From sequence record MT782071.1: a stretch of DNA of 64,000 nt; one strand, written 5' to 3'. Numbering within the stretch: the first letter of the stretch is position 1; each line of letters begins with the position of its first letter. Shown piece by piece: positions 1 to 64,000 of the stretch. This stretch comes from Escherichia phage JN02. Both the position numbers and the translations under genes were made by a program. Under the pieces are notes generated by a model, which had not been told where the DNA came from, made no database searches, and saw nothing but the letters and a program-made list of their open reading frames with translations.

Positions 1-1183
1 ATAAGGTTGAACCGGGTGAGAACGACCTTGTGGAATCACCTTGTTTTGCTCTTTAAGGCTATTAAAAATAATAGCATCCCATGTTTTAATTGGGCTAAAC
101 ACAGATTGAATCTGTATCTTAGCATAATAACCCATGTCCAAGCTCAAGTTAATGAACTGACGTTTACCATCAATTTGTAATACACGATACACGTCGATAA
201 TGTTATAAGAAATATATCGTTGGTGATTGCTTTCACGAAGCTTAGAAATAGGGCCGTCATATTTCAGTTTACCGACGTTCAATTCAAATTCTGAAATGTA
301 ATCCAGAGAATACGACGGTTGATTAGTAAAAGAGAATTTTTTGTAAAGGTCAATGTAATCAAGAACAGAGATACCGAACAATGTAATGATTTCACGAGAA
401 CCATACATGTTTTCGATAACTTTAACACGAGTTTTACGATGTGGTGATAAACGTTTCGCAGTAGATTCGCCAAAAATATTCTTGATTCGGTTATACACAT
501 ATGGAATATCAAATGACTCAACGTTCCATCCGGTTAAAATGACAGGAGTTTTCTGTTGCCAGAAGTTGAGATATTCCATCAACAATTCTTTTTCGTTATC
601 GAACGGCATATAAATGATTTTATCGATAATTTCGGATGGAACTTCATCACCACCTTGTTCTTGAAGCTTAGCCGCAATTTCGATAGACCATTCTTCCACA
701 TTACCGTATGGAGAATTCAAAAGGTCAAATACGTAGAACCTGTCGTCAATTGAGTCATAATGGGTGATAGCATCAATTGGATGTTTTGCTTGTGACGGCT
801 CAGGGAACCCATCCGGAGATGTTACTTCGATGTCGAAGTTAGCCACACGAATTTTTGTATGGTCGTATTTGATTTCATAGTTATAAGTGTCAGACAAATA
901 CGCCAATTTGAAATCGTCCATGCCAAGTGCTTCAAGTCCGATATCTTCCATGCGTTTAATCCATTGGGAGGCATCACGCATATTGGCGAACAACTTACGA
1001 GTACACGGCTTACCGTAGATATCGAAATATTTCGTAGCCTGACTTTCTGGACAATGAGCAAACAGTGATGGTTTATATTCTACTTCACGAGTACGTTCAC
1101 GGCCATTAGAATCGATGTAACGTTCAAAAATTGAATCACCAATCTGTTCAACCGTTAAGTAAAATTCTTTCATTTAATTTCCT
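1..1183 (-). CDS. 43: DNA polymerase gp43, N-terminal ~394 aa (partial, continues past window start)
   Basis: Manual minus-strand translation from ATG ~1183 reads MKEFYLTVEQIGDSIFERYIDSNGRERTREVEY...KTWDAIIFNSLK with no stop to the window edge; closely matches the N-terminus of T4 gp43 as I recall it. Absent from ORF track because it has no in-window stop. Confidence 0.85.
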
Positions 1184-1254
1184 TTAGACGAGTTATTGTC
1201 TTTTGTTTGTTGATGAACTTATTATACTCCAAATGGGACCGAAGTCCCATTGCT

Positions 1255-1623
1255 TTAATTACCAATTGTATATTTTGCTTTCAAAGTCCAGTCATCTTTC
1301 TGTTTAAAAGAGATAACACGGAAGTTATTAGTAAGGCCAAACAGATCTTCACGAGCAGAGTCTTCAATAACAATCAATCCCCAGTCTTCAAGCAACTGAG
1401 CAATCGAATCACGTCGCTGATAGTCTTCACCATCAATATCAACCTGACGTCCGTCCATACGCAGCATTTCTTTAAAGTGGACGATATAGTACTTACCTTG
1501 CTTTTGGAGGATATGACAAGACTGGTAAAGGACTTTATCCTTGTTATTAGCGATGCCCATACGGGTCAAAGTCTCTTTGACTTTCAGAAAATCTTCAGGG
1601 TTCTTCAATTTAATTTCAATCAT
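1255..1623 (-). CDS. regA: RegA translational repressor
   Basis: ORF track 1255..1632; from M4 reads MIEIKLKNPEDFLKVKETLTRMGIANNKDKVLYQSCHILQK..., near-identical to T4 RegA as recalled; start set to the MIEI methionine. Confidence 0.9.
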   Translation of the reverse strand: MIEIKLKNPEDFLKVKETLTRMGIANNKDKVLYQSCHILQKQGKYYIVHFKEMLRMDGRQVDIDGEDYQRRDSIAQLLEDWGLIVIEDSAREDLFGLTNNFRVISFKQKDDWTLKAKYTIGN

Positions 1624-1625
1624 TT

Positions 1626-2189
1626 TTACCATTCCAATGCTAATTTTTTAAATTGTTTTTGTTCTTTCACATTTTTTGTAACTTCTTTGAGAAACTCATC
1701 AGTGACCATGGCCTTCAGTTCTTTAAGGACTATTGGCAACTTGTTATTTTTTTCAAGGAGCCGCTTATACTCAGTAGCATCATTCATGTTGATTGTGTAA
1801 TGTTTCATCAACAGTTTGATAACTAGTAACTCTGAAGTGTCTTCGACTAGTTTAGCCCATTTAGAGAATCGACGACCACGCGGAATTGCCGCCATCATAT
1901 AGTTGAAGTGCGCTTCATCACTTAATTCAGAACCGACTAAGTTCATCATGTAAACAGCTGGCATACATTCTGGGAACTGGGATAATGAGTTCTCAACCAT
2001 AAATTTTGAGTAGTCGACCTGAGCAATTGACATAGGTTTCTTTTCATTAATAGCATTAATGATTTTAAAGAATTCATTCTCAGGTTTTTCTTTAAACATA
2101 TCAGCACATTTTTGAATCGCATCAGCGTCATTAGACTTCCATGCAATTTGGTGCTCGTTAAGCTGGACGTCATCATCGAATAAGTTCAT
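1626..2189 (-). CDS. 62: Clamp-loader subunit gp62
   Basis: 187 aa, same length as T4 gp62; C-terminus [16 protein letters not shown] matches T4; lies between regA and gene 44. Confidence 0.9.
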
Positions 2190-2190
2190 A

Positions 2191-3153
2191 TTATTTCCAA
2201 GTCAATTCGCAGGTCAGTTGAAGAAGCATATACATAACATGTAATTCAATATTACTTGCTAATCCATGAAACTTATTGTTTTCGCCTGCAATTTCATAAA
2301 GCGAAATAATACTTTTACCAGGTGCAACTTGGTCATAACATTCAGAAACTAATTTATCGATGAACCATGAATAATCTGCGGCATATTTTGGAGCTAATGC
2401 ACGAAGCTGTTTGATATCTTTGTTCTTCATTGCTTCGATAACATCAGAGACTGTGCCACGGTCATTAGTTACGATAGACAAAATACCAGCATCAAGAACA
2501 CCTTTAGACGAGTACTGGTCTAATTGACCAATTGTGCGACGAAAGTCCGGGAAGTTCTTTTTAACCAGAGCTGCAACAACTTTCATATCAGCGATTTCGA
2601 TATTTTCATTCTTACAGATTTCAACCATACGATGAATCATTTTCTTCATCATCGAGATTTTATCTTCTTCGGTTGGACGTCCGAATTCGATAACTCGACA
2701 ACGACTACGTAATGGTTCAATAATTCCATCGATGTTGTTAGCAGTAATAACAATAGAGCAGTTACTAGAGAATTCTTCCATAAACGTACGAAGGTGACGT
2801 TGTGATTCGGCGAGGCCACTACGGTCAAATTCATCAATAACAATAACTTTAGGCTTACCTTCCATTGAGACTGAACGAGCGAATGCGGTTAACGGTCCCC
2901 GCACAAAATCAATCTTACAATCAGAACCGTTGACGAACATCATTTCGGCATTGATATCATTACATAATGCTTTTGCTACGGTTGTTTTACCTGTACCAGG
3001 AGAAGGAGAGTGCAAAATAATATGAGGAAGTTTTCCTTTAGATACTAAAGACTTGAATGTTTCATGGTCATACGCAGGCAGAATACATTCGTCAATGGAA
3101 GAAGGACGATATTTCTGTTCTAGAATGTGTTCTTTGGAATTGATAGTAATCAT
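2191..3153 (-). CDS. 44: Clamp-loader ATPase gp44
   Basis: 320 aa; Walker [16 protein letters not shown]; AAA+ clamp-loader architecture; T4 synteny. Confidence 0.92.
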
Positions 3154-3228
3154 GTAATTTTCCTCATTATCATTAAACTGGAGGATTTCTCCTCCATAAT
3201 CGTATCACAATAAACGTAAAGCTTTGAC

Positions 3229-3915
3229 TTAGAAGTCGTGAGTAGAATCGGCTTCCATCGCAATAACATAACTTACTTGAGAGCTTTCAAACTTGGCTGC
3301 AACTTTATCACCAGCTCCCCACAACATTACTTTATAGTTACCTGGCTGGATTTTCATATTAGCCATATTGATTACGAAGTTAAAATTGTTAGAACCATCA
3401 TAATCGGTAAGAGTCAAAGAATACTTAGGACGAGTTAATCCAGAATCTTCAACTTTATTGTAGCCATTGATAACAATTTTACCATCTTTATTTGTAATAG
3501 CAATTGTATCAATTTGAAGACCACGTGAAACTCGAAGCAATTGTTGAAGGTCTTCAGCTTTAATTTCAGTAATCACGGAAGCCACTGGGAATTGAATTGG
3601 CTTATTAGGAAAAACAATGGTGCTCTTGTCAGCGGCAGGCCAATAAACTGTGGAACGTGTATCTGCAATTTTAATATTGCCATCGGTGTGCATTGAAATT
3701 TCAGCATCATCAGACACTAGACTCAAAATGCTTAAGAAGCTATTCAAATCATAAAGTGCTACGTCAAAATCAATTTCATCAGAGATATTTGCTTCCGCAT
3801 AAGTGGTGCCATTAACTGCACGAGTCATAATAAATTTACCTTGACTCAGCAGAATGCCGGAGTTAATAGAGGCAAAGTTTTTCAGAATAGCGATAGTATC
3901 TTTAGACAGTTTCAT
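3229..3915 (-). CDS. 45: Sliding clamp gp45
   Basis: Track ORF 3229..3930; from M6 reads MKLSKDTIAILKNFASINSGI..., matching the T4 gp45 N-terminus; 228 aa. Confidence 0.92.
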   Translation of the reverse strand: MKLSKDTIAILKNFASINSGILLSQGKFIMTRAVNGTTYAEANISDEIDFDVALYDLNSFLSILSLVSDDAEISMHTDGNIKIADTRSTVYWPAADKSTIVFPNKPIQFPVASVITEIKAEDLQQLLRVSRGLQIDTIAITNKDGKIVINGYNKVEDSGLTRPKYSLTLTDYDGSNNFNFVINMANMKIQPGNYKVMLWGAGDKVAAKFESSQVSYVIAMEADSTHDF

Positions 3916-3957
3916 TTTATTTCCTTTCAAGACAATTCAAAGTTTATAACAAATTTA

Positions 3958-4374
3958 TTATGCAGCAACCATCTGCTTTTTAATAGCTTCAGGCAGTGAT
4001 TCAATATATTCTGGAATTTTAGAAGCAACAATTTCGCCAGCTGCAATTAGTTGTTCGTCGGCATCAACACAGTAGAGATCTTCCAGACGCTCAGAACCAT
4101 CTTTATCAAGAACGATTTTTCCGCCGGCTTCAATAGAATCTTTATAGTGCTTACGCATCAGATGAATCCACATATCAGATACATCGTTATCAATAAAACC
4201 ATAAATCATAAAACGAGTTTCTTGTGGCAAAGATTGGAGTTTTTTAGCACTTACATCATCACAATGCAGGACCCATGCTTTACGAACACGATTATGGTTA
4301 TGTGGGTTAGCGTCAGTACGGATAGAAGTAACTTTCAGATCAGCAGCAGTGAAACCTTTAGCAGTAGTAAACAT
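3958..4374 (-). CDS. RpbA-like protein (by position downstream of gene 45)
   Basis: 138-aa ORF immediately downstream of gene 45, as rpbA is in T4; sequence identity not verified. Confidence 0.55.
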   Translation of the reverse strand: MFTTAKGFTAADLKVTSIRTDANPHNHNRVRKAWVLHCDDVSAKKLQSLPQETRFMIYGFIDNDVSDMWIHLMRKHYKDSIEAGGKIVLDKDGSERLEDLYCVDADEQLIAAGEIVASKIPEYIESLPEAIKKQMVAA

Positions 4375-4386
4375 ATTATTTCTCTC

Positions 4387-4587
4387 TTATTCGTAGAAGT
4401 CGGTAACTGTCCATGCGGAATTGCGATTAGACATTATTCTATTATACTCATCTTTAAAAGCAGATTTGAGCATTTGTTCAGTAACAATATGTTCTTCACC
4501 TGAAAACGTATTGGTCAAAACATATTTTTTAATTTCAGGGACAACGAGAAGATGTTGACCGGTTGAATACTCCATGATGTTCTCCAT
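4387..4587 (-). CDS. Hypothetical protein (45.2 position)
   Basis: 66-aa track ORF between gene 46 and the rpbA-position gene. Confidence 0.55.
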   Translation of the reverse strand: MENIMEYSTGQHLLVVPEIKKYVLTNTFSGEEHIVTEQMLKSAFKDEYNRIMSNRNSAWTVTDFYE

Positions 4588-4603
4588 TTAATTTGATGTG
4601 GTC

Positions 4604-4627
4604 ATTATAACCACATCATGTTAAAGC
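4604..4627 (-). promoter_or_regulatory. Candidate MotA-dependent middle promoter
   Basis: Minus strand reads aaacGCTTTAa, 12 nt, TATAAT: a MotA-box-like GCTTTA at about -30 plus a -10; the -10 sits in the loop of the palindrome GATGTGG/CCACATC; located between gene 46 stop and the 45.2 ORF. Confidence 0.4.
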
Positions 4628-4629
4628 GT

Positions 4630-6318
4630 TTATGAAACAGTCATTACCGTAAATCGTCCAACTTTGCTCATCTGAAGATGTTGTCCATAACGTTGAGGGT
4701 CATGGTCTCGATGAGAGATAATAAACACATTAGTATTTTGTAAACTTCCAAGAATGGTATCTATAGCCTTAACAGCCTCAGAATCAACAGCGCCATCAAA
4801 AACCTCATCAAGAATCAGAGTGTTGATTTTAACGCCAGAGACCTTTTCAGCAATATCTCGCCATGTAAACAACAATGCGATATCGATACGCGCTTTTTCG
4901 CCTTGACTAAATGAAGCATAACTAAAATCTTCACGACCACGTGATTTTATAGATTCATTGAATTCTTCGTCAATAGAAAACACGTAATCGGCTTCCATGA
5001 TTTTAAGATAATGGTTAATCTGCTTGTTGAACAGAGGCACATATTTTTTAATGATAGCACCTTTAATACCAGAATCTTTTAACATATCTGTGATAATACC
5101 ACGATGGTATTTTTCAAGAACGATATCCGATTTTGTTTTAATGATTTTATCAAGTTCTTTTTGAAGCAAAGCTATCTCATCGGCATGGTCGATAAATTCC
5201 GCCGAGGCTTGTTCTATTGCAGCTTTAACTTTCTTAGCTTTATCAATAGTGGCAATCATTGCTTGTTTCTTGGTACGAATATCAGATGCAAGGTCCTGTT
5301 TAGTCTTAACATTAGCTCTATATTCGTCCACTAGGACACTCAGATTATCTCTGTGACATGTAAGTTGCTCGAATGAGTGATTACATTCGTGAAGCTTATT
5401 GGTAATCTTAGAGACAATAGGATCACCCTGGTGCAACTGTGATGCACAAGTAGGACATGTACCACCATCATGATACATCTTAATAACTTTGTTATATGAG
5501 TCAATTTTAGATTTAATCAAGAATGCTTCTTGTCCGATCTTGTTGAACGCCTCAGTAGGGTCTTCATCAAGAACGATATTAAGTAGTCGCTCATTAGCTT
5601 CTTCGATTTCTGCTTTTAATGAACGAGCTTCTTTGGCTAGGTCGTCATACATATTCTGTAGACGCGCTACATTATCACCAGATAATTTCTTTTGACGTTC
5701 GATATTCTCGTTATAAATCTTAATTTGTTGGATAACACCATCTTTCTTGGCATCGAGAACTTGTCCCTGGGAATTAAGTTCTCTAACTTGAGACTTATTG
5801 ATTTTATCCATTTCAGCGAGTGTGCCGACTTCTAAAAGGTCTTCGACAAGTTTTCTACGAGCAGGGGTGCTAAGAGCCATGAAAGGGGTATACCCTGCCG
5901 TCCCAAGCACAACGATTTGTTTAAAAGACGCGTATGACATTCCGATGCTACGTTCAAATTCTTCTTGGAAGTCACGACTGCTGGCAGATTCATCAAGACG
6001 AACACCGTCAACGGAGATTTCGAAAATATTGGGCTTTTGGCCACGTTTAATGAAGTATTTTTTACCATCGAATTCCATCCAAAGCTCAACTAAGAGCTCT
6101 TTCTTGTTCGTGCTATTAATGATTTGCCCTTTCTTAACATCACGAAATGGTTTACCGAAAAGTCCGAAAGTAATGGCTTCTAACATCGTAGATTTACCAC
6201 CACCATTTTTACCAGTGATTAATGTCTTTTGGACTTTATCTAATTGGATGTCAATAGGATTCCCACCTACCGACATGATGTTTTGATAACGAACACGATT
6301 TAATTTAAATGATTTCAT
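4630..6318 (-). CDS. 46: Recombination endonuclease subunit gp46 (Rad50/SbcC-like ATPase)
   Basis: 562 aa; N-terminal Walker A GKNGGGKSTMLEAITFGLFG; long coiled-coil middle; C-terminal ABC signature and Walker B region (TLILDEVFDGA); T4 synteny. Confidence 0.92.
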   Translation of the reverse strand: MKSFKLNRVRYQNIMSVGGNPIDIQLDKVQKTLITGKNGGGKSTMLEAITFGLFGKPFRDVKKGQIINSTNKKELLVELWMEFDGKKYFIKRGQKPNIFEISVDGVRLDESASSRDFQEEFERSIGMSYASFKQIVVLGTAGYTPFMALSTPARRKLVEDLLEVGTLAEMDKINKSQVRELNSQGQVLDAKKDGVIQQIKIYNENIERQKKLSGDNVARLQNMYDDLAKEARSLKAEIEEANERLLNIVLDEDPTEAFNKIGQEAFLIKSKIDSYNKVIKMYHDGGTCPTCASQLHQGDPIVSKITNKLHECNHSFEQLTCHRDNLSVLVDEYRANVKTKQDLASDIRTKKQAMIATIDKAKKVKAAIEQASAEFIDHADEIALLQKELDKIIKTKSDIVLEKYHRGIITDMLKDSGIKGAIIKKYVPLFNKQINHYLKIMEADYVFSIDEEFNESIKSRGREDFSYASFSQGEKARIDIALLFTWRDIAEKVSGVKINTLILDEVFDGAVDSEAVKAIDTILGSLQNTNVFIISHRDHDPQRYGQHLQMSKVGRFTVMTVS

Positions 6319-6569
6319 ATGTATTCTCTTCGAATGAAGTCCTCTACATATTTTAACATGTCATCTCTATCAGCAAAATATTCATCTAGTTCTGCATACA
6401 TAACAACACCTGGTGCGTACTCACAGGTAACATACATTGTTCCAAAGAAACGAGGAGTTGATTCCTCGTAATTCTCAGTCCATTCAACGATACCAATATA
6501 ACCGTCGCCAATACTAAATTCATGACGATGGATTTCATAGTCAGTCTTCGTCATTATACGCATCCTCAA
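6315..6569 (-). CDS. Hypothetical protein (46.1 position)
   Basis: 84-aa track ORF, 4-nt overlap with gene 46 start. Confidence 0.6.
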   Translation of the reverse strand: MRMRIMTKTDYEIHRHEFSIGDGYIGIVEWTENYEESTPRFFGTMYVTCEYAPGVVMYAELDEYFADRDDMLKYVEDFIRREYI

Positions 6570-6798
6570 TACACGCTTCAGCCATTTTAAGAATAGAGCC
6601 AGGAGTATCGTTGTCCATTATATTAAAGCTAAATTCAATGGCCCAGTCGGTGCAGACATGAACTGCTTTAACTTCATTGCCTTCAACGCGTAATGGCTCA
6701 ATCCAATACTTGATAGTGTTCTCGAATCCATCATCATCTTTAACGTCCATTTCAACTTCAAGCCTGAGTCCAGCATTGTTAAATTCATCTAAAGTCAT
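6541..6798 (-). CDS. Hypothetical protein (46.2 position)
   Basis: 85-aa track ORF between gene 47 and the 46.1-position ORF. Confidence 0.55.
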   Translation of the reverse strand: MTLDEFNNAGLRLEVEMDVKDDDGFENTIKYWIEPLRVEGNEVKAVHVCTDWAIEFSFNIMDNDTPGSILKMAEACIEDAYNDED

Positions 6799-7814
6799 TG
6801 TGTTGCCTCAATATAAAGTTCGTTGGAATATTTGACCAGCGCTTCTCTGTCTTCGTCTGAGATATCTGGAATCGCATCAATATATTCTTTAATGATATCT
6901 TGAAGTGATTTAATCTCGATTTCCTGGTCGTCATCAGATTCAACACTGTTATCAACTTTAGAAACCATACGAAGAGAGTGAACTACTTTTTCAAGTTCAG
7001 ATTCAAACTTAGTCAACTCTGAATCAATTTCTGATACTATAACACGTACGGCTAGATTAGTATAATCAGAATAATTGATTTTGCCTTTAAACGGATAAGT
7101 GATTCGTCGATGCCATGTTGTTTCATTAGGAATAAATTCCATACGTTCAACATCAGTGTCAAATACCCAGAATCCTCGAGGGTCGTTCTCATCACCTGCA
7201 GTAAGGGTCCATGGTGTCCCAATATATTTGACGTTAGCAGCTTCAGAGATTGTGTGGAAGTGGCCGGACCAGACTTGTTTATAGGTCTTTAAGAAATCAG
7301 GTTCAAGCCCATGAGACTTCATTCCTTTATAGAAATAAAAGCCATTCAGTTCCCAGTGCCCAACACAATACGCGGCGGAAGAAGTCTTGATGTGCTCTAA
7401 GATTTCACCTGTATTTTCTTCACACATCCATGGAACGATATCAATCAGACATCCGTCAAAATCTACAGTAGTTGGATGCTCGTAAATAGTAAAGTTTTCA
7501 AATTGAGTTAACAATTCAGAAACAGTGTTAGGTGTTATTGTATTCTTAAACGCCATGTCATGGTTTCCTATCGTGACATGAACGTGAATGCCTGCTTTAG
7601 AAATCATATCAACGATTTCACGATTGAATTCCATTGTACGATGTGTTATTGCTTTACGGACGTCAAACCAATCACCGTACTGAATCCAAGTTTTAATCCC
7701 ATGTTTCTTAGAGTATTCAATTGCTTGACGAATACCATCACGTTGAATATCTTGAACCCATGGGTCGTCTTGTTTGACTCCGATGTGGAAGTCGCCTAAG
7801 TGCAAAATTTTCAT
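6795..7814 (-). CDS. 47: Recombination endonuclease subunit gp47 (Mre11/SbcD-like)
   Basis: 339 aa, same as T4 gp47; N-terminus MKILHLGDFHIG is a calcineurin-like phosphoesterase motif; SD GAGGAAAT upstream. Confidence 0.92.
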   Translation of the reverse strand: MKILHLGDFHIGVKQDDPWVQDIQRDGIRQAIEYSKKHGIKTWIQYGDWFDVRKAITHRTMEFNREIVDMISKAGIHVHVTIGNHDMAFKNTITPNTVSELLTQFENFTIYEHPTTVDFDGCLIDIVPWMCEENTGEILEHIKTSSAAYCVGHWELNGFYFYKGMKSHGLEPDFLKTYKQVWSGHFHTISEAANVKYIGTPWTLTAGDENDPRGFWVFDTDVERMEFIPNETTWHRRITYPFKGKINYSDYTNLAVRVIVSEIDSELTKFESELEKVVHSLRMVSKVDNSVESDDDQEIEIKSLQDIIKEYIDAIPDISDEDREALVKYSNELYIEATQ

Positions 7815-7860
7815 ATTATTTCCTCATTAGTTAATTCATTCTATCATCCGTTTATAAAGC

Positions 7861-7888
7861 AAAAAAAAAAGGAACTCCGAAGAGTTCC
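7861..7888 (-). terminator. Rho-independent terminator (minus strand)
   Basis: Perfect hairpin GGAACTC-ttcg-GAGTTCC followed on the minus strand by T10; between the 57-aa ORF and gene 47. Confidence 0.7.
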
Positions 7889-8061
7889 TATCCACATAGT
7901 ACGCCGTACAGAGGCTCATTTGAACTTTTAAATCGAATGGGCTTGTATGTAATAGTTCCTTCGGCTTTAGCTTTATCATAAGACTCTTTAAAACGTCTCA
8001 TTCTTTCTGCTTTGCCTTTACGGATTTTATCGAAATTTTCAGAAGTCGGGATGTTCGTCAT
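7888..8061 (-). CDS. Small hypothetical protein (57 aa, below ORF-track threshold)
   Basis: Manual translation MTNIPTSENFDKIRKGKAERMRRFKESYDKAKAEGTITYKPIRFKSSNEPLYGVLCG; GAGG about 8 nt upstream of the ATG; stop overlaps the terminator hairpin. Confidence 0.4.
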   Translation of the reverse strand: MTNIPTSENFDKIRKGKAERMRRFKESYDKAKAEGTITYKPIRFKSSNEPLYGVLCG

Positions 8062-8100
8062 GCATAAGCACCTCTCAGAAAATACCTAAATCGATTTCTC

Positions 8101-8322
8101 TCATCGTTTCCACCATTTCTTAACTTGAAATGAATCAACCCACACGAGTTGTTTTGGGTCTGCCTTTACAATAGGCGGACAAATTTCTGTAATAGAACCG
8201 TCATGATATTCCTTTTCAGAAATTTTAACACAAAGAGGACCTCCCAATTTAAGGGTGAACCCTGCGTTCAGATTAAGACGTTTAAACTTTGTTTGAACTA
8301 GCGCCATTAATGATGTCCTCAA
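8101..8322 (-). CDS. Hypothetical protein
   Basis: 73-aa track ORF; true start may be the internal Met at ~8307. Confidence 0.5.
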   Translation of the reverse strand: MRTSLMALVQTKFKRLNLNAGFTLKLGGPLCVKISEKEYHDGSITEICPPIVKADPKQLVWVDSFQVKKWWKR

Positions 8323-8605
8323 TAGCCTGACGAGTAGTAATCCACTGGATTTTAATTAACTTGTCATTATATGGTTGTCGTAGAATATCCCGAGATTTCT
8401 TAATAGCATATTCGTAAGCTTCGAAGTTATTTTGAATTGCTGCTTCTTGAGCATGAGCATAAAGACGGTTTAGTTCAAAACGATTCTTTTTAAGAATCTT
8501 TTCGGATTTTTTACGTGCTTCAGCTTCATTTTTCTTTTGGATTTCTTGTAGCATTTTAGCTACTGCATCTTCTGCTTCTTTATTTTCAATAATCTCGGTA
8601 GTCAT
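8282..8605 (-). CDS. Hypothetical protein
   Basis: 107-aa track ORF, charged and helical; occupies the slot where T4 carries alpha-glucosyltransferase. Confidence 0.6.
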   Translation of the reverse strand: MTTEIIENKEAEDAVAKMLQEIQKKNEAEARKKSEKILKKNRFELNRLYAHAQEAAIQNNFEAYEYAIKKSRDILRQPYNDKLIKIQWITTRQAIEDIINGASSNKV

Positions 8606-8606
8606 A

Positions 8607-8816
8607 TTATCTCATTAAATTAAAATAAAAACGTCCATCCTCTTCAATACAGAACTCGTACTCAACTGGAGTCCCGTTTATCGAAAATGACACGTCATGT
8701 GGGTTCAAAGGGTCGATGTCAAAATTAATTTTAAATTCACGACCCAACAGTTTTACCAAATAAGGGATTGCTTCGTCAAAAGGTTCTTCTAAGTAGTTAG
8801 AGATGTCAATTGTCAT
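8607..8816 (-). CDS. Hypothetical protein
   Basis: Track ORF 8607..8900 overlaps gene 55; internal ATG ([11 protein letters not shown]...) just after the gene 55 stop gives a 69-aa product. Confidence 0.5.
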
Positions 8817-9363
8817 CCTCATATAAAAAATCCAAACTAGGTGAATCGCTAACAACTTCCTTCTTTTCAGCCCCAGGAGCTTTATAAGCGGATTCTTCAT
8901 AATGCGTCATTTTATCGTAGATGTCTTGAATAAACGTTTCATCTACCAACGCTACCATATCATCGTCATGACTGTCGTAGACATTATGAACGAAGTAACT
9001 ATATTTCTTTGCAACTTCCTTACGTTCTTTTTTGATACGTTGGACAAAAGCATTAAAACAAGCTCGAGTTATGTATGCATGTGGGTTATTGTACTTAGTT
9101 TCGTCGAAATTATGAAGTCCCTTAATAGAGGCTTCAATCCCATCTGCAATCATCTCCTGCTTCCAAGACTGGGTATATCCTGAAAAGTTGAAACGTTTGG
9201 ACAGGCCTTCGGCGATAAGCATAATTGCTAAACCGATGGTATCATTCTGACGAATAATTTTGTTTGGGTCTTTATTATTTAAGAGCTCCTTTTTCCACTC
9301 GATTATAGCGGCGAGAAGCTCTTTATTATTCACATAGTTATTTTTAGGTTTTTGTTCAGTCAT
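8806..9363 (-). CDS. 55: Late-transcription sigma factor gp55
   Basis: 185 aa; [35 protein letters not shown]...[12 protein letters not shown], near-identical to T4 gp55 as recalled. Confidence 0.93.
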
Positions 9364-9435
9364 AAGTACCTCTTAGCTCAATTCATAGGTCTATTATATC
9401 ATAATATTTAGAGACCTATCTTAAAGCACGAGATA

Positions 9436-9705
9436 CTATCGGAGCAAACAATAAGCCTGAAACACTTTTTCCATTAAACGTTTGAACTCATGGATATCGA
9501 TATAAAGCTCAGTAAGTCCGGCATTATAAAGAAAATCTAAAAAGTTCTCATGTGTTTCGTTATAGTCGCCTTCGTTTAATTGAGATACATGAGTTTCCCA
9601 AAAACCAACACCTTTAACGAATGGAAAATACGTGACTTTCATGTATTCGTCAACATAAAATTCGCCCAGCTTTTCTTCAGTTATACTGATTCGAGTTAAT
9701 TTCAT
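9436..9705 (-). CDS. Hypothetical protein
   Basis: 89-aa track ORF. Confidence 0.6.
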   Translation of the reverse strand: MKLTRISITEEKLGEFYVDEYMKVTYFPFVKGVGFWETHVSQLNEGDYNETHENFLDFLYNAGLTELYIDIHEFKRLMEKVFQAYCLLR

Positions 9706-9929
9706 TCTAGTTCCTTTGCTGCTTCAAGAGCAGCATCCAACGAATCAAATTGGTCAACGAAATCGATATTCAACGCATCGTCAGCCGTAGTATATAGCCA
9801 CCATTGTTTGAATTCATATTCTAGGATAAATCCAAGCCCTTCAATCTGAGAAAGACCTAGACTATTTGTACCAACTTCGTAACCAGCTAGACGCAGGTCA
9901 TTAATCAAAGTTTCTGTTAATATGCTCAT
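9702..9929 (-). CDS. Hypothetical protein
   Basis: 75-aa track ORF, acidic; 4-nt overlap with neighbours. Confidence 0.6.
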   Translation of the reverse strand: MSILTETLINDLRLAGYEVGTNSLGLSQIEGLGFILEYEFKQWWLYTTADDALNIDFVDQFDSLDAALEAAKELE

Positions 9930-10258
9930 TTTACCGCCTTAACAATTTTCAGGTCAACGAATTTTTTCTTACGTTGATTTTTCATACGACGGATAGTCTT
10001 TTCAGAGATTTCATGTTTCTGATAAGCTTTAGATTCAACACCAAATGCAGCAACGTCAAATTCAGAAAGAATATATTGTACTAGAATTTCACGAATAGAA
10101 TTACGTCCAATTTTCTGGTCGTGTTTTTGCATGATTTCATAAAGACGGAATTCCCACGCGTCAAGGACTTGAGGAGTAACAATATTGCCGGATTCCAGAA
10201 GAGCAGCAACTTTATCGAAAGCGAAAGAATTAACTACGTTTTTGATTTTAGTAGACAT
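9926..10258 (-). CDS. Hypothetical protein
   Basis: 110-aa track ORF with basic C-terminus (RRMKNQRKKK); early promoter directly upstream. Confidence 0.65.
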   Translation of the reverse strand: MSTKIKNVVNSFAFDKVAALLESGNIVTPQVLDAWEFRLYEIMQKHDQKIGRNSIREILVQYILSEFDVAAFGVESKAYQKHEISEKTIRRMKNQRKKKFVDLKIVKAVK

Positions 10259-10295
10259 ATTATTTTCCTCGGTTATTTTATTATCCGATGAGAGA

Positions 10296-10324
10296 ATTAT
10301 ACTCTGCTCTCAAGAGTTTGTATA
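10296..10324 (-). promoter_or_regulatory. T4-type early promoter
   Basis: Minus strand TATACA, 17 nt, TATAAT; about 38 nt upstream of the ATG at 10258; spacer nearly identical to the promoter at 40500-40528. Confidence 0.6.
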
Positions 10325-10564
10325 CTATTTTTTAAGCATGAAAAGTAAGTAATTTGTATCACGTGGAGTAATATCAACACCCATATCAAAGATGCCTTTA
10401 TAGATTGGGTATTTGTTTTCGGTTGTATCGAAGCTGAAACTATTTCCATCACAACTAACAGTAATAGCATCTGTTAAAATGTCATACTCAATCCTAACAA
10501 TTGAATCCCCAATTTTAACGTCGAGGTGTTTTTTGAATTTGATAAAATCTAATTCTTGGGCCAT
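10325..10564 (-). CDS. Hypothetical protein
   Basis: 79-aa track ORF. Confidence 0.6.
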   Translation of the reverse strand: MAQELDFIKFKKHLDVKIGDSIVRIEYDILTDAITVSCDGNSFSFDTTENKYPIYKGIFDMGVDITPRDTNYLLFMLKK

Positions 10565-10619
10565 GATATTTTCCTCAAGTTGATAGGAAGATAATATGTC
10601 TTCCTATCGTTGTACATTA

Positions 10620-10820
10620 TTAACCGAACTTTTTAGCGCCTTTCCAGCCTTCGTACATAGCTGCGCAAGTCAATAGCACAGCATGTTGACATTCTTTGTA
10701 TTTGTAAATCCAGAACCAACGTAAAAAGTCTTCGTCCTCAACACCGTTGAGTTTCATATTGGCAAAGAATTCGGCACGTTCTTCACGAAGTTGCCATGAC
10801 ACAATATTTTCAGGATTCAT
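10620..10820 (-). CDS. Hypothetical protein
   Basis: Track ORF 10620..10832; internal ATG at 10820 gives an ATGA overlap with the upstream gene stop. Confidence 0.55.
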   Translation of the reverse strand: MNPENIVSWQLREERAEFFANMKLNGVEDEDFLRWFWIYKYKECQHAVLLTCAAMYEGWKGAKKFG

Positions 10821-10951
10821 TTTGTGTTCCACGCCCCATTTTCATCGATGAACTTAATCCAGTCATTTACAGACCATTTAGTTGTATCACCCTTTGGATT
10901 AACATTTAAAGTATATAATCCCTGCTTAAAAAGCATTCGTTTGATATTCAT
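10817..10951 (-). CDS. Small hypothetical protein (44 aa from internal ATG)
   Basis: Track ORF 10817..11044 has a hydrophobic N-terminal extension overlapping the upstream gene; ATG at ~10951 is preceded by GAGGAAAT. Confidence 0.4.
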   Translation of the reverse strand: MNIKRMLFKQGLYTLNVNPKGDTTKWSVNDWIKFIDENGAWNTK

Positions 10952-10958
10952 AATTTCC

Positions 10959-11252
10959 TCAACTGTAACGATAACATTCGTTAGCTTTACGTTTGGCTTC
11001 AGTATGAGAAGTATTATAATCATAATCTTCTTTACTGTAAACATCTTTTTTCAACTTACGAACTTCTTTGCGGAGTTGTCGATTCATTTCGTTCTTGACT
11101 TCAGAATCAACGCCTTTCATACGTTTCCACTTATCAGAGCGGAATATGTTTTCAACCATGTCTTTGTGGCTAACACCGTCAGGAGCTTTACGTTTACCAA
11201 AATAGTCGTAATCACGAACTTTCAAATCTTTACGACGATACGTTTTACCCAT
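10959..11252 (-). CDS. Highly basic small protein
   Basis: Track ORF 10959..11279; ATG at ~11252 preceded by an SD; Lys/Arg-rich with repeated DYDY motifs. Confidence 0.5.
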   Translation of the reverse strand: MGKTYRRKDLKVRDYDYFGKRKAPDGVSHKDMVENIFRSDKWKRMKGVDSEVKNEMNRQLRKEVRKLKKDVYSKEDYDYNTSHTEAKRKANECYRYS

Positions 11253-11259
11253 AAGTACC

Positions 11260-11508
11260 TCAGAGGTTGATTGATACAATGCGTTTGATAAAATTCACTT
11301 CACTTACTGAAAGGTCTTTAAGACCGATTGATTCTAAACGCTGAGTAAGCGTCAACATTGGGATATAGTCCCAATGTGTTTTAGACGTTTGGTAAGTACG
11401 GACGCCATTAGCAATTTCAACGTTCAAATCGGAAATGGTAATGAATATCAGACGTTCGTTGTTTACATTAAGAGTTAGAACAACTTTCTTTGAATCTAAA
11501 CTAATCAT
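11260..11508 (-). CDS. Hypothetical protein
   Basis: Track ORF 11260..11628; internal ATG at ~11508 preceded by GAGGAAAAC gives 82 aa. Confidence 0.5.
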   Translation of the reverse strand: MISLDSKKVVLTLNVNNERLIFITISDLNVEIANGVRTYQTSKTHWDYIPMLTLTQRLESIGLKDLSVSEVNFIKRIVSINL

Positions 11509-11640
11509 TTTGTTTTCCTCTATAGTAGATGGTTTAATCTTAACACATCTATTGAGGATGTAAACTGTTTTATGAAAATATTTTCGATTTGAGAGGGGCA
11601 CAAGGAGATAGTGAAGTGAAGATTCCAATGGATTATATTA

Positions 11641-11675
11641 GAAATGAGATAAAGAAGACCAGGCGGCACCTGGTC
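11641..11675 (-). terminator. Terminator-like hairpin downstream of nrdH
   Basis: GACCAGG-cggca-CCTGGTC stem overlapping the nrdH stop, followed on the minus strand by a T-rich run. Confidence 0.5.
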
Positions 11676-11982
11676 AATCTTCTATGATATCAGAGTCATA
11701 TCCTAATGAAATCAAGGACTTTTTAAACTCTGCAATATTCTTTTGTTTCTTATCATTTAAAAATATGACAGGATAACGAATATTAAGTGAAGTGAATCCT
11801 GCACGTTTAGCAAGAGATACGATTAAAGGACGGTCATATTCAATCTTACCATTATTAGTGAGGACTTTATAAAATGTATAAGGAGCATTGAGCTCCTTTA
11901 AAAGTTTTGTAACAGTATAACATCCTGGACAACGTCCTACTTCTTCAGGGATGCCATAGATTTCAATCTTGTTGTGTTCCAC
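11674..11982 (-). CDS. nrdH: Glutaredoxin-like protein NrdH
   Basis: 102 aa; CPGC redox motif near the N-terminus (GRCPGCYTV); directly upstream of nrdG-nrdD as in T4. Confidence 0.8.
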   Translation of the reverse strand: MEHNKIEIYGIPEEVGRCPGCYTVTKLLKELNAPYTFYKVLTNNGKIEYDRPLIVSLAKRAGFTSLNIRYPVIFLNDKKQKNIAEFKKSLISLGYDSDIIED

Positions 11983-11984
11983 AA

Positions 11985-12197
11985 TTATTCCTTGCCAAGA
12001 ACAGAATTCAGTTTATTAGTAATTTTGTCCAAACGTTCATTGAATTCGTTGGAGGATAAACCCTTTTCCGGAGAAATTAAACTAATCACGAAAAATACAA
12101 CAGTAAAAGGAATAAGGAAAATAGCTCCAACTGCCATAAACAAAAAGAACGTTACAGTTGTAAGAAAATCAGCTAAACCTTTACGAAATTTATACAT
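11985..12197 (-). CDS. Small membrane protein
   Basis: Track ORF 11985..12221; ATG at ~12197 with AAGGG SD; hydrophobic TM-like core. Confidence 0.5.
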   Translation of the reverse strand: MYKFRKGLADFLTTVTFFLFMAVGAIFLIPFTVVFFVISLISPEKGLSSNEFNERLDKITNKLNSVLGKE

Positions 12198-12311
12198 ATT
12201 TACCCTTAATTGATTAACCAAACATTGATAAACACTAAACTATATTGGGAATAAAATTCTGGACCAAAATGAAAAATCATATCATTTATAGTATCCATAA
12301 TGTAATTCAAT

Positions 12312-12782
12312 TTAATCATGTTTCCACACCCCATCGGTATTTGACCAAAGTCGCTGATTATCTGATCCTCGCCACAGTTTTTTGGTCGGAAGATTTTTCT
12401 CATACTTCCCATCAATAATAACATCAACATATTTAAGCATTTCTAGTTGTTTAATATCTTCAAATTTATATCCTGTCCACAACCAAATGCTTTTATTGGG
12501 ATAAAGATTTTTTACTGTTTGAACAATGCAATGAACAACATCTCGGTTATCAGGATAGAGCGGGTCTCCTCCAGTTATAGTTAATCCTTCTATATAATCA
12601 TTATTCAAACATTCAATTAATTGTTCCAGTGTTTCACCAGTGAATGGAACGCCATTTCTAGCGTTCCATGTTGATTTATTATAACACCCTTCGCATTTAT
12701 GCAAACAACCTGTAACGAAAAGAACGACCCTGCATCCAGGGCCATTCACAAAATCGCAAGGATAAAATCTATCATAATTCAT
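12312..12782 (-). CDS. nrdG: Anaerobic ribonucleotide reductase activating protein NrdG (radical SAM)
   Basis: 156 aa; radical-SAM Cys cluster CRVVLFVTGCLHKCEGCYN; 4-nt overlap with nrdD. Confidence 0.9.
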   Translation of the reverse strand: MNYDRFYPCDFVNGPGCRVVLFVTGCLHKCEGCYNKSTWNARNGVPFTGETLEQLIECLNNDYIEGLTITGGDPLYPDNRDVVHCIVQTVKNLYPNKSIWLWTGYKFEDIKQLEMLKYVDVIIDGKYEKNLPTKKLWRGSDNQRLWSNTDGVWKHD

Positions 12783-14596
12783 TGGTGTTTAACCCTATGC
12801 ATGATTTCTTTATTTTTGCCGAGATTAAATCCGCGTTCGTTCGGATTTCCCAAATAACCACAAGTTCTTCTTATTGTGTTCATCTTTTTAGGATCAGTTT
12901 CTCCACAAATAGAACAAACAAATCCATTTTCGGTAGGAGTCATTTCATGGGTACTTCCACACGTAAAACATTTATCTACTGGCATATTAACACCAAAATA
13001 ATCTAAATGTTGTGCAGCATAATCCCATACAGCCTCAAGACCTTTTAAGTTATTTTTCATATCAGGAAGTTCAACATAAGAAATGTGTCCACCTGTCGCA
13101 ATGAAATGATATGGGGCTTCGCGAGAAATCTTTTCAAACGGAGTAATATTTTCTTCTACTGAAACATGGAAACTATTAGTGTACCAGCCTTTATCAGTAA
13201 CATCCTTTACACTTCCATATTTTTCGGTATCAAGTTTACAGAAGCGATAACAAAGGTTTTCAGCGGGAGTAGAATACAAGCTAAAAGCAAAACCAGTTCT
13301 TTCAGTCCACTGCTTAAGACGAGCATTCATTTTAGTCAAAATTTCCTGTCCAATATCACGACCGACAAGAATATTCAATTCGTGAATTCCAATGTATCCC
13401 AAAGACACTGAACTTCTGCCGTTTTTAAATAACTCAATTATATCGTCATCAGGTTTAAGACGAACCCCGAATGCACCTTCTTGGTAAAGAATAGGAGCAA
13501 CAGTTGCTTTAACACCCTTTAAAGAACTAATTCTACACATCAAGGCTTCAAAACACAAATCCATTCGTTCATTGAACAATTCGGCAAATTTCTGTTCATT
13601 GAATTGTGTTCCAATATAAGAATCTAACGCAATACGAGGAAGATTCAGTGTTACAACGCCAAGATTATTACGTCCATCAAGAATTTCATTACCAGTCGAA
13701 TCTTTCCATACGCTCAAGAAACTACGGCAACCCATTGGAGAAACAGGAATAGATGAACCGGTGATAACTTTATTATTCTTAACTGAAATAATATCAGGAT
13801 ACATCCTTTTGCTTGCACACTCTAGAGCAAGCTGCTTAATATCGTAGTTCGGGTCGTCTTTATAAAGATTGACACCCTCTTCAACGAACATAACAAGTTT
13901 AGGGAAAATAGGAGTTATTCCATCACGACCAAGGCCTTTAATTCGGTTTTTAAGAATTGCCTTCTGAATAATTCGTTCAGTCCAGTCAGTTCCAGTACCA
14001 AATGTAATTGTTACAAAAGGCGTTTGTCCGTTTGAACTAAAGAGAGTATTTACTTCATATTCATAAGCTTGGAATGCGTCATAGACATCTTTTTCTGTTT
14101 TAGATTGGGCATAATTCAACGCATCAGCGATTTGCCATTTTTCTGCATCCTCAATATGTTTTGCATAGGTGCGTTTAACATAAGGAGAAAGTACTTTATC
14201 TACATTAGCAAAAGTCGTTCCGCCGTACTGATGTGAAGCAACCTGCGCAGTAATTTGTGCCATAATTGCAGTAGCAACGCCAATCGATTTAGGCGTTTCA
14301 ATTTGAGCATTACCTAGCTTAAATCCTTTTTCAAGCATTCCTTTTAAATCTACTAAACAACAATTAGTAAATGGAAGAGCAGGGGAATAATCAATATCGT
14401 GGAAATGGATAATTCCGCTTTCATGTGCTTTCATAATAAAAGACGGGACCATATTTTTGGCAATGTGCTTAGACACAATACCAGCCATAAGGTCCCGTTG
14501 AGTTGGAAAAACACGAGAATCTTTATTAGCATTCTCGTTCAAAAGATCTTTATTAGTTTTATGAATTAATCCTTCAATTTCTTTTTCAATTTTCAT
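12779..14596 (-). CDS. nrdD: Anaerobic ribonucleoside-triphosphate reductase NrdD
   Basis: 605 aa uninterrupted; C-terminal zinc-ribbon cysteines (CFTCGSTHEMTPTENGFVCSICGETD) and glycyl-radical loop RRTCGYLG; same length as spliced T4 NrdD. Confidence 0.93.
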   Translation of the reverse strand: MKIEKEIEGLIHKTNKDLLNENANKDSRVFPTQRDLMAGIVSKHIAKNMVPSFIMKAHESGIIHFHDIDYSPALPFTNCCLVDLKGMLEKGFKLGNAQIETPKSIGVATAIMAQITAQVASHQYGGTTFANVDKVLSPYVKRTYAKHIEDAEKWQIADALNYAQSKTEKDVYDAFQAYEYEVNTLFSSNGQTPFVTITFGTGTDWTERIIQKAILKNRIKGLGRDGITPIFPKLVMFVEEGVNLYKDDPNYDIKQLALECASKRMYPDIISVKNNKVITGSSIPVSPMGCRSFLSVWKDSTGNEILDGRNNLGVVTLNLPRIALDSYIGTQFNEQKFAELFNERMDLCFEALMCRISSLKGVKATVAPILYQEGAFGVRLKPDDDIIELFKNGRSSVSLGYIGIHELNILVGRDIGQEILTKMNARLKQWTERTGFAFSLYSTPAENLCYRFCKLDTEKYGSVKDVTDKGWYTNSFHVSVEENITPFEKISREAPYHFIATGGHISYVELPDMKNNLKGLEAVWDYAAQHLDYFGVNMPVDKCFTCGSTHEMTPTENGFVCSICGETDPKKMNTIRRTCGYLGNPNERGFNLGKNKEIMHRVKHQ

Positions 14597-15066
14597 TTTA
14601 AACTCTTTCTAAGCTGCTTTTTGAATGAAGCTATTAATTGTGTTTTGGTATCAGATTCATTATATTCAAATCCTCTTTGAAGCATCTCGGCCATCATTTC
14701 CTCTTTACCTAGTCTTGAGAACTCTTTAGTTTTGTCTGGAACAAAATTAGGATGGATATTATTATCAGAATAATCTTGTTTCAAATAAGCAAGAAGAGCT
14801 TCAAGCCATTCGAGGTAGTCGACATCACGTCCTTTAAGACCGGAACGGTTGAACTTATGCTTCATTTGACCTTCTGCTGCATTGCACAGATTACAGAGTA
14901 ACCCACGAACTCTACCTGCTTTTGGCCCGTTTAATTCGTGGTCGTGGTCAAGATGGTTACCTTGAACATCAGGGTCTAATTCACGGTGGCAAATAGGACA
15001 CTTACCGTTCTGTGCATCATAAAATTTTTGTTTTTCTTCTTTATATTTTGCGCCTGATAATAACAT
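14593..15066 (-). CDS. 49: Endonuclease VII (Holliday-junction resolvase) gp49
   Basis: 157 aa; MLLSGAKYKEEKQKFYDAQNGKCPICHRELD...ASFKKQLRKSLK, near-identical to T4 endo VII as recalled. Confidence 0.93.
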   Translation of the reverse strand: MLLSGAKYKEEKQKFYDAQNGKCPICHRELDPDVQGNHLDHDHELNGPKAGRVRGLLCNLCNAAEGQMKHKFNRSGLKGRDVDYLEWLEALLAYLKQDYSDNNIHPNFVPDKTKEFSRLGKEEMMAEMLQRGFEYNESDTKTQLIASFKKQLRKSLK

Positions 15067-15095
15067 GATAAACCCTTACCTTAAATAGATAAGGG

Positions 15096-15103
15096 TATTT
15101 ATA
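15096..15103 (-). promoter_or_regulatory. Late promoter (TATAAATA) upstream of gene 49
   Basis: Minus strand TATAAATA about 30 nt upstream of the gene 49 ATG; T4 gene 49 is known to have late expression; a 7-bp stem hairpin (ACCCTTA/TAAGGGT) lies between promoter and ATG. Confidence 0.5.
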
Positions 15104-15105
15104 AT

Positions 15106-15285
15106 TTAGTAAACGTTATAAAAGTCTCGATGAAAACGTTTATATTGACGAATCATTCTTTTAGTAGGACGTGTTACCGAAATGATTGAAGTCCTCATGT
15201 TCGGATTGTTTGGAGCACCAATTATAACAAATTTCCAAGATTTTTGACCGTTTGTTCTTTCGCCAAAAAATAATGCAGTTTTCAT
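15106..15285 (-). CDS. Small basic protein (59 aa), paralog of 15710..15880
   Basis: Manual translation MKTALFFGERTNGQKSWKFVIIGAPNNPNMRTSIISVTRPTKRMIRQYKRFHRDFYNVY; AAGGG SD; shares the RPTKR..R..KR.HR.FY C-terminus with the ORF at 15710..15880. Confidence 0.4.
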   Translation of the reverse strand: MKTALFFGERTNGQKSWKFVIIGAPNNPNMRTSIISVTRPTKRMIRQYKRFHRDFYNVY

Positions 15286-15294
15286 AATAAGCCC

Positions 15295-15708
15295 TTAACT
15301 TAAACGTCTTTCTAAATATTCAATGTATTCCGCTGCGGCTTGCATCAGATTACCTTCATAACCGTCATTATTTTCTTGGGCGGCTAATTTAGCTAAAGCA
15401 TAAGAAATACGTTCACCTTCGAATTCGCCAAGTCCACTGCCACAAACTACTTGGTCAATTTCTTCGAGTTCATCTATTGAATGGGATTCCCAGAAGCACC
15501 AAAGAGAAGTATCACGGTCATAGATGCAAAGTTTCTCACCTGTGTTCAACATCACTTCGATAATGCCATGGTCGCCATAACCATCTTCGGTAGTAGTACC
15601 AATTACCTTGACGATTGTTCCTTTCTTTAATTCAGGAAACTTGTCTTGTAGTTCTTCGTCTTCTTTAACAATCTTGAACCATTTACCGCGAGTTTCAGAA
15701 ATATTCAT
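15295..15708 (-). CDS. Hypothetical protein (137 aa)
   Basis: Track ORF 15295..15846; the N-terminal 46 codons overlap the upstream small ORF in another frame; ATG at 15708 has SD GAGGA with 7-nt spacer. Acidic protein. Confidence 0.6.
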   Translation of the reverse strand: MNISETRGKWFKIVKEDEELQDKFPELKKGTIVKVIGTTTEDGYGDHGIIEVMLNTGEKLCIYDRDTSLWCFWESHSIDELEEIDQVVCGSGLGEFEGERISYALAKLAAQENNDGYEGNLMQAAAEYIEYLERRLS

Positions 15709-15709
15709 A

Positions 15710-15880
15710 TCAATATCCTCTATAAAAGTTACGATGAGAACGTTTAGCTTTGCGAAGCTGACGTTTAGTAGGACGAACTGTAAATGGTTGTCCAGAGAAA
15801 AAATTCGGATCGGTTTTAATAAGCAAATACCAATCATGTTTGCCATTTTTTAATAAACGGTACAATAATTTAACTTGCAT
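15710..15880 (-). CDS. Small basic protein (56 aa), paralog of 15106..15285
   Basis: Track ORF 15710..15907; from the internal Met reads MQVKLLYRLLKNGKHDWYLLIKTDPNFFSGQPFTVRPTKRQLRKAKRSHRNFYRGY, which aligns with the ORF at 15106..15285. Confidence 0.45.
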   Translation of the reverse strand: MQVKLLYRLLKNGKHDWYLLIKTDPNFFSGQPFTVRPTKRQLRKAKRSHRNFYRGY

Positions 15881-16008
15881 AATAATCTCTTCCCATTTCC
15901 ATATCAATTAATTCATTTATTGAAGGCTCATCATAACATGTTTCTTCGTCGTTGTAAACTGTTTCGACGTCTGGCTCGACTGTCTCCCAGCGCGCCAAAT
16001 ACCACGGT

Positions 16009-16365
16009 TTAACCCCGGAGTTTATTGAGCTCTTCATAATCAATCCAGGATTCTAGCCCTGAAGGCAGGTCACATTCAATGTTCCACAGAAGCTCTTCAA
16101 TGGCTTGCAGGCGATTATATTCTTCAACGGTAATGGTAACCATTGGTGCAACCGGTTCTGCCTTTTTAACCATCATATCGTTCATCAGGACGTAAAGGTC
16201 ATCACGAACGACAGTGTCGTTCCAACCCCATGATTTGGCTTCGTAAGCTAATGATGAAGGGAGCACATTTAAAACTTCAATAATAGTTGGAGCATCAGGA
16301 CCAAGTTCATTGGCACAAACTTCGTATACATCTTGGAAATCTTTAAGATTTAATGAATATGTCAT
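16009..16365 (-). CDS. Hypothetical protein
   Basis: 118-aa track ORF, acidic; 4-nt overlap with nrdC. Confidence 0.6.
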   Translation of the reverse strand: MTYSLNLKDFQDVYEVCANELGPDAPTIIEVLNVLPSSLAYEAKSWGWNDTVVRDDLYVLMNDMMVKKAEPVAPMVTITVEEYNRLQAIEELLWNIECDLPSGLESWIDYEELNKLRG

Positions 16366-16625
16366 TTAAAATATTCTCGTAGTTGGTCAAATCCACCAAT
16401 ATGACTTCCATCAGGAGCAAACACTTGAGGCATAGTCAATCCGACTTGTGATTCACGTCCAAGCTTAACCAGAAGCTCAGCAATTTTCTCATCATCGAAC
16501 ACACCTTTTTCTGGCATAACATTAATGAATTCGAATGGCTGTTTCTTAACAGTCAGCAATCGTTTCGCATTATCACAATAAATGCATTTATGAATAGTAG
16601 AGTCATACCCGTACACTTTAAACAT
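16362..16625 (-). CDS. nrdC: Glutaredoxin/thioredoxin NrdC
   Basis: Track ORF 16362..16643; from M7 reads MFKVYGYDSTIHKCIYCDNAKRLLTVKKQPFEFINVMPEKG...GGFDQLREYFK, about 90 percent identical to T4 NrdC as recalled; CIYC redox motif. Confidence 0.9.
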   Translation of the reverse strand: MFKVYGYDSTIHKCIYCDNAKRLLTVKKQPFEFINVMPEKGVFDDEKIAELLVKLGRESQVGLTMPQVFAPDGSHIGGFDQLREYFK

Positions 16626-17031
16626 TATTTTTCCTTTCATCAATTAAATATGCAACGCCAAATACAATACATGTAATAAAACCTGTGATACAGATAGAAA
16701 CCAACAACACTGTACCAAAGAACCAAATCAAGTTATCTTTAGTAGTTTGTTTGATATCCATCTCACGAATTTCTATAGCTATCGTATCACCTTTATTCAG
16801 AAGCGTATAAAATGATGGAGATACACGCCTGTCAAAAACTCGTCCTTGCTCATCTTTATAGACTGCAATAAATTCTAATTTAGAATATTTTCCTGTAGAT
16901 TGGCCTGAGATTAATTCCACTACCTCCACAGGAATTACTTTAGTTTCCATGTAAGTATTCTGGCTGTTCCAAATGAATGGAATAATAGCAAAAACTAAAG
17001 CTGCGATAAAACAACGAAGGCTATATCTCAT
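16618..17031 (-). CDS. Membrane protein
   Basis: 137 aa; hydrophobic segments at the N-terminus (FIAALVFAIIPFIW) and C-terminus (WFFGTVLLVSICITGFITCIVFGVAYLI). Confidence 0.6.
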   Translation of the reverse strand: MRYSLRCFIAALVFAIIPFIWNSQNTYMETKVIPVEVVELISGQSTGKYSKLEFIAVYKDEQGRVFDRRVSPSFYTLLNKGDTIAIEIREMDIKQTTKDNLIWFFGTVLLVSICITGFITCIVFGVAYLIDERKNNV

Positions 17032-17336
17032 TATAATGTTCTCTCAAATTTGTGGAAGCATTTACGGCATTTCAATTTCAAGTTATCAGTAGTCCAGTTA
17101 ACCAGTTGGACTTGGATAGTTCCACATTCCGGGCATGGATGTTTTGCTGCCGATTTGGCAGCATTTTCACGTCGTTCAACCATTTTCATGATTTCGTTCC
17201 ATACCGGAGGAACGAACTCTTCTTCACCGTGGATTTTATCTCGCTGAACAAATTCAATCTTTGAACTATCGTCAATAAACTTAACCAAGCCATGATTAGT
17301 GCTCATATCAATATCCTCTAAAAGACGTAGTTTCAT
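17031..17336 (-). CDS. Zinc-ribbon protein
   Basis: 101 aa; C-terminal CPECG...CRKC four-Cys motif. Confidence 0.6.
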   Translation of the reverse strand: MKLRLLEDIDMSTNHGLVKFIDDSSKIEFVQRDKIHGEEEFVPPVWNEIMKMVERRENAAKSAAKHPCPECGTIQVQLVNWTTDNLKLKCRKCFHKFERTL

Positions 17337-18286
17337 TATAACACCTCAATGGCATTTCGTAAACCATCCGCTTTTGCATTCAGAGCTTTTAATGATTTAG
17401 TTTGTTCTGCAATCTGGGCTTCGACTTCTTTCAGACGAGATTTGAGATATTCGCGTTCTTCTCTTAAGTTATCAACTTTTTCTACTTTAGGTTCTTTAAT
17501 AGACTTAGGTTTATACGTATTAGGGTTCTTCAGCTTAATTTTAATACGAGAACTGAATAACATTGAACCGTTATCTTCGGTTTCGTCATACATTTCTACT
17601 ACGTCCATGATTTTTAACATCATACGAAGTTTATAAGACAGCGAACGAACGGTTTTGTTGTGCTTATTAATTTCTTCGGCTTTCATTGTACCGAGATTAC
17701 GTGAGTAGTAATAAGGAACCTGGATATCAATTGACAATGATGCGTTACCATTGCCAGTTGGTTTGAATACTGCAGTAACCCAATCCTTAACATGAACCGT
17801 ATTTGTACGGTCATCGCCGCCTGTGAATAATTTACGTGAATGTTTAAAAAGCATATTCACTTGGTTATTGAATTCACACGCAAATTTATCAGCAAATTTA
17901 GTTTCAGGAATGGTAGATAACCAATCAGCTAAATGAGTCTTTTTAACATCGTTAATAATAGTAAATTCAACCAAATCAGTTTTAGATGTCACAGATTTAA
18001 TAAAGCTTGGCTTCATAAAGTTTTTAATGTTATCACGAGCCACAGTAGAAGATAATAAACGAGAACGTTTAAACCATTGAAGCAGCGTCCCTAATGAATG
18101 AGAATACGCATTCTGAGTATCTTTACAGATATGATTTTCTTGACCTGTGTATGTACCAAAATCTCTAAGAATACCACTTACTACATTTCGGTGTGGAACA
18201 TCAAATCCTAATGAACCGGAAGCACGTTGGGCATGAACGTTAGCGATAAGACCTGCAAAATAATCAATGTAATGTGAACGTGTCAT
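17336..18286 (-). CDS. Hypothetical protein (316 aa) with C-terminal coiled coil
   Basis: Track ORF with ATG start; SD and own early promoter upstream; C-terminal heptad-like region. Confidence 0.7.
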   Translation of the reverse strand: MTRSHYIDYFAGLIANVHAQRASGSLGFDVPHRNVVSGILRDFGTYTGQENHICKDTQNAYSHSLGTLLQWFKRSRLLSSTVARDNIKNFMKPSFIKSVTSKTDLVEFTIINDVKKTHLADWLSTIPETKFADKFACEFNNQVNMLFKHSRKLFTGGDDRTNTVHVKDWVTAVFKPTGNGNASLSIDIQVPYYYSRNLGTMKAEEINKHNKTVRSLSYKLRMMLKIMDVVEMYDETEDNGSMLFSSRIKIKLKNPNTYKPKSIKEPKVEKVDNLREEREYLKSRLKEVEAQIAEQTKSLKALNAKADGLRNAIEVL

Positions 18287-18314
18287 AATATTTTCCTCTC
18301 GTTAAGATAGAAAG

Positions 18315-18344
18315 ATTATACTCCAACCATCCTTGGTTGTAAAC
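18315..18344 (-). promoter_or_regulatory. T4-type early promoter
   Basis: Minus strand GTTTACA, 17 nt (contains palindrome AACCA-agga-TGGTT), TATAAT; about 29 nt upstream of the ATG at 18286. Confidence 0.7.
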
Positions 18345-18348
18345 TGAT

Positions 18349-19284
18349 TTATGGTTTTAATGCATTCATTGCGTTAAAAAGTTTAGAGTACTGCAACTGG
18401 AGCTTGGTAACTACTTGTTGAGCATCACGAAGCTTAGCTTGTGCTTTGTCAAGTTCAACAGACAGTTGGTCCATAGTGGCCTTGATTTGATTATAATAGT
18501 AATCTTCGGCAGGAAGAAGACCGTTAGAGATTTCCAGTTTAGTCGACGGTGAAGTGTATATAGATGGAGCAGTAAAATATGCACCTAGAACTTCAGCATT
18601 GCCAATTGGGGTTGCAGTAATTGACGCTTCGAAATTTGCATTTTCCTTTTTAAGATTTTGATAGTATTCAGAGTCTTTGTGCCACCATGGCGCAGGAACC
18701 TTTTTACCAATAGATACACGGGCCTGGATAGCGATATGGCCCTTATTCTTGATAGGGTTGATAATATTAAGCTCACGAGAATAAATTGCTTTAATCTGGT
18801 GAATATTATCACCTAACACTTCCAACGCTTGGTGGAATACACGAGCAACGTTATCATTCTTAGGTTTATACGTAAGAGTGAACTCGTTCTCACTGATAAC
18901 CATGATTTCTAACTTATCGTAAGTATATTTCAAATGTTTCATGTTAATTGCTTGAGGACGAATACGAGAAGCAATGGCCATCAGATTGTTAAGGTTATTC
19001 CGGAACTGCTTAGCGAAATATTGTCCTTCACCGCCAATACAAAAATTACGAAGTTTCTGTTTGGCTAATAAACGGCTGAACTCACCATTTTTAATGAACT
19101 CTTTAACGGGTGTGTTAGTAACGCATTCAAATTGAGTAAACTTACGAGAAGTAATCCCATAATATGAACAGATTTCCTCAATCTCTTCAGGAGTCTTTAC
19201 AGGCATACGGATAGGATTAGGACCTGGAGTATATGCGTTCGAGGTAAATTCTTTGATAAGTTCTCTACGTGTAATAAAAGCCAT
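18349..19284 (-). CDS. Hypothetical protein (311 aa) with C-terminal coiled coil
   Basis: Track ORF; own early promoter upstream; C-terminus KAQAKLRDAQQVVTKLQLQYSKLFNAMNALKP. Confidence 0.7.
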   Translation of the reverse strand: MAFITRRELIKEFTSNAYTPGPNPIRMPVKTPEEIEEICSYYGITSRKFTQFECVTNTPVKEFIKNGEFSRLLAKQKLRNFCIGGEGQYFAKQFRNNLNNLMAIASRIRPQAINMKHLKYTYDKLEIMVISENEFTLTYKPKNDNVARVFHQALEVLGDNIHQIKAIYSRELNIINPIKNKGHIAIQARVSIGKKVPAPWWHKDSEYYQNLKKENANFEASITATPIGNAEVLGAYFTAPSIYTSPSTKLEISNGLLPAEDYYYNQIKATMDQLSVELDKAQAKLRDAQQVVTKLQLQYSKLFNAMNALKP

Positions 19285-19310
19285 TTTATATTCCTCATGT
19301 TGAAAAATTT

Positions 19311-19339
19311 ATTATACTCCAACCATCCTTGGTTGTACA
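19311..19339 (-). promoter_or_regulatory. T4-type early promoter
   Basis: Minus strand TGTACA, 17 nt (same AACCAAGGATGGTTGGAG spacer as 18315-18344), TATAAT; upstream of the ATG at 19284. Confidence 0.65.
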
Positions 19340-20335
19340 TCATTCCTTAAGAAGTTTTACTACCTGAATAAGATTAGCTCGTTCTGTTTTATTTTTACTG
19401 TTTAAGCCTGCTAATCGTGAGATTTCATCGTCAGTCTGTTGAATAGTTACATTAAGTTCGTTAATCAAAGCTTCAAAGTATTTGATTTGCTCAGCATGTT
19501 TTGATTCAAATTTCTGAACCGGAATAACGTCTTGGTTCAGTTCATCAATAAGGTCTTTAAGAGCATCTTCTTGGTTGATATCATATTCAACTTCTTTTAT
19601 TTCTTCAACGAGCTCGTCTTTATATCTAACGTCTTTTAGTCCTGGAGCTGGTCCTGAAATCTCTTCTTTAAGAGTACAAACATATACATTACGGTATCTA
19701 ATGCCGTCTCGCTTGATATCAACTTCGTCAATAAATCCACAATGTTTAAGTCCAGAGCCGATTATGTCAAAATATCCTTGACGTTGTCCTTCAAACGTTA
19801 CACGAACTACTAAGACAGTTTTGCCACCAACCTTTTGAAGCTCACATTTATAAAAGTCTGTTGAACCTGAATAACGTGGATGAGTTTTAAAGTTCATCTG
19901 ACGATCTAGGCCCATTTGTAAGCGTGCTGATACGGCCATAAAACGTGTTTGGTTCTCGTTAAGATGAGCAACAATCCGTTTCAAAGGCATTTTACCCTGT
20001 TCACGACCGAACAAATCAGTACGTCCTAGATTACGCAGGATGTTGTTAGAGTTAATCATCGACAGAACGTTAAGTTTATTCAGCGCGCTGAAGATTCCAT
20101 CGGCCATTGATTTTCCGTAACCTTTACACGCTTTAATAAGCGCTCGCGGTAGATTAGTATAGATTTCAGACGGCATATGAAAATCAAATTTACTAGTCAA
20201 TAATTGATGAACTTGGATAGCAATTTGCTCATAATTAAGTGCTCTGCGATCGTTATGGTCTTTAAACCACACTTTAATCTGTGAAGCACATAAACCGTTA
20301 ATTTCATGTTTTACCGCATCAGATGTAATGCTCAT
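19340..20335 (-). CDS. Hypothetical protein (331 aa) with C-terminal coiled coil
   Basis: Track ORF with ATG start; candidate middle promoter upstream. Confidence 0.7.
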   Translation of the reverse strand: MSITSDAVKHEINGLCASQIKVWFKDHNDRRALNYEQIAIQVHQLLTSKFDFHMPSEIYTNLPRALIKACKGYGKSMADGIFSALNKLNVLSMINSNNILRNLGRTDLFGREQGKMPLKRIVAHLNENQTRFMAVSARLQMGLDRQMNFKTHPRYSGSTDFYKCELQKVGGKTVLVVRVTFEGQRQGYFDIIGSGLKHCGFIDEVDIKRDGIRYRNVYVCTLKEEISGPAPGLKDVRYKDELVEEIKEVEYDINQEDALKDLIDELNQDVIPVQKFESKHAEQIKYFEALINELNVTIQQTDDEISRLAGLNSKNKTERANLIQVVKLLKE

Positions 20336-20370
20336 AACTATTTCCTCAGATTGAATTGGAACTCAGAACC

Positions 20371-20395
20371 ATTATAACCCGTCCTTGGGTAAAGC
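20371..20395 (-). promoter_or_regulatory. Candidate MotA-dependent middle promoter
   Basis: Minus strand aaacGCTTTAcc, 13 nt, TATAAT; same architecture as the 4604-4627 element; upstream of the ATG at 20335. Confidence 0.4.
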
Positions 20396-20397
20396 GT

Positions 20398-20925
20398 TTA
20401 TGCGTGAACCGTCTTTAAACGTTCTTCAAATTTCCGAAGAGTACTAATACGTTCTGCTTTCTGTTTTGTATAGTTTGCAATACGTTCTGAAGTGAGAGCG
20501 TATCGTTCATTTACTGTTTCTTTCATGAAGTCAGGGATTTCACGAGAAGCTTTAATTTCATCAAACTTATCGAGTACTGCCTGGTCTTCAGCGATTAAAT
20601 TTTCGTACATCTCGATATCTTTCTTGATAAACTCGATATCTTCCTGGGTTACTTTGGATAAACGAGATGCTTTATCCTTTTTGTACTGCTCGTTAGTTTC
20701 ACGAGACCAGAATAATGTACGTTTTTTGTTAGTGTTTTTGTAGACTTCCACAATTCCAACTGAATCGATGATAACAATCCAATTCCAACGAGATTTGAAA
20801 ATCTGACCTCCGTCCACGGTAATCTCGTTACCATAAGCAACGTCATTAAAGAACTTGCTTTGTGCTTCAGATTTAAATTTACCGTCGTTATAATTTACCA
20901 GGTTGAAAATATCTTTAGCGTTCAT
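20398..20925 (-). CDS. Hypothetical protein (175 aa)
   Basis: Track ORF; charged/helical C-terminal half. Confidence 0.65.
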   Translation of the reverse strand: MNAKDIFNLVNYNDGKFKSEAQSKFFNDVAYGNEITVDGGQIFKSRWNWIVIIDSVGIVEVYKNTNKKRTLFWSRETNEQYKKDKASRLSKVTQEDIEFIKKDIEMYENLIAEDQAVLDKFDEIKASREIPDFMKETVNERYALTSERIANYTKQKAERISTLRKFEERLKTVHA

Positions 20926-20983
20926 GTTTTACCTCCAGTAGTTGATAGGTCTATAATAACATAACCATAGACCTTGTAAACAA

Positions 20984-21271
20984 CTAAAAGAAACTTTTTT
21001 CGGTATTTTTTCCACTGAACCAAACCGACTTCGGGACTTTCTGTAATTTTTCGGATTTAAGTTTCTCTTCCTGTTCTTTCTTATATGCATCCTTGTCGTA
21101 CTGGAACAACTCTAGGGCATTCTTTTGCAGACGGTCTAAGGTAATTAAGGCTTTAGTTTTTCCTTTCAAGGAAGAGTCCTGGCGAACCTCCTCGCTATAT
21201 TGCATCGTAGAACTAACCATACGATGAGCATACAGTTCAACTGCGGCTTTAATTTTTTGCATAAAATCCAT
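20984..21271 (-). CDS. Hypothetical protein (95 aa)
   Basis: Track ORF; SD AGAGGA upstream of the ATG. Confidence 0.55.
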   Translation of the reverse strand: MDFMQKIKAAVELYAHRMVSSTMQYSEEVRQDSSLKGKTKALITLDRLQKNALELFQYDKDAYKKEQEEKLKSEKLQKVPKSVWFSGKNTEKSFF

Positions 21272-21409
21272 AACATATCCTCTTTGATTTGTACACCATT
21301 ATTTTTAAATATTTCTATGCCCTCAGTAGGTTCCTGGTGTCCTTCTTTGAGGTAAGCCATATGATTATTCATCTTTATGGCTTTTGTTACCTCAGAACTT
21401 CCTATAAGC

Positions 21410-22411
21410 TTATTTCAGTAAAGTTACTTCAGAGATTTCCTCCCAACCATCTTTATCAGTTGAAATAAAATCTGCTACATAAAGAGCCGTACGTAATGAT
21501 ACGTTGCGAAGACGAGATACGTTAGCCTTCATCCAGGACAATGCTTTATACGTTTCTGCATCTGTCAGACCACGTTTCTGCATCATGTCAGTAGATAATA
21601 TTACATCTTCAACTCGAACCATAATCTCTTCATTAGAGTGTACTCCAAGGTCGAGATACACTGAACGAGATACTAAAGCTTGAAGGTGTGGAGCAAGCTT
21701 CGAACCGCGTTCTAACTCTTTATCGATATCAACGTTTGTAATGAAAACGATAGTACCTTCAAACTCAAATTCTTTATCAATACCCTTATCATCGAGATAA
21801 GATGACGCAGTGCTCCAACAAACTTTGCGTTTATCTCCGGTATCTAATGCTGCTTTAAGAAGGTTCAAGATGTCCATATCTGAGAATACGTCAACGTCGT
21901 CGATTAAGAGAACGCTATCTGCATCACGGTTGAGCCAAAGTTGTTCGTAAAGGCCAATACCAGAGATTTTACCATTAATGCTTTTGTATTTGATGAAACC
22001 ATTATCGTTAGCATTATTAAGTGCTTTATCCAGAGAATACGTCTTACCAATACCAGCTGCACCTGAAATAATGAGTGAACGAATTTTGCCATCGATAATG
22101 CCATTCGTCATCATGTTCATTACTTTAAAGCGTTTGTTGATACGAGTTTTCATATCTTCAGTGCTTTCAACAACTGCAACTGGTGATGTCTCAACTCCTT
22201 CCATTACGATGTCTGATTTGAAGACCCATACTCCACGTTCAGAACCATCAATCATAACGAAAATTTTACCATCACCTAAGTGGGAACATTCAGGATTAAG
22301 CTTTGCCGGGAACCAGGTCTTTGTAGCAACATAAGAACCAGAGATTTCGTTATTACGATAGATACCTTTTTTGATTTGAACGTTGAACATTTTATTCTCC
22401 AATTTACTCAT
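21410..22411 (-). CDS. P-loop NTPase (Walker A/B) protein, 333 aa
   Basis: Walker A GAAGIGKTYSL and Walker B-like hhhhDD (ADSVLLIDDVD); family not assigned. Confidence 0.7.
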   Translation of the reverse strand: MSKLENKMFNVQIKKGIYRNNEISGSYVATKTWFPAKLNPECSHLGDGKIFVMIDGSERGVWVFKSDIVMEGVETSPVAVVESTEDMKTRINKRFKVMNMMTNGIIDGKIRSLIISGAAGIGKTYSLDKALNNANDNGFIKYKSINGKISGIGLYEQLWLNRDADSVLLIDDVDVFSDMDILNLLKAALDTGDKRKVCWSTASSYLDDKGIDKEFEFEGTIVFITNVDIDKELERGSKLAPHLQALVSRSVYLDLGVHSNEEIMVRVEDVILSTDMMQKRGLTDAETYKALSWMKANVSRLRNVSLRTALYVADFISTDKDGWEEISEVTLLK

Positions 22412-22478
22412 TTCGTTTCGATAGGTCTATAATAACATATCCTAAAAGCATGTACACTACTTTTTAAAAATATTTTAA

Positions 22479-22505
22479 CCCCCTAAAGGGACCCGAAGGT
22501 CCCCA
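22479..22505 (-). repeat. Conserved 3' hairpin element, copy 1 (GGGACC-cgaa-GGTCCC core)
   Basis: accccctaaagggacccgaaggtcccca immediately after the stop of the 88-aa gene; the same ~27-nt element recurs at 41737-41763. Confidence 0.6.
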
Positions 22506-22508
22506 TAT

Positions 22509-22775
22509 TTACTTATCGCACTTAGCAACATAATTAGGCATATCACAGAATACGGAGCGAGTAACTACTCGTCCCTTTGACCATGCTTCAGTTGCTTGTC
22601 CAGCCGTGCTATTAATATAGCTTGATTTAATGTTCTCAATACCCTGAGAATGTGATGCATTTACAGAACCATTAGAAGGTCCAGAAGACTGGTTACCACC
22701 AGCTCCTGCACCCGTGGTAGCACCAACAGAGAATGCCATCATTACTGCGAATAAACCAATTACTAATTTTTTCAT
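22509..22775 (-). CDS. Small secreted protein (88 aa) with N-terminal signal peptide
   Basis: MKKLVIGLFAVMMAFSVGA signal-like N-terminus, Gly/Ser/Asn-rich middle, two C-terminal Cys; late promoter directly upstream. Confidence 0.6.
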   Translation of the reverse strand: MKKLVIGLFAVMMAFSVGATTGAGAGGNQSSGPSNGSVNASHSQGIENIKSSYINSTAGQATEAWSKGRVVTRSVFCDMPNYVAKCDK

Positions 22776-22806
22776 ATTTACCTCAAGTTAAGGGTTATTT
22801 ATCTAC

Positions 22807-23796
22807 TTATTTATAGTAAGAATTATGATTTTCGAGATAGACTTGTTCAAGGAAGTCATCCCAGAAACTCATATCTACTTTTTGTTGCATACCGTTCTTG
22901 GCAGCTTGTTCTGACGCATGTTCAACTTGGTCAACGATATCTTCTAGGAATTCTTGTACAGTTTTAAACGTATGTTTACCAAGCTTAACATCAAGAATAA
23001 ATGGAGCATCCTGAAGTGGGTAAACCAGGTCGCCTGTTTTGTAAATTTCTAATAATTGAAGTCCACCACGACATGCATGACTCAATGCTTTCCAGTCAAT
23101 ACCTTCATTAGCTTCTGCCTTACGAGCACGTTCGCCATAGTTCTCTTCTAGTTTAACAAGGATGGCATTGAACTCTTTATTGGTTAACGTGTCTTGGAAT
23201 TTACGGTCCAACAGATTATAGAATGTTTGCTTACCTGTTTTCTCGTTTTCGGTTTCAACCCATGAAGCAAATTCACCTACAGGCAGAACATTCTTCATAT
23301 GTGATAAACGAATTACTGCACCATTATCAAAGTATTGTCCCCATTCATTAGAACGTTTAAGGGCTTGACGAAGAATAGCCAGTCGAGAACCCTTGACACC
23401 ATATTTAGAAGCTTGCTTACGGACATACCCTAAATAAGATTTCATGTTAGTGGTATAGAAGCGAGACCTGTTATCTTGAATATACTTCCATACATCAGGC
23501 AAATCAGATTTAACTACTAGACTTTGTGGAGTGTGAAGCATATCTAATGCGACTGTTTCACCATCTGCAGCTAGTTTAAAGAAATATTTGAGACTATACA
23601 ACTCATGGTCAACGTCGTCTTTTGTGTTCTTAGAAGACGTGTTATTCGTGTTCTTGCTCATATGTTCTTTAACGTTACCGGTCAAGATATCACGAGCATG
23701 AGGGACGTAAATTTCTTTAAAATCGACGTCCGATTCAGGAGTAGACGTTCCATAAAGGTGACTACCAAAGTAGCCTTTCATAATTGTTTTCATCAT
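22807..23796 (-). CDS. Nucleotidyltransferase-fold protein (329 aa)
   Basis: N-terminal GSHLYGTSTPESDVDF fits the Pol-beta-type NTase signature G[GS]x9-13Dh[DE]h; C-terminal helical domain; subfamily not assignable by eye. Confidence 0.6.
   Translation of the reverse strand: MMKTIMKGYFGSHLYGTSTPESDVDFKEIYVPHARDILTGNVKEHMSKNTNNTSSKNTKDDVDHELYSLKYFFKLAADGETVALDMLHTPQSLVVKSDLPDVWKYIQDNRSRFYTTNMKSYLGYVRKQASKYGVKGSRLAILRQALKRSNEWGQYFDNGAVIRLSHMKNVLPVGEFASWVETENEKTGKQTFYNLLDRKFQDTLTNKEFNAILVKLEENYGERARKAEANEGIDWKALSHACRGGLQLLEIYKTGDLVYPLQDAPFILDVKLGKHTFKTVQEFLEDIVDQVEHASEQAAKNGMQQKVDMSFWDDFLEQVYLENHNSYYK
22808..22815 (-). promoter_or_regulatory. Late promoter (TATAAATA) upstream of the 88-aa secreted-protein gene
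   Basis: Minus strand TATAAATA about 33 nt upstream of the ATG at 22775, overlapping the stop of the upstream gene. Confidence 0.5.
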
Positions 23797-24266
23797 TTAG
23801 CCTTATATTCAAGAGTAGGACAGATTTTTTCTTTACGAGCTTTAAGGTATTCACCTATTAATGATTTCTTACGTTCAATAGGCTCAAGTCCATTTTTAAT
23901 TCGTTCTTGGTTTTGTGCAATGAGCTCAATTTCTTTATAATATTTTCTGTCGTTATATTTGTCTAACAACCAAGACGGGCCAATTACCAACCCGGTAGCA
24001 ATAAAAGCCATGACTGCTACCATTAAAATGCCTACGCCAATTGAGGCCGGAACTAATGTCCATAGACTGCTAAAAACAAAGAATCTAGTTAAAAATTCCT
24101 GGCCAATGATTACGACTGCTGCTAAAATAGCAAATCCAATAATTGAAACAGCCAATACTGGGATTAACGTTTTCCAAAAATAAGCACACAACGTTTTCGG
24201 ACGATTCCATGTACTATTGAACATGGCATAAATTTTAAAGTGCCAAGAGTTTTCATTGATAATCAT
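23793..24266 (-). CDS. Membrane protein (157 aa)
   Basis: Two or three hydrophobic TM-like segments. Confidence 0.6.
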   Translation of the reverse strand: MIINENSWHFKIYAMFNSTWNRPKTLCAYFWKTLIPVLAVSIIGFAILAAVVIIGQEFLTRFFVFSSLWTLVPASIGVGILMVAVMAFIATGLVIGPSWLLDKYNDRKYYKEIELIAQNQERIKNGLEPIERKKSLIGEYLKARKEKICPTLEYKAK

Positions 24267-24275
24267 AATAATTCC

Positions 24276-24806
24276 TTATTTCAAAGTCGGGATAATAGAA
24301 TCAAGATAAGCTTTAAGAGCAACTGCTTCATTTTTGTCTAATGTAATGATATGTTGACGAAGGTCGTCAATTTGGCGAATAACTACGACATCACCGTCTT
24401 CATAAGAAGGATTAACTCCCAGGACTGTTGTATAATCAGGGCGGTCCTGATTTGTAATAAAAGCATTACGGCATTTAGCCCATTGAAGTTTGGCCTTTTT
24501 GGCTGTTTCAGATTCCATGAATTCTTTCACTTTAGCGACGAATGTTTTCCAATTATTAATAGAAAAACATTCGTCTTCAGTTTCGATATTAACCCCACTA
24601 TAAAGTCCGTGATAAAAACGAACTTGAAGGTCTTCATTAATGTTAATTACAGATGCATGGCCGGGTGGATTGAGTTTCAAAATCTTGTCCAGTTCCATAG
24701 GAAGAATAGTGACCGCATCATCTTCTTGTGTCAGAACATACACATGGCCACGTTTTTCGATACATAAATCACCAAACAACTCGGTCGTTTCAATTACAGT
24801 TTTCAT
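24276..24806 (-). CDS. Hypothetical protein
   Basis: Track ORF 24276..24818; start set to the ATG at 24806 (MKTVIETT...), which overlaps the upstream small ORF stop. Confidence 0.6.
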   Translation of the reverse strand: MKTVIETTELFGDLCIEKRGHVYVLTQEDDAVTILPMELDKILKLNPPGHASVININEDLQVRFYHGLYSGVNIETEDECFSINNWKTFVAKVKEFMESETAKKAKLQWAKCRNAFITNQDRPDYTTVLGVNPSYEDGDVVVIRQIDDLRQHIITLDKNEAVALKAYLDSIIPTLK

Positions 24807-24807
24807 A

Positions 24808-24989
24808 TTATTCACCAATTAAAGTTTCGACAAAATTCACCAAAGCATTCTGGCAAGCATCAACCTGATTTTCATAAAAGTCTACGTTATCATTTACCGC
24901 ATGATAAGCTACATCATTCAAATCTGAATCGGCTTCACGTAAGTCATGGATAAGGTCCATCAATTTATTAGCTTGTTCACGGGTCATTT
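24808..24989 (-). CDS. Small hypothetical protein (58 aa, below track threshold)
   Basis: Manual translation MTREQANKLMDLIHDLREADSDLNDVAYHAVNDNVDFYENQVDACQNALVNFVETLIGE; its ATG overlaps the TGA of an upstream 36-aa hydrophobic ORF. Confidence 0.3.
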
Positions 24990-25151
24990 TACCATACTCG
25001 TTTCAATAAGATTCACTATGCCGTTTACCATGTTATAAGTAAACATCGGATAATTGTATTGTACTACAACATAAGCGATAAGCAAAAGTTTCATTTTGTT
25101 CTCCATTTGTTTTGGTAGGATTACTATATCATAGACCTACCAAGACGTAAA

Positions 25152-25367
25152 CTACCGATTGTGTTTTAAAATGCTATAAAGAGCTTCTACTTGGCTTGCA
25201 TCCAGGTAAATAACATCATCATCTTGCTCAATGGAAATCCCACCAGTATTACCTGCAACAAAATTACATTCGCATACTTCAACTGGGCGGTATACGTCAC
25301 CAACTGGATGCTCAGGTTCCAGAACAATCACACCATTTTCAAAATTACCACTTGGGTCATACAACAT
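25152..25367 (-). CDS. Small hypothetical protein, paralog of 25459..25623
   Basis: Track ORF 25152..25442; ATG at 25367 with strong SD GAGGAAA; N-terminus MLYDPSGNFENGVIVLEPEHPVGDV aligns with the next ORF. Confidence 0.5.
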   Translation of the reverse strand: MLYDPSGNFENGVIVLEPEHPVGDVYRPVEVCECNFVAGNTGGISIEQDDDVIYLDASQVEALYSILKHNR

Positions 25368-25458
25368 TACAGTTTCCTCGCTAACCATGAAAAGAATAAA
25401 CCAATTAAAACAGGCCCTATAGCCATTGTTAACCAAGCCCAAGGTTCAAGATAGTAAA

Positions 25459-25623
25459 TCATCTCATGCTCCTGTGCCAACAGTTTCTTGGTTCACGTTT
25501 AAAAATTTCATCACGCATTGATTGACAACCAACACAAAACATCACTACCATATCATCTTCAGCGCTTTCAGGTAAAAGTTCAAGTACACCGTCTTCAGAT
25601 TTTCCAGTATAATCGTAAAGCAT
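25459..25623 (-). CDS. Small hypothetical protein, paralog of 25152..25367
   Basis: Track ORF 25459..25650; ATG at 25623 with SD; MLYDYTGKSEDGVLELLPESAEDDMVV...; contains a CVGC motif. Confidence 0.5.
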   Translation of the reverse strand: MLYDYTGKSEDGVLELLPESAEDDMVVMFCVGCQSMRDEIFKREPRNCWHRSMR

Positions 25624-25630
25624 AATATCC

Positions 25631-25810
25631 TCACATAATCTCGTTAACATACATTTGCAATTCGGTGTGGGCTTCGGCCATCTTTTTCATAGCTCTGTTA
25701 ATGTCGATGTCTCCATCTTCGCAACCATGAGCATTTTCCCAATCAGACACCGCATTAGCGTACTCTTCAATCAAAAACATCAACTTAGAAATCTTTTCTT
25801 TACGTGTCAT
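25631..25810 (-). CDS. Small hypothetical protein
   Basis: Track ORF 25631..25849; ATG at 25810 preceded by GAGGAGAAC; early promoter upstream. Confidence 0.5.
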   Translation of the reverse strand: MTRKEKISKLMFLIEEYANAVSDWENAHGCEDGDIDINRAMKKMAEAHTELQMYVNEIM

Positions 25811-25837
25811 AACGTTCTCCTCTAGTAAGTAAAGACT

Positions 25838-25866
25838 ACTATAACACAACCTGAGGAGAAGTAAAC
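25838..25866 (-). promoter_or_regulatory. T4-type early promoter
   Basis: Minus strand GTTTAC, ~17 nt, TATAGT, then GAGGAGAAC SD; just downstream of the rI terminator. Confidence 0.6.
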
Positions 25867-25876
25867 TGCTAAATGC

Positions 25877-25904
25877 AAAAAAGCCCCAACCGTAAGGAAG
25901 GGGC
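25877..25904 (-). terminator. Rho-independent terminator downstream of rI
   Basis: GCCCC-ttccttacggtt-GGGGC hairpin followed on the minus strand by T6. Confidence 0.7.
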
Positions 25905-25911
25905 TAGTAAA

Positions 25912-26214
25912 TTAGATAGATGTAGGCTCTAATTTTATTTTCATGAACTCGGCAAATTGTCTGGCAGTTTTTATGCCTTGTTCATGACATTCAAATGCAT
26001 CGTCACAGGGGCTATTTTTGTAATGCTTTGCCATATACTTATAGAATTTTTCAGAATTCTCGACATTTTGAATTTCAAACAAAGTATATACGTTTTTAAT
26101 CCCTGATTCCATAAAGTTATCAAAATATGGGTCGGTGTACGCAGTACCAACGTTAGGAGTTGTTGCTGCAAAAAACCCCAGCATCGCCATGACAGCTATC
26201 GCTCTTAAGGCCAT
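25912..26214 (-). CDS. rI: Lysis-inhibition regulator RI (antiholin)
   Basis: 100 aa; signal-anchor N-terminus MALRAIAVMAMLGFFAATTP and DPYFDNFMESGIKNVYTLFE..., clearly homologous to T4 RI as recalled. Confidence 0.85.
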   Translation of the reverse strand: MALRAIAVMAMLGFFAATTPNVGTAYTDPYFDNFMESGIKNVYTLFEIQNVENSEKFYKYMAKHYKNSPCDDAFECHEQGIKTARQFAEFMKIKLEPTSI

Positions 26215-26226
26215 ATAGGCCTCCTG

Positions 26227-26439
26227 TTAATTTTGGCCAGTATTTATTTTTCGCCTTTGGACGGCCTTAACATCTGTGAGGTATTTTTCCAGCTTGCGCT
26301 TGCGTGTATAATCAGCTTTAGAACCAGTTTGACGGATATCCTCGTTTAAATGAGAAATAGAATGTCCTAATTCTCTTCGGATTTCATCCAATTGGGTTAC
26401 AGTAAGATTACGAAGTTGTCTTTCGTTTAATTGCTGCAT
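26227..26439 (-). CDS. Hypothetical protein (rI.1 position)
   Basis: 70-aa track ORF between tk and rI. Confidence 0.6.
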
Positions 26440-26466
26440 ATATACCTCTTGGTTAGATATTAGTAT

Positions 26467-27048
26467 TTATAACAACCCTGTCAAATCATTCCAATGCTTC
26501 CGGCATAATGACACGTATCTATCGGTATCACCAATTTCAATTTGACTGCCATCTGTAATTGGAAGTCCGTCTTCCGTGACTCTAGCTACCATTGTGGCCT
26601 TTTTACCACAATGACAGACACCTTTAAGTTCAACAAGCTTATCGGCAATAGCCATTAATGCTTGAGAACCTTCAAATAGATTACCTTTAAAATCTGTTCG
26701 TAGTCCATATGCCATTACCGGCACATTGTATACGTCAACAATACGACTAAGTTGATACACCTTTTCAGTAGTTAAGAACTGAGCTTCGTCAACAAATACA
26801 CAATGAATATCCTTTTGTGCCGCAGCCCATTTATAGAATTCAAAGATATCCATGTCTTTTGTAATTATATTGGCGTCCTGACGAATACCAATACGAGAGA
26901 CTATTTCACCTTTTGAATCGCGAGTATCAATAGCCGGTTTAAGAACTAATACACCCATGCCACGTTCTTTATAGTTATGTGCGGCAGTAAGTAATGAAGC
27001 AGACTTACCAGCGTTCATAGCGGCATATGTAAAAATTAAACTAGCCAT
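26467..27048 (-). CDS. tk: Thymidine kinase
   Basis: 193 aa; P-loop AAMNAGKSASLL; C-terminal zinc-binding cysteines; same length as T4 Tk. Confidence 0.93.
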   Translation of the reverse strand: MASLIFTYAAMNAGKSASLLTAAHNYKERGMGVLVLKPAIDTRDSKGEIVSRIGIRQDANIITKDMDIFEFYKWAAAQKDIHCVFVDEAQFLTTEKVYQLSRIVDVYNVPVMAYGLRTDFKGNLFEGSQALMAIADKLVELKGVCHCGKKATMVARVTEDGLPITDGSQIEIGDTDRYVSLCRKHWNDLTGLL

Positions 27049-27057
27049 AAGAGTCCC

Positions 27058-27240
27058 TTATAGTGAATTCACGTAGTCAATGAGTTCTTGTTCTTTCCTG
27101 TCAAATGATTCCATCAATGCTTGATATTCTTCATCTGTTAAAGGAGCATATTCATCGTACGCATTGGTGGCTGCTTGCTCATCCAATAGGTCATGAATAA
27201 GTTCAAACAGTTTAGCTTTCTCTTCTTTAGTTAATTTCAT
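27058..27240 (-). CDS. Hypothetical protein (60 aa, acidic)
   Basis: Track ORF. Confidence 0.55.
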   Translation of the reverse strand: MKLTKEEKAKLFELIHDLLDEQAATNAYDEYAPLTDEEYQALMESFDRKEQELIDYVNSL

Positions 27241-27464
27241 TTAGGTTCACCTTCTTTAACGAAATCTGGGTAAGGGTAAAATCCTGAGTAAAACCCTTCA
27301 CCTTTATGATTGCTACAACCTTTGTTCGAACAGTAACACCAATAATCAAAATCACAAGCCATTTCGTCATTGCATAAAGCAAAAACTACAGGCCATTCGC
27401 ATTTTTCGCATTTAGCACCTGTAAGAATTTTTGTTTGACTCATAGCCATGTCACCTTTAAGCAA
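27237..27464 (-). CDS. Cys-rich small protein (putative zinc-binding)
   Basis: 75 aa with CEKCEW...C...C.C...C..H pattern. Confidence 0.55.
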   Translation of the reverse strand: MLKGDMAMSQTKILTGAKCEKCEWPVVFALCNDEMACDFDYWCYCSNKGCSNHKGEGFYSGFYPYPDFVKEGEPK

Positions 27465-27652
27465 TATTCTTCTACATGTTGTTTACGGCCTTTCTTATCA
27501 ATAAAGGTATATTCAACGAATGTTCCGATGTAGTCTTTATCTACATCATGTGGACTATTAATTGGACATTTGGTACGACAAATGCGTTCCCATTGACGAA
27601 TAATTACTGCCTTATTCTTTGGGTCATATGGATGTGGATAATGTATATTCAT
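27440..27652 (-). CDS. Hypothetical protein
   Basis: Track ORF 27440..27667; internal ATG (MNIHYPHPYD...) abuts the upstream gene stop. Confidence 0.5.
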   Translation of the reverse strand: MNIHYPHPYDPKNKAVIIRQWERICRTKCPINSPHDVDKDYIGTFVEYTFIDKKGRKQHVEEYCLKVTWL

Positions 27653-28146
27653 AATAATGGTTCCCAATCAACAATCACAATTTCTAGTTTAGTGGAATAC
27701 GTATCTAAAATCTCTTCGATGACATCCCAGTTTCCACCACCAATACCTGCACCAATTCTTGGCATATAAATTACAGGCTTTGTTATCTTATTCTTTCCGA
27801 ATTCATTTAATTCTATTATACAATTCATTAAAGCAGAGTACTCAAAATTAGGTCCCGGCTCAAACTGCGTATAAAGATTAAAGCAATAAGCTTTATGGGT
27901 CTTAAAATATTTTTCATAAACCGAATAAGTCCCGAGTTTAGACTCGTCTCCGAATTCGGTTTGAAGTTTATCAGCTTCCAGAATTTTTGGATAAGCCTTT
28001 GCTAATTGTCCTGCCACACCGGCGCCCATTGTATGAAAACAATTACACCCATGAGCGATATTATTACCTTTAGAAAACAGGGCGACAATATCGCCCTTGA
28101 TATAGTTTTTAATCACTTGCTGCAAGTCCTCTATTATAAGAGTCAA
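27649..28146 (-). CDS. Macro-domain (ADP-ribose binding/processing) protein
   Basis: 165 aa; GNNIAHGCNCFHTMGAGVAGQL and PRIGAGIGGGNW resemble the two Gly-rich ADP-ribose-binding loops of macro domains. Confidence 0.65.
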   Translation of the reverse strand: MTLIIEDLQQVIKNYIKGDIVALFSKGNNIAHGCNCFHTMGAGVAGQLAKAYPKILEADKLQTEFGDESKLGTYSVYEKYFKTHKAYCFNLYTQFEPGPNFEYSALMNCIIELNEFGKNKITKPVIYMPRIGAGIGGGNWDVIEEILDTYSTKLEIVIVDWEPLL

Positions 28147-28456
28147 CTAGACGGTCCACCATAGAATTGCATGCTGCCTTATCTTTAGGTTCCGCCACCG
28201 AGCATTCTAATATTTGCCATTTTTTATAGTATCTTTTAATTAAGGTAGACGCCTTGAACCTACTAGACGCCCCATCTTTTTCTCCGTCTTTATACGCATA
28301 TAACAATTTTTGTGAAAAATCTACTTTACACTCTTGACTTTGACCACAATAATCAGACGCCGTTCTGTTTGTATACTCCGTTATATCAGTGTATGTAGTA
28401 TTAGCAAGAGCGTTAAATGAAACCAAGCCAACTATTAAAGCCAACATTTTGGTCAT
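28109..28456 (-). CDS. Secreted Cys-containing protein (115 aa)
   Basis: Signal-peptide-like N-terminus MTKMLALIVGLVSFNALA; four Cys; occupies the vs position of T4 but identity not established. Confidence 0.5.
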   Translation of the reverse strand: MTKMLALIVGLVSFNALANTTYTDITEYTNRTASDYCGQSQECKVDFSQKLLYAYKDGEKDGASSRFKASTLIKRYYKKWQILECSVAEPKDKAACNSMVDRLVDSYNRGLAASD

Positions 28457-28995
28457 TCTTTTATTTCCAGTAGTTTATTTGATTTAAGGTAATTGGCCTT
28501 TTCTAGGACTTCAGAAGCATATTTACTTCCAGCACTTGTCTTCCATCCCGCATTATATGAGGATATAGCTTTTCTTATATCCCCATTATGTATATTTAAC
28601 CAATAAGAAAATTCGATATAAGCCCATCTAGCTGAATTAGACCGCTTAGATAGCATTTTCTTAATTTGGGCATCAGTCATATTATAACCAAGCTGGTTAA
28701 TTCGTGCCCTCATTGTTGGTAGATAATTTTGGAACATTCCATACGCATGGTGACCTTTCTTATCTTTAAGATTAATACCGGCAGATGATTCCTGCCATAG
28801 TATTGCGGCCATTATGTACCCAAGTCCTTTCTTATGCATATTTTCATGCGTTTTAAATTTTCCGTCCTTAGAAAACTGTTCCCCAAACTGATAAGCATAA
28901 TTCAAGTTATCGAGTTGGACATTACTAAAAGTATGCTCGGAGCTATGTGCTGATAATGAAAGAGCAAATAGACCAGCGAGTAGTGCTTTTCTCAT
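28453..28995 (-). CDS. Lytic transglycosylase-like (SLT-domain) protein with signal peptide
   Basis: 180 aa; signal-like MRKALLAGLFALSLSAHS; ILWQESSAG...GMFQ resembles the SLT catalytic E-S...G[LM][MF]Q motif. Confidence 0.6.
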   Translation of the reverse strand: MRKALLAGLFALSLSAHSSEHTFSNVQLDNLNYAYQFGEQFSKDGKFKTHENMHKKGLGYIMAAILWQESSAGINLKDKKGHHAYGMFQNYLPTMRARINQLGYNMTDAQIKKMLSKRSNSARWAYIEFSYWLNIHNGDIRKAISSYNAGWKTSAGSKYASEVLEKANYLKSNKLLEIKE

Positions 28996-29003
28996 GTTTA
29001 CCT

Positions 29004-29462
29004 CTAGATTTTAATCACTGCTTTAGAAGCTTTTCCTGGTAGTCGTTTACTGTTAATAATAGCCATTCTGCATTGAAGAGTCTTCATTTTGAATGCTGGA
29101 TTTTCGCGACAGACTGTGAGTCCTAACCAAAGATTTCCATCAGTTATTTCTAAACGGCCTGGGCGATATTCGACGCCTTCGACAAAATCTTCATCAACAT
29201 CTGGACGTGCCGGCATTGATAAAAATTCTGCAACTTCTTTAACATGATTTTTTACTTTACGAAATAATTCAAAAACGTAGTTCTCATCTATTTCTCTCTG
29301 GATGGCACGATCTAAGAGATGTTGAGAATACTTGATATGAAAGCCTGGTAGTCCAAGAGACTTTGCAGCATCTTTTATACCGGCATTTATTTTGCGGAAC
29401 TCCGTTTCAAAGATTCGACGGAGTTTATTACGGCGGATAAAAACGTCTGAATTGATAGTCAT
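29004..29462 (-). CDS. regB: Endoribonuclease RegB
   Basis: 152 aa; MTINSDVFIRRNKLRR...CRMAIINSKRLPGKASKAVIK, about 80 percent identical to T4 RegB as recalled. Confidence 0.9.
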   Translation of the reverse strand: MTINSDVFIRRNKLRRIFETEFRKINAGIKDAAKSLGLPGFHIKYSQHLLDRAIQREIDENYVFELFRKVKNHVKEVAEFLSMPARPDVDEDFVEGVEYRPGRLEITDGNLWLGLTVCRENPAFKMKTLQCRMAIINSKRLPGKASKAVIKI

Positions 29463-29518
29463 TTTGATTTCTCCTCTAGTTGACAGGTCTATAGTAACAC
29501 AACTAGAGGAGAAGTAAA

Positions 29519-29818
29519 CTACTCTTTGAAAGGAATTAACTTTTTAACTGCTTTAGATACTTCGTCACGAACCTGGTGGAAGTTCTTGAGCTGTTCAAGG
29601 CGTTGTTCGTAATACGCAATCTCATCTTCTTCAAGACAATCGTCAGCGTCTTCTTTCAGATATGCCTTGTACTCATTAAAGAGGGCCCATAGGCGATTCT
29701 CAAAGTCATCAAGGCTTTGAATTTTCTTGTGCTTCGGAACAAGGCCAAAAGGATTGCTTTCAGTTATGCGTCGAGATGCTTCATAATGAGTTCCAAAGCC
29801 TGATAGGATTTGAGCCAT
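29519..29818 (-). CDS. Hypothetical protein (vs.3 position)
   Basis: Track ORF 29519..29860; internal ATG at 29818 overlaps the upstream stop. Confidence 0.5.
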
Positions 29819-30063
29819 TAGTATTTTTCCTCTGGTTGAAATACCGCACGACAAGCCCACATACTAGCTTCCTTTAGGCGTTCTTTAGCACAGTTCAATT
29901 GGGACAAAGCCATCAGAGCTTCAGGAGTATTTGCTGATAATGCTTCTTCTGCCAGGGCGTCTAGAATAAGTCCTAAACGAACTTCAGCATCTTTAATAGC
30001 GTTCACTTTACCGATTTTATCATCGGTATGCGGCTTGTAGCCTTTGATGTCTTCAATCGACAT
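29818..30063 (-). CDS. Putative Acb2-like (Vs.4-position) small helical protein
   Basis: Track ORF 29818..30231; internal ATG at 30063 gives 81 aa ([31 protein letters not shown]...). Assignment is by position relative to regB and the GrcA-like gene, where T4 carries vs.4; sequence not verified. Confidence 0.4.
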
Positions 30064-30277
30064 AAGGAATTTCCTCATCGGTGGCAAGGTCATATTCGAC
30101 CAATTGGATAGGCTCATTAATACCATATCCGCGTACAGTGATATCAGTTGACGGATATTTTCCAGTAATATCACCCGTTCTAAATGCTTCAATGAATGAT
30201 TGCTCGCCTGAGCAACTAAACCAGGCGGCAAAACATTTTAAAACATCTTCAGACCCTTCTATAATCAATTTAGCCAT
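30053..30277 (-). CDS. Hypothetical protein (vs.5 position)
   Basis: 74-aa track ORF. Confidence 0.55.
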   Translation of the reverse strand: MAKLIIEGSEDVLKCFAAWFSCSGEQSFIEAFRTGDITGKYPSTDITVRGYGINEPIQLVEYDLATDEEIPYVD

Positions 30278-30639
30278 TATAGACTCTCAGTAAAGGTACG
30301 AGCGATAACGTCGCGTTGCTGTTCCGGAGTCAGAGAGTTAAAGCGAACTGCATAACCGGATACACGGATGGTCAGCTGCGGATATTTTTCTGGATGCTTA
30401 ACTGCATCTTCCAGAGTTTCGCGACGCAGAACGTTAACGTTCAGGTGTTGACCGCCTTCAATTTTAACTTTAGGTTGATGTTCAATTTCAATTTCACGGG
30501 CATTCAAACCGTAGAAAATTTCTGGGTCTACAATAGCGTCTTCTTTAAAAGTCTTAGAGACAATAATCCGGGCTTGAGTACCGTCTTCAAAATAAATAGT
30601 GCCTTTATGTGCACCTTCAAGAATTTGATATACTTTCAT
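30277..30639 (-). CDS. Autonomous glycyl-radical cofactor (GrcA/YfiD-like; T4 Y06I-like)
   Basis: 120 aa; C-terminal [60 protein letters not shown] contains the RVSGY glycyl-radical motif and looks essentially identical to the E. coli GrcA C-terminus as I recall it. Confidence 0.85.
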
Positions 30640-30645
30640 ATAACC

Positions 30646-30954
30646 TCAATTAGAAAATAAATTTATCCAAGTTTTTTCTTTAATCAAAAATGGGTCGGAA
30701 TTAAACGCCATTAAACTTTGAGTGATTAATCCCTTAAATGGCCCATCAATAAATTCCATTTTGAAATGCGGAATACTAGTCATTAACCGTGTATTAGGAG
30801 CAGTACAAAGAACATGCTGCCCTGCGAACGGACCTTTAGTCAAACGATATCGTTTAGGTTTAAAATGGTAGATCTCGTAATTTTCTACAAGAGCCCTTTT
30901 ATTGCATACTGGGCTGTTATAACAATACTCAAAAACTTCAATAGTGGTCATCAT
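30646..30954 (-). CDS. Hypothetical protein
   Basis: Track ORF 30646..31002; internal ATG gives an ATGA overlap with the upstream stop. Confidence 0.5.
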   Translation of the reverse strand: MMTTIEVFEYCYNSPVCNKRALVENYEIYHFKPKRYRLTKGPFAGQHVLCTAPNTRLMTSIPHFKMEFIDGPFKGLITQSLMAFNSDPFLIKEKTWINLFSN

Positions 30955-31490
30955 TGCATTCCAATCACAAAAAATTGAGGACGAGCAATACCGCCGATGC
31001 AATATTTGCTTTTGCAGCAGTACTGTACTGATTTAATATGGACATTGTAAATCTTATCCATATCAGGAGCTTTAATAGGCTCGTCAATTATATACAGAAT
31101 ACGAGAAAGCGTTAATCCACGGAATTTAGAACCTTCATTGCCAATAAAACTACGGACAGAATCAGTAAATAAACGGAATCGAATATCGTCGCTAGAATAA
31201 CGTGAAAATTCTTTTTCAATGTTGCCAGCAGAAATTTTAGCATAAGCTGAAGTATTAGAAAGAACAATAACTGTTCCACCGTCATACAGCCAATTAGCAG
31301 CAAAGTTAGTCACAGCAATTGATTTACCTGATTGTCTGCCACCGTCTAAACGAAGTGTACAGTACTGCTTGAGTACGTCTTCAAATGGTGGGACATAACC
31401 GTTCTTACAAATTTCTTCTACTCTAGCATCAGAATGGTGTGTAAAAGCATTCATCAGGGATAGATAAGGTCCGGTTAAAAATGTTCTCAT
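30951..31490 (-). CDS. P-loop NTPase-like protein (179 aa)
   Basis: Track ORF 30951..31526; ATG at 31490; Walker A-like LDGGRQSGKS. Confidence 0.55.
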   Translation of the reverse strand: MRTFLTGPYLSLMNAFTHHSDARVEEICKNGYVPPFEDVLKQYCTLRLDGGRQSGKSIAVTNFAANWLYDGGTVIVLSNTSAYAKISAGNIEKEFSRYSSDDIRFRLFTDSVRSFIGNEGSKFRGLTLSRILYIIDEPIKAPDMDKIYNVHIKSVQYCCKSKYCIGGIARPQFFVIGMQ

Positions 31491-31662
31491 ATTATTTCTC
31501 TTAAGGTTTGGGCCATTCCGTGGCACATGTTATGTCCTTCGACTCGCTATGTAAACCCATTACCGCATTGCGCTCGACCTTATTACAGGTTGGAAAAGGT
31601 ACATCACTCAGAGGACTCGACGTTCATGAGGAGAGGTTGCGTTTCCCTTTATTAGGCAAGAA

Positions 31663-31992
31663 TTATACTCTAGGCTTTTGAGCTTGTTTGGTATTGGATT
31701 CCCATGCGGCTTTGGTAATTTTGTTAGCGGCATAACCAAAGGCATTAGATAGAACACCTTTAGAGTTGAATACATCCAATCCAATAAGTACACCGGCTGT
31801 GTTAAATTTAGGAGCAAAGTACGCATTAGTTTTAGAAAGAGCTTTTTTCAATTCAGGGTCTTGAACCAAGCCATCAAAAATGCCTTTACTATTTACTTTA
31901 TATGTTACTTTGGGATTTTTACCTTCTTCGATAGCAGCTTTCTGTTCCGCAGATAATGTAACTTCAGTGATAAACTCTTGATATGTTTTCAT
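31663..31992 (-). CDS. Internal protein (capsid-targeted), 109 aa
   Basis: N-terminus MKTYQEFITE matches the T4 internal-protein capsid-targeting sequence (MKTYQEFIAE). Confidence 0.7.
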   Translation of the reverse strand: MKTYQEFITEVTLSAEQKAAIEEGKNPKVTYKVNSKGIFDGLVQDPELKKALSKTNAYFAPKFNTAGVLIGLDVFNSKGVLSNAFGYAANKITKAAWESNTKQAQKPRV

Positions 31993-32017
31993 TTTGTTCC
32001 TATTGTTTTAATTTATG

Positions 32018-32332
32018 TTATTCTTTAGGGAAGTTTTTAGAGTATGCATCATAAAGTTTATTACCAATACGGCGGAAGACTTTAGCTGCAAAACGGTTTT
32101 CAGGGTTTTTAATCATGATTTGCATCATGTAAGTTCCTGCATCCGAAAGAGCTTCTTCATAGTACCCGTTAATTTCTTTAAGAGTCCTACGTTTACCACC
32201 AGGACCATCAACAGTAATTTTCCATTTACCTGTAGAAGTGCGGCTCGGTGGCTCAACTTGTTCAATCCAAATATAACCACCTTCAACGCGTTGGTTGGCG
32301 GATTCTGCAATAAATTCTTTATACGTTTTCAT
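32018..32332 (-). CDS. Internal protein (capsid-targeted), 104 aa
   Basis: N-terminus MKTYKEFIAE; own early promoter upstream. Confidence 0.7.
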   Translation of the reverse strand: MKTYKEFIAESANQRVEGGYIWIEQVEPPSRTSTGKWKITVDGPGGKRRTLKEINGYYEEALSDAGTYMMQIMIKNPENRFAAKVFRRIGNKLYDAYSKNFPKE

Positions 32333-32362
32333 TTTTGTTTCCTTGTTTGTTTTGATAGAGTA

Positions 32363-32392
32363 ATTATACCATATTAATACTTAAGCGTAAAC
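32363..32392 (-). promoter_or_regulatory. T4-type early promoter
   Basis: Minus strand GTTTAC, 17 nt, TATAAT; upstream of the internal-protein gene ATG at 32332. Confidence 0.6.
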
Positions 32393-32395
32393 AAT

Positions 32396-32656
32396 TTAAG
32401 CTTTACCGCCAGAAATAATTCCGAAGTTGTTAAAATCGTATCCAATATCGTCAACATCTACTTTAGGGCTTGCTACAACATAAGCAATTTCACTACGTTT
32501 TGCATAGGTGTTGATTTCTTTACCATCGCCACCTAAGAAAAAATACCCATTACGTTTTAATGAGCCAAAGTCTTCCGCATCACCAATGAAAGCTTTAACT
32601 TTAAATTTAGGACCTTTGGCATCTGCTTCAGCGATAAATTCTTGATACATTTTCAT
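32396..32656 (-). CDS. Internal protein (capsid-targeted), 86 aa
   Basis: N-terminus MKMYQEFIAE. Confidence 0.7.
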   Translation of the reverse strand: MKMYQEFIAEADAKGPKFKVKAFIGDAEDFGSLKRNGYFFLGGDGKEINTYAKRSEIAYVVASPKVDVDDIGYDFNNFGIISGGKA

Positions 32657-32662
32657 TTTTCC

Positions 32663-33076
32663 TTAGTAAATTGATTTACCATAGTATTTGTACCAAGTAG
32701 GACGTTGAGCAATTTTTTCATCTAAGCGAGCTTGACTTATCGCAATGGATGCTTCGGACGGGACATAATTATTACGAAATTCTGCAGGGATGTCGGAAAT
32801 ATCCTGGACAGTCGTGTCCTTGATTTTGAAACCACGTTTCACGCATTCAGCGATTAGCTCGATTTGACGTAAACGTAAAAATTCGAGTTTGTCGTAAAAG
32901 AATGTTACGTGACCTGTGCCTAAGATAAATGTTGGAGAGATTTTAAAATCCTTTACACGTTTACCGTTTTGAACATGTTTACGGACTGCACCAAATACGC
33001 GTGGTAATTCACGATACTCAGCCATAAGATGTTGGTCGGTCAGTTCAGAAACAAGTGTTAAATTGATACGAGTCAT
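32663..33076 (-). CDS. denV: Endonuclease V (pyrimidine-dimer DNA glycosylase) DenV
   Basis: Track ORF 32663..33088; from M5 reads [34 protein letters not shown]...[14 protein letters not shown], about 88 percent identical to T4 DenV as recalled. Confidence 0.93.
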
Positions 33077-33134
33077 AATTTCCTCCAAGTAGTTGATGAA
33101 TGTATAGTATCAAAGTCCTTGGAGGAAGTAAACA

Positions 33135-33416
33135 CTATTTTTCTGAAGCTCCTGAAATATATTTTTCAAGACGTTGTTTCATCAGCGAGCCGTTCTTAGC
33201 GATTTCTTCCGGTTTATCGCACATACGTAACAAGGCTTCAAGCTTAGCGATATCGCTGGTACGTTCAAATTTGCGAGTATCTATCTTACTAGCAAGTTCA
33301 GAAATACGTGCTAATAGACTTTCGGCTTCAACCAAAGCTGCACCTAGCTTAGTTGCAAATGTGTCAGTAGCTTCGTTAAGAATAGATTCTGATAAAAATT
33401 CACTATATGTTTTCAT
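33135..33416 (-). CDS. Internal protein (capsid-targeted), 93 aa
   Basis: Track ORF 33135..33431; from M6 reads [11 protein letters not shown]...; abuts the stop of e. Confidence 0.65.
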
Positions 33417-33901
33417 ATATACGCTTTCCAAGTTCCTGTTTTAAATGTTGAGATTACGCGTTTCGCGCGATTAGGTGTCTGACGATACCATTTAGATTGG
33501 GCTAGATTTACTGCCGCTTCATCCCAACGTTTCTGTTGAAGCATACGAAGAGAATTAGTAAAACCAGCGACGCCTGCTACACCCATTTGGAAGACCATAT
33601 TGACCAATGCACATCGACGAACAGCATCTAAAGAATCATATACCGGTTTAAGTTTAGCATTACCTAAGATTCCGCGAACGGCTTTATCAACGTCTTCATT
33701 AAATAGCTTTTCAGCCTCATCAAGGGTAATTGTACCGTTGCATTTACGGCCGATCATTCTGTCAAGTTCAGCTTTAGCTACGGCTAAAGACGGGTTCTTT
33801 GTTACTAAATGGCCTATGCCAATCGTCCAAAAGCCTTCAGTGTCTTTGTATAAAGTCAGTCTAAGACCTTCGTCATTACGAAGCATTTCAAATATATTCA
33901 T
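33413..33901 (-). CDS. e: Endolysin (T4 lysozyme)
   Basis: Track ORF 33413..33913; from M5 reads [32 protein letters not shown]..., about 85 percent identical to T4 lysozyme; catalytic E11/D20/T26 context conserved. Confidence 0.95.
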
Positions 33902-33935
33902 AATACCTCCCACGTTTATAGGAGGTATTTATTAC

Positions 33936-34394
33936 TTATAGGATGGTAGTGAGCACCTTATATAATGATTTGCCCATTACATATTCCCATTGAGAAGGTT
34001 TAATTAAAGCGAATGCATCAAATTCAGGAATCTGTCGTCCGTCTGGGAATGTATGATAGGAATTACAAACACTGTTTCTGAATTGCTCGTGCTCTACAGG
34101 GATGGTATATAGGAACAGATGAATATTCTTATTGTCTGAGTAATGATGTTCACCTAGGTCTTTCAGGAAGGCAGGGTCGTATTGTGTAAACCCAGTTTCT
34201 TCTTCGCATTCACGAATAGCGGCTTCGATAGGAGATTCACCAGGCTCGACACGACCTTTAGGAATATCCCACCGATGAGCTAAAGAACCTTTAGGACGAG
34301 AACCAGTTACACGCCCCATGAATAATTCTTTATCTTCGGTAAGGAAAATAATACCGGCTGATAGTTCTTTCACTTTATTTTTCTTACTCATCAT
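33936..34394 (-). CDS. nudE: Nudix hydrolase NudE
   Basis: 152 aa; Nudix box GRVEPGESPIEAAIRECEEETG; position immediately upstream of e as in T4 (e.1). Confidence 0.85.
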   Translation of the reverse strand: MMSKKNKVKELSAGIIFLTEDKELFMGRVTGSRPKGSLAHRWDIPKGRVEPGESPIEAAIRECEEETGFTQYDPAFLKDLGEHHYSDNKNIHLFLYTIPVEHEQFRNSVCNSYHTFPDGRQIPEFDAFALIKPSQWEYVMGKSLYKVLTTIL

Positions 34395-34620
34395 CTCGGT
34401 CCCATGATTTGGCCATTAATTCGGACATAAATTCTTCAATGCGCGTTTCTTTAGATGGACTTTCACTATTAGAGACCGCAAGTTTGTAATCTGCAATAGG
34501 ACAGAACATATCAAGGTCCATATTAAGGTCGTCTTTGATTTTTTCTTCTGACACATCTTTATCGTATGTGTACAGATAGCTATCACATGATTCTGATTTA
34601 ATGTAAATTGCTATACTCAT
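34384..34620 (-). CDS. Hypothetical protein
   Basis: Track ORF 34384..34635; ATG at 34620 overlaps the upstream stop (ATGA). Confidence 0.5.
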   Translation of the reverse strand: MSIAIYIKSESCDSYLYTYDKDVSEEKIKDDLNMDLDMFCPIADYKLAVSNSESPSKETRIEEFMSELMAKSWDRDDE

Positions 34621-35108
34621 CTCAAATTCCTGCATTCGGTAATAAAACGTTCAACTTCATTATTCTTGGCTTTTATCTTGTCTTTACGTTCCTGTAAACT
34701 ACTTTTAACAAGATTAATAATGATGCCTATAGTACCTCCACCAATAATACCACCAACAACACTTATGATACTAGATGCTAATAAGATAGCAATAATATCA
34801 ACAAAACCGAAAGAACTCACCTTAGTACTGAAAAACCATACCGACGGTACAAATATAATCCATCCTGTTATCCATTGGCACTTATTGAAAAACTTTTCAA
34901 GCTCAGCTTGAGTTGTTCGTATTACTTCATCGATAGGTTGATATCCATTAATGTATCTGTTCACGATAATACCTGCTGGCTGGTCGATTTTAAATTCTTG
35001 ACAAATATGTTTCACTAAGTAGGATGGACATCCTGTCCAATCTACTGAATAGTATGAAATACCTTCATTGCCATCGTCTATATTAGACCAATATGTTTTG
35101 TTAATCAT
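34617..35108 (-). CDS. Membrane protein, FI[KT]ECR C-terminal family
   Basis: 163 aa; TM-like segments (WIIFVPSVWFF; IIAILLASSIISVVGGIIGGGTIGIIINLV); C-terminus NEVERFITECRNLR. Confidence 0.6.
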   Translation of the reverse strand: MINKTYWSNIDDGNEGISYYSVDWTGCPSYLVKHICQEFKIDQPAGIIVNRYINGYQPIDEVIRTTQAELEKFFNKCQWITGWIIFVPSVWFFSTKVSSFGFVDIIAILLASSIISVVGGIIGGGTIGIIINLVKSSLQERKDKIKAKNNEVERFITECRNLR

Positions 35109-43360: not shown

Positions 43361-43876
43361 TTAAAGCAAATCAATCATTTTAACAGTCGGCAAAACAATT
43401 TCTTCTTCAATATAAGCGAATTCAACACGTTCAACTACACGCAAGAAATCATAATCATAATATTCAGAAGCATGGCCAAGAATATCAATGAGACCTTCAG
43501 ATATCTTATTACCATTCACAAAGAATAAGTCAAATACGCGTTCTTCATCTTCTTCGGATTTATTACCAAGGTCGACTTCAATATCAAAGACCTTTTTAAT
43601 GAATTCTGGATAAAGCTGGTCTGAGAACAGTCCTTCAACCAAGTATTCATAGATTAAAAGCGAGCAATCGCTGAACAGTGTATTACCACAGTAACGTTCA
43701 GCTTTAGTGCTAGAATGACGACTCTTAAATTTCTTCAAGAGATATTTAAACTGTTGGAGCTCATGCTCTTCTACACCAAATAATGTTTTGGTTTTATAGT
43801 TGTCGCCGTCATTTTCCCAAGTAGTGACATCAATTACGTAGCCCTTAGGAATTGTACTGCCTAAACGAATATTCAT
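43361..43876 (-). CDS. Hypothetical protein (171 aa)
   Basis: Track ORF with ATG start; acidic. Confidence 0.65.
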   Translation of the reverse strand: MNIRLGSTIPKGYVIDVTTWENDGDNYKTKTLFGVEEHELQQFKYLLKKFKSRHSSTKAERYCGNTLFSDCSLLIYEYLVEGLFSDQLYPEFIKKVFDIEVDLGNKSEEDEERVFDLFFVNGNKISEGLIDILGHASEYYDYDFLRVVERVEFAYIEEEIVLPTVKMIDLL

Positions 43877-43880
43877 TTAA

Positions 43881-44171
43881 TCACCATACCATATTAATGT
43901 AAGTATACTCAATACATTCAAGATTTAAAGGATTCTTGAAAATATCATATTCAAGAGGGCCTTTTTCTGTTTCAATAAAGAAATCAAAGTTAACTGTGTT
44001 AAATTTATCGTCTTCGCAGAGTAATTTAACCTGTGAAGACGAACGGTCGATGTAAACCTTTTCAACTTCAAAATATGTTAAAATGCCATAATCATCGACT
44101 AGTGCTTTAGCTGCACGTTGATCGCTTTCATATCCATTCTCGACAGATTTTACTTTAGCATAAAGAATCAT
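43881..44171 (-). CDS. Hypothetical protein (96 aa)
   Basis: Track ORF. Confidence 0.6.
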   Translation of the reverse strand: MILYAKVKSVENGYESDQRAAKALVDDYGILTYFEVEKVYIDRSSSQVKLLCEDDKFNTVNFDFFIETEKGPLEYDIFKNPLNLECIEYTYINMVW

Positions 44172-44530
44172 GAGTGTTCCACCACTTCAAAAGTATGTGC
44201 ACTTACAATCTGGTACCAGTCAAAATTTTCTTCAGCATTTTTGTAGATTTCACGAAGAGCTTCAACAGTTTTTCCTGTAGCAACAAGATCATCAATACCG
44301 CCAAGAGGATAACAGTCGTAACCAGCAAACAGAAGGAAATTAATAGTTTCTGTAGGTTCTGGATGCAGTGTACCATTGTCATCGACTACTTCAAAGAACA
44401 TATAACCAGGCGATTTAGATTTAATCCAAGCCCATGCTTGAGCCGCTGAATCAAATGGTTTGCGTATCAAACGACAATCAGGGTCTTTAGAAGGATTTGC
44501 TTCAAAATCCGCATATACGTGATATTTCAT
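44168..44530 (-). CDS. Hypothetical protein
   Basis: Track ORF 44168..44548; ATG at 44530 with AAGGTGAG SD. Confidence 0.55.
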   Translation of the reverse strand: MKYHVYADFEANPSKDPDCRLIRKPFDSAAQAWAWIKSKSPGYMFFEVVDDNGTLHPEPTETINFLLFAGYDCYPLGGIDDLVATGKTVEALREIYKNAEENFDWYQIVSAHTFEVVEHS

Positions 44531-44531
44531 T

Positions 44532-44738
44532 TTACTCACCTTTTGCAATTTTATCCATAACGATAGCGATTAAGCCGATTAGAAATGCTACTACCAATGA
44601 GATAGAATTTTCTGTTGTTGTCAGTAGTCCACAAATGAATCCTACAAACATCGAAAAACTAAAAGCCATTGAAGCAATTACTACAGCAACATTACGAATC
44701 AGTTCAGCGCGTTTCATTTTATTTCTCCATTTACTCAT
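44532..44738 (-). CDS. Small membrane protein (68 aa)
   Basis: Two TM-like segments (VAVVIASMAFSFSMFVGFICGLL; LVVAFLIGLIAIV). Confidence 0.55.
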   Translation of the reverse strand: MSKWRNKMKRAELIRNVAVVIASMAFSFSMFVGFICGLLTTTENSISLVVAFLIGLIAIVMDKIAKGE

Positions 44739-44753
44739 TTGATTTGATAGGAC

Positions 44754-44782
44754 TACTATATCATAGTCCTATCAGCATGTAA
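44754..44782 (-). promoter_or_regulatory. T4-type early promoter with palindrome flanking the -10
   Basis: Minus strand TTTACA, 17 nt, TATAGT, with GATAGGACT/AGTCCTATC arms. Confidence 0.65.
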
Positions 44783-44787
44783 ACTAC

Positions 44788-45075
44788 TTACAGAAGAGTT
44801 TTTGCAATAATTTTAAGCTGAGCTACAGAAATATGCTTAGCTTTAAACAGTGCAGTCTCTTCAGCAGGAGAGATAACAATAGTAGCGCCATCTTTCTTAG
44901 CAGACCATCCATCCCCTAAGTAAACAGTACCTTTTACTTCTTCGCCGTCAACCAGACTAATCATTGGTTTACCCTCACGTCCTTTATTTGCTTTAATAAC
45001 TTCGGAAGTAAGGGTTGCTTCGGTCAGAGTAGAAACGTTAGCATCAGGTGATATAAATTCTTTATAGGTTTTCAT
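44788..45075 (-). CDS. Internal protein (ipI position), 95 aa
   Basis: N-terminus MKTYKEFISPD...STLTEATLTSE (CTS-like); lies next to 57B as ipI does in T4. Confidence 0.6.
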   Translation of the reverse strand: MKTYKEFISPDANVSTLTEATLTSEVIKANKGREGKPMISLVDGEEVKGTVYLGDGWSAKKDGATIVISPAEETALFKAKHISVAQLKIIAKTLL

Positions 45076-45152
45076 TTTATTTCCTTGAGGTCGTTTATTT
45101 GATAGGATGATAGTAACACGCCATCATCCTTATGTAAACTGTTTTGTGAAAA

Positions 45153-45838
<686 letters not shown>

Positions 45839-45842
45839 TTTA

Positions 45843-46577
45843 TTACCTTAAGGTTGTTTCAATTTTAGAATAAAGCTCTTCTAAAGAGCCGTCGTTTGTA
45901 ATAACTAAATCGCCTTCTTCAATAGGCAACCCAGCTTCTGTAATATGTTTATCGGTGGATTCCGTACCAGAGCGAACCACATGAATAACTGTAGCACCCA
46001 TCGCTCTAGCGGTTTCCATTTCATGGACTTGGCGTGTATCGGTTACAACATAGTAATCGAAATCACTTCCAATATAATCCATATAATTTAATGCAAAAAG
46101 TTTAACCCAATACATACGGTCAAATAAATTAACGACAACATCCGTACCGAGGGCTTGCATAAGACGGCGGATTGACCATGTGTCGTTGATATTATTTATA
46201 GCTTCACGCAGGGCTTCATATGGTTTAATATCTAGATATGAATACCCACCTTCTAATGATGATAATACTTTAACATTATTAATTGGTAAATATTGGCTTT
46301 GTAAATAAATTAGCGCTTCTTCCATTAATTCAATAACATCCAACTTATTGATATTTAATGGTGTTTCACGGTCGTATCCAACACCTTCAAAGTATTCATA
46401 TTTCAACTCAGTGAATACATCAGGGTTTTCGGCATGTCTACGTCCCCAGGCTATTGCTAGAGCGTCTTTAATCGGATATGCCAATTGGTATTTTACGGAT
46501 TTAAAGTTTGAATTGATGTAATCAGCAGTGGTGTCTTTACCACTACGTTTGATGCCGCTTAAAAAGATTAGCTCCAT
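45843..46577 (-). CDS. 1: Deoxynucleoside monophosphate kinase gp1
   Basis: 244 aa; MELIFLSGIKRSGKDTTADYI P-loop N-terminus as in T4 gp1. Confidence 0.92.
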   Translation of the reverse strand: MELIFLSGIKRSGKDTTADYINSNFKSVKYQLAYPIKDALAIAWGRRHAENPDVFTELKYEYFEGVGYDRETPLNINKLDVIELMEEALIYLQSQYLPINNVKVLSSLEGGYSYLDIKPYEALREAINNINDTWSIRRLMQALGTDVVVNLFDRMYWVKLFALNYMDYIGSDFDYYVVTDTRQVHEMETARAMGATVIHVVRSGTESTDKHITEAGLPIEEGDLVITNDGSLEELYSKIETTLR

Positions 46578-46630
46578 AGGTTTTCCTCATATAATTTATG
46601 AGTGATTATAACATACGGAGCTAGAAGCGA

Positions 46631-47215
46631 TTAACGCAAGGAAGGGTGTCTAGAAATGGATTTAGATTCGACTGCTTGACGTGGTTGTTGAGATACAATG
46701 ACTTCGCCATCCTTTTCTATCGTCATATACGCGTAGTGAATAGTTGCTACGCACGTAACGGCAGGGTCAGAGTCTTCGGTGTAACTAAATTCAATTTCAC
46801 TCAAATCAGAAATCCATGGTTTATAGAAATTTGCCGTCAAAACTACTTCAGTCTTATTGTTGTTTAAAATGTGCAAAGTAACAAACTCAGGACCATCTGA
46901 GTGGGCCGTATTATGTCCGGTTATATAGTTATTAGTGCTGAGCATCCATTTATACATGTTCATCCAGGACGTCATGTCTTCATCAACTATAAATCGTACA
47001 ACAAAAGGGTCGTATTCAAATGTGGTGCCTGCACGCATTGCACGTCCTAACCCCATTGTGCCTGTAACAGTTTCAACAACAGGAATTCTCACACCTGGCA
47101 ATGGAGCCGTTTGGGCATTGAGCACAAAACCCGAAGTTCGTGTACTATCTGGGATATCCACAACAAAGTTTGTTATATTTGTTTGGTTAAAAATCTGTCT
47201 CGCTGGACGAGTCAT
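46631..47215 (-). CDS. 3: Tail completion / sheath stabiliser gp3
   Basis: Track ORF 46631..47221; position between genes 1 and 2; start probably MTRPARQ. Confidence 0.75.
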   Translation of the reverse strand: MTRPARQIFNQTNITNFVVDIPDSTRTSGFVLNAQTAPLPGVRIPVVETVTGTMGLGRAMRAGTTFEYDPFVVRFIVDEDMTSWMNMYKWMLSTNNYITGHNTAHSDGPEFVTLHILNNNKTEVVLTANFYKPWISDLSEIEFSYTEDSDPAVTCVATIHYAYMTIEKDGEVIVSQQPRQAVESKSISRHPSLR

Positions 47216-47317
47216 AAGCACCTCAAAAACGCTTTAATAAAAATGCAGTATAATGGTTTTAGGTCTCTTCCATTAATCTGGTTCAACAGAATATCAGAAG
47301 AACAGAAGAGAATAGAA

Positions 47318-48139
47318 TTAAGATTTCCAAACAGTATTCGCAGAGAAACGTTTTCCTTTTGACATAAACTGCTGAGTAGGTAACATGATTATGTTAGCCC
47401 AGTCTTTAGGAGCTATTTCTGTTATTGTTCCTCTAATGTGGCCTGGCAGGTATGCTTTAATCATTTTGTCAGCACCTTGGAATCCTTTCACCTTGCTCCA
47501 GTCTATCTTCAACTTTGTGTTATTAGTAATAGTAGTTGTGCTAGCATATTGCTTCAGCAATTCTTCAAGAAACTGTTGACGTGCTTTAGGTGGGATATAG
47601 TGCAAGTTTAACCCGTACATCAAATTATGTTTACCTAATCCCAAATAAATAATCAAAGGATATCTGTCCCAATACGGCAGAGTATCTTTATGTTTAGCAT
47701 CATACACGTAAGTATAAATTTTGCCTGGTGTAGGCTTGACTACTTTATGACCTTTTACACTTTTCTTAATTGTTTCAACAAACCATTTAGATGATTTGTT
47801 GTTTACTGCTGCGCCTTCATTTCTAATCTTTTCTCGTATTGAACTGCGAAACGAGTTTATCATCAGAAGTTGACGTTCTTGCTTATTGAGTTTATTTTTA
47901 GGTTTAGATTCAAGCGTTTCAATTTTCTGTGCAGTCTTAATAGATGATGCATATCTAGACATTGCAGATGTAAACGACGAGTATTTTATTCCTTTTGATT
48001 CTGCAAATGCTTTTGCAGTGATTCCTTTCTCTTTAGCTTTCTTGTATTCTAATCCTATCTCAATCCATTTTCTTTCATTCATAGACTGAGCAATCTTAGG
48101 GGCTTGTACGCCTTCAGATATAATTTGGAATATGCTCAT
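47318..48139 (-). CDS. 2: DNA end-protector protein gp2
   Basis: 273 aa (T4 gp2 is ~274 aa); position between genes 3 and 4. Confidence 0.75.
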
Positions 48140-48141
48140 AA

Positions 48142-48591
48142 TTACCCCTTGTATCCGAGTTTTCTAAGTCCGTCTTCGGTTAGAACTCGAAATTTTATAT
48201 TTCTCTTTTCAGCAACAGCTGAGGCAGCTTTCCATTTGTCACAGTTCACAGACCAGGTATATATTTCATTCATATAACGTTTCTTTGCTGCGGTAGTAAG
48301 ATTTACAGGCTTAATAGGTGGTTGAGTTTCTTTCTTTGGTTTTATTTCTACAAAGAACTCTTGACCTGATGCATCTTTCATCCATATATCCATAAAGTAT
48401 CGACGTTTTTTACCTTCAGCATTACAAAAATATGGAATTACTGCTGTTTCACTACCCCATGCAATAATTTCTGGATTTTTATCCAACCATTCGAAAAAGA
48501 ATTTTTCCCAGTTTGAACGATACGTTATTTTGGTATGGTCTCCACGGTATTTTTTTAAATTTTTTGGGACCCATTTACCAGAGTAGGCCAT
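48142..48591 (-). CDS. 4: Head completion protein gp4
   Basis: Track ORF 48142..48735; internal ATG at 48591 ([18 protein letters not shown]...) gives 150 aa as in T4 gp4; late promoter upstream. Confidence 0.8.
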
Positions 48592-48602
48592 GTTGTCCTC
48601 CT

Positions 48603-48610
48603 TATAAATA
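48603..48610 (+). promoter_or_regulatory. Late promoter (TATAAATA) for gene 53 and the baseplate operon
   Basis: Exact TATAAATA about 42 nt upstream of the gene 53 start; AAGGAG SD follows. Confidence 0.75.
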
Positions 48611-48617
48611 GTATTAT

Positions 48618-48625
48618 TATTTATA
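48618..48625 (-). promoter_or_regulatory. Late promoter (TATAAATA) for gene 4
   Basis: Minus-strand TATAAATA about 27 nt upstream of the gene 4 ATG; divergent partner of the gene 53 promoter. Confidence 0.7.
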
Positions 48626-48652
48626 CCAATTTCATATTGGAAGGAGACTATC

Positions 48653-49228
48653 TTGTTATTTACATTCTTCGACCCAATAGGATATAGTGCTAAAACAGTT
48701 GATAAGAATGCACCTACTATTCCTATGACAGACATATTTCGTAACTATAAAGAGTACTTTAAGCGTGTGGCTGCCAATTATAGATTACGTTCTTATTATA
48801 TTAAAGGCTCTCCGCGTCCTGAAGAACTAGCAAACATAATTTATGGCAACCCTCAATTATACTGGGTCCTTTTGATGTGTAATGACAACTATGATCCGTA
48901 TTATGGTTGGATTACATCTCAGGAAGCAGCGTATCAAGCTTCTATTCAGAAATATGCTAATGCTGGCGGCGACCAAGTTCTTTATCATATTAATGAAAAT
49001 CGTGAGAAATTTTACAATTTGGTTTCATATCCGGACGAGCCTTTAGTGTGGTATGATAAAGGTGATGAAGCTCGTAAGTATCCGCAATATAAAGGACCTT
49101 TAGCTGCAGTAGATACTTATGAAGCGGCAGTATTAGATAATGAAAAACTTCGTAAAATAAAAATTGTTGCAAAAGAAGATATAAACTCGTTTATCACAGA
49201 TTTGATTCGTGAGATGGAGATTGCATAA
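48653..49228 (+). CDS. 53: Baseplate wedge protein gp53
   Basis: 191 aa; MLFTFFDPIGYSAKTVDKNAPTIPMTDIFRNYK... near-identical to T4 gp53; the first codon appears to be TTG. Confidence 0.9.
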   Translation: MLFTFFDPIGYSAKTVDKNAPTIPMTDIFRNYKEYFKRVAANYRLRSYYIKGSPRPEELANIIYGNPQLYWVLLMCNDNYDPYYGWITSQEAAYQASIQKYANAGGDQVLYHINENREKFYNLVSYPDEPLVWYDKGDEARKYPQYKGPLAAVDTYEAAVLDNEKLRKIKIVAKEDINSFITDLIREMEIA

Positions 49229-50961
49229 TGGAAATGATTAGCAGTAGCCTTAATTGGTTCGTGGGTGTTGTCGAGGACAGAATGGACCCATTAAAACAAG
49301 GGCGAGTTCGAGTTCGAGTCGTTGGTCTTCATCCGGCACAGAGAGCACAAGGTGATGTACAAGGTATTCCTACAGAAAAACTTCCATGGATGACTGTTAT
49401 TCAACCTATTACGTCTGCATCAATGTCAGGTATTGGTGGTTCTGTTACAGGTCCTGTTGAAGGAACTCGAGTATATGGTCATTTCTTAGACAAATGGAAA
49501 ACAAACGGGATTGTACTTGGTACATATGGCGGAATTGTACGTGAAAAGCCTAATAGACTTGAAGGTTTTTCAGACCCGACAGGTCAGTATCCGCGACGTT
49601 TAGGTAATGATACGAACGTATTAAACCAAGGTGGTGAAGCTGGTTATTATTCGAACTCTAACGTAATTCAAGATAACAACTTGGATTATGGTATAAACCC
49701 AGACGACACAGATTTAGCAAATATTCCAGAAGATGATGACCCTAATTTTACAATAACAGAAATGTTACGTCGTGACGAAGGTCTTCGTGATAAAGTGTAT
49801 TGGGACCATCTCGGGTATCCTACAGTAGGTATTGGACACCTTATCGTAATGGAAAAGACCCGAGATATGTCTCGAATTAATAAATTGTTATCTGATCAAG
49901 TAGGGCGTGAAGTAACAGGAAATCCGGGAACTATTACATTAGAAGAAGCAACAGCGTTATTTGAGAAGGACCTTGCTAAGATGCAGAAAGACATTCGTTC
50001 TAATTCTAAAGTAGGTCCTGTTTACGCTAAAATGAACAGATCTCGCCAAATGGCATTAGAAAACATGTGCTTCCAGATGGGCGTTGGTGGTGTAGCAAAA
50101 TTCAATACTATGCTTAAAGCAATGGCCACAGGTGATTGGAAAACCGCATACAAATCCGGACGCGATTCATTATGGTTCCAACAGACTAAAGGGCGTGCTT
50201 CACGTGTAACAACAATTATTTTAACCGGTAACATGGAATCATACGGTGTTCCTGTTAAAACACCGCCTTCACCGGGAGTTGGTGCTGATTTAGTTACTAG
50301 AAATACCGATCCAGAAGACCCGGCTGGTCCTCCTGTTCCATTAGATTCACGTATCCTTTTTAAAGAACCGGAATCAAGTTATCGTGGTGAGTATCCATAC
50401 GTTCATGCTATGGAAACAGAAAGCGGTCATATCCAAGAATTTGACGATACTCCAGGTAATGAACGTTATCGCTTAGTTCATCCAACAGGGTCATATGAGG
50501 AAGTTTCTCCGTCTGGACGTCGTACTCGTAAAACTGTAGAAGACCTTTTTGACATTACTAATGGCGATGGGAACTTCTTGATTTCTGGTGATAAACTTGT
50601 TAACGTTGGTGCTAATGAAATATATTATAACATGGCAGACCGCCTCCATCAAATAGACGGCAATGACACAATCTTTATTCGTGGTAATCAAACTAAAACT
50701 GTTGAAGGCGATGGAACTCTTTACGTTAAGGGCAATATCAAAATAGTTGTCGACGGAAATGCAGATATTCTTGTTAAAGGTGATGCTAAAACTCAGGTCG
50801 AAGGGAATCATGATTACACCGTCAACGGAAACGTTAAATGGACTGTTAATGGTAATGTTGATATGACTGTTGCCGGGGATTGGGCAGAAACAATGTCTAC
50901 AATGAGCTCAGTAGCTTCAGGACAATACACTGTTGACGGATCTCGTATTGATATTGGGTAA
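49228..50961 (+). CDS. 5: Baseplate hub and tail lysozyme gp5
   Basis: 577 aa; MEMISSSLNWFVGVVEDRMDPLKQGRVRVRVVGLHP (OB domain), central T4-lysozyme-like domain (EGLRDKVYWDHLGYPTVGIGHLI), C-terminal beta-helix VxGxxxxxV repeats. Confidence 0.95.
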   Translation: MEMISSSLNWFVGVVEDRMDPLKQGRVRVRVVGLHPAQRAQGDVQGIPTEKLPWMTVIQPITSASMSGIGGSVTGPVEGTRVYGHFLDKWKTNGIVLGTYGGIVREKPNRLEGFSDPTGQYPRRLGNDTNVLNQGGEAGYYSNSNVIQDNNLDYGINPDDTDLANIPEDDDPNFTITEMLRRDEGLRDKVYWDHLGYPTVGIGHLIVMEKTRDMSRINKLLSDQVGREVTGNPGTITLEEATALFEKDLAKMQKDIRSNSKVGPVYAKMNRSRQMALENMCFQMGVGGVAKFNTMLKAMATGDWKTAYKSGRDSLWFQQTKGRASRVTTIILTGNMESYGVPVKTPPSPGVGADLVTRNTDPEDPAGPPVPLDSRILFKEPESSYRGEYPYVHAMETESGHIQEFDDTPGNERYRLVHPTGSYEEVSPSGRRTRKTVEDLFDITNGDGNFLISGDKLVNVGANEIYYNMADRLHQIDGNDTIFIRGNQTKTVEGDGTLYVKGNIKIVVDGNADILVKGDAKTQVEGNHDYTVNGNVKWTVNGNVDMTVAGDWAETMSTMSSVASGQYTVDGSRIDIG

Positions 50962-50964
50962 TAT

Positions 50965-51480
50965 ATGGCACAAATACTTCCTTTAAATACCGACTTAGGA
51001 GAAGACATGGAAGGGGCGTCTATTGACGTCCTTTTTACTCCACAGTTAGAAACAACCGAAACTTTAGTGTCAATAAATATAACAGATTATGAACCGACAC
51101 AAGGCATTACGGTAGATGGTAATCGTTTATATGGAACATATGAAAGTGTGTTTAGCTTTTCTTCGGATGCATTGAAATATCGATTAAATGATGATTTTGA
51201 AACAGCATCTTCATGGGATGATTTACCAAAAGATGAATCCACACAGTTATATTTGTGGAGAGCTCCTCAGAATCTTCGTAAAGTGTTTAGTTATACGGTT
51301 GAAATGATTTATAACTACCAAGAAGAAAGTTCATCAGGCGATTCTAGAAGTGACTCTGGTACAGAACCTCCACCGGCTCCAGTACAAAAAACTCTTACTA
51401 AGGTTTATACAAAAACTATAGTAGGAAATTGGAGCAAATGGGCTCAACAATTACGAAACTATGTTTATGCGAGGCCGTGA
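50965..51480 (+). CDS. gp5.1-position protein
   Basis: 171-aa track ORF between genes 5 and 5.4. Confidence 0.6.
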
Positions 51481-51482
51481 AA

Positions 51483-51776
51483 ATGTCTGGCTTAAGTTAC
51501 GACAAGTGCGTTACAACAGGTCATGAAGCATGGCCTCCTACTGTAATAAATGCTTCCCAATCTAAAGTATTCACCGGTGGTATTCCTGTTCTTGTGGCAG
51601 GAGACCAAATAACACCTCATACCGAAATTAAAAAACCATACGAGACTCATGGAGGTGTTACTGAACCTCGTACATCTAAAGTATACGTCACCGGTAAAAA
51701 GGCCGTTCAAATGGGTGACCCAATTTCATGCGGGGATACTGTTTCTCAGGCCTCGTCAAAAGTCTTTATAAAATAG
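51483..51776 (+). CDS. PAAR-repeat spike-tip protein gp5.4
   Basis: Track ORF 51429..51776; from the internal ATG reads [48 protein letters not shown]..., 97 aa, matching T4 gp5.4. Confidence 0.8.
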
Positions 51777-51784
51777 GAATTAAA

Positions 51785-53758
51785 ATGGCAAACACTCCTG
51801 TAAATTATCAATTAACCCGAACAGCGAATGCTATTCCCGAGATTTTTATCGGGGGCACATTTGCCGAAATCAAACAGAACATTATCGAATGGCTCCATGG
51901 GCAGAATGAATTTCTTGATTATGATTTTGAAGGTTCGCGTTTAAACGTATTGTGTGACCTTTTAGCATATAACACTCTTTACATCCAACAGTTCAGTAAT
52001 AGTGCAGTGTATGAAAGTTTTATGCGTACTGCAAACTTGCGTAGTTCTGTCGTACAAGCGGCTCAGGATAACGGATATCTGCCTTCATCTAAATCAGCAG
52101 CACAAACAGAAATTATGCTCACATGTACGGATGCATTAAATAGAAACTATATCACCATTCCACGTGGCACTCGTTTCTTAGCATACGCTAAAGATACTTC
52201 TGTTAACCCGTATAACTTTGTTTCTACTGAAGATGTCATTGTAGTTAAAGACAAAAATAACCAATATTTCCCACGTCTTCGATTAGCTCAAGGACGTATT
52301 GTTCGCACTGAATTAACATTTGATAGATTAAAACCTATCATTATTCGTGATAAGAATATTGACCGTAATTTGGTTAAGTTGTATGTTGACGGAGCAGAAT
52401 GGATTAACTGGACTCGTAAGTCGATGGTTCACGCTGGTTCTACGTCAACAATCTATTATATGCGTGAAACGGTTGATGGGAACACCGAATTTTATTTTGG
52501 TGAAGGCGAAATCTCTATTAACACATCAGAAGGTGCGTTAACATCTAACTATATTGGTGGCCTTAAACCTGTTCAGGGTTCTAAAATCGTAATTGAGTAT
52601 ATTTCTACTAACGGCGCAGATGCTAACGGTGCTGTAGGATTTTCTTATGCTGATACATTAGCTAATATCACGGTAATCGATATTAACGAGAACCCTAGCA
52701 ATAACCCAGACTTTGTTGGGGCCGATGGTGGTGGCGACCCTGAAGATATTGAACGTATCCGCGAATTAGGCACAATTAAACGCGAAACTCAACAACGTTG
52801 TGTAACCGCTTCCGACTATGACACATTCGTCTCTGAGCGGTTTGGTTCTATTATTCAAGCGGTTCAAACATTCACAGATTCATCTAAACCAGGGTACGCA
52901 TATATTGCTGCTAAGCCTAAATCTGGATTGTATTTGACTTCTGTTCAACGTGATGATATCAAAAACTATTTGAATGATTATAACTTAGGGACTATTACAC
53001 CTGTTGTTATTTCGCCTGATTATTTGTTTATTAAAATGAATATCAAAGTTACATACGCGTTGAATAAACTCCAAGAATCAGAACAATATCTTGAAGGGCA
53101 AATTATTAATAAAATTGACCGATACTATATTGAAGATGTAGAAATTTTTAACTCATCGTTTGCAAAATCTAAAATGCTAACTTATGTCGATGATGCAGAT
53201 ATTTCTATTATTGGTTCTTCAGCTACTATTCAAATGGTTCGCGAAGTACAAAACTTCTATAAAACGCCTGAGGCCGGTATTAAATACAATAATCAGATTA
53301 AAGATAGATCGATGGAATCTAATATATTCTCGTTTGATTCACACAGACCTAATCCAGAAAATGCAAACGAAACTATTAAATACGGTGTTCGCATAGTATC
53401 TTCTGACCGTAATGACCGTGGCATAGGTCAAGTTATTATTGGTCCATTTGCGGACGGTGATGTTGTTGAAAACGAAAATATACAACCTTATACAGGTAAT
53501 GATTTTAATAAACTTACTGTTACTGACGGACGAAACAAATACTATTCAATCGGTGAAGTGAATTATCCTGCCGATTCGATTTATTGGAACATTGCTAAAA
53601 TTGACCTCACTTCAGACCGTTTTGAAGTTCAAACAATTGAACTTTATTCCGACCCTGCAGATGATATTATTTTTACAAAGGATGGTTCTTTAATCGTATT
53701 CGAAAATGACTTACGTCCTCAGTACTTAACTATAGATTTGGAGCCTATTTCACAATGA
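51785..53758 (+). CDS. 6: Baseplate wedge protein gp6
   Basis: Track ORF 51728..53758; start at MANTPVNYQLTRTANAIPEIF as in T4 gp6. Confidence 0.92.
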   Translation: MANTPVNYQLTRTANAIPEIFIGGTFAEIKQNIIEWLHGQNEFLDYDFEGSRLNVLCDLLAYNTLYIQQFSNSAVYESFMRTANLRSSVVQAAQDNGYLPSSKSAAQTEIMLTCTDALNRNYITIPRGTRFLAYAKDTSVNPYNFVSTEDVIVVKDKNNQYFPRLRLAQGRIVRTELTFDRLKPIIIRDKNIDRNLVKLYVDGAEWINWTRKSMVHAGSTSTIYYMRETVDGNTEFYFGEGEISINTSEGALTSNYIGGLKPVQGSKIVIEYISTNGADANGAVGFSYADTLANITVIDINENPSNNPDFVGADGGGDPEDIERIRELGTIKRETQQRCVTASDYDTFVSERFGSIIQAVQTFTDSSKPGYAYIAAKPKSGLYLTSVQRDDIKNYLNDYNLGTITPVVISPDYLFIKMNIKVTYALNKLQESEQYLEGQIINKIDRYYIEDVEIFNSSFAKSKMLTYVDDADISIIGSSATIQMVREVQNFYKTPEAGIKYNNQIKDRSMESNIFSFDSHRPNPENANETIKYGVRIVSSDRNDRGIGQVIIGPFADGDVVENENIQPYTGNDFNKLTVTDGRNKYYSIGEVNYPADSIYWNIAKIDLTSDRFEVQTIELYSDPADDIIFTKDGSLIVFENDLRPQYLTIDLEPISQ

Positions 53759-64000: not shown

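Follow-up and report, generated by a model that had tools for sequence, protein, structure and literature searches.

An Escherichia grcA tract over the glycyl-radical domain of the vs.6 gene in T-even phages

The DNA analysed here, called the window throughout, is a stretch of 64,000 nucleotides from Escherichia phage JN02 (MT782071.1). Over 5.5 kb around the gene considered here, the window shows 98.5% identity to Escherichia phage HY126, the other top matches being Mosigvirus records, and by these matches it is a T-even, Mosigvirus-like genome segment. The gene neighbourhood is that of T4 (tk ... vs - vs.1 - regB - vs.3 - vs.4 - vs.5 - vs.6 - vs.7 - vs.8 - denV - e), and in both genomes vs.6 occupies the same slot of the tk-regB-denV region, with vs.7 and vs.5 as its neighbours. 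The protein of the window and that of T4 vs.6 are both 120 aa long and agree at 111 residues (92.5%); from its position and its sequence, the ORF is a member of the T4 vs.6 orthologous group (Table 1).

The encoded protein carries the Pfam Gly_radical domain (PF01228; 67.3 bits, cutoff 22.2). Among solved structures it matches E. coli YfiD/GrcA best (6owr, E = 2e-42) and next residues 696-759 of PflB (E = 3e-26). Gly95 is the equivalent of GrcA Gly102 and PflB Gly734, the RVSGYAV motif around it is unchanged in 15 of 15 aligned phage and bacterial proteins, and the radical domain as a whole has 46 invariant columns across phage and bacterial copies. As a standalone protein of about 14 kDa with a PFL-type C-terminal glycyl-radical domain (RVSGYAVRF motif), it belongs to the GrcA/YfiD family (IPR011140). 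Against TIGR04365, the NCBIfam GrcA equivalog model, it scores 159.1 bits, which is under the 170-bit cutoff because of its diverged N-half, although the alignment still spans residues 18-120; E. coli GrcA scores 234. In several of the phage records listed, the gene is labelled as hypothetical, as “pyruvate formate-lyase” or, in one T2 record, as “tail sheath monomer”. The NCBIfam score below cutoff may be the reason for these hypothetical or wrong labels. A promoter and terminator scan around the gene returned counts near the shuffled expectation and no usable signal.

Table 1. Features of the vs.6 locus in the window
Feature	Position	Strand	Basis or remark
vs.6 / Y06I ortholog, GrcA-like autonomous glycyl-radical cofactor, 120 aa	30277..30639	-	ORF, T4 identity, Pfam
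Phage-type N-half, codons 1-59 and first base of codon 60	30462..30639	-	diverged GrcA homolog
Host-derived tract, gene nt 179-351, encodes the glycyl-radical domain	30289..30461	-	170/173 identical to K-12 grcA
Glycyl-radical motif RVSGYAV, residues 92-98	30346..30366	-	translation
Phage-type 3′ end GAG AGT CTA TAA	30277..30288	-	unlike E. coli GAA AGC CTG

YfiD and T4 Y06I are the two proteins validated as spare parts for pyruvate formate-lyase (PFL) (PMC8683613). The PFL activase installs the radical on either of them, and PFL cleaved by O2 at Gly734 regains activity; residues 61-127 of YfiD form a structured plug that duplicates PFL 693-759, and residues 1-60 are disordered and required for binding to cleaved PFL and for efficient activation (PMC8683613). 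That T4 Y06I restores activity to cleaved PFL was reported by Wagner et al. 2001, as described in PMC8683613. The preliminary description of this DNA, made from the sequence alone, had named T4 Y06I as a spare glycyl-radical domain, and this published biochemistry agrees with it. By analogy with its close T4 relative, the window protein is probably an autonomous glycyl-radical cofactor for host PFL.

The same description saw a fit with the anaerobic ribonucleotide reductase of the phage. On a rival view, the enzyme served by the spare part would be the phage's own NrdD and not host PFL. Both nrdD (12779..14596) and nrdG (12312..12782) lie in the window, a homolog in jumbo phage K64-1 sits between nrdD and nrdG, and an early comparative paper from 2006, which notes only the Gly_radical match, proposed a role in nucleotide metabolism (PMC1524935). 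Yet BLASTP of vs.6 against the window's NrdD found no significant similarity (E = 2.6), on which ground the role was rejected; moreover, the domain is identical to that of GrcA and matches PflB at the E value given above, and T4 Y06I has been shown to reconstitute cleaved PFL (PMC8683613). We consider an NrdD spare part very improbable. The presence of nrdD and nrdG stands, and it fits a shared anaerobic lifestyle only; vs.6 is no spare part for NrdD, to which its relation goes no further than the family.

The two halves of the protein have very different relations to the host. In BLASTP against E. coli K-12 GrcA (L001:447-827), residues 61-120 align with GrcA 68-127 at 60 of 60 positions, whereas in the N-half 18 of 60 aligned residues are identical to K-12 GrcA. 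The C-terminal ~60 residues had been called essentially host-identical and the N-terminal half divergent, and the protein and DNA alignments proposed at the time prove this correct. At the nucleotide level, the last 183 nt of the gene differ from K-12 grcA at six sites, every one of them synonymous. The E. coli genomes that match the C-half best do so at 96.8% over 185 aligned bases; of the 5,432 E. coli records with a match, 5,347 lie in the 95-99% band. The first 178 nt, by contrast, are 47.8% identical to E. coli grcA in a codon alignment and had no blastn match among 5,426 E. coli genomes (E <= 0.01). By a maximum chi-square scan the gene has one breakpoint, located after nt 178 (chi2 = 110, a value reached by 0 of 2000 permutations), with 94 differences from grcA in the 178 nt to its left and 6 in the 182 nt to its right.

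Composition shifts along with identity. The N-half has a GC of 0.34 and the C-half one of 0.49, and the comparison of codon usage between the halves, likewise proposed beforehand, gave a GC3 of 0.22 against 0.42, where the E. coli C-half has 0.45 and the mean over 15 further genes in the window is 0.30 +/- 0.03. At identical residues the same codon is used in 7 of 17 cases in the N-half and in 54 of 60 in the C-half (p = 8e-5). Other phage copies have N-halves homologous to that of the window gene, whose homology to GrcA begins at about residue 18-21, and Q5, K29, D34 and R48 do not vary among the phage and bacterial proteins. This half, which is of a distinct phage type, is probably homologous to the disordered N-terminal domain of GrcA, from which it would have diverged long ago. 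The gene is thus a mosaic, having a supported breakpoint, a compositional shift, a tract closest to Escherichia and an N-half without host match.

Could such a contrast arise with no recombination at all, in a gene gained whole and long ago, its C-half being kept by extreme purifying selection and by convergence on codons that the host prefers? The 60-aa domain is indeed highly conserved at the protein level in all phage and bacterial copies, and grcA is a highly expressed host gene. Nevertheless, selection on the protein does not hold synonymous sites, and the number of codons identical to E. coli is 54 of 60 in the window and 57 of 59 in T4, where E. coli and Salmonella grcA themselves have 33 of 58 codons in common. 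Krischviruses that infect E. coli have 55 identical residues but just 23-25 identical codons, so translational selection in the same host is not the cause; on these phages and on T5-like phages, codon-usage convergence was rejected. The switch is also abrupt at one nucleotide position, and GC3 doubles across it. We therefore give descent without recombination hardly any credence.

The tract is 98.3% identical to K-12 grcA, its three differences falling at C-half positions 6, 69 and 144, and its GC of 0.49 lies in the top 0.03% of all 173-nt windows of the 64-kb window. In a codon-by-codon display, host identity starts within codon 60, where the phage has ATT against GTT and the last two bases match, and ends at the ACT codon of Thr117. 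The AAA ATT (Lys-Ile) codons 5′ of the tract are of the type found in other phage copies, and the last three codons, GAG AGT CTA, are the same as in Slopekvirus Matisse. The stop codon overlaps the ATG of a downstream ORF at 30053..30277 (ATAATG), and the sequence ...ACTGAGAGTCTATAATGG places GAGAG 8 nt ahead of that ATG, as a putative Shine-Dalgarno site that would have a role in translation of the downstream gene. In GrcA numbering the patch begins at codon 67/68, a few residues inside the structured domain. Because it starts there, the region which has to dock into host PflB and which host PflA reads is host-identical, and the recognition half is the phage's own.

To identify the donor, the last 183 nt were compared with the grcA loci of 80 other species. 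K-12 grcA matches that of Escherichia sp. MOD1 at 180 of 183 positions, that of the best non-Escherichia genome, Citrobacter amalonaticus, at 169, Klebsiella loci at 154-160 and Salmonella at 153. The window matches K-12 at 177 and T4 at 179 of the 183; since the phage tracts match K-12 better than any sampled non-Escherichia grcA does, the donor is Escherichia. In one IMG/VR Tequatrovirus contig, L096, the tract is 171 nt long and has one difference from K-12 (CGC to CGT). This tract is identical at 171 of 171 positions to grcA of several complete E. coli genomes, in which the CGT allele is thus extant. Distinct tract mutations among the phages comprise 13 GC>AT and 7 AT>GC changes, as would be expected of host sequence decaying toward A+T in an AT-rich phage genome.

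Near-identity by itself has no direction, and the 3′ half of E. coli grcA might in principle have come from a T-even phage. However, the E. coli C-half nests within the enterobacterial diversity of the gene, with the Citrobacter and Escherichia matches given above, and its GC3 is host-like (0.45, against 0.30 for the genes of the window). In composition the tract stands out in the phage but not in the host, and the phage variants resemble independent, A+T-biased decay of a host sequence. The phage-to-host direction was rejected on composition and host gene diversity, and we regard it as extremely improbable. The suggestion of a recombinational acquisition is upheld by the Escherichia identity of the tract (complete in one relative), by the older, AT-rich N-half and by the different genealogies of the two parts.

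This acquisition is not particular to JN02. When phage records were compared with the C-half of E. coli grcA, 628 fell at 95-99% identity (best 98.9%) and 18 at 90-95%, the next ones below this patched class being at 88% or less. Records with an N-half of T4 or Mosigvirus type (at least 80% identity to the window) number 648. Because this count agrees with the approximately 646 patched records, every sequenced close relative appears to be patched. The preliminary description had proposed a recent or refreshed acquisition of the host module; the Escherichia origin holds, but the patch is common to about 646 Tequatrovirus and Mosigvirus genomes, T4 among them.

The same recurrence bears on the possibility of an artefact, that is, an assembly or contamination chimera in which host reads were merged into a phage contig. 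Host DNA is always found in phage preparations, and IMG/VR contigs that are called viral and contain host pflB and grcA do exist (L121, L159-L171). Still, the same junctions are found in those ~646 independently sequenced phage genomes, the T4 reference included, and a chimera was rejected on this recurrence; besides, the reading frame is intact, the flanks are of phage type and the tract bears phage-specific mutations. The probability of an artefact is next to nil.

Outside these two genera the picture is different. Copies in Karamvirus, Slopekvirus, Pseudotevenvirus, Krischvirus, Biquartavirus, the T5-like Epseptimavirus and the jumbo Alcyoneusvirus keep the protein domain but have 70-84% nucleotide identity to any sampled host grcA, and by this measure they are either unpatched or carry long-decayed patches. 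All phage copies have a phage-type N-half that can still be aligned with bacterial GrcA. It follows from this that the whole gene is an old derivative of grcA and that the tract alone is young.

How young it is may be judged from a comparison of the two genera, for which five sequences from Mosigvirus and eight from Tequatrovirus were used. In the N-half 11 sites are fixed and 17 polymorphic, and in the tract 0 are fixed and 22 polymorphic (Fisher p = 0.001, 13 sequences); at synonymous sites alone the ratios are 5/12 and 0/20, a modest contrast with 13 sequences (p = 0.014). Mean divergence of the N-half per 178 nt is 18.6 between the genera and 3.0 and 4.8 within them, and that of the tract per 173 nt is 5.2 between and 5.7 and 3.7 within. 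Across the database, the N-halves form two classes by identity to the window (151 records at 95-99% and 481 at 80-90%), whereas the C-halves form a single class by identity to E. coli. When T4 is compared with the window, 13 flanking genes have a synonymous codon identity of 40-71%, the N-half of vs.6 one of 80% and its C-half one of 92%. As the tract has no fixed differences and the N-half has eleven, the patch is younger than the split of the N-half lineages, although stronger constraint on the tract could contribute to the contrast.

A simpler history would place a single conversion in the ancestor that Tequatrovirus and Mosigvirus share and have only vertical descent after it, with neither refreshment nor exchange. 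Both genera do have identical junctions and the phage-type 3′ codons. A fixed difference (gene nt 360) and a nearly genus-specific site (nt 358) fall in the final 12 nt, and inside either genus changes build up in the tract at about the pace of the N-half. This equal pace within genera means that conversion is not continuous. Common junctions, on the other hand, are no argument for a single event, because nucleotide homology to the host begins only at the EGGQHLN codons and shared junctions are expected in any case. Divergence of the tract between genera that equals its diversity within them, the absence of fixed differences, and the occurrence of both host alleles, CGC and CGT, at tract site 39 in both genera all weigh against vertical descent only, which we hold to be unlikely though not far-fetched. 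The preferred reading is that the patch would have entered each genus separately, or moved between genera, after the N-halves had diverged; the comparison is compatible with either two or more host-to-phage conversions or one conversion with phage-to-phage spread.

Taken together, we conclude with a probability of roughly 0.88 that the gene is a vs.6/Y06I ortholog, a PFL spare part by analogy with T4, with a young patch of Escherichia grcA over its radical domain. Following the tested T4 protein, the host activase PflA would place the radical on Gly95, and the C-terminal domain would plug into host PFL that oxygen has cleaved at Gly734, restoring the fermentative production of acetyl-CoA and formate in microaerobic infected cells. 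All T4-like phages would carry the old, AT-adapted gene derived from grcA, and in the Tequatrovirus/Mosigvirus lineage about 173 nt of it would have been overwritten through homologous recombination, as a patch-like gene conversion, with Escherichia grcA. The 5′ edge of the patch coincides with the start of nucleotide homology between phage and host, at the EGGQHLN codons, and the 3′ edge is just ahead of the last three codons, which are of phage type and run into the start signals of the gene that follows. We presume that fragments of host DNA recombine with the homologous phage gene via the T4 recombination system, and that an exact fit to host PflB and PflA is the selective reason.

A further patch, from another host, may be present in Klebsiella phages. 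Jiaodavirus phiA85 has a T4-like N-half (72-73% nucleotide identity) and a C-half with a GC of 0.54 and the Klebsiella-type residues LLDAVE. Against K. variicola-type grcA its breakpoint falls at nt 180, with 48 of 58 codons identical. Its five best donors match the tract at 158-162 of 171 positions, and four of them are Klebsiella loci. In this small sample of donor alleles, of K. variicola type and K. michiganensis/oxytoca type, the maximum is a K. variicola-type allele at 162/171 (94.7%). The tract of phiA85 looks like a separate, host-matched patch. Perhaps T-even phages keep the plug of their PFL spare part matched to the current enterobacterial host through recurrent conversion with grcA during infection, a tentative idea to which we give somewhat less than even odds. 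Independent events would then have taken place in Tequatrovirus and Mosigvirus, with Escherichia-type tracts, and in Jiaodavirus, with a Klebsiella-type one, the phage-specific N-terminal domain being retained throughout. If this is true, homologous recombination lets an auxiliary metabolic gene track its host, and does so in a phage that is strictly lytic and degrades the host DNA.

The gene and its biochemical role were already known from T4, and the new element is the evolutionary mosaic; our literature search found no description of it at the nucleotide level in the papers covered, to which neither Wagner et al. 2001 nor the T4 genome review of 2003 belonged. T4 itself, which is the best-studied lytic phage, carries about 173 nt of essentially unmutated E. 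coli chromosome, lying exactly over the domain that docks into a host enzyme and is recognised by a host activase. This is direct sequence evidence that T-even phages acquire short patches of host DNA by homologous recombination despite destroying the host chromosome, in an exchange recent enough for some of them to equal living E. coli alleles. T4 and E. coli, with marker rescue, thereby offer a tractable system in which the rate of host-to-phage conversion and the microaerobic fitness of host matching can be measured.

T4 Y06I has the same mosaic structure, its C-half matching K-12 grcA as closely as stated above. Relative to the window protein, eight residues of its N-half and one of its C-half are substituted, the latter being His73 in T4 and Arg in JN02 as in E. 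coli. By its N-half, the window gene falls into the Mosigvirus allele class, at 11 fixed nucleotide differences from the Tequatrovirus class. E. coli GrcA/YfiD (P68066; NMR structure 6OWR) is likewise a small standalone protein, and its radical domain is the same at 60 of 60 residues and at 97-98% of the DNA. The phage N-half, however, is 7 residues shorter, 30% identical and reads GTIYxED in place of NSFWLLD, and the phage gene belongs to a phage operon, from which it is expressed free of the control that the host exerts on grcA. The grcA-like genes of other phages encode the same two-part protein, a conserved radical domain joined to a phage-type N-half, but their C-halves are ordinarily diverged and nearer to the phage background in GC.

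The closest precedent is found in cyanophages, whose host-like psbA and psbD genes contain patches from intragenic recombination between host and phage (Sullivan et al. 2006, PMC1484495). In both cases a phage copy of a host metabolic gene holds a patch which is distinct in composition and groups with the host gene, and the pattern of the cyanophage patches implies repeated intragenic host-phage exchange. The present case differs in host, enzyme system and scale, vs.6 having a single patch of ~173 nt. It also differs in that this patch coincides with the domain that must dock into the host enzyme, and in that in some phages it is still 100% identical to living host alleles. The finding extends host-phage intragenic recombination of the psbA type to enteric T4-like phages.

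The phage nearest to E. coli grcA is Escherichia phage OES_C-2, with 181 of the last 183 nt of vs.6 identical, because its final vs.6 codons are host-like (AGC CTG); the phage-type N-half of the same gene carries an in-frame deletion of 6 nt. In Escherichia phage vB-Eco-KMB39, a tandem duplication of ~55 nt runs across the 5′ edge of the host-like tract, the patch derived from Escherichia grcA, with AGTTAAAATTGAAGGTGG...GAAACT present twice, and splits vs.6 into two annotated CDS. This duplication could be genuine or an assembly artefact.

Where the window's vs.6 meets the downstream ORF (30053..30288), the vs.6 stop codon is overlapped by the ATG of that ORF (ATAATG), and GAGAG, supplied by the three phage-type end codons of vs.6, lies 8 nt 5′ of that ATG. 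GAGAG is a putative ribosome-binding site that possibly sets a limit on the extent of the host patch. The downstream ORF shares only 40% identity with T4 vs.5 (58 aa), well under that of the neighbouring genes.

Loci of vs.6 and grcA-like genes in other phages (L, locus with its own coordinates) and the ORF downstream of vs.6
Feature	Location	Source or size
vs.6	L182:221-583	phage T2, AP018813
vs.6 with N-half deletion	L181:227-583	Escherichia phage OES_C-2, PQ642263
vs.6 tandem duplication	L184:330-445	Escherichia phage vB-Eco-KMB39, OR539219
Downstream ORF, vs.5 position	window 30053..30277	74 aa
grcA-like gene	L091:1354-1716	Klebsiella jumbo phage K64-1
grcA-like gene	L092:1264-1632	T5-like Salmonella phage bastian
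grcA-like gene	L088:1317-1685	Aeromonas phage avDM1

The phage protein is variously named GrcA, pyruvate formate-lyase or hypothetical protein among the records. Against TIGR04365, the NCBIfam equivalog model for GrcA, the window protein (30280..30639) scores 159.1 bits, below the 170-bit cutoff; a rule based on score alone would not give it the GrcA name. The phage T2 record labels vs.6 "tail sheath monomer". In the adjoining genes it places a tail tube protein, a baseplate tail tube initiator and an exonuclease, and the whole looks like an annotation transfer off by register.

Several "viral" IMG/VR contigs among the search matches (the L159-L171 and L121 group) carry a full-length host-type pflB, and L121 holds a bacterial, Yersinia-like grcA (167/183). 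These contigs probably represent host DNA, or the flanks of prophages, inside the viral collection.

In phages bastian and avDM1, the grcA-like gene is enclosed by a tRNA gene cluster. In K64-1, the grcA-like gene is directly flanked by nrdD on one side and an nrdG-like gene on the other, hinting at co-regulation with the anaerobic reductase; this placement is unlike that in T4-like phages.

Follow-up and report, generated by a model that had tools for sequence, protein, structure and literature searches.

What do the small genes that surround denV in an RB69-like phage encode, and what might their products do at infection? Four such genes were found in the window (64,000 nucleotides of Escherichia phage JN02, record MT782071.1), which comes from a Mosigvirus of the RB69-like type and is 98% identical to RB69 across the locus. 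The initial annotation had described four ORFs here, interleaved with denV; all four are present at the coordinates given in Table 1, all on the minus strand, and correspond to RB69 ORF123c, ORF124c, ORF125c, and ORF127c. From their sequences, and by analogy with characterized T-even proteins, we consider it probable that they encode small precursors of the T4 "internal protein" (Ip) class, injected and most likely blocking type IV enzymes.

Table 1. Coordinates of the features discussed; a slash marks a predicted cleavage site.
Feature	Position	Strand	Description
ORF123c homolog	31663..31992	-	109-aa precursor, MKTYQEFITE/VTLSAEQ...; nearly every listed record calls it "hypothetical"
ORF124c homolog	32018..32332	-	104-aa precursor, MKTYKEFIAE/SANQRVEGG...; Ip10 family
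Putative sigma-70/T4-early-type promoter	32363..32391	-	TTTACG-17-TGnTATAAT, 10/12 positions, extended TG
ORF125c homolog	32396..32656	-	86-aa precursor, MKMYQEFIAE/ADAKGPK...; unnamed Ip family PHROG 2667
denV (endonuclease V)	32663..33076	-	Pfam Pyr_excise 2.5e-14; PHROG 1183 2e-62; RB69 annotation
ORF127c homolog	33135..33416	-	93-aa precursor, 10-residue leader + SILNE + ATD...; Ip5 family
Leader-coding repeat, 4 copies	31961-31992, 32301-32332, 32625-32656, 33385-33416	-	32-nt direct repeat, 75-84% identical to reference copy
Mosaic block, 3' part of e - ORF127c - denV - ORF125c - ORF124c	32010..33570	.	~1.55 kb
208-aa ORF, unannotated	41758..42384	-	leader-like MYTFNEFLAE/TEVITE/AG...; PHROG 2280 "unknown function"
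Exact T4 late-promoter box TATAAATA	42420..42427	-	precedes the 208-aa ORF by 36 nt
IPI ortholog	44788..45075	-	leader MKTYKEFISPDANVSTLTE then ATLTSE...; second Ip locus, 57B to trna.4

All four genes lie in the e-denV-vs.8 Ip locus. Gene e (33413-33901) is upstream of ORF127c, its stop and the ORF127c start overlapping as ATGA, and denV sits between ORF127c and ORF125c, which agrees with the interleaving described earlier; denV is a conserved context gene among the Ip genes and no Ip itself. T4 also carries Ip genes at this locus, where e and denV flank ipIII and ipII, and denV directly adjoins vs.8. Comparison of the two layouts bore out the previous description of two genes between denV and e in T4, against one there and three more downstream in the window. 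The contents of the e-denV locus vary among T4, SP18, AnYang, UFV13, and the window, and Ip genes downstream of denV also occur in other Tevenvirinae genera, so the arrangement is not peculiar to JN02. The gap at 31491-31662 was considered as a possible RNA and rejected (no Rfam match, fold z-score +1.6); it is the decayed 5' part of vs.8.

Each of the four ORFs begins with a leader of the type MK[TM]Y.EF[IL].E, essentially as had been proposed. This strict motif gave four matches in the six-frame translation of the window, all in these ORFs, compared with none in 100 shuffles, and the leader Met is the first in-frame Met past the upstream stop in all four; the ORF127c start is the ATG at 33416, as annotated in RB69 and GADS24, while the ORF lister extends the frame to an upstream TTG. 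According to section 2.6 of PMC9026906, which cites Mullaney & Black 1996, positions 4 and 7 of the T4 leader, as defined in IPIII, drive capsid targeting by incorporation into the prohead core, and positions 8 and 10 drive cleavage. Both targeting determinants, Tyr4 and Phe7, are kept in every leader, and positions 8-10 read ITE, IAE, IAE, and LSE, matching the [Ile/Leu]-x-Glu site of gp21, the protease that cuts after Glu (PMC9026906). The genes for gp67, gp68, gp21, gp22, and gp23 lie outside the 64-kb window; RB69, the closest relative and used here only as a proxy, encodes them at 105-109 kb. In every sequence feature that marks it, the leader qualifies as the T4 capsid-targeting sequence. 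At the DNA level, the 32-nt leader repeat is the sole similarity between the four genes and T4 ipII and ipIII.

Beyond the leader, the bodies are unrelated, in agreement with the initial annotation: with the first 10 residues removed, BLASTP gave no match among the four or to T4 IPI, IPII, and IPIII. Nor did the mature bodies match IPI*, IPII*, or IPIII* by BLASTP or tblastn, and none of the four is an ortholog of these proteins. Substitution patterns place the bodies under purifying selection, and the leader is retained by every body family in other genera, down to 32% body identity.

Two of the bodies could be assigned to named families. ORF127c alone belongs to the Ip5 family, with 48% identity over 84 aa (E 2e-23) to RB15 Ip5, a protein identical to both Bas37_0261 and the "ipV" of Yersinia phage PST. 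The GenBank record of Ip5, Z35082, is presumably that of Repoila et al. 1994. The two proteins share a helical character and a conserved EIAKNGS motif, and ORF127c also matched PHROG 3499 "internal head protein" (E 2e-46). They differ in the leader: Ip5 has the longer IPI type (MKTFKEFATKTTITE then cleavage), whereas ORF127c has the E10 site plus a second one, LNE at positions 13-15, aligned with the ITE/S site of Ip5. Its predicted mature part is ~78-83 aa (pI 6.3 for the 83-aa form), and pN/pS is 0.03-0.14, with 11 synonymous versus 1 non-synonymous changes. ORF124c is likewise the only one of the four in the Ip10 family. It is 71-72% identical over its full length (E 2e-51) to "Ip10" of Shigella phage SP18 (Gaprivervirus), the record of which carries the note "similar to Ip10 of Bacteriophage Pol". 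Leader and position downstream of denV are alike, and as there is no difference in kind, ORF124c is an ortholog or allele of Ip10. The gene is 96-98% identical in several Tequatrovirus genomes, with a pN/pS of 0-0.09 (10.3 synonymous vs 3.7 non-synonymous changes), and its predicted mature part has 94 aa and a pI of 9.6.

ORF125c falls in a recognized, unnamed family: it matched PHROG 2667 "internal head protein" at 5e-20, and the RefSeq label is also "internal head protein". It is 77% identical to SP18 gp123, which starts MKTYQEFITE, and 217 phage records contain the family, which in some of them is present twice; the predicted mature part has 76 aa and a pI of 6.4. ORF123c (predicted mature part 99 aa, pI 9.7) is the sole one of the four without a name, none of the records listed naming it as an Ip. 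Its family comprises 76 records at >95% identity and 13 at <60% identity; in those of the latter that were examined, which are Dhakavirus-type, the gene is likewise located after denV, with MKTYQEFITE as its N-terminus. When 1.84 billion representatives were searched exhaustively with HMMER, just two real full-length relatives emerged. ORF123c had no match in Pfam or among solved structures, and ORF124c gave chance-level matches alone (filamin and CsgH at E ~0.1). AlphaFold2 models of ORF124c and ORF123c, with pLDDT of 47.9 and 52.1, were too poor for use; their alignments held just three sequences because the families are very narrow. The grouping of ORF123c with ORF124c in PHROG 3966 (hhalign probability 83%) was rejected as a leader artifact, since the leaderless comparison gave E = 0.65, equaled by 80 of 100 column shuffles.

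Part of the locus is mosaic. A sliding identity profile and BLASTN showed 92-100% identity to Tequatrovirus vB_EcoM-UFV13 within the mosaic block, compared with 60-85% in its flanks. On the left, the junction falls at the stop of ORF124c, the spacer beyond it, and the next gene's leader. The leader itself was considered as the crossover and rejected: high identity does not extend past the ORF124c stop and the spacer, and 5 of 30 positions are mismatched between the two leaders. By this profile, the UFV13 junction coincides with a gene boundary, and the data do not allow it to be assigned to the leader. Bodies and loci have both been exchanged, with UFV13 carrying IPIII where the window has ORF123c, and Ip5 occupying the ipI locus (57B to trna.4) in RB15 and Bas37, whereas ORF127c lies between e and denV, coupled to e. 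In the RB69 reference sequence, the ORF127c leader is scrambled and ORF124c is truncated, which reflects either sequencing errors or genes that are dispensable in the laboratory.

Could the shared N-terminus be a nucleotide-level translation-initiation region or a recombination module, with no functional targeting peptide? The A-rich 32-nt repeat is well conserved, with AAA, TAT, GAA, and TTT nearly invariant, and it is found at gene-swap junctions. However, in a comparison of 19 genes with the leader, drawn from five phages, the differences within codons 2-10 are 0.16, 0.07, and 0.31 at codon positions 1, 2, and 3, respectively, so that third-position variation is 2-4 times that at positions 1 and 2, with synonymous codons for Thr, Ile, and Ala, and the leader codon bias is as expected at 37% GC. 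Codons 11-20 differ by 0.67, 0.64, and 0.64, and the 30 nt upstream differ at 61% of positions; these unconserved upstream regions share only an SD-type AGGA or AAGGA, in three of the four genes. Conservation of the leader is, on these comparisons, at the level of the peptide and not of the upstream DNA. In T4, moreover, experiments have established that the leader peptide itself takes foreign proteins into the head (PMC9026906). The case named in the initial annotation as contrary to its own reading, a conserved translation-initiation region, therefore fails, and we regard this explanation, including its recombination form, as highly improbable; recombination could be an additional role of the repeat alongside targeting, not a substitute for it. 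No more credible is the idea of decay, in which the ORFs would be remnants or non-functional duplicates still bearing an ancestral leader. Frameshifted copies of ORF127c, ORF124c, and ORF125c do occur in the RB69 reference and UFV13, but between 76 and several hundred genomes have intact copies, pN/pS is low, and three of the four genes have clear ribosome-binding sites, that of ORF125c (AAGGA) lying 6 nt past the denV stop, while ORF127c instead overlaps the e stop. A functional targeting peptide on four maintained genes is the reading that we retain.

The cluster lacks an exact late promoter (TATAAATA), and boxes with one mismatch do not exceed the chance level. The clearest promoter candidate in the cluster is the early-type match directly upstream of ORF124c (a consensus match only), which fits the early consensus of T4 and PST, TTTACW-N17-TAYWAT (PMC4122927). 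The cluster contains no minus-strand terminator-like sites. On the basis of read-through and coupling to e, and of the absence of such terminators, the cluster may be expressed at the time of prohead assembly.

By what is established for T4, the leader would bind the scaffolding core while the prohead assembles, and gp21 would cut after Glu10; ORF127c may also be cut after Glu15, like Ip5 and IPI. The resulting mature proteins (99, 94, 76, and ~80 residues) would then be kept inside the head until injected into the cell along with the DNA. Our literature search returned no virion proteome of RB69-like phages; the UFV13 study identified four gel bands only. Once inside, each mature protein would most likely block one specific type IV enzyme (GmrSD/BrxU- or McrBC-like), by analogy with the four characterized members of the class: T4 Ip1, Ip2, and Ip3 are inhibitors of one GmrSD variant apiece (PMC12373910), and Bas37_0260 inhibits McrBC (HIDEN-SEQ preprint, 2025). 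For Ip2, Ip3, and Bas37_0260, the target was identified through rescue by leaderless protein made in the host. The blocked enzyme would otherwise cut the arabinosylated Mosigvirus DNA at entry; BrxU, of the GmrSD family, cuts such DNA (PMC13390438). The set as a whole may be viewed as a shuffled palette, in which unrelated bodies on one leader are exchanged between phages and between two Ip loci. The idea of injected anti-defense proteins, as applied here by analogy, matches published experiments and a published hypothesis (PMC12373910; 10.1101/2025.11.20.689424). Beyond the leader, the bodies have no similarity to any characterized inhibitor (Ip1-3, Bas37_0260), which weakens a claim that they are known inhibitors and leaves unaffected the claim that they work like them.

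Two other functions deserve consideration for proteins packaged by this leader. They might be generic DNA-associated head fillers that neutralize charge or aid packaging or ejection, chiefly the basic ORF123c and ORF124c, whose mature forms have the same pI as T4 IPII and IPIII (9.6-9.7), which fits generic DNA binding; a T4 head holds ~1000 Ip molecules, with lysines touching DNA phosphates (PMC3012670). However, the equally basic T4 Ip2 and Ip3 are specific GmrSD inhibitors (PMC12373910), ORF125c and ORF127c are not basic (pI 6.3-6.4), and the swapping of unrelated bodies among close relatives suits an arms race better, all of which makes a filler role unlikely. Somewhat less unlikely, though still the weaker reading, is that the proteins are injected for anti-defense against other early-acting systems or host functions rather than type IV enzymes. 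The dissimilarity of the bodies to all characterized inhibitors would allow this, as would the fact that targets are known for just four family members, all from Tequatrovirus; yet type IV restriction enzymes are hit by four of four characterized leader-bearing proteins, and Mosigvirus DNA is both hypermodified and a BrxU substrate (PMC13390438). Inhibition of type IV enzymes remains our preferred reading.

A relaxed leader pattern revealed two extra ORFs outside the range first reported, starting at 45075 and 42384. The one at 45075 is an IPI ortholog, 88% identical to T4 IPI and 99% to RB69 ipI, with a match to PHROG 4363 "internal virion protein" at 6e-48. The other encodes 208 aa; its homologs in the four other genera examined all have the leader and a second [IL][TS]E/A site, and an exact late box lies just upstream of the homolog in each of the four. 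Its sequence makes it a candidate additional internal protein. It is possible, and we put this forward tentatively, that the window encodes six head-targeted proteins, with ORF123c and PHROG 2280 as unrecognized Ip families, that these form an arsenal against defenses directed at arabinosyl-5-hydroxycytosine DNA, and that the ~1.55-kb block moves as an intergenus unit. Of these two families, ORF123c occurs in Mosigvirus and Dhakavirus-type phages, and PHROG 2280, a late gene with a conserved pair of protease sites, is itself conserved in at least five genera of Tevenvirinae.

Compared with known systems, the four genes share with T4 IPI, IPII, and IPIII (Ip1-3) the N-terminal targeting sequence with its gp21 site, and both groups consist of small, non-essential genes that vary from one related phage to another; they differ in that Ip1-3 have known GmrSD-variant targets and mature bodies without detectable similarity to the four. 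Bas37_0260 resembles them in carrying the leader on an otherwise unique small body at an Ip locus, but its body is dissimilar to all four and its own target has been demonstrated. A more distant likeness is to the propeptide-targeted ejection proteins of the giant phages phiKZ and SPN3US and to the P1 Dar proteins, which are also head-internal and delivered with the DNA, and in phiKZ and SPN3US a gp21-like protease cuts after Glu; these proteins, by contrast, have other targeting motifs (A-x-E or S-x-E), are much larger, and belong to unrelated lineages.

The four genes had been put forward as candidate inhibitors of as yet unknown host defenses. The anti-defense part of that proposal stands, as a hypothesis already published, in which the whole Ip palette consists of specific inhibitors of type IV enzymes; its novelty was overestimated, given that ORF127c is of the Ip5 and ORF124c of the Ip10 family, and that RefSeq and PHROGs already label ORF125c and ORF127c "internal head protein". 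The genes belong to a class of candidate anti-restriction proteins that is already known and in part named, with no new kind of system involved, and the advance is an incremental extension of known biology with no new principle. Since 2025, all characterized leader-bearing T-even proteins (Ip1, Ip2, Ip3, and Bas37_0260) are specific type IV restriction inhibitors. The hypermodification of Mosigvirus differs (arabinosylated 5-hydroxy-dC), yet GmrSD-family enzymes cut such DNA. Together with the IPI ortholog and the 208-aa candidate, the four genes provide a short, well-defined list in which to look for new inhibitor-nuclease pairs, and the same list can help to account for the host range of RB69-like phages used in therapy.

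The initial annotation reported four internal-protein (Ip) ORFs sharing the capsid-targeting leader of T4. The ORFs and their leaders were confirmed, all on the minus strand, with the N-termini MKTYQEFITE, MKTYKEFIAE, MKMYQEFIAE and a fourth of the same motif, each Met being the first after the upstream stop. The motif MK[TM]Y.EF[IL].E occurred four times in the six-frame translation of the window and was absent from 100 shuffles. Three of the genes follow a clear ribosome-binding site (AGGA or AAGGA); in the fourth, ORF127c, the start codon and the stop of the lysozyme gene e overlap as ATGA. A search with the surrounding 3 kb matched 843 phage records, the best of them from Mosigvirus genomes such as that of Escherichia phage GADS24 (99.2%); RB69 was 98.0% identical, with counterparts RB69ORF123c, 124c, 125c and 127c. 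All four are "hypothetical" in the original RB69 record; RefSeq changes this to "internal head protein" for 125c and 127c, and GADS24 carries this label on the 127c homologue only. The transcribed-strand order is nudE, e, ORF127c, denV, ORF125c, ORF124c, ORF123c, vs.8, compared with nudE, e, ipIII, ipII, denV, vs.8 in T4, so the described arrangement, with one Ip gene between e and denV and three beyond denV, is correct.

Next, we considered whether the shared N-terminus is a targeting peptide or a conserved translation-initiation region. Encapsidation of T4 IPIII needs no more than its ten N-terminal residues, with targeting information at positions 4 and 7 and processing information at 8 and 10 (PMC9026906, section 2.6), and the prohead protease gp21 recognises short [I/L]-x-E motifs, cutting behind the Glu (PMC9026906). 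Tyr4, Phe7, Ile/Leu8 and Glu10 are kept in all four ORFs. Among 19 leader-bearing genes from the window, T4, RB69, RB15, SP18 and AnYang, differences at codon positions 1, 2 and 3 were 0.16, 0.07 and 0.31 in codons 2–10, and ~0.65 at every position in codons 11–20. Since the leader varies mainly at the third codon position and 61% of positions differ in the 30 nt that precede the four genes of the window, selection acts on the leader peptide, and the capsid-targeting reading holds against that of an initiation region.

The bodies were found to be unrelated, as initially proposed: BLASTP without the leader revealed no similarity among the four ORFs or to T4 IPI, IPII and IPIII, and tblastn of the bodies against the two T4 Ip loci found none. 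In PHROGs, ORF123c and ORF124c fall into a single family, PHROG 3966 (hhalign probability 83% with the leader); this kinship was rejected, as removal of the leader gave E = 0.65, with 80 of 100 column shuffles scoring as well. PHROG 3966 apparently merges two unrelated bodies via the common 10-residue leader, which calls for care when leader-bearing proteins are annotated by family.

Each body has a distant homologue that keeps the same leader. For ORF127c this is Ip5 of phage RB15 (GenBank Z35082, "DNA for Ip5, Ip9, Ip7, Ip8", between 57B and tRNA.4), with 48% identity (E 2e-23); Yersinia phage PST carries the same protein under the name "ipV". Shigella phage SP18 has counterparts of two others: its "Ip10" (record note: "similar to Ip10 of Bacteriophage Pol") shares 72% identity with ORF124c, and its gp123 shares 77% with ORF125c. 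The PHROG of ORF125c is 2667, "internal head protein". Relatives of ORF123c were confined to Mosigvirus (>95% identity) and Dhakavirus-type phages (32–39%), where the gene likewise comes after denV; searching 1.84 billion representatives exhaustively gave no further ones, and no Ip name was found for it in the database records or literature examined. The Ip feature is real and correctly read. Its genes are of known kinds; two belong to families that have names, and one family has none.

Several of these genes are disrupted in other records. In Tequatrovirus UFV13 (KU867876; L012 2185–2437), a frameshift splits the ORF125c homologue into two annotated ORFs, and several database clusters of this family (P0008–P0013) are likewise truncated. 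In the RB69 reference (AY303349), a −1/+1 indel pair scrambles ORF127c leader residues 5–11 (MKTYMNFYQN; L001 3459–3533 versus window 33357–33431), and a +1 insertion truncates ORF124c (L001 2110–2215 versus window 32010–32110). Both are intact in the window and GADS24; for RB69, either the 2003 record contains sequencing errors or the laboratory strain has decayed at these sites. ORF127c differs from RB69 by 11 synonymous and 1 non-synonymous changes, and ORF124c from UFV13 by 10.3 and 3.7; ORF125c and ORF123c (pN/pS 0.26–0.51) have too few changes to be informative. By these counts the four genes are genuine and maintained. Mature ORF123c (pI 9.7) and ORF124c (pI 9.6) are basic, like IPII and IPIII, and mature ORF125c (pI 6.4) and ORF127c (pI 6.3) are near neutral. 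Structure prediction for ORF124c and ORF123c gave models of unusable quality.

A relaxed leader pattern revealed exactly two further ORFs, an IPI ortholog and a 208-aa ORF. Between 57B and trna.4 the window has only the IPI ortholog, whereas RB69 has ipI and the Ip7-like leader-bearing RB69p156; the two tRNAs are as in RB69, compared with eight in the corresponding region of T4. The 208-aa family is "hypothetical" in every record seen. Homologues from four other genera, among them Dhakavirus, Tegunavirus and Karamvirus, were examined. Every one keeps the leader pattern and a further [IL][TS]E|A site, as well as a linker rich in P/A/K and the conserved domain at the C-terminus, and has an exact late promoter, TATAAATA, 25–35 nt upstream, preceded by a hairpin. 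The ORF may encode an internal head protein that has so far escaped recognition, and of the ORFs considered here it is the strongest candidate for one.

Features of the Ip cluster and its surroundings in the window
Feature	Position	Strand	Remarks
ORF123c	31663-31992	-	Ip ORF
ORF124c	32018-32332	-	Ip ORF
Early-type promoter match	32363-32391	-	TTTACG-17-TGnTATAAT; strong consensus match, best in cluster; directly upstream of ORF124c
ORF125c	32396-32656	-	Ip ORF
denV	32663-33076	-	endonuclease V
ORF127c	33135-33416	-	Ip ORF
e	33413-33901		lysozyme
208-aa ORF	41758-42384	-	N-terminus MYTFNEFLAE|TEVITE|AG; PHROG 2280
Exact late box	42420-42427	-	upstream of 208-aa ORF
tRNA-Arg(UCU)	43125-43201	-	one of the only two tRNAs of the window
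tRNA-Met(CAU)	43208-43281	-	the other
IPI ortholog	44788-45075	-	88% identical to T4 IPI, 99% to RB69 ipI

No exact late box was found in the Ip cluster, and one-mismatch boxes were uninformative. ORF127c is coupled to e, and no minus-strand terminator-like site was found within the cluster; late read-through across it is plausible. Because of the early-type promoter match, ORF124c and ORF123c may also be made early. In T4, some Ip genes are known to be expressed early. The gap between ORF123c and vs.8 (31491–31662) is G+C-richer and "non-coding". The N-terminus of T4 vs.8 survives in it as out-of-frame remnants, QPVIRSS and MCHGMAQT, each in a different frame, the window vs.8 starting at an internal Met (MRTFLTG...); the gap showed neither a signal of RNA structure (z = +1.6) nor a match in Rfam.

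The four proteins had been proposed to be injected inhibitors of host defences. In T4, each of Ip1, Ip2 and Ip3 blocks a single type IV enzyme of the GmrSD type, and the same action has been proposed for every protein of "the two Ip loci" (PMC12373910). The leader-bearing Bas37_0260, which has the leader alone in common with the window ORFs, inhibits McrBC (HIDEN-SEQ preprint, 10.1101/2025.11.20.689424), and Mosigvirus DNA, which carries arabinosylated 5-hydroxy-dC, is cut by the GmrSD-family enzyme BrxU (PMC13390438). In view of these reports the proposal is sound, yet it restates a published hypothesis. No virion proteome of RB69-like phages was found in the literature. In phage Bas37 (MZ501089; L011 664–921), bas37_0261 matches Ip5 exactly and ORF127c at 48% identity. 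Transposon insertions in it are apparently ~4-fold depleted (log2FC −2.09, q ~0) on the uropathogenic strain CFT073 compared with K-12 (preprint, sheet Data S3 of supplementary file 8), the host comparison being inferred from row placement and polarity from neighbouring genes being possible; the preprint authors do not discuss it.

The window was also compared with UFV13. Identity is 60–80% over nudE and most of e, rises to 92–100% from ~33570 to ~32010 (the 3' end of e, ORF127c, denV, ORF125c and ORF124c), becomes random from just past the leader of the next gene, where UFV13 has IPIII and the window ORF123c, and returns to 87–92% in vs.8. In this comparison, the crossover cannot be assigned to the leader itself. 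This ~1.55-kb block (32010–33570), set between flanks of 60–85% identity, implies a recent exchange between Mosigvirus and Tequatrovirus. Against T4, SP18 and AnYang, different Ip genes share DNA similarity only over 30–70 nt, covering the ribosome-binding site and leader, and the leader forms a four-copy direct repeat inside the cluster. The Ip5 body family occupies the ipI locus in RB15 and Bas37 and the e-denV locus in the window. Collectively, this pattern agrees with the long-standing idea of an exchangeable palette of Ip genes (PMC4122927).
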